Source of the DNA: the human T2T-CHM13v2.0 reference genome, Homo sapiens | Length of the DNA: 64,000 nt | Direction: 5' to 3' (one strand) | Assembly: GCF_009914755.1 (NCBI RefSeq) | Contig: NC_060941.1 | Shown: in pieces, positions 1 through 64,000 of the stretch | How the letters are laid out: each line of letters opens with the position of its first letter | How positions within the stretch are numbered: the first letter of the stretch is position 1 | The notes under the pieces: model-generated | What the model was told of the DNA's origin: nothing | Database searches by the model: none | The model's input: the letters and a program-made list of their open reading frames with translations, nothing else | Position numbers and translations under genes: made by a program

Positions 1-681
1 ATTCCAGATAATTACAAAAAGTAAAGGCGAAATCAATCCCTGCGTTTGTAACTCGAAGCTGGCCTAAGATCAACGCCAGGGTGTGCTCTATCTTCCTTGA
101 TGGGTGGCAGCTTTCCTGACAAAAACCAGGGCCCCTCCTCACCCCATCTTCCCCTCCCATCCTGGGCAGCAGCACCAGAGGCTCCAAAAGAACCTACCTT
201 ATCCCACAAAAAAATTTTTGCAGGATTTACTGATGCTCTGCCCTTTTCCTTGAGTCTTGGACAGCTGACTCTGATTCCTGGTTATCAGCAGGTGGTCCTG
301 GCTGCTCAGCCGGGCTTACTTAGCTAACCCCAAGCATAGGGTAGAAGTCACAGCACAACCACCAGGTTAATTACAAAGCATTCAATGTGTGTGTGCAACA
401 TGTGGGTGTTATGCGCATGTTTGTGTGTCTCCAAGACGCTTGCACCCCACTCTACACGCATTACAGGACTAGGTGTGGACAAATCTACAGAAATGGCTTC
501 TTCTAACCACACAAAGATGTAATTTCCCCCCAAATTTATCTTTTCTGGTTTGCCCAATGAGGAAAATAATAGCTTTCATTTTTGCCTAGCTGAATCCAGG
601 GGTCAGAAAAGCACCACGCATCCCTGGCTGGTTTCCTGGCAAGGACGACCAGTCAGTATGGAAGGAAAGAACTATGCTCAC

Positions 682-789
682 CCTTGGCTTTCCTCAGAAA
701 ATAACATTTGGCCGCAATGATCAAGAGAGCAATGATCACTCCGATGATAACCACTGCAATAAGTCCTTTCTTCCATGGGGCAAGAATGA
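682..789 (-). CDS. PECAM1: PECAM1 exon 9, transmembrane domain
   Basis: tttcag|TCATTCTT...GCCAAGG|gtgagc; VILAPWKKGLIAVVIIGVIIALLIIAAKCYFLRKAK; 108 nt. Confidence 0.98.
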
Positions 790-904
790 CTGAAAACAAA
801 ACAAAACAAAAAATTTTTTTTGTATATAGGCTCTTCCTCTGCCAGGAAGAAATAATATCAGGCTTAAGCAACAAAAGTCAGTCTGATTCTCACAGCTCTT
901 GTAA

Positions 905-5797
<4,893 letters not shown>

Positions 5798-5886
5798 CCC
5801 CTACTTCTCTTATTGTCCCCACAGTCCCTGGGCGTGAAAGAATGCCCCAAGCCCACATGATTTCTTCTCACAGCACAGCAACTTAC

Positions 5887-6162
5887 CTATCACCTTCACC
5901 CTCAGAACCTCACTTAACATTTTGGCGTGGGAATGGCAATTATCTGCAACACACTGGTATTCGACGTCTTCAGTGGGGTTGTCTTTGAATACCGCAGGAT
6001 CATTTGAGTTCTTGGTACTATTCTCCAAAACTTTACTTGTTTTTAAAAGTTGGTAAGAAATAGGCAAAGTTCCACTGATCGATTCGCAACGGACTTCGAT
6101 GGTCTGTCCTTTTATGACCTCAAACTGGGCATCATAAGAAATCCTGGGCTGGGAGAGCATTT
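5887..6162 (-). CDS. PECAM1: PECAM1 exon 7, Ig-like domain 5
   Basis: ttctag|AAATGCTC...GTGATAG|gtaagt; EMLSQPRISYDAQFEVIKG...VLRVKVI; 276 nt. Confidence 0.98.
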
Positions 6163-6328
6163 CTAGAACAGAGGGAGAAACAATCCAAAAGGCACTGAAG
6201 GTAAAAGCAAAGCATCCAGCACAAGAGGTTCCTCCTCCAAAGCCTGAGCTTTGCTTTCTATCCCTGCTGTAATTTCAAATGCCTGCCTGCCTTATTTACC
6301 TTTATAGGACACCTATGAGACTGACAGG

Positions 6329-8612
<2,284 letters not shown>

Positions 8613-8906
8613 AAGTTTAACATTGACTAAGTAGTGTTTCCTTCCTGAACTTTTGGGTGGGTACTTGCTCCAGGAGGCAGAATCTTGCCAGAATCTTAGC
8701 AAGTCAGAGGCCACATCATCATCAGTGAATCAGTGTTCTGAGCAGGAATACCTCCTTGTTTCTTTGGCCTTTGATTTCGCACTTCTCTCCCTCTAGTTCT
8801 TACCCTGCCTGAGTCTGCTCAGACCGGAGAGGGCGGCAGCTGCAGATAAATTTCCTTTCTCCCATTCAACCCCGGATGTCCTCTGAGTCAGCAACAATAT
8901 ACTCAC

Positions 8907-9155
8907 CACATACGACTATCTGGACTGTGTTGCTTTTCTTGACCACTTTGTCAATACCTGCAGTGCAGATATACGTCCCACTGTCCGACTTTGAGGCTAT
9001 CTTGGTGAAATCTTGAGTCTGTGACACAATCGTATCTTCCTTCTGGATGGTGAAGTTGGCTGGAGGTGCTCCTGGGATGGAGCAGGACAGGTTCAGTCTT
9101 TCACCTTGGTCCAGATGTGTGAAGGAAGATTCCAGTTCGGGCTTGGAAAATAGTT
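8907..9155 (-). CDS. PECAM1: PECAM1 exon 6, Ig-like domain 4
   Basis: tttcag|AACTATTT...GTATGTG|gtgagt; ELFSKPELESSFTHLDQG...TVQIVVC; 249 nt. Confidence 0.98.
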
Positions 9156-9542
9156 CTGAAAAACAGTGAGTGGGAATGGAGCGAGATGTGTCTGGCCACC
9201 ACCCTAAAGACCCTTCCTGGAGAGGCCCTTGGCTCAGGTGCTCTTGGCAGAACCAACTTCCAACTTCCAGCAAAAAGTTTTCCTTTGCTTCTCATGTACC
9301 TAACGATCACCCCAGTAAGGAGCTAGGGTTCATTCTTTGCCTAGGATTCCAATGGCAGGTTTTCCTTTCTTGTTAATCCAATTTATTTCAATGACAAGGA
9401 TTAGAAAAGTTTTGCAACTTGTGGCCAGGTGTGGTGGCTCATGCCTGTAATCCCAGCACTTTGGGAGGCAGAGGTGGGTGGATCACCTGAGGTCAGGAGT
9501 TGAGACCAGCCTGGGCAACATGGTGAAACCCCATCTCTACTA

Positions 9543-12745
<3,203 letters not shown>

Positions 12746-13027
12746 GAGACTGAAACTCCATTTCAAAAAAAAAAAAAAAAGCAACAAAAGAAAAGTTTTG
12801 CAGCTTGTAATGCAGCAAATAATGATTCATGCATTCACTCATGTATTTGTTCACTCACTCATTTCACCCCACAAGTATTTATTGCAGGTTCTCTCTGTGG
12901 CGGGCCCCTTGCTAGGCACTGAGAGATAGCAGTGAATAAGAAACAGTCTCTGACTTCAAAGTGCTTACATTTAGTGGTTGATTCAGATGCATTATTTGTC
13001 ACAGACCCCATAGGAAAAACACTGAAC

Positions 13028-14992
<1,965 letters not shown>

Positions 14993-15508
14993 ATGTTATC
15001 ATTATTTTTGAGTTTACTAATGCTTTCTCATTTGTGGCCCTGTCATAGGACCCACGTCTGGGATCTAGCATAGTGCTTGTCACAGGGGATGGAGAAATAT
15101 AACAGAGTAATGAAAACATTAACCAGTGTTCAGAGTCTTACTCTGTACAAATCTCTCAGCTCATGCTTACAGTATAGTTATCTCATTAATCATTATAGCA
15201 GTCCTAAAAGGTCATTATCACCATCTCACAGCGCTGCGGCACGTTCAATAACTCACCCAAGGTCACAGAAGCAGTGAGCGGCAGGGTTGAGCTTTGGTGC
15301 CGGAGCCTGCACCCTCAACACGCACAGTAGACTGTTAACTCGCTCTGCAGTGGTTTCTTCCCACGAGCACCAAAGCCCCATCTGAGCACATTCATTCAGA
15401 TAAGCAGGGGCAGGAAATGTATCAGCTCTCTTTGGCCATGCTGGATTGCAGCATGGTGGCCTCTTGAGCCCGCCATATGCCAACACCCTCCCGCAGCAGC
15501 AGCCCTAC

Positions 15509-15784
15509 CTGTTATGTTGACCACGATGCTGCTGACCTTGGATATGCGGCTGGACTCCACTTTGCACGTGTAGTTGCCACTGTGCTCCACCATGGCCATG
15601 ACTGAGTACACAGCCTTGTTGCCATGTCTGTTGTGGGCCACAATCGCCTTGTCCTTCTGAATTATGATTTCTGGAAACTCCTGGGCCAGGTGAGTCACTT
15701 GAATGGTGCACTTAATGTGGAGCTGAGCTCCTTCCATGATCATTCCGGTGGGGCTGATGTGGAACTTGGGTGTAGAGAAGGATT
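15509..15784 (-). CDS. PECAM1: PECAM1 exon 5, Ig-like domain 3
   Basis: ttgcag|AATCCTTC...ATAACAG|gtaggg; ESFSTPKFHISPTGMIMEG...SSIVVNIT; 276 nt. Confidence 0.98.
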
Positions 15785-16799
15785 CTGCAAGAGAGGAAGA
15801 CAACCTGGTTGGACTCAGGTGCAAACCTGGGCAAGAGGAGCCTCTTCTGCTCTTTTTGCTGCTTCCCCTTTTCAAACTTCTATTGTTCCTAACTAACTTT
15901 AAAAATTCAACCTTTCTTCTCTAGAACTTTTGCCTTGGCTGCTCTCATACTCCCTCCCTTCTCGCTCACTCTTGCATCTTCAGGCTTCTTCACTGCAATT
16001 CTCTGGGTTTCTGAAGCTTCCCAAAGGCCAAACACCTTCTCTAGATCTCGCCTTCAGAGGACTTCAGAAATAACCACAGTATTTAGAAATGATCTTCCTC
16101 CTGCCCACTACGAGTTTTCTAGGCTATTCTCAGCACTTCATGGAAGCTTGGCATTTCAGCATGAAGATACTATAGCTTTCAAAAGTTCAGCTCTGTGAAA
16201 CGTGCTGCTTCATGGAAATGAATATTTAAATAATCGCATGCCTCCAAAAAAGTGGCTTCTAGTCTTTTCTATTTCATTTTTTAAAATGCTGGCCATCACT
16301 CACTAAACTGATTTCATGACTCATGCAGTTTGAAAAACAATTTTGCCTGAGTGTGGGGCCTTACACCTGTAATCCTAACACTTAGGAAGCCCAGGAGTTC
16401 TAGAACAGCCTCTGGGCAACATAGTGAGACCCTATCTCTATTTAAAAAGAAAAATAGTTTTAATCAAGTATAGATCACATACCAACCAGGGCATAGGATC
16501 TTCAGGGAAGTAGGGATAGGTCCTAGGCTTTCGTTTCCACTTACAACAAAAAAACAAGCCCAGGGCATAAACTGGAATATATACACAGATTCCAACTGTG
16601 TAAAATATAGATTAGGGATATCTTTAAAATGCTAATAGTGAACTTAGAGTACTCTAATGCTTTAATATTCATTAGTGATTTTTAACATTATAAAGTCAAT
16701 TCATAATTAGAAGTTATCATAAAATAATAGCCTGCCTTCTCAAATAAAAGTAAAAAAGGGGAAGGCATCCTTTACATGCTTTAGGACTCTCAAATTTTA

Positions 16800-19250
<2,451 letters not shown>

Positions 19251-19287
19251 TAGGTCCCCATCTTTTGTAAAAACAAAAGATGTTTTT

Positions 19288-19325
19288 TCTGTGTGTGTGT
19301 GTGTGTGTGTGTGTGGCTGGGTGTG
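19288..19325. repeat. (TG)n microsatellite
   Basis: Direct reading. Confidence 0.9.
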
Positions 19326-20084
19326 TATATGATATATAAATATATGTAGAAAAAGTCTAGAGGATCATGTGTGGTTTTCTCTAAGTAGAGGCATTATAAA
19401 TGATTGTCACTTTATATACATACTTTATATCCTGCTCTTTTGTCTGAAAATTCTACCCAGAGCACACATGATTTTATAATCAGATAATAGAACATACAGA
19501 CACACATACACACAATGGGCAGGATAAAGTGGGATGCCAAAAGAAGGGGACCATTTATGACAAAATGTAAGTTTCCTATTTTGGAAATATTTGCAAATAT
19601 CTACATGGGTGTGCCTTCCCCTGACTTCTCCCGGCTTGGCAAATGAGACCGGGTCCTGGGAGTGGCTGACTACCTGTCCTAGAGCCCTGTATGTCCTGGA
19701 CACTCCCCAGCTTCCCTCTGCTGTTGCCTCCTTCTCTCCTGGGAGCATTTCCCAGGCCACCTCATTTGTTTGCTGTTTGTCCAACGCAAATCTACGTTGA
19801 ACAACAGGAGGCCAAGGCTGAGGACCTGGCCCCTCTTTCCTCCCGATCCCCTCCAAACCCAACTTCCTGGTGTCTGACCCTCGATGGCTTAAAGCAGTGG
19901 CTTCCAAACTACAGATCACATAATGCATCAGTGTAGTGTGTCATGGCCAGTGTTTAAAGACTGAAATAGGCTGGGCACGGTGGCTCACGCCTGTAATCCT
20001 AGCACTTTAGGAGGCCGAGGTGGGTAGATCATCTGAGGTTAGGAGTTTGAGACCAGCCTGGCCAACATGGTAAAACCCTGTCTA

Positions 20085-20688
<604 letters not shown>

Positions 20689-20812
20689 TTAAAATGATTA
20701 AGAACAGGTCTTAAGTCCTGAGAACAGCAGCCCCTTCCCAGTTCTGGGTTCTTTCTCCCCATACCAAACCAGAAACCACAAAGAACGATGAGGAAGGGAG
20801 CAGGATGCTGAC

Positions 20813-21118
20813 CCGTCACGGTGACCAGTTCACTCTTGGTAGATTCTGAGGTCTGCATATGGATCCCAGAAATGATCCTAGCTTGACATCGGAAGGATAA
20901 AACGCGGTCCTGTTCCTCAACGGGGAATTCCAGTATCACAAAATTCTGGTCTCGAGAATTCTTCTCTCTTTTCAGCTTGACCATTTTTTCATTTAGTTCA
21001 AGTTTTTCAATTGTGAAGTGTATTGGGGCCTTTTCCTCTGGGACAGAACAGTTGACCCTCACGATCCCACCTTGGATGGCCTCTTTCTTGTCCAGTGTCA
21101 CCCTGGGACTGGGCACTC
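20813..21118 (-). CDS. PECAM1: PECAM1 exon 4, Ig-like domain 2
   Basis: ccgtag|GAGTGCCC...GTGACGG|gtcagc; VPSPRVTLDKKEAIQGG...SELVTVT; 306 nt. Confidence 0.98.
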
Positions 21119-21128
21119 CTACGGGGAA

Positions 21129-21190
21129 AGAGAAAGTCTGTCAGTATCAGCCTGATTGAAGAGAAAGTCTGTCAGTATCAGCCTGATTGA
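21129..21190. repeat. Perfect 31-bp tandem duplication next to the exon 4 acceptor
   Basis: AGAGAAAGTCTGTCAGTATCAGCCTGATTGA twice (21129-21159, 21160-21190). Confidence 0.95.
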
Positions 21191-21453
21191 GAGACACAAG
21201 CCTCCCTCCGCTGAGTGACTGTAGTTGACCCATGAGAGGGCTCTTTTTTGTTCTCTGAACACCCAGTGCGACCTACCAGGTAATAAATGAACAGGTATGT
21301 GCCCAGCACAGTACTAGGCACTTTGAAATATATAAAATCTGGAGGCTGAGGTGGGTGGATCTCTTGAGCCCAGGAGTTGGAGACCAGCCTGGGCAACACG
21401 GTGAAATGCTATCTCTACAAAAAAAAAAATTAAAAATTAGCCAGGGGTAGTTA

Positions 21454-21782
<329 letters not shown>

Positions 21783-21846
21783 AGGCCACGCGAGGTGGCT
21801 CACATCTGTAATCTCAACACTTTGGGAGGCTGAGGCAGGTGGATCA

Positions 21847-22095
<249 letters not shown>

Positions 22096-22509
22096 TTAAA
22101 AAATAAAATATGGTCAAGATGTACTTGGTGTTTTCAATGATTTATAATCCTATTGGGAAGAGGACACAATCAGATTCCCAACAGATGATGCTTAGAGGGG
22201 AAAGGTAGCCAGTATTTGTCAGTGTCACTGTGATTGTTGTTACCCTTTATTGAATGCAGCCACAGGCTAGGACTGACTTTAATTTATTCCATGAACATTG
22301 ACTGAATGCCTACTATGAGCCAGATTCATTGTTCAAGATATAAGAATAAACCAAACACCATCTCTGTCTTTACAATTTCACTATCCAGAAGAGCAGACAG
22401 ATGTGTAAGAACGGATGGCAATACTGAGTGAAATAGAATATTTGTGGACCGGGCATGGTGGCTCACACCTGTAATCCTGACACTCTGGGAGGCCAAGGTG
22501 GGTAAATCA

Positions 22510-22752
<243 letters not shown>

Positions 22753-23094
22753 TTATTAGGAACTCACTAGGTGCTGGAAATTTTGCTAAGCACTCTACCC
22801 ACATGACACTTTTAACCCTCTCAATAATTGCCTGAAATGGGTATCGTTGTTATCTTCCTTTTACTGGTGAGGATTTTGAAGTTTAGAGCTGTTAAGGGAC
22901 TTGCCCAGATTGAAACCCAGGCAGAGTGACTGCAGAACGAGGTGTCTTAACACACCGCTGTGGCCTTTATACACACAAATACCATTGAATGTAGAGAGAG
23001 CATCAGAGCTGTACTGACTGGCACCCTGGGGTAGACCCATTTTGTTTTGGAAAGAGAAGACATCATTGAGTTGAGTCTTGAAGAAGAAATTTTA

Positions 23095-23424
<330 letters not shown>

Positions 23425-23577
23425 TTACGTATTCAGGTAAGGAAAATGCCAGGCAGATGAATGAGAGGGTGATGGGTGGAGAGTTAAGTCCAGTGTCACT
23501 ATTCATTCACAGCTGTTATTCACGCCACTGTGTGCTTTGCTCCATCTGCTTGCCTGTGCTCAGTTCCAAGGACTCAC

Positions 23578-23871
23578 CTTCCACCAACACCTGGTACTCT
23601 GCAGTGGTTTTCTCTTTGTTGTTCACAATCACAGTACATTTATATGTCCCTGAGTCATAGATCCGGACTTCAGGAATAAAATAACTCTCTGTGCTCTTCA
23701 TGGAGGAGATGTTGTAAAACAGCACGTCATCCTTATAGAACAGCATCTGGTGCTGAGGCTTGACGTGAGAGGTGGTGCTGACATCCGCGAAGCACTGCAG
23801 GGTCAGGTTCTTCCCATTTTGCACCGTCCAGTCCGGCAGGCTCTTCATGTCAACACTGTTGATTGTGAAAG
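23578..23871 (-). CDS. PECAM1: PECAM1 exon 3, Ig-like domain 1 (Val125 allele)
   Basis: atttag|CTTTCACAATC...GTGGAAG|gtgagt; FTINSVDMKSLPDWTVQNGK...AEYQVLVE; 294 nt. Confidence 0.98.
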
Positions 23872-24193
23872 CTAAATGCAAAGGGAAGGAAGGCAGACAT
23901 ACCTGTTATCTCAGAAACAACATCATCCCGGTGACCTTCACCACATCAGATGTGGTCTTATCCCATCCTATGCAGTATTGAGTCCAGGGGTTCTACGTGC
24001 CTACAGGGCCAGGCTGATAGTAACTGTGCACAGTGGCTCAAGCAGGAGGCAGTTGGTACTAAGCTGCAACTTTTCCCACCAAGGCAAAGGAACAGAGTGT
24101 GATAAAGATGTAGAGCTAGGTATGGTGGCTCACGCCTATAATCCCAGCACTTTGGGAGACCAAGGTGGGTGGATCACCTGAGGTCAGCAGTTA

Positions 24194-24391
<198 letters not shown>

Positions 24392-25500
24392 TCAAAAGAC
24401 AAAAAAAAAAAAAGATATAGGCATTCTGTGAGCTGCCACATCTTGGCCCCTGGAGGGAGTACAGGATTCAAGCAGTCAAGTGTTCAAGTCCTGGCTCATC
24501 ATTTACTGTGTGACCCTGGGCAGCTAGACTCTCTGAGCTCAGTTTCCTTACCTGTAGGATGGAGTAATCATATCTCATTAGGTCTTTGCAGGAAATGTAC
24601 AGGAGAACAGCCAGAACGTCTCCTGTACAGTGCCCGATATACATTAAGTGCTTAATAAATGACTGCTACCTCCATTCCGAAACCAGATGGTCGTGCCCAG
24701 GCCCTCCTTCTCCACCCAGGCCTTACCGAATTAGCACAGTCCCAGCTGGCATTTTCTATCTGATGGGCTCTGAGGTTTCACCAGATGGTGAGGACTTGAA
24801 ACCAGTTTTTAGCCTGCTACTTGCGTTTTCAGCCTCACCTGCTACCAAGAAGCAAAGACTACAGATTCCCCTCTGCCAACGGCAGGAATCTCTGGTCAAG
24901 CCTCAAAACAGCCACAATGCTCAATCAGCTATCCAATCTCTGCTAGGAACTAGGCTGTGGGTCAACTGGCCAATTGTGTCATTTCTGGCAAGTCCCCAGA
25001 ACAGAATTGGCTTATATCCAGTAACCATAGGCTGTCAATAGAATTCAGCTAACTACAGATCACATATTGAGGCTCATTCACAGTAGCAGGCTGACGGAAG
25101 GGTGGATTGCTTAAAATTGGGTGCTCTCTAGCTATTGCTGTGTTTTTGTCAGTTGGTTGGTTGTGGGCAACTGCCCTGAAAATTTTCCAGGCTAGAAGAT
25201 CCTGAACCATGCCCATGGGTCAGGACTTGTATCCAAACTTCAGAGCAGACCAGGGTGAACTGCTTTTTGGAGATCCTCTTGGCAATGCCTGTAGGTGCTT
25301 CTGCAGCCCACTTGTGGTCTTAGTTTTACCCCTTGACATATCTCAAAGCACTCACTAGCTTCCCTGTGGTTGTCTTTTCCAAGCACATGAATCTGGGTTT
25401 AATCAGCACCATAAAATATTCACTCTCCAAATTCCTGTCAGAAAACAACTTCAAACATCTCATGTTCTATACATGGCTAAAAAAAATATGGATGAAGCTA

Positions 25501-25629
<129 letters not shown>

Positions 25630-25754
25630 TCAGCTGGGCATGATGGCATGTGTCTGTAGTCCCAGCTACTCAGGAGGCTGAGGTGGGAGGATCACCTGAG
25701 CCTGGGAGGTCGAGGCTGAAGTGAGCCATGATCATGCCAGTGCACTCCAGCCTA

Positions 25755-26243
<489 letters not shown>

Positions 26244-26395
26244 CTATCCAGCATTTGGACCTGGGATTGAAAGTGACTATGTCTGGTATGCTTTCTTAGC
26301 CCCCCATCTATCTCCATGAAGTATGAATAATGCAATCATGGAATTTTTTAAAATTTTTGAGTGAATGGAGCAGTCCAATGTTTAAAACTCTCAAA

Positions 26396-26810
<415 letters not shown>

Positions 26811-27382
26811 ATCTCTGGAGGGAGGGGCTATGGGGTAGGGAGAAGCACAGATGCAAGCTATTAAATGGTCTTTTGGGATGTTGGTCTGGGATGTTGATGA
26901 GATATTGTCCCTAATTTCACAAAGTGTTCCAACAGCACCAGGAAACACTGTGTTTATGCTGAACAACTGATTCATTTCTATCTTGTGGATTCTGAGAATG
27001 TTCTAATGGACCTCGTTCCTCTTTTTGCTTTGATTGTTAACACACAGCAAAAATTTCACCTCTGCTTCTAGCAATCTTTGGGATGCGTTTGTGCTAAATG
27101 GGCCATAGCTTTATTTCCCTGCCTTTATTTTTCTCTCATCCTGATTTCCTCATTAATTGTATCTCATTGAACAATACATAATTTTTATAAGTGGTCCCAA
27201 GTCATTTTTTTGGAATAAGAAAAAAGTTAGTTAGCTAGCTGGCCAGAGATACTGGCAGAACCTGTCCTTTCCCTCTCTTTTAACAAAGTTAGGCCTTTGT
27301 TGGGTAATTTAAAATTTAATCTTCAATTTTAAAACGAGTACTACAATTTGCGCCTGCTGCTATATTCTGAGCAATTAATTTA

Positions 27383-27883
<501 letters not shown>

Positions 27884-28507
27884 TTAATTTCTCTGCACTC
27901 CTCAATTAATATAGTTCCCTCCCAACCACTCTCTTCCCTCTCAGAGACAGTTAGGTCTCCTTCCATTACCTCTTCAGTACTTCCTCCTTCATTTTAAGCT
28001 ATGCTGTGTATTCCAGTGACTCAACCAGGAGATACTAAAGAGCAGAAATCAAGTGCACGGAGCCAGACCTGGGCCAAATCTCATCTCTGCTACTAACAAA
28101 GCTGTGTGACCTTTGGCAAGTCCCTAAATTTCTCTGAGCCTCAGTTTGCTTATCCATACAATAGGCACAAGGAATGTAAGTATAAATGAGAACCTGAGTT
28201 TAATTACTTAAAGTAGAGTTCCTGGCACCTATAAAGTGCTTGAGAAATGTTAGCTAGATTCTTCCAGTTACAGAAATAAAGTCGACTCTTTTTTTATTTT
28301 TTAATTTTAATTTTTTAGAGATGGGGTCTTACTATGTTGTCCAGGCTATTCTTAAACGCCTGGCCTCAAGCAATCATCCCGCCTCAGCCTCCCCAAGTGC
28401 TGGGATTACAGGCATGAGCTGAAAATCAACTATTCAGAGCTTTAAAGCTGTGTCTCCACTACATGTTTCTAGGGATTTTTTTTTTTTTCAAATAAAAACC
28501 ATATTTA

Positions 28508-28831
<324 letters not shown>

Positions 28832-30134
28832 TCAGGTTAATTTAAAGCGACTTCTCCAGCCTCCCAGTTTTGCTCACTCCACTGCGTGCTCTCCACACGA
28901 GTCATTCATCTGCTCTCCTGTTTACTGAACGAGCTGCCCATCCCTGGCTGGTTATGCCCTAGACCAGCAGACAGTGCTGGGTACAGAAGGGAGTCAGACA
29001 TACCAGATTCAAACCCGTGATCCCACAGTGCTTAGCTGGGTGATCTCGGGAGTTATTTAACCTCTCTGGGCCACCACGTCTCTGCCTACGAAGTAGGAAC
29101 ATGAATACCTGCCTTCTCTGGTATCTTTAACCTAAACAGTGACTGCGCCAAAGTGGCTGAGGGCACAGAAGGGGCCGTGTATATATTGCCCAGTGCCTGG
29201 CCTCTGGTTGACATTCTCTGCCTTCTTCCTTAGCACCATTCATAGCAAACATTTAAGGGGGTTTTTCTGTGCCAAGCACTGTCCCCCATACTGGGGGTTC
29301 AGAGAACAGTGAGGCTGGCAGTGTCTGCCCTTGGAGAGCTCATTCTGCACTCCACAACTCTTCCTACTCTGGGCCTTCCAGCCTCAGCACAACCCTTGCG
29401 TGAGCCTCCCACTAACCAGTCCTAGTTCATTTGATTTTTATAAAAGCCCTCCCTTTTTAAAAAACAATTTTAAAGCAAATTTGGCTAATGCACCAAGCAG
29501 TGGTTTTTCCAGTAGGGATGGTACCCACTAGCATGGGGCCCGTCCACCATCTTGTTTTTCTAAGCAACTCTAACACACATTATCTGCTCAAATAAACAAA
29601 CTCGGCAGGGTGTGGCGGCTCACACCTGTAATCCCAGCTCTTTGGGAGGCCTAGGTCGGTGGATCACCTGAGGTCAAGAGTTCGAGACCCGCTGGCCAAC
29701 ATGGTGAAACCTAGCCTTTACTAAAAATACAAAAATTAGCCGGGCATGGTAGCGGGCACTTGTCATCCCAGCTACTCAGGAGGCTGAGGCAGGAGAATCA
29801 CTTGAATCCAGGAGGTAGAGGTTGCAGTGAGCCAAGATCACATCATTGCACTCCAGCCTGAGCAATAGAGCAAAAACTCCATCTCAGAAAATAAATAAAT
29901 TAACAATAAACGAACTCAATGGATGCACTGGCAGGAACACCACATTCCCATGGCTAGCTCGAACAGACAAGGGAGAAGAGAGGGCAGGATGGAAAAAAGA
30001 AAAGCATTTTATAAACTCTGTTGAGATATGAGTCTCAGCTCTTCATCTTAACACAAATATCATCGACAAAACAACAAAAACAGTGACCTAGTTTTTACCG
30101 CCACAACCACCACCACCTCCCTTGCTATAGAAGC

Positions 30135-30603
30135 CCTTCAAGATGCCCCCCCCAATGGTCCTTGCCCTCTGCTCATCACACTTACACGTGGTCACCTCCC
30201 ACGTTAACATTAACCAACAAAATACTCCATCAGGTAATAAAAGACAATGCAGCTTTTATCCTGATCACTCTCTCTCCTGTCTGGGATCCCTCATTCTGGG
30301 GAATGCCAGCAGTCATAGCATAAGCAGCCCTGTGGAAGGTACCCAGGATGAGGAACTAAGGCCTCCAGCCCATAGCCACAGGAGTGAGCTTGGAAGCAGA
30401 TTCCCCAGACTCAGTCAAGCCTTCAGATAACCGCAACCCTGACCAACAATTTATCTGCAATCTAATGAGACCCGGTGCCAGCACCACCCAACTCAGCCAC
30501 TCCTGCATTCCTGACCCTCAGAAACTTCAGGATAATAAATCTGTGTTATCTTAAGCCAGTAAGTTTTAGGTAAATTGTTAAGCAGCAATAGGTAACAAAT
30601 ATA
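30135..30603 (+). mobile_element. MLT1F-like MaLR LTR
   Basis: gagtgagcttggaagcagat..agccttcagat..aataaat..taagttttagg..gcagcaatag motifs. Confidence 0.7.
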
Positions 30604-31319
30604 CCACGCAACCAAACTTCAAAAGTCTCTGCCTGATTCTTGTTTTGATAATATGGAAAACATTATCATCTTTCTAAATAAACCAGCCAAGCACAGCCAA
30701 ACTGAATTACTGCCTGTAGGTCTCACTATTTACACAGAGTGACTGTTCACAACCTGGGGGACACAGCCCCTGGGAGGTGCATGGGTGGGTGTTAGGAGGC
30801 TCATCAACTACCTCCAATTGTGTGCAAATGTGTGCTTTTTCTGGAGAGAAGGCCCACAGATTTCCTTACTGAACCCAAAAAGTTTCAGGACTATTGTGAT
30901 GAAGGGTGGGGCTGTGGGACAGCCTAAAGAGGTCAGATCTTTTCAACCCGGGGAGATGAAGGTTGACGGAGAAGGATCTAAATTTGGAAAGTCACCACGG
31001 AACAGCCAGTGACCACAGTGCCAAACCCCAACATGCTAAAAACAGTGGGACCTTGACCTCAAGGCCACTCATCAGTGGATGGTGGTGCTCCCTGGAAACA
31101 TGCGGCACCATGAGTCAGCCAGCCCCCTGGCCCTCAACCTGGAAATGACTCAGAGAGAAAGTGGAGGGTGCAGGAGAAGGAGGGGCTGCCCACCCTCGTC
31201 AGGAAAATTACTGGGAGCCACGAAGCATAGAGTCCCTGATGAACTTCTGTGCTCATCAGAGAGCATGCTGAGCCATCTTCCTACCCGAATCTCAAGCATC
31301 TCCAAGTTCAGTTCAAGTT

Positions 31320-33080
<1,761 letters not shown>

Positions 33081-35681
33081 TGAGAGGTGAGGGGGGTAGG
33101 CACAGATTATAAACTAACTTTCAGAGAGGTTCGACTGAGAAAGGAAACTAGAAAGGCCAGATAGGGGGACACCAGATAAACGGTGGGGGTGGGTGTCTGC
33201 TTGTGATTTTTCTTTTTCCTAAAAAAAGAGTTCCCATTCACTGAGAGAACAGAGCCAGAAGCAGAAATAGAGATTCTAGAAGTGGTGGTAGGGGAGAGGG
33301 ACTTGAATGCACGTAGGCGTGGGGTCCTGGGGGTGAGGAAGGGTCTCAGCCTAAGTGCCTGGCTGGCCCCCATCAGCTGAGGAGCAGGGTGCATGTGTCC
33401 TCCGAGGCCGGGAGGGAAACCGAGAGGATGGGTGGAGAGGCTGATAAGCCTGCAGCCAGGCCCAGGCGGGAAGTTGAGGGAGTTCCCTCCAGATGACTGT
33501 TTTCTAGGTGAAGACGGAGCAGCCGTCACCTCCTGAGGTGAGGCAGCTGCAGTGAGGTGCGGGCTGGAGGGGAACAAAGAGGCCTGAGATGGAAGGAAGG
33601 GAAAGGGCCGAGGCTGTCCCAGGACCCCAGCCGCAGAGCGGGAGACTCAGAGCAAGCCTGCAGGCCACGCACTGCAAATGCTGGCCTAGGGGGCCTAAGG
33701 AATGGAGACCTGGTTCCAGCCGCCGCCCTGCCCACCCCCAGTGTTGACCCTGCTTGCTTGGTGCCTTGTGGCCCCTGGGTCTGTTTCCTTGAGTGTAAAA
33801 CAAGGCAGAGGCCTGAGGAGGCAGTGGGAGAGTCGCTCCCTGTGCCATGTGCTGCAGTTCCAACGTCTTCCCTGAAGGTACAAAGAACATTCATTCTCTA
33901 GGAACCCAAAGGAGGGAGCAATTGACTTCCATGTGGTGTGGAGGGGGAGAGGGGAGAGCACCACGGTTTTGGGAAACAGGATGTTGTGGGTAAGAAAAAG
34001 AGGGACCCCAAAGCGTGAGTGTCTGCAGGGCAGGGTCTGGCCCAAAGGGTGTGGTCTGGGAGGGTACGAGGGCTGGAGTGGACAAAGGGAGAGTGGGTAG
34101 GGCAGGAGTCACAGTCGTAAAGGGGGGCTAGGACCGTGTAGTAAACACCATTGTCATTTATCAATCACCTCGAGGCGGGGGCCAATTAATCACCTCCTTT
34201 TATCCAGTCTCAACCTCACACCCACTTCATGCCCACGAAGTTCTCTTATCATCCCCATGTTACAGATTGGGAAAACAAATCAAAGAGCTTAAGTAAAACT
34301 GGTCTAAAAGACTTGAGTCAGGCCTATGGCTCCAGACAAATGGTGCAGCTTCAGAGAGTGGAAGTTCCAGTCCCAGTGCCCAGCCAACTGCCTCTCTCGT
34401 GGACAAATCGGTTCTTTCTTTCTTTCTTTCTTTTTTTCTGAGACAAAGTCCTGCTCCGTTGCCCAGGCTGGAGTGCAGTGGCGCAATCCTGGCTCACCGA
34501 ACCTCTGCCTCCCGGGTTCAAGCAATTCTCATGCCCCTGCCTCCCGAGTAGCTGGGATTACAGGCATGTGCCACCATGTCCAGCTAATTTTTTGTATTTT
34601 TAGTAGAGACGGGGTTTCACTGTTTTGGCCAGGCTGGTTTTGAACTCCTGGCTTCAAGTGATTCGACCACCTTGGCCTCCCAAAGTGCTGGGATTACAGG
34701 TGTGAGCCAACACGGCTGGTAAAATCGGTTATTTCTGAGGCTTGGTGACACCATCAGTCCAGCAGGATAATTATGAAGATTATGGATATCCTGCCTCCGT
34801 GGGTTGCCATGGGGATCAAATGCCCAAGGAAGCACCTACAGTTGAGCAGAGAAGCCTGGCAGAGGGGCTTTGCCAGTGGCCAACTAGCCCTCCCCAGCCT
34901 GGGGCCACTGCTCCGAGGCTTGACTCACCAGCTAGCCTTGCCCATGGACTTCACCTCCAAAGAGCTGTGCAATTTGCCTGCAACCCAGTCACCTCCATTC
35001 TTTGCTGATTGCAGTGACTTCTGACAAGGAAATAGTGTTCTGTGGGCTCTCCCTCTATTCACAGCCCCGGGACACTACTGAGCCCCCTCATTCATGTGGT
35101 CCCAGAAGAAGCAGAACAAAACCCTCTCATCTCAAGACAAAGGTTCAAAATTAGCTGTAAAGTGGAAGATAAACCAGGCTTCAAAGATAGGCAGCACCCC
35201 ACTTCCCTTTGTACAAGCACAAAATATTACAGATATACTTGTAGCCTCACAGGTGAATGGAAAATGAGCTCCAGTGTGTGATTTTTATCATTTAGGAGTA
35301 AAAAAAGTAGCAACAATTTAAACTAGGATCTGTCTTCATATGTCTAACAAATCAATTATATCTCATTTGCAAATAAAAACAGTTGGGGATAGGTTACAAT
35401 ATTCAAATAAGCCATTATGGTAAAACAACAAAAAACTAATTATGGAATTGCTCATTAAAATAAAAAAATCACTTCCCCATCCCAAAAAACAGCAATGCAC
35501 TGAAATCTAGAAAATGTGAGGCCGGGCGTGGTGGCTCACACCTGTAATCCCAGCACTTTGGGAGGTGGAGGCCAGCGGATCACCTGAGGTCAGGAGTTTG
35601 AGACCAGCCTGGCCAACATGGTGAAACCCTGTCTCTACTAAAAATACAAAAATTAGCCGGGCCTGGTGGCATGCGCCTCTA

Positions 35682-35795
<114 letters not shown>

Positions 35796-35837
35796 TCAAA
35801 AAAAAAAGGAAAAAAAAAAGAAAATGTGTGCTACTTA

Positions 35838-35905
35838 TAATTGTGTTTTTTGCCATCTTTTAAAAAAGTAATGGCAAAAACCACAATTACTTTTCAACAA
35901 CCTAA
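35838..35905. mobile_element. MADE1 (Hsmar1-derived MITE), left TIR partly lost
   Basis: taattgtgttttttgccat...atggcaaaaaccacaattacttttcaacaacctaa palindrome. Confidence 0.85.
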
Positions 35906-36242
35906 TATATTTTTAGACTAGTCAAGAGTAGTCGTGAGAACAGAGAAAAGAACATGGAGTTTGATCTGTAACTGACTAAACAATTCATCAAGATAACCCA
36001 CTACTTTCAGACCAGCCAAGGAAACGTGTGCTACTTCTAAAACACACTGACCAGAACTTGGCTTAGATCTAAGCCTTTCTAAAAATGCCCACATGGGATA
36101 AACTTTAGTTCTCAATTGGATTCTTTTCCTTAATTGTTAGAAGTATCAAACCCCAGCAATTTAATGTGCGTTTTAGGCATCACAGAAGAGAAAGGAGGAA
36201 GCCAGGTAGAAACATCTGTTACAGTGGAAACATCAGACTTAC

Positions 36243-36269
36243 AGTTTTCTTGACCCTCAAGGCTTGAAC
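36243..36269 (-). CDS. PECAM1: PECAM1 exon 2 (27 nt, CSSLEGQENS)
   Basis: ttgcag|GTTCAAGC...GAAAACT|gtaag; 86-bp intron 1. Confidence 0.96.
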
Positions 36270-36355
36270 CTGCAAGAAACATAAGAAACATGTTGATTCC
36301 AGAAGCTTCGATGCTCATGGAGTTAAAGTGATGTGGAAACAGAGTAAACACTCAC

Positions 36356-36419
36356 AGAGCAGAAGGGTCAGCAGGACTCCAAGCCACATCGTGGCCCCTT
36401 GGGCCCACCTCGGCTGCAT
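36356..36419 (-). CDS. PECAM1: PECAM1 exon 1 coding part (signal peptide MQPRWAQGATMWLGVLLTLLL)
   Basis: ATG at 36419-36417; 64 nt to donor CTCT|gtgag; translation matches the CD31 signal peptide. Confidence 0.97.
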
Positions 36420-36445
36420 CCTGAGAGTGAAGACTGCAGGCACAG

Positions 36446-36466
36446 TTAGTTCTGCCTTCGGGCCAT
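36446..36466 (-). other. uORF2 MARRQN*
   Basis: gtcATGGCCCGAAGGCAGAACTAA; G at -3 and +4; stops 26 nt before main ATG. Confidence 0.65.
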
Positions 36467-36585
36467 GACTCGCTCAGCAGAAGGCACTGCCCACAAGTCA
36501 CCGTTGAGAAACCCGCCCTGTGAAAAGCAGAAATTGCTCTGGTCACTTCTCCCGGCGCCTGCAGAGAGACCGGCTGTGGCGCTGG

Positions 36586-36603
36586 TCAGGTAATGGCAGC
36601 CAT
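36586..36603 (-). other. uORF1 MAAIT*
   Basis: gccATGGCTGCCATTACCTGA; G at -3 and +4. Confidence 0.55.
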
Positions 36604-37100
36604 GGCTGGAAACCGGGAACAATGGGGCCTGGGCTGGCCTGATATCTCCTCAGGAAATGACCGGCCTTCCTGAGGGGCCACCGAACGCGGCCGCTTTGTT
36701 TAGTTTCTTTAGGGAAAAAACAAGGCACAAGTGACATTTGCCTTGGCGTTCTTGACCCTCCCTCTGTCTCGCCTGGGTTTGGGGGCCCTTCTCATGGCAC
36801 TGTGAGGGGATTCCTCCCTGCCTCCAGCCTCCACCCACCACCCAAAGGGCTGCTCTCCCAGGACATCCAGAAAGATCTCTCTGCTTTTCCAGTCCTCCCC
36901 TTCCCCCATCAAAGAGGGCTTTTGCCACACAGCATAAGTCTGGGCCCCCTGCCTTTCTTGGGCTGACTTTTCCCCAAAATTGCAGGTTTGTCAAAGAGAC
37001 CTGCTGCTGGGGCAGGCTGAGCTTGGAATGCAGCGGAACTGAGGCGAGAGAATAGCAGAGGAAGTAGGGGGCAAAGAGCACCCTTGGGCGTAGGCTAGCT
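36600..37100 (-). promoter_or_regulatory. PECAM1: PECAM1 proximal promoter (TATA-less; GATA, paired ETS, SOX/FOX-like motifs)
   Basis: TGATATC 36640-36646; inverted ETS cores CAGGAAAT 36651-36658 and CTTCCTG 36666-36672; CTTTGTTTA from 36694; local CpG enrichment; unique sequence up to first Alu at ~37182. Confidence 0.75.
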
Positions 37101-37200
37101 TAAGCAATAGCAAAAGCAAAAGATGTAAGATAGAAGAAGAACATACAAAATAAGGGAGTAAGCAGTAAGAATAGAATTAACGGCTGGGCATGGTGGCTCA

Positions 37201-37491
<291 letters not shown>

Positions 37492-37591
37492 TTAACTTCT
37501 TCCATGGCGATAAGGAGTGACATGTTAACCAAATATCGTACCCTTTAGAAGATGGCTTCAAATCTAAAAATACACTATTCCTACTCCTTTA

Positions 37592-37963
<372 letters not shown>

Positions 37964-38755
37964 TTAGACTTTTCATTGGGTAATAGATATTTTGATGGTA
38001 GAAAATACTAGAATCTGGCAGAGCGCGATGGCTCATGCCTGTAATCCCAGCACTTTGGGAGGCCAAGGCGGGAGGATGACTTGAGGTCAGGAGTTGAAGA
38101 CCAACCTGGCCAACAGGGAGAAACCCGTCTCTACTAAAAATACAAAAATTAGCCTTAGCCGGGCATGAAGGCCGGCACCTGTAATCCCAGCTACTTAGGA
38201 GGCTGAGGCAGAAGAACTCAGAAGGCGGAGGTTGCAGTGAGCCGAGATGGCACCACTGCACTCTAGCCTAGGCGACAGAAGTGAAACTCCATCTCAAAAA
38301 AAAAAAAAAAGAGAAAGAAACTACTAGAATCTGATCCTTTGCATCAGTTTCTAAAAATCTAACTTGTTACAGTCATAGAGTCAAACGTTATGGGATGCTT
38401 TGGAAAAGAAGCAAACCATGTGGATATTAATAACACATCAAAATCTCTCAGACTGTCTTAATATTTTATGGTGTTTCTTTATAGTCTGTAATTTAAAACA
38501 TCAATCAAATATTGCCACAAAAAGTAATATAATAGATAAGGGAGTAAGCAGTAAGTTGGGACATGGTAAGAGAAGTAAGTTGGAAGGACTTCCAGTAGCT
38601 ATTTGGTCGCAAAAAATAAAAGTAAAGATGGGCAATTTGGTCAGAAGAGGTAAAGTGGGGGTAAACAAGGTTGAACAACTATCTTACAAGAAATAAAGTA
38701 GGGTGAAGGCACTATAAGAGAAAGGCAAGTGACATTAAGCAAGTGAGGAAAAACA

Positions 38756-38939
38756 TGTAAAAGGCCGTGAAATGTAACAAACCGGCACTGATAACCACTC
38801 ACAGGTCAGCCCACTCACCCCTCTCCGAGAGTGTCGCTGTGCTTAATCATTTGCTGCTTCGCTATTTGTACGTGTGTCATGTCCAATTCTTTGTTCATGG
38901 CACCAACAGCCTGGAGCTGCGCGGCACCATCTGGTAACA
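38756..38939 (+). mobile_element. Possible ERV1 LTR 3' remnant
   Basis: gtgtcatgtccaattctttgttc..caccaa..cctgga..ctggtaaca resembles ERV1 U5 ends. Confidence 0.4.
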
Positions 38940-39255
38940 GAACTAGGAAGCTCTCCTCAGCTTTTGGTGTGGGTGACATACGCAGCCCTATGAGAGGCCC
39001 CTCCCCAGCATGCACCCCTAAACAAATGCGTACTCTACTGGGCCACTATGCGGGAGCTTCCTAAGATATACATCATTTCTGCTGGGCGTGGTGGCTCATG
39101 CCTGTAATCCTAGCACTTTGGGAGGCCGAGGCGGGCGGATCACCTGAGGTCAGGAGTTCGAGACCAGCCTGACCAACATGGAGAAACTCCGTCCTTACTA
39201 AAAATACAAAAATTAATCGGGTGTGGTGGCGCATGCCTGTAATCCCAGGTACTCA

Positions 39256-39360
<105 letters not shown>

Positions 39361-39470
39361 TCAAAAAAAAAAAAGATATACATCATTTCCTTTCACTCCT
39401 CTGTTTGAGACCAGAAAAAGTCAATTTACAGCCTGCCATAATACAGCCTTTGCTTACCTTTCAAGCCTAG

Positions 39471-40266
<796 letters not shown>

Positions 40267-41099
40267 TGATCCACCCACCTCAGCCTCCCAAAGTGCTGGG
40301 ATTACAGGCGTGAGCCACCGCGCCCAGCCAGACACTTTTATTATAGGATGTGTCATAATGGCCTGTCCTCCCCCAAATGGACTGCAATCTCCTTGATGAC
40401 AGGGACAGTGTCTGGAACCTAGTAGATGATGAAAAAGCATTAGTGCAATGGATGATTGTCTAGATGGATGAAGACAAACTACTGTATTGTCTGAATCAGA
40501 TGATCACTGCCTTGAGGGTGCCATATTGTTTCTGAAATGCCACCCTCTAGGACTTCCCCATGGTAAAGCTAAGACAGATACAAACTGGCCACAGTCAAAA
40601 CCAGATTCCTCTACCTCAGGGCAAGAACCAAGAAGTAATGGCTTCCAGCTAGAAAACAATTCCTCTCTCTGACCTATGGTTCAGTGGAAGTTTTGATAAG
40701 AGCCTTGAACAGCAATACACACTTTACCCATTTATTTCTAAAGGAATGTTTTCCATTGCGTTATTTGCTGTTGTTTTGTGCTCGCCATTCCCCACTATAA
40801 GCTATCTTCTTTGGCAACCTACTGGAAATTACCCTCACCCATCTACCAAATTTTGATGTGGGAACAGAAAAGGAAACACCATGATTAATAAAATAAATTT
40901 TGGCTTCAATGGTAATTTTTAGACACTGCAGAGTAAGCACCTTTTGCAGAGCAACAATTCAAATGATAGTGATAAATGCCAAGACCCCAGACCCCGTGCC
41001 CTCAAGTTCCAAAGTAAATTTCTAAAATGTGGCAATTGCTTCATAAATGATTCTAATATTTTCAGGATACCATGATAAAATAAAGCTTTATTTCAAAAA

Positions 41100-41935
<836 letters not shown>

Positions 41936-42222
41936 ATGTAAGAAAAAGTATCTGAAATTGGAAATAGGCAAAAATGAGTACTGCATGCCTGTCCAGGGTT
42001 TACCTCACACTCTAAGGTTATTAACGTTTGTTTGACTTGCTATTTACAGTAGACTAGAATACTTTACAATCAGTAGGGGAGGGTAAACATTAACTTGTAG
42101 AAAGTCAGTAAGGATGCAAAGGATTCTTATTATCTGTGGCAGAGGGGTGGGTGGCAGAAACTGAGCAGTTGGGGACTTTTCTTTGTAAAGCTTTCTGTAC
42201 TTTTGTTATTTAAATCATGTGA

Positions 42223-42363
<141 letters not shown>

Positions 42364-43113
42364 TGAGTAGCTGGGACTACAGGCATGTGCCACCATGCCC
42401 AGCTAATTTTCGTATTTTTAGTAGAGATGGGGTTTCACCGTGTTGGCCAGACTGGTCTTGAACTCCTGACCTCGGGTGATCCACCCACCCACCTTGGTCT
42501 CCCAAACTGCTGGGATTACAGGCGGGAGCCACCGTGCCCGGCAGTATTACCTTTAAAATTTTAATTAAGAAATTGAATTTCTGTTCAGCTTTATGAAGTA
42601 TTATATAATTGACATAAAATAAGCTGTGTTTAAAGTATACACTCAGAAAAGTGTTGACATGTGTATACTGATGAAACAACCTCCACAATCAAGGAAGCAG
42701 ACACATCCACCACCCCCAAAAGGTTCCTATGCCCCTCGTCTCCCTTGCCCTCTGCACCCTCCCCACTGCAAAGATTGATCTGCTTTCTGATTAGTTTCCA
42801 TGTTCTGGAATTTTGTAAAGATTCATACAGTATGTACCTTTTATTATTATTATCATTATCTTTGGTGTGTCTTTTTTCTTTTTCTTTTTTTTTTTTTTTT
42901 TGAGACAGAGTCTCTCTCTGTTGCCCAGGCTGGAGCACAGTGGCACAATCTCGGCTCACTGCAACCTCCACCTCCCAGGTTCAAGCAATTCTCTGCCTCA
43001 GCCTCTGGAGTAGCTGGGATTACAGGCACCTGCCACCACGCCTGGCTTATTTTTTGTATTTTTAGTAGAGACAGGGTTTCACCGTGTTAGCCAGGATGGT
43101 CTCGATCTCCTGA

Positions 43114-43503
<390 letters not shown>

Positions 43504-43531
43504 TGAGACAGGGTCTCACTCTGTCTCCTAG

Positions 43532-43792
<261 letters not shown>

Positions 43793-44932
43793 TAGTAAAT
43801 TGAATGGGTTTTTATTCGTTTGTGGGCCTCTCCTTTCTCCTCACTTCTTCCCCTTGACCTTGGTGGATTCCTTGATTGGGTTGAGGCAAAGGTTCCCACA
43901 CGGCTTTGGCTTCTTGGTAACTGATCAAGAGACTGACTCCTACATAACCAAGGGACCCCAGGAGTTCCCACCAGGCTTAACAAACTCACCCAGGACCCTG
44001 TTTCTCCCATGGTGTTGTTCGCTTCTTCTCAGCCAAGCAGAATTGAAGGAGGACAGACACACAGTTATTCCTACCTGCAGTGCTCCTGCCTTCAAATACC
44101 GGGGAAGTAACGCAGATCCGAAACATAGCGACTCGTTAACTGCACAGAAAAAGCTGTCTGCTGGAATAAACTTCAGGAAGTGGTTTTTCTGAGCAACTGG
44201 AGGTGGAGTGGGGGGAGGAAGGCGGAGGCAGGTGGGCAACAGACATGTCGGAGGGCACAGCAGGCCAACCACCTATTTCATGACAATGGTGATTGGAAAT
44301 GAGATTCACCGGCCGTTCCATTTCCCCCACCTGTAGCCTCAGATCTCATTAGTCTTGGAGAGTTGATGAGCCAGACTCAACAGCCCCCATCCACTGGGTT
44401 TGGGACACACCCCAGCCTGGGAGTGAACGTGCACTAATGCGTAAATCAGAAGCCTGGGTTCCCTGTCTGTTCTCTGCAGCTTAATAGCTTAAATGCTCTG
44501 AGGCTCATGTTCCTCACCTATATAATGGGAATAATGTGCCCATCTACCCATTGAATAGGCTTGTTAGGAAGATCAAACAAGAGCTAGCCTTTGAAAGCAC
44601 ATTTAACCAGCAGAGCACAGTAAGAACATAGTAACAACAAAAAAATATAAAAAATAGCTGCATACGGTGGTGCATGCCTGTGGTCCCAACTACTCGTGAA
44701 GCTGAGGTGGGAGCAATGCTTAAGCCCAGGAGTTTGAGGCTGCAGTGAGCCACGATCACACCACTGTACTCTAACCTGGGCAACAGGGCAAGACCTTGTC
44801 TCAAAAAGTAATAATAATTAATTAAAAAGTTTAAAAAAAACAATAGTTATGATTGAACAATAATAACAACAGTTGTTGATCTGGTTTGGCTGGGCCTGCC
44901 ACATCTGAATCGCTGCTCTGGAGCTCAGCTGA

Positions 44933-45358
<426 letters not shown>

Positions 45359-45769
45359 TGAACTCCTGAGCTCAAGCGATTTGCACGCCTCGGCCTCCCA
45401 AAGTGCTGGGATTATAGGCATGAGCCACCGCACCTGGCTGACATGGTTGTATTATGACTCATAACCATAGGCATTTTTGCCTTTGTAGACCTCTTCCTCC
45501 ACAAAAAAAAAAAAATTACATTTTGAAACTGTACTGGTATAAATAAGAAGATATTCATATTATATATTTAAAAATTTCTTTTACCTAGACAGTGGTTTTA
45601 TTCTTCTGATGACTGTATCTTCTAAACCTAATGAAGAAGGGCCTGACAACAGATCAGGCACACAACAGCCCAAGGGGTTAAGGGACCTACTGTCTTCCAC
45701 CCTGAGTGGCCTGGCCGCTGGCCTGGGAAGAGCACCACCATGTCCCAGGCACTGAAGCCAAAACAGGTG

Positions 45770-47840
<2,071 letters not shown>

Positions 47841-47849
47841 TTTTAGAGG

Positions 47850-49626
<1,777 letters not shown>

Positions 49627-49823
49627 AGGGGTATCATGACCCATATTACAGATGGGGAGCTGAGGGCCAGGAGGTGAAACATCAACCAAGTTCCCAGCAC
49701 CACATCTGCCTGCCTGTGTCTGCCTGGCTTGCTACAAGGCTTCTGTGACTGACCTTTTACAGCACCTTTCTGGGCAGAAGGCTCAGACCCAGTCCCTGAC
49801 CTGACACACATGAGTCATGAGAC

Positions 49824-49981
49824 CAGAGCCAGCTTCATAGATGTGTGACCCGTGCCGTCACAGGGGCCCTGTGCTCAGAAGCTGCCATGCTTGGTTTGAT
49901 GCCTTGCTGTCGCCACCTTGAAATTCCTGATAATTTTGAATTTTCATTTGCACTAGACCCACAAATTATGTAACTGGTCCT
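49824..49981. mobile_element. MER91A-like hAT DNA transposon
   Basis: cagagccagcttcatag...caaattatgtaactggtcct resembles remembered consensus. Confidence 0.65.
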
Positions 49982-50225
49982 ACATGTGACACTGAGCAAG
50001 AAAAGGGAGAGTTGAGATGAGGTGGGTAGAAGCTGCCCTGCCCACGGCCTCACCTCAGACCTGAAAAGTACCTGACACCCCGATCCTGCACAGCCTAAAT
50101 AATTGCATTGTTTTATATGAAAGAAGAACTAGACTTTTTTCCACTTTCGGTGGAAATTATAGGGAGGTATATTTCAGCCAGAACTGTGCAACACAGCAGG
50201 TAAGGAAAGTTTTGCAAATGTTTTA

Positions 50226-50375
<150 letters not shown>

Positions 50376-50378
50376 TCA

Positions 50379-50486
<108 letters not shown>

Positions 50487-51613
50487 CTATACTAAAAATA
50501 CAAAAATTAGCCAGGCGTGGTGGCATGCGCCTGTAGTTTCAGCTACTCAGAGGGCTGAGGCAAGAGAATCGAGTAAACCTGGGAGGCGGAAGTTACAGCG
50601 AGCCGAGATTGCACCACCACACTCCAGCCTGGGCCACAGAGCGAGACTCTGTCAAAAAAAGAAAAAAGAAAAAGCCAGCTGAGAGAGAGGGAGGTGATTC
50701 CTAAAGCTGCGGAGTCTCCTCTGGGCCCACCTGAGGCAAACCCAGCCTCCACCAAGAGGCAAGTTTTGTGTCAGTTCCCAAGAACTCCAGAAGCCATGTG
50801 GGCCACTCCTTCTTCTTTTAGGGGGAGAATGTAGCTGTCAAATATCTCTTCATCTTATTAATAAAGCTAACAAGGAGCCAAGTATTTGTCAAAACCAATG
50901 CCAGGGGTCAGAGCAGTGTCCCGCTGATTGCCACAGCTGAAGACAAAGGAAAAGGAAGGAAGACTGTCATCGTCAATGTGGTTGCCATTGCAAAGGTGGC
51001 TAGGTGGCCTCTGTCACTGTGGGCTGGGAATCATAGCTCTAGTCTGATGCTAAAAAGGACCATGCAACTGTTCATGGAGCGCACAAATGACTGCCCAGAC
51101 AACATAAAAAAACAGCATCTGGCCGGGCACGGTGGCTCACACCTGTAATCCCAACACTTTGGGAGGCTGAGGTGGCCGGATCACTTGAGATCAGGAGTTC
51201 GAGACCAGCCTGACCAACATGGTGAAACCCCATGTCTACTAAAAATACAAAAATTAGCCGTGCGTGGTGGCACAAGCCTGTAGTCGCAGCTATTCAAGAG
51301 GCTGAATCACTTGAACCCAGGAGGCGGAGGTTGCAGTGAGCCAAGATTGCACCACTGCACTCCAGCCTGGGTGACGGAGGGAGACTCCGTCTCAAAAAAA
51401 AAAAAGGTGTCTGTGTTCCCACTGTGGAAACCTAAGCAGATTGGCTGGACAAACTTTAGAATGACAGGGACCCCAAAAACAGAAAGAAAAGCAAAATGCA
51501 GCCTAGTCTATCCCCAGGGGCGGTGGGGTCGTCTGGGGACAACAGAAGGATGAAGGCCCAGGATGAGGCAGAAAGGAGCTGATCTGGGGGTGAGGGAAAC
51601 AGGGAGAGACTGA

Positions 51614-52037
<424 letters not shown>

Positions 52038-52619
52038 TGATCCACCCACCTTGGCCTCCCAAAAAAGTGCTGGGATTACAGGCCTGAGCCACTGCCCCCG
52101 GCCTTAGAGTGGGGTTTCTGTTCTCATTTGACTGTGTCATGGTTCTGAGACGAATCCTCAGGTGAGAAAGCAACGGGCCTGGCTTCCTTGGGCTCCTCAG
52201 CCATGGCCCTCCCAGAGCCCACCATGCCTGGAGGACCCAGCATGGGCCACAGACATGCACCTTCATTCTCACAAGTTCATCCGAGAGGAGGAGGAAGGAA
52301 AAGCCAAGGAAACCCAAAAGGCAGGTTAGAGAAAGAAGTCACTCTGTGTCCGCAAAGAGCTCCCCTCCCCTGGCCCTGTGCCCTTCACTCTCTATAGGTC
52401 AAGGTTTTGCTGGACTGTTTCCAGTGTTTGAGCCTGAATCCACCACGCCGGGGCTCCCTGATGCACTAATCCGGTGTTCAAAGAAGGGAAGGGCTGTGTG
52501 GCCCTGAACCTGTGCCTACACAGCAGAAAGAATTCCAACCTTTCCTTATCAGACATAAAGTGGATCTACAAAGGGTCACATTAGAGAGTTTTCCTTTTTA
52601 AATGGCTCTACAAATGTTC

Positions 52620-53110
52620 TGAGGTAGGCGGCGGAACTCGACTCCAAAGGTAGGGCTTGGACACTGGACCAAATTGAAGACTAGCTAAACAGGGACTGAG
52701 AGAAAGCAGCTTTCCATAAGACACGCCCACCAGTGTGCCGTGTCAGTTTACCGTTACCATGACAACACCGGAAGTTACCACCCCTTTCCATGGCAATGAC
52801 CTGACAACCCAGAAGTTACCACCCTTTTTCTAGAAATTTCTGTATAGTCTGGCCCTTAATTTGCATATAACTAGATGGGCACACATATGATGCAGAACTG
52901 CCCTGAGCTGGTGCTCTGGGCACACTGCCTATAGGGTAGCCCTGCTCCACAAGGAGCAGTCTGTCTGCTGCTGCTGTGCACTGCCGCTTCAATAAAAGTT
53001 GCTGTCTAACACCACCGGCTCCCCTAGCTTGCCCTTGAATTCTTTCCTGGGCAAAGCCAAGAACCCTGCCAGGCTAAGCCCCAATTCTGGAGTTCACCTG
53101 CCCTGCATCA
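52620..53110 (+). mobile_element. Solo ERV1-class LTR (MER4/MER41-group-like; subfamily not certain)
   Basis: TG...CA ends, 491 bp, 4-bp flanks GTTC/GTTG, AATAAA at 52991, typical U5 end gaattctttcctgggcaaagccaagaacc. Confidence 0.85.
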
Positions 53111-53263
53111 GTTGCACGTAGCACAGTTTCATTAGTTTGGCCTTGAGGGGCCAAGAGCAATCCTGCTTTGCACCACCCACCATGAAAGGGAGCAGGAGCT
53201 GGCAGGGTGCGGTGGCTCACGCCTGTAATCCCAGCACTTTGGGAGGACGAGGCGGGAGGATCA

Positions 53264-53587
<324 letters not shown>

Positions 53588-53858
53588 TCAGCTCACCAGC
53601 CTGTAGATTGCTCCTCATAAGGCCACTGCGGGCCTCAATATCATAAAACTCTATAGGGATATGGGTCACGTTAAGTATTGTCCTTTGACCTCATATCAAA
53701 TGAACAAGCATCAGGAAAAATTGTGAAAGGGTTTGAAATAGGCCTAAAACATTCCTGGGTGTCTTCAACAAAAAGTAGAGGCAATCTAGCACATTCTTCC
53801 AGCTTATCTGACTCTATGAGGTTTCTGTGCCTTTCATTGTCTTTGAGATATCTTATAA

Positions 53859-54355
<497 letters not shown>

Positions 54356-54822
54356 TGAGTAAGTTATAGCATTTCACTGGTTCACTCATTAATTGATAAG
54401 TTAAATAAAATATTTGACACATGTTCATATTATATTTGCATGAGAGTTATGATTTTACTCCTAAAAATTATAAGACTCCGCTATGGAGCTTTTATTTAAA
54501 TAATAATAACTAATATTTATTGAGTGCTTACATATTTCTCACGTTTCCTTTAATCCTATGAGTCAGTTACTGTTATTACCCTCTTTTTACAAGAGAGAAA
54601 CAAGACTCTCAGAGAGGTTAGTACTCTTGTCCACGATCCCACAGCTGAAGTGGTGATGCTGGCTGCCTGCCTTCAGCCCTGAGCCCTAATTCCTCACACA
54701 GGGCCTCTGGAAGAAAAACATTTCAGGGCCCGGTGCGGTGGCTCACACCTGTAATCCCAGCACTTTGAGAGGCCAAGGCAGGTGGATCGTCTGAGGTCAG
54801 GAGTTTGAGACTAGCCTGGCTA

Positions 54823-55179
<357 letters not shown>

Positions 55180-56904
55180 TCACCTTGTTCTATACCACTG
55201 TCTCCATGTTTCCTGTTTCTTTAGAGCTTCATTACCTGATTAAACACAATTGAAATAAATAGATACGTAAAAATCAAAAAGGCAGCCAAGTTGGGGTATG
55301 AGAATATGCACAGGAAATGGTGCTTCTAGACAGAAATGAGATTCATGTGATTTAGGACCACGTCAGGAGCCTGTGTAAACATTCCTAATACTCAGAATGT
55401 GAGAACACATCTGGGCTTGTGGATGAATACCTCCCAAATGTCAAGGACGTGCTTTAATTAGAGCTTTTTAAAAATGGACCAGTTGCAGCCAGCGCTATGG
55501 CTGGTGACTGTAATCCCAGCATTTTGGGAAGCTGAGGCGGGAGGATCACTTGAGCCCAGGAGTTCGAGACCCCCCTGGACAACATAGTGAGACACCCCAT
55601 CTCTACATGAATTTTGTTTTTTAATTAGCCAGGCATGGGGGTACATGCTTGTGGTCCCAGCTACTCGGGAGGCTGAGGTGGGAGGATTGCTTGAGTCGGG
55701 AGGTGGAGGCTACTGTGAGCCATGATTGGGCCATGGCACTCCATCCTGAGCAACAGAGCGAGACCCTGTCTCAAAAACAAAACAAACAAATAAACAAAAC
55801 CCAGAAAACTTGGTTGTGATGGTGTACTGTAGCTTTGCAAAATGTTACCATTAGGGGAAACTGGCACATATCTCTGTATTATTTACTGCAAATGCATGCA
55901 AATGTACTATTATCTCAATAAAAATATTTCTATTTAAAAAATAGGGCTGGATGCCATGGCTCACACCTGTAATCCCAGCACTTTTGGAGGCTGAGGCAGG
56001 AGGATCACTTGAGGTCAGGAGTTGGAGACCAGCCTTGCCAACATGGTGAAACCCTGTCTCTACTAAAAACACAAAAATTAGCCAGGTGTGGTGGCACGTG
56101 CCGTGGGCCCAGCTACTCAGGAGGCTGAGGCAGGAGAATTCGCTTGAACCCGGGAGGTGGAGGTCGCAGTGAGCCGAGATTGCACCACTGCACTCCAGCC
56201 TGGGCAATAGACCGAGATTTAGTCTCAAAAAAAACAAAACAAAACAAAACAGAAAACCTTGAATTTTCACATTGCTCTTTAGAATGTGGAAGGAACCTGG
56301 AAATTTTCTCTGAGGGTGAGAGGGAGAAAATATGCTCCCAATAAGGGGAAATTCTAAACGGAAAACAAACAGGAACATTTTGCACCTAGAAAAGATCTTG
56401 TATATTCAGGGAGGTAAAGGGGATTTCTGCAAATCATTGTGAGATGCATTGACAAGCCTCAGCTCCTAAATGAAATGTTTTTCTCCCAGGTCGTTTGAAG
56501 GCCAGTTTCCCCAGAAAGCTACTCTTAGATGAACCTCTCTTAAGAGAGAGATGGGCAAGTAGGAGGTGCTCTTAGCTCCCTCTCTCCCATCCCCCATAGG
56601 ATGAGGCTACAGAGGAATCCCTTAGGTCAACTTACAGAGAAGGACCCTGAGGCCCTGAGGTTGGCCATGTCTTGTCTGTGTGGCCAGCAAGGGGACTGCT
56701 GGGCCTGGCAGTGTCTCAGGACTTCCTGGCCAGGGAGCTTCCTTTGTTGTCTCTGGAATCCCCCCTTGCCCTGTGTCCTTGAGTCTAGGACCTGGCACAG
56801 GTACATGTGATGCCATGCCCAGGGTGCTGTAATCCAGGCACTGGCCTCTAAGGAATGGTTACGGAGGGCCAGACCAAGTCCAGCAGAGCCAGCTCTCACC
56901 AGGC

Positions 56905-57625
56905 CTGTGCAGTGGGTGAGCATATGTGATGGGAGGACATATGCAGTGGGTGGGCATATGTAGTGAGTGGGTATACGTAGTGAGTGGGTATATGTAGTGA
57001 GTGGGTATATGTAGTGGATGGGCATATGCAGTGAGTGGGTATATGCGGTGGGTGGGCATATGCAGTGGATGGGTATATGCAGTGGATAGGCATGTGTAAT
57101 GGGCAAGCATATGCAATGGGTGGGCATATGCAGGGGTTGGGTATATGCAGTGGATAGGCACACGCACTAGGTGGGAATGTCATGGGTGGGCATATGTCAT
57201 GGGTGGGCACATGAAATGGACAGGCATATGTCATGAGTGGGCATATGCAGTGAGTGGGCACATGCAGTGGATGGGCATGTGCAGTGGGTGGGCATATGCA
57301 GTGGGTGGGCATGTGCAGTGGGTGGGCATGTGCAGTGGGTGGGCATATGCTGTGGGTGGGCATACGCAGTGGATGGGCATGTGCAGTGGATGGGCATGTG
57401 CAGTGGGTGGGCATACGCAGTGGGTGGGCATACACAGTGGGTGGGCATGTGCAGTGGGTGGGCATGTGCAGGGGGTGGGCATACGCAGTGGGTGGGCATA
57501 TGCAGTGGGTGGGCATATGCAGTGGGTGGGCATATGCAGTGGGTGGGCATATGTGATGGGTAGGCATATGCAGTGAGTGGGCAAATGCAGTGGGTGGGCA
57601 TATGTCATGGGTGGGCATATGCAGG
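56905..57625. repeat. 17-bp G-rich minisatellite (GCAGTGGGTGGGCATAT)n, about 42 units
   Basis: Direct reading; produces 17-aa periodic ORFs such as MPTHCICPPTAYAHPLH. Confidence 0.95.
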
Positions 57626-59804
57626 GCTGGGCACCTGCAGCAAGTGGGTTGTCGCGGGAGACTTTGCCCACACTAAGAGACTCTGAGTTTCAGTTTTCTG
57701 CCGCCTAACATGATATACTTGCGACTGCCTGTAAATCCATTTTTAACCCCCAACTAGGGAAGCTGAAGGAAGAGGAACAGCAGGGCCACCAGCTCAGCCC
57801 GCTGGCTGCATTGTTCTCCCCTGACATTGTTCTCAGGCCGGCTCTGCTTACCCAGAAGGCCCCCGTAACCCCTGGGGAATCCGATGAGATTGTTTTTCCC
57901 AAGACTGGGCTCTTCAGGTGTGAGCTGCAGTTCTTGGGCCACGTAGGTTACTGTGGCATTTCTGCAGCAGGAAAGAGGAAGGAACTTCTGATCTGTGGGG
58001 CAACGGCATCAACAATGTGCACCCCCACCAGCTGGCAGCGCGAAGAGGAAAGGAGCTCAGTTTCCATAGTGATAAATCACGAGGAAGGGAGCCTGGAGGG
58101 AGCCGGCAGTAAGACTTCTCCCTTCCCCTGGCTCCCTGCAAACGCATTCCCAATGCCAGAGTCAGTTAGCCGCCTGGCGCCTCTCCAGACTGAGCCCCCA
58201 GAACCGCAGGTAGAGGAAGACGGAAGGGGCTCTGCCAGATGGAAAACAAATTCCCAGCTCCTCTTCAATGTGTCAGTAAGGCATGGGTGCCCGAGCGGAT
58301 GCGTCGGGGCCCAGGGCTGTGCCACACCTGGGTGGCCACCACATGCGAAGCTCTCGATGCATGCCACCTACATTATTCCATTCCATTCTCTTCTATTACG
58401 CCCTACACACGACTGTGTTCTATTAAATGAGCCCACAGCACAGGTGCTATTAGCCCTTTTATCACAGAAGAACAAACAGGCCTTGTGAGGGAGAGAGATG
58501 CACCAGAGACAATTCACCAAGTTAACAATAGCTCCTGAAGGTCTCAAGGCTCTCTTCTGAGATTCTTTCTCTTGCCAAAATCAGACTATTTTCCCCAAAG
58601 AAAACATTTGAGTTTTTTTGAAATGTTCTGGGAAGTCGTTTATCCCAAACGTCATCAGCCACTCTTTATGCAGGCCACGGTCTCTTGCCTGTAACCCTTG
58701 CATGTGCTGTTCCTTCTGCTTGAAATGCTGTTCCCTGCTTCCTTGGTCAGCTAACTCCTCAGGGTACTTGTCTCATCCCTCCTTCCCAGTAGCTCAGATG
58801 CCTTGCTTTCTGGGCTCCCACAGAACTTACACCATATTATGAAGCAACACAGAGTAATAGTAGGAGAAAAGGCTCTTCTAGGCCCAGACTAGCTGTGTGA
58901 CCTCAGAGGATTTGCTTAACTTCTCTGAGCCTTGATTTCTTCATAGGCAAGATGGAGAGAATGCGAGCATCTGCCTCACAGTGTGTCTGTGAGGATTGGA
59001 CATTAACATATGTAAAGCTCTTAGAAAATGCTTGCCTGCGGTTAATGCTCTAGAAACATTAGTCACTAAAGAATTAAGTTCTTAAAGCAAGAGCCATTCT
59101 TCATGGATATCTCTAGATCTAGAGGCTTAGGCCCAACTGGGTATGGAGCAAATGTCACTCTGGATTCGTGGGAGACTATTTTCCAGCTACACTTTAGGCA
59201 ACAGGCACGGTGCTAGGCACCTTGATTCATAAGATTTAATTTAGTTAAGTCATTCCAGGACTGGTCTCAGATAGCCCAGGACCAGCATTTTGTCACTGTA
59301 GCCTGCAGCATTCTCGAATGGCCCTCTGATCACCTGATATCCCCTCCAGACTTCCTGCCCTGCCCAGGCCTGAAAAGAGTCCCCACACTCAGTGACAGGT
59401 GAAGAGGCCCTCAGCCTTGCCACAACAGGGGTTACCCATGTGGTCTGTAAACACCAAGAGATTTAAATAATGGACATACCTGCATCCCAGGGGCCACTCA
59501 GACGGCAAAAGACAAACCCCACCTTGGGCAGCCACTCTCCTCCATGGTTCCACTTGAAAAAATGAAATGAAACTCTTCATGCAAATACTCGGGTGCTAAA
59601 CAGTTATGTAACAGCCAAGTCTCTCCACTTAAAAATACAGTCTTCTCCAAATCTATAGAGACAGGATGCCGACCAGAGGTTGCCTGGGACTTGGAGAGGG
59701 ATCGGAGGACGACTGCCATTGGGCAAGAGGGAACTTTTGGGGGTAAAGAAAATGTGCTCAACTGGATTGTGGTGATGCTTGTACAACTCTGTCTTCACAA
59801 ATTG

Positions 59805-60666
<862 letters not shown>

Positions 60667-60683
60667 AATTAATTGTACACTTA

Positions 60684-61524
<841 letters not shown>

Positions 61525-61586
61525 TTAGCTTTGTCTTCCCGGTGCCCACGGCCTGCGGAGGGCAAGACTCAAGGTCAGAAACATCA

Positions 61587-62032
<446 letters not shown>

Positions 62033-62515
62033 TCATTGACTGAATGGCCACTAAATGCTCTGTGCAGGCTGGATGAGGGGCTACAAAAATGAGTACCACA
62101 CTTCCCTGCCCCTAAGGAGGTGAATTACAAACCCACGACACACTCACCTCCAAACACACAATCATTCAAAGCAAAGAGAGAAAGATGTCTCATTTTTCCC
62201 TTCTATGGGAGAGAAACTTTTTTGACCTTGTCCAATAAAACTAACATTCACATATATGTGGTGTTTGCTTTTAGAATTGCATTTTGTAATTAGTAAGAGA
62301 ACATCACCTTTTTAGAATTATCACAGTTCCACTTGTCCATGGTCAACACAAAGCTACTTGCTAGTAGGTCTGGCTCTCAGCTATCCAGATACGAAATTCT
62401 GACCAACTACCAAAATCATAATAACGCATTCTTTAAATTCACCTCATCGGAGATGGAGTCTTGGAGACTTAATTACATGTGCTGTTGGTGTAATTAAACT
62501 TTTTTCTTTGTGAAT

Positions 62516-62929
62516 ACTGTTGTCCCTCGATATCCATGGGGGATTGTACCAGACCCCCACAGATACCAAAATCTCAGGATGCTCAAGTCTTTTCTGTAAA
62601 ATGGCATAGTATTAGCATATAACCTAGGTACACCCTTCTGTATATTTAAAATAATCTCTAGATTACTTATGGCCAACTCTAGGTGTACTGCCTATGAGTT
62701 AGCTCTGCTCCATAAGGAGAAGTAAAAAAAAAATCATCTATAGATTACTTATAAAACCACATAAGATGCTGCACATCATTTCGTTTGTGGGGGATTCAAC
62801 ATAGTACTCAGCACGTGGAAAATTCAAGTTTCAACTTTTGAAACTGTGGAATTTTTTTCTGAATATTTTCTATCCACGGTTGGTTGAATCCATGAATCTG
62901 GAACCCATGGATATGGACAGCTATATCTG
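62516..62929. mobile_element. MER2B-like Tigger-family DNA transposon
   Basis: tgttgtccctcgatatccatggggg...ccatggatatggacagct terminal inverted similarity; MER2 body motifs. Confidence 0.75.
62671..62733 (+). mobile_element. Short A-tailed retrocopy of an ERV1 LTR R-region segment inserted in MER2B
   Basis: 37/47 ungapped identity to 52914-52960; A10 tail; 23-bp TSD (2 mismatches) at 62648-62670 and 62730-62752 after TTT/AAAA. Confidence 0.8.
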
Positions 62930-63288
62930 CAAAGGGGCTCTTTTTTTTGAATGAGGAAGACTCAATGACATTCCACTCTATTCCTTCCACTTCCATGGTG
63001 CCATTCCGGTACTAGAGGATTTCACAAAAACTGCCCCATACAGTGGAGGCTTCAGCCACTGTAAACTTATAAGCCCAAGAATCCCATTACTTAGCTCATC
63101 AATGATATGACCACGGCAATCTGGGCATTTCAAGAAGGAAGGAGATGCATTCTCTCTCTCTCTCTCTTTTTTTTTTGAGACAGACAGAGTCTTGCTCTGT
63201 CACCCAGGCTGGAGTGCAGTGGTGTGATCTCAGCTCACTGCAACCTCCACCTCCTGGGTTCAAGCAATTTTCTTCCTCAGCCTGCTGA

Positions 63289-63513
<225 letters not shown>

Positions 63514-64000
63514 TAATTAATCAAATATACATATAAATACAAATAGAAAAATCATTGACTACTTAGTTAATGCTATTTTGGATAAAATATTCCCAATAAT
63601 GAGATTTATAAAATACAAATAATGAAGGGGCCAGGAGTGTTGGCTCATGCCTATAATCACAACACTTTGGGAGGCAGAGGCAGGAGGATCACATGAGTCC
63701 AGGAGTTTGAGACTGGCCTGGGCAGCATAGTGAGACTCCATCACTAAAACAAACAAACAACAAAACAAAACAAAACAAAACAATTAGCTGGGCTTGGTGG
63801 TGCATGCCTGTAGTCCCAGCTATTAGGGAGGCTGAGTTGGGAGGATGAGGCCCTGGAGTTCAAGGCTGTAGTGAGCCATGGTTGTGCCACTGCACTCCAG
63901 CCTGGGCAACAGAGCGAGACCCTGCCTCAAAACATAAAATAAATAAATACATAATAAAAATAATGGGGGGTTTTTGATGGTGAAAAGGTAGGACTGCCAG

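What the first reader, a model, noticed from the sequence alone, without database searches (positions are those of the whole stretch)
62648..62752. A 53-nt TAR-like ERV LTR R-region RNA apparently retroposed by L1, with its source family present in the window
Seen: a 53-nt insert (62671-62723) followed by A10 and flanked by a 23-bp duplication starting at a TTT/AAAA site, the signature of L1 target-primed insertion. It aligns without gaps at 37/47 to 52914-52960 of the solo LTR 10 kb away. It begins about 25-30 nt after that LTR's decayed TATA position (~52880-52890) and ends 30 nt before the LTR AATAAA, so it is not a normal LTR 3' end. It folds into two hairpins (gccaactc-taggt/gccta-t-gagttagc and ctgctcc-ataa-ggagaag), and several differences from the LTR keep the pairing (tgggc/gccta vs taggt/gccta). 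Established: HIV makes short TAR hairpin RNAs from +1 of R by promoter-proximal pausing, and L1 mobilises A-tailed RNAs in trans. Inference: ancient ERV1 LTRs produced discrete structured short RNAs in the germ line that were oligoadenylated and retroposed as SINE-like micro-elements, a fossil of an attenuation system.
Basis: partly seen in the sequence, partly recalled or inferred. Interest (0 to 1): 0.85.

Follow-up and report, generated by a model that had tools for sequence, protein, structure and literature searches.

The report
Retrocopied short RNA from retroviral LTR
A 53-base insert upstream of PECAM1 is an old LINE-1-made DNA copy of a short hairpin RNA that started at the promoter of an extinct retrovirus's LTR, and it is one of well over a hundred such copies in the human genome.

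Summary
Window 62671-62723 is a 53-nt insert with an A10 tail and a 23-nt target-site duplication (21/23). It sits in an old DNA transposon whose paralogs show the uninterrupted site. It matches the R region of an ERV1-type LTR family.

A census unbiased for flanks shows it is not a one-off. Of 121 related loci examined, 63 lack U3. These copies start at one base about 30 nt after the LTR TATA box. About half end at the foot of the second hairpin (columns 51-55), and most are followed by an A-rich tail. Many have A-started duplications.

Their first base is usually a G that most LTRs lack, the known mark of a reverse-transcribed cap. The 3' end lies 7 nt (one LTR type) or about 31 nt (the other) before AATAAA, so it is not the viral poly(A) site.

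The hairpins are thermodynamically unusual, but covariation gives no support. Short copies are as diverse as the LTRs, so there were many sources, about 45-55 Myr old. The solo LTR in the window is a sister subtype, not the source.

"TAR-like attenuation" remains inference. I could not fix the Repbase/Dfam family name.

The parts
62648..62670 (+). Upstream copy of the target-site duplication; starts AAAA right after TTT (L1 endonuclease-type site).
   Evidence: 23 nt, 21/23 identical to 62730-62752; single copy of this stretch in 4 of 4 paralogs of the host transposon.
62671..62723 (+). The 53-nt insert: a retrocopy of the first ~52 nt of an ERV1-type LTR transcript (R region, two hairpins). 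Base 62671 (G) is probably the untemplated cap-derived G.
   Evidence: homology to the R region of LTR copies. (column-1 G in 32/52 U3-less copies vs 4/41 LTRs). (fold).
62724..62733 (+). A10 tail. Its last four A (62730-62733) are also the first bases of the downstream duplication copy, so the tail/TSD border is ambiguous by 4 nt.
62730..62752 (+). Downstream copy of the target-site duplication.
62507..62900 (.). Host element: an old high-copy DNA transposon copy into which the retrocopy inserted. Bounds are approximate (the extent matched by paralogs).
   Evidence: 2989 first-look candidates. Paralogs 78-86 % identical cover query 1-172 and 229-401 of window 62500-62900.
52620..53110 (+). 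Solo LTR of the sister subtype ('type B') of the same ERV1-type family. TG...CA ends read from the sequence; the 5' bound was not verified by comparison.
   Evidence: (pieces 67-81 % identical to two type-A LTRs). (L170 is this LTR and aligns with 16 other type-B LTRs).
52908..52960 (+). The stretch of that LTR homologous to the insert (R hairpins). The decayed TATA lies about 30 nt upstream and AATAAA at 52991-52996.
   Evidence: 37/47 and 37/53. (-25.2 kcal/mol, z -2.19); the RefSeq soft mask covers only 52911-53016 of this LTR.

Best explanation
The insert is a LINE-1-made (target-primed) DNA copy of a discrete, capped RNA of about 52 nt. That RNA began at the transcription start of an ERV1-type LTR and ended at the foot of the second of two R-region hairpins, upstream of the LTR's own AATAAA.

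Shown:
- The insertion hallmarks (TSD, A tail, endonuclease-type site, paralogous empty sites).
- The homology to LTR R regions.
- A large population of copies with the same 5' end and a clustered 3' end.
- The extra 5' G.
- The predicted hairpins.
- The same age and diversity in short copies and LTRs.

Inferred:
- Many LTRs of the family, active in the germ line about 45-55 Myr ago, released such short RNAs by early (promoter-proximal) termination or pausing just past the hairpins.
- These RNAs received short A tails, or the L1 enzyme switched onto them from a poly(A) tail.
- They were then inserted by L1.

The window copy came from a 'type A' LTR elsewhere in the genome, not from the 'type B' solo LTR 10 kb away.
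For: Insertion hallmarks.

Census A (pattern from insert columns 17-33, up to 1 mismatch):
- 180 genome matches against 1 for the reversed control.
- I examined 99: all 41 exact matches and the first 58 of 139 one-mismatch matches. They split into 6 unrelated, 41 LTRs with U3 and 52 without U3.
- All 52 U3-less copies start within -6..+17 of column 1 by local alignment.
- The commonest-base share rises from 0.37-0.46 (columns -7..0) to 0.62-0.75 at columns 1-3.

Census B (pattern from the window LTR):
- 172 matches against 1 control, 30 examined.
- 17 LTRs and 10 short copies by motif rule. L182 adds an eleventh: it shows a tail and a 15-nt TSD. One locus is unrelated and one ambiguous.

5' base:
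- Column 1 is G in 32/52 U3-less copies against 4/41 LTRs (T in 29/41). Fisher p = 1.9e-7.
- The same shift appears one base later in type B. By the motif rule, G is in 5/10 short copies and T in 14/18 LTR-class loci; that class includes L182.
- Untemplated 5' G on full-length L1/SVA insertions is attributed to the reverse-transcribed cap (PMC3287187, passages read).

3' end:
- Homology ends at columns 51-55 in 26/52, and 38/52 have at least 50 % A in the next 12 nt.
- Only 4 copies (L055, L058, L087, L113) end after AATAAA at columns 71-93.
- Type-B short copies end at the same column although their parent LTRs carry about 31 more nt before AATAAA.
- None of the 41 LTR-class loci stops at column 53; the earliest 3' end among them is column 71.

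Insertion sites:
- TSD score of 9 or more in 19/52 against 0/52 with a control anchor.
- The TSDs start with A in 11/17 and 14/17 at positions 1 and 2.

Structure: median z is -2.9 (27/40 LTR copies below -2) and -2.6 (22/38 short copies). U3 controls give -0.3 (1/40) and U5 controls -1.2 (11/40).

Many sources, same age: pairwise distance is 0.293 among short copies, 0.272 among LTRs and 0.282 between the sets. Variant frequencies at polymorphic columns are alike.
Against: - No RNA data of any kind were available. The short RNA is inferred from its DNA copies only.
- No covariation beyond shuffles, so selection on the hairpins is unproven.
- The origin of the A tail is unknown.
- 14 of 52 U3-less copies lack an A-rich stretch, and TSDs were found in only 19 of 52 (two of them A-runs). 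Some 'U3-less' loci are therefore LTR pieces cut by other events, for example L054, L073, L104 and L113 (Alu in the tail).
- The census needs a conserved 17-mer, so it misses decayed copies.
- 4 of 41 LTRs do have G at column 1. A G-type LTR lineage as main source would explain the 5' G without a cap.
- Repbase/Dfam could not be consulted, so the class may already be noted there.
Confidence: 0.8

Rival explanations
1. Same L1 retrocopy, but the template was first a complete 'R-only' transcript: started at the LTR start site and cleaved and polyadenylated at the LTR's own poly(A) site. It was then chewed back 3'-to-5' to the stable second hairpin and re-adenylated before L1 copied it. No early termination is needed.
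For: - Four copies with the same 5' end do run through AATAAA to columns 71-93 and then carry A tails (L055, L058, L087, L113). R-only polyadenylated RNAs therefore existed.
- The common 3' end is exactly the last paired base of a 7-bp hairpin, a natural stop for an exonuclease.
- A few copies end at intermediate points, columns 58-60 (L037, L095, L112, L121).
Against: - Canonical-end copies are rare: 4 of 52, against 26 ending at columns 51-55. Yet long-tailed RNAs should be the better L1 templates.
- None of the 11 type-B short copies ends at the type-B poly(A) site.
Confidence: 0.25
2. Ordinary, randomly 5'-truncated short processed pseudogene of a long transcript that ended in an LTR. This is the class of short mRNA pseudogenes described by Terai et al.
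For: - Short (300 bp or less) poly(A)+TSD pseudogenes made from mRNA 3' ends are known (PMC2831318, abstract and outline read).
- L1 copies are often 5'-truncated (general knowledge).
Against: - 5' ends are not random. All 52 U3-less copies begin within -6..+17 of one base, and no copy with part of U3 plus a tail at column 53 was seen among 41 LTR-class loci.
- The 3' end is not at the poly(A) site; it lies 7 or about 31 nt before AATAAA.
- There is an extra 5' G.
Confidence: 0.03
3. The short element is a cellular small-RNA gene or SINE with its own promoter. It spread by itself, and the retrovirus picked up its sequence as R.
For: - Copy number is in the hundreds.
- The RNA is small and structured, and the copies are A-tailed like SINEs.
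Against: - No Rfam family matches. Three hits at E 0.49-6.1 are far below gathering scores.
- Short copies carry the same mix of subtype variants as the LTRs, including the type A / type B split. That needs many LTR sources rather than one master.
- The extra G points to a polymerase II cap.
- I did not scan for polymerase III boxes with a tool.
Confidence: 0.04
4. Not a retrocopy at all: a scrap of LTR left by deletions, or a chance similarity.
For: The piece is only 53 nt long and 37/53 identical to the LTR in the window.
Against: - 87-89 % identical relatives exist over the full length.
- It has a TSD and a tail.
- Paralogous empty sites are seen in 4 of 4 paralogs.
- The next best chance match in the window is 24/47.
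Confidence: 0.01

Closest known systems
HERV-W processed pseudogenes made by LINE-1
   Same: ERV transcripts copied by L1. The copies lack U3 at the 5' end because they start at R, and they carry a poly(A) tail, a TT/AAAA site and 5-15-nt duplications (PMC5537654, passages read).
   Different: - Those are copies of whole viral RNAs (R-U5...U3-R) ending at the viral poly(A) site. These are about 52-nt copies of the start of R only, ending before AATAAA.
- The LTR family is different.
- That review calls HERV-W the sole HERV group mobilised by L1.
Poly(A)-tailed retropseudogenes of small nuclear and other small RNAs (U1, U6, Y RNAs)
   Same: Full-length small structured RNAs that are not normal poly(A) RNAs, found with A tails, TSDs and L1 cleavage sites. 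The proposed routes are atypical adenylation before L1 capture, or template switching from an L1 poly(A) tail (PMC4476161, passages read).
   Different: The parent here is a retroviral LTR promoter, not a cellular small-RNA gene. The RNA is not a known stable species, and no Rfam family matches.
HIV-1 promoter-proximal pausing at the TAR hairpin
   Same: A hairpin-forming RNA encoded from the first base of R. Polymerase II pauses at the proviral promoter (PMC7291205, passages read). That HIV makes short TAR-ending transcripts of about 60 nt is my recollection, not from the passages read.
   Different: - No sequence likeness.
- A gamma-type (ERV1) LTR, not a lentivirus.
- No transactivator known.
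- No direct RNA evidence here, and two hairpins instead of one.
Short processed pseudogenes of mRNAs (Terai et al. 2010)
   Same: Very short poly(A)+TSD retrocopies overlooked by usual pseudogene screens (PMC2831318, abstract and outline).
   Different: Those are 3' ends of mRNAs with variable 5' truncation, and repeats were removed before that screen. These have a fixed 5' end at a start site and a non-poly(A)-site 3' end.

Membership tests
L1-mediated (target-primed) retrocopy | Flanking target-site duplication of roughly 7-20+ nt | tested here: met
   23 nt, 21/23 identical. Single copy in 4 of 4 host paralogs. In the population, TSD score of 9 or more in 19/52 vs 0/52 control.
L1-mediated (target-primed) retrocopy | 3' A tail directly after the copied RNA | tested here: met
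   A10. In the population, at least 50 % A in the next 12 nt in 38/52.
L1-mediated (target-primed) retrocopy | Insertion at a TT/AAAA-like endonuclease site | tested here: met
   Window: TTT then AAAA at the start of the TSD. In 17 clear TSDs, A at position 1 in 11/17 and at position 2 in 14/17; T at -1 in 8/17.
L1-mediated (target-primed) retrocopy | Copy of an RNA, not of the gene: no promoter, starts at the transcript's first base, often with an untemplated G | tested here: met
   No U3 in the 52 U3-less copies of census A; starts at column 1. Column-1 G in 32/52 vs 4/41.
R region of an ERV1-type LTR | Homology to the stretch between TATA box and poly(A) signal of LTRs that have U3, R, U5 and a primer-binding site | tested here: met
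   - 41 + 17 LTR copies hold the same 53 nt about 22 nt after TATAAATA and 7 or ~31 nt before AATAAA.
- L130: the LTR is followed, after 2 nt, by a TGG-initial 18-mer matching tRNA-Arg(CCG) 14/18 and tRNA-Trp 13/18, the best of 19 tRNAs tried.
R region of an ERV1-type LTR | Named Repbase/Dfam LTR family | not testable with these tools
   - No repeat library was at hand.
- LTR strings are not in print.
- 8 ORF pieces of one provirus interior gave no Pfam match.
- My guess 'MER4 complex' is recollection only.
HERV-W-type processed provirus | R-U5-internal-U3-R structure ending at the viral poly(A) site | tested here: not met
   Only 53 nt of R are present, and the copy ends before AATAAA.
TAR-like promoter-proximal hairpin RNA | Stable hairpin(s) formed by the first bases of the transcript | tested here: met
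   Predicted folds: z -2.2 to -2.6. Medians -2.9 and -2.6 against -0.3 (U3) and -1.2 (U5) controls. 84.9 % of cells paired vs 37-43 % when slid.
TAR-like promoter-proximal hairpin RNA | Structure kept by compensatory change | tested here: inconclusive
   - Paired cells 84.9 % vs 84.8 % shuffled. Five pairs have double changes vs 6.6 expected.
- The 3' half of hairpin 1 was fixed by the way the loci were found.
- The copies are mostly neutral decay products.
TAR-like promoter-proximal hairpin RNA | Short RNA ending just past the hairpin is really made; a factor acts on it | not testable with these tools
   No expression data. The 3' end at column 51-55 in 26/52 copies is indirect evidence only.
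SINE | Own internal promoter and descent from master copies of the short element itself | tested here: not met
   Short copies share the LTRs' variant spectrum and both LTR subtypes. No Rfam small-RNA match. Polymerase III boxes were not scanned with a tool.

The most novel reading that the evidence does not exclude
The short copies may be a fossil record of promoter-proximal transcription control in a gamma-type retrovirus about 50 Myr old. Its LTRs would have released abundant capped ~52-nt double-hairpin RNAs in the primate germ line, through a TAR-like or short-transcript-inducing attenuation system. These RNAs would have been stable and A-tailed often enough to be captured by LINE-1 well over a hundred times. 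If so, short-RNA output at LTR promoters could be read from genomes alone, family by family.
Probability: 0.3. Interest if true: 0.8.

Novelty: new variant of a known kind. Interest (0 to 1): 0.6.

Why it matters
L1-made copies of ERV transcripts are held in print to be a peculiarity of HERV-W (PMC5537654). Small-RNA retropseudogenes are known only for cellular genes (PMC4476161). This finding adds three things.

- A second ERV family fed L1, and through a tiny start-of-R RNA rather than the viral genome.
- The copies give base-precise, experiment-free evidence for where an extinct retrovirus's promoter started, including the cap G.
- They show that most of its L1-captured transcripts stopped about 52 nt downstream, at a hairpin.

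The question of whether early termination at LTR hairpins is older and wider than lentiviral TAR thereby becomes testable, by counting fragments in genomes and by looking in existing nascent-RNA data. It also matters for annotation. More than half of the sampled genomic matches to this R segment are not LTR remnants at all.

Tried and rejected
Known RNA family. Rfam on 62500-62900 gave nothing near a gathering score.

Tail as a decayed AATAAA, or L1 priming on AAUAAA. Rejected. Most short copies lack the 7 nt that separate column 53 from AATAAA. Type-B copies end at the same column although AATAAA is about 31 nt further in their LTRs.

snRNA-type promoter and 3' box. I recalled a likeness of the U3 octamer/TATA region to an snRNA-type promoter, and of the stretch after column 53 to an snRNA 3' box. 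I did not test it. The type-B result argues against a role for that stretch.

Covariation. Tested and not found.

Naming the family. All routes failed.
- LTR strings in full-text search: 0 papers for the two long strings. The 12-mer gave only unrelated primer hits. 'MER41' with a U3 9-mer gave 0.
- Vargiu et al. 2016 (PMC4724089, passages) lists groups but prints no sequence to compare.
- The primer-binding site of one provirus (L130) was ambiguous: Arg-CCG 14/18, Trp 13/18, with only 19 of 49 anticodon families tried.
- 8 ORF pieces from 2.5 kb of that provirus's interior gave no Pfam hit. I did not go on to the protein search.
- The published anchor 'MER41.AIM2, 220 bp upstream of AIM2' (PMC9963469, passages) could not be placed. 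The 10 kb I fetched has no match to my LTRs. The stretches I took for the anchor are an Alu and low-copy DNA. This test therefore says nothing about MER41.

Supplements of papers were closed. Tables of HERV loci there might have named the chr13 provirus.

One item (L063:1-20) was a meaningless filler and is not used.

Novelty searches were made, all in PMC/bioRxiv full text. None listed a paper on R-only LTR retrocopies. Repbase/Dfam notes were not searchable.
Full report
THE OBSERVATION. Window 62671-62723 is a 53-nt stretch followed by ten A. It is bracketed by a 23-nt direct repeat, 62648-62670 and 62730-62752, that is 21/23 identical. The upstream repeat begins AAAA directly after TTT.

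The stretch lies in a high-copy old transposon: 2989 first-look candidates, with scored paralogs 70-86 % identical. In paralogs, alignments stop at query 169-172 and resume at 229-232, which are the two inner ends of the repeat. In each of the 4 paralogs where both halves were scored (chr1, chr8, chr15, chr18), the two halves overlap by 21-25 nt on the subject. An uninterrupted transposon therefore holds one copy of the duplicated stretch and nothing between. This is a paralogous empty site, so insert, tail and one repeat copy came in together.

The next best match in the whole window is 24/47.

WHAT THE INSERT IS HOMOLOGOUS TO. A genome search with the insert plus tail gave 37 matches at E up to 10. 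Their flanks, seen for 29 of the 30 loci fetched, fall into two contexts.

- Inside LTRs. The 53 nt begin about 22 nt after a TATAAATA box, which puts the first base about 30 nt after the box's first T. In 'type A' LTRs they end 7 nt before AATAAA. In 'type B' LTRs they end about 31 nt before it. The solo LTR at window 52620-53110 is type B.
- Alone. Here they carry no U3, start at the same base, and are followed by A-rich sequence and often a visible duplication.

The window insert is type A. It differs from the window LTR at 16 of 53 positions, but from its nearest relatives elsewhere at only 6-7 of 53 (L032, L104, L038, L125). The LTR 10 kb away is kin, not the parent.

A CENSUS THAT DOES NOT LOOK AT FLANKS. 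To avoid choosing by tail, I searched a 17-mer from the middle of the insert (columns 17-33) with up to one mismatch. This gave 180 matches, against 1 for the reversed pattern. I fetched ±300 nt for all 41 exact matches and for the 58 one-mismatch matches that were listed (chromosomes 1-7) of 139.

Local alignment to ten real LTR copies and simple cut-offs gave, of 99 loci:

| Class | Loci |
|---|---|
| Unrelated | 6 |
| LTR with U3 | 41 |
| Without U3 | 52 |

The 52 U3-less loci split into 38 ending by column 65, 11 ending at columns 66-99 and 3 running on into U5. An independent motif rule agreed: a U3 motif was found in 41/41 LTR-class loci and in 1/52 of the others.

The same test with the window LTR's own 17-mer gave 172 matches and 1 control. 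Among the 30 loci delivered, 17 are LTRs and 10 are short copies by the motif rule. L182 was misfiled by a chance motif hit but shows a tail and a 15-nt duplication. One locus is unrelated (L165) and one ambiguous (L181).

In all, 63 of 121 related loci are U3-less copies. Scaling to all pattern matches gives roughly 95 + 63 such copies. This is a lower bound, because decayed cores are missed.

THE ENDS.

5' end.
- All 52 U3-less copies of census A begin within -6..+17 of column 1. Local alignment trims mismatched ends.
- The share of the commonest base is 0.37-0.46 at columns -7..0 and rises to 0.62-0.75 at columns 1-3.
- Where a duplication is clear, its upstream copy usually ends at column 0 or ±1.

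The first base.
- Column 1 is G in 32/52 U3-less copies but in 4/41 LTRs, where it is T in 29/41. Fisher p = 1.9e-7. Column 2 is G in both sets.
- In type B the same thing happens one base further on. By the motif rule, G replaces the LTR's T in 5/10 short copies, against T in 14/18 of the LTR-class loci; that class includes the misfiled L182.
- I read this as follows: the RNA began at the G of column 2 (type A), was capped, and was copied to its very end.

3' end.
- Homology stops at columns 51-55 in 26/52, earlier in 9, at 56-65 in 3, at 66-95 in 11 and beyond in 3.
- Several of the '66-95' class are A-rich tails that the aligner laid over the LTR's AATAAA (L053, L088, L129 by eye).
- Only L055, L058, L087 and L113 truly run past AATAAA, to columns 71-93, before the tail.
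- 38/52 have at least 50 % A in the 12 nt after the end.
- Column 52 is the last paired base of the second hairpin.

Insertion sites.
- Duplications scoring 9 or more were found in 19/52 and in 0/52 with a control anchor 120 nt upstream. Two of the 19 are A-runs.
- In 17 clear cases the duplication starts with A at position 1 in 11 and at position 2 in 14, with T before it in 8. This fits the TT/AAAA site quoted for L1 (PMC5537654).

WHY THE 3' END IS NOT THE POLY(A) SITE.
- No poly(A) hexamer lies within the 53 nt (read).
- Most short copies lack the 7 nt between column 53 and AATAAA. The tail is therefore neither a decayed AATAAA nor priming on it.
- Type-B short copies stop at the same column although their LTRs have a different, longer stretch before AATAAA.
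- No LTR-class locus stops at column 53; the earliest 3' end among the 41 is column 71. The odd 3' end goes only with the start-site 5' end.

The template was thus a discrete RNA of about 52 nt.

STRUCTURE.
The window LTR's homolog does the same (-25.2, z -2.19).
- Across copies, the median z against mononucleotide shuffles is -2.9 (27/40 LTRs below -2) and -2.6 (22/38 short copies). Equal-length U3 and U5 pieces of the same LTRs give -0.3 (1/40) and -1.2 (11/40).
- On an alignment of 92 copies, 84.9 % of cells pair, against 37-43 % when partners are slid. Shuffling gives 84.8 %, and double changes are no commoner than expected.
- The fold is a real property of the sequence. Selection for it is not shown. 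The test is weak here, because half of hairpin 1 was fixed by the search pattern and most differences are post-insertion decay.

SOURCES AND AGE.
- Over the 34 columns not fixed by the pattern, the mean pairwise distance is 0.293 among U3-less copies, 0.272 among LTRs and 0.282 between the sets. The main polymorphic columns have similar variant frequencies in both.
- The short copies therefore came from many LTRs across the family's diversity and are about as old as the LTRs.
- Two LTRs 7.1 kb apart on chr13, taken as one provirus, differ at 95 of 489 aligned sites (K2P 0.233). That is about 47-53 Myr at 2.2-2.5e-9 per site per year; the rates are recalled.
- LTR copies are 78-86 % identical to one another over 173 nt.
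- For the window copy, the duplication (2/23) gives 21 Myr with a 95 % range of 2.5-80 Myr. Its closest relatives (6-7/53) give about 28-33 Myr as pairwise half-distances.
- I put it at roughly 25-55 Myr, in an anthropoid ancestor.

FAMILY.
- The LTRs have TG...CA ends, an octamer-like ATTTGCAT, a TATA box and AATAAA.
- In L130 an 18-mer follows 2 nt after the LTR. It best matches tRNA-Arg(CCG) (14/18) and tRNA-Trp (13/18) among 19 tRNAs tried.
- This fits a class I (ERV1, gamma-like) element.
- I could not fix the Repbase/Dfam name: there was no library, no printed sequence, no Pfam hit in 8 interior pieces, and the MER41 anchor test failed for lack of the anchor.
- From memory the LTRs look like the 'MER4 complex'. 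That is a guess.

MECHANISM.
- Shown: an RNA with a capped 5' end at the LTR start site and a 3' end at the foot of hairpin 2 was copied and inserted by L1, many times, from many LTRs.
- Inferred and preferred (about 0.45 of my belief): polymerase II stopped or was released early, just past the hairpins. The short RNA received a short A tail of the kind added to unstable nuclear RNAs, and L1 ORF2 protein used it.
- Next (about 0.25): complete R-only RNAs, whose existence four copies prove, were trimmed back to the hairpin and re-adenylated.
- The A tail may instead come from template switching off an L1 poly(A) tail, as discussed for U6 (PMC4476161).
- The scarcity of canonical-end copies (4 of 52 against 26 at columns 51-55) favours a short RNA as the main species.

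COMPARISON AND NOVELTY.
- Nearest by mechanism are the poly(A)-tailed retropseudogenes of snRNAs and Y RNAs (PMC4476161).
- Nearest by origin are the HERV-W processed pseudogenes. A review calls these unique among HERV groups (PMC5537654).
- Nearest by idea is pausing at HIV TAR (PMC7291205).
- Six full-text searches listed no paper on start-of-R LTR retrocopies. Repeat-library notes and paper supplements could not be seen.
- I rate the finding a new variant of a known kind.

LIMITS.
- There is no RNA evidence.
- The census depends on a conserved core.
- Class cut-offs are simple, and a handful of 'U3-less' loci are cut LTRs (L054, L073, L104).
- The family name is open.
- G-type LTRs (4/41) could in principle explain the 5' G without a cap.

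Noticed in passing
L004 / L104 (chr3:128.19 Mb, minus strand), R start at L004 reverse-complement position 1501: A copy that starts at R column 1 without U3, runs through U5 to the exact end of the LTR and then meets unrelated DNA, with no A tail. It is an 'R-U5 only' piece, the content of a retroviral strong-stop product (that comparison is recalled).
   Followed up: partly
L036 (chr2:128.47 Mb): A start-site copy that reads through AATAAA and ends at column 106 in U5, followed by nine A. This is a third kind of 3' end.
   Followed up: no
window 52911-53016: The only RefSeq soft-masked stretch of at least 100 nt inside the solo LTR runs from the R start to about the R end. The rest of the LTR is unmasked. 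This fits R words being over-represented in the genome.
   Followed up: no
U3 of the LTR copies, e.g. window 52866-52890; L130 470-520: An ATTTGCAT octamer about 60 nt before the start site, a second TATA-like box, and in L130 a TTCnnnGAA-type motif about 110 nt upstream. A likeness of this region to snRNA-type promoter elements is only my recollection and was not tested.
   Followed up: no
L127 and L128 (chr7:68.40 and 73.85 Mb): Two LTR loci nearly identical over 433 nt (alignment score 826 vs about 300 for other pairs). Presumably a recent segmental duplication. L128 was dropped from the alignment and the distance counts.
   Followed up: no
L132 (chr13:49,042,800-49,045,300): The interior of the chr13 provirus candidate holds Alu-like insertions and gave no Pfam match in 8 ORF pieces. 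Either it is very decayed or it is not a coding interior.
   Followed up: partly
window 53198-53528: An Alu-like repeat lies about 90 nt after the solo LTR (soft-masked; reads GGCTCACGCCTGTAATCCCAGC...).
   Followed up: no
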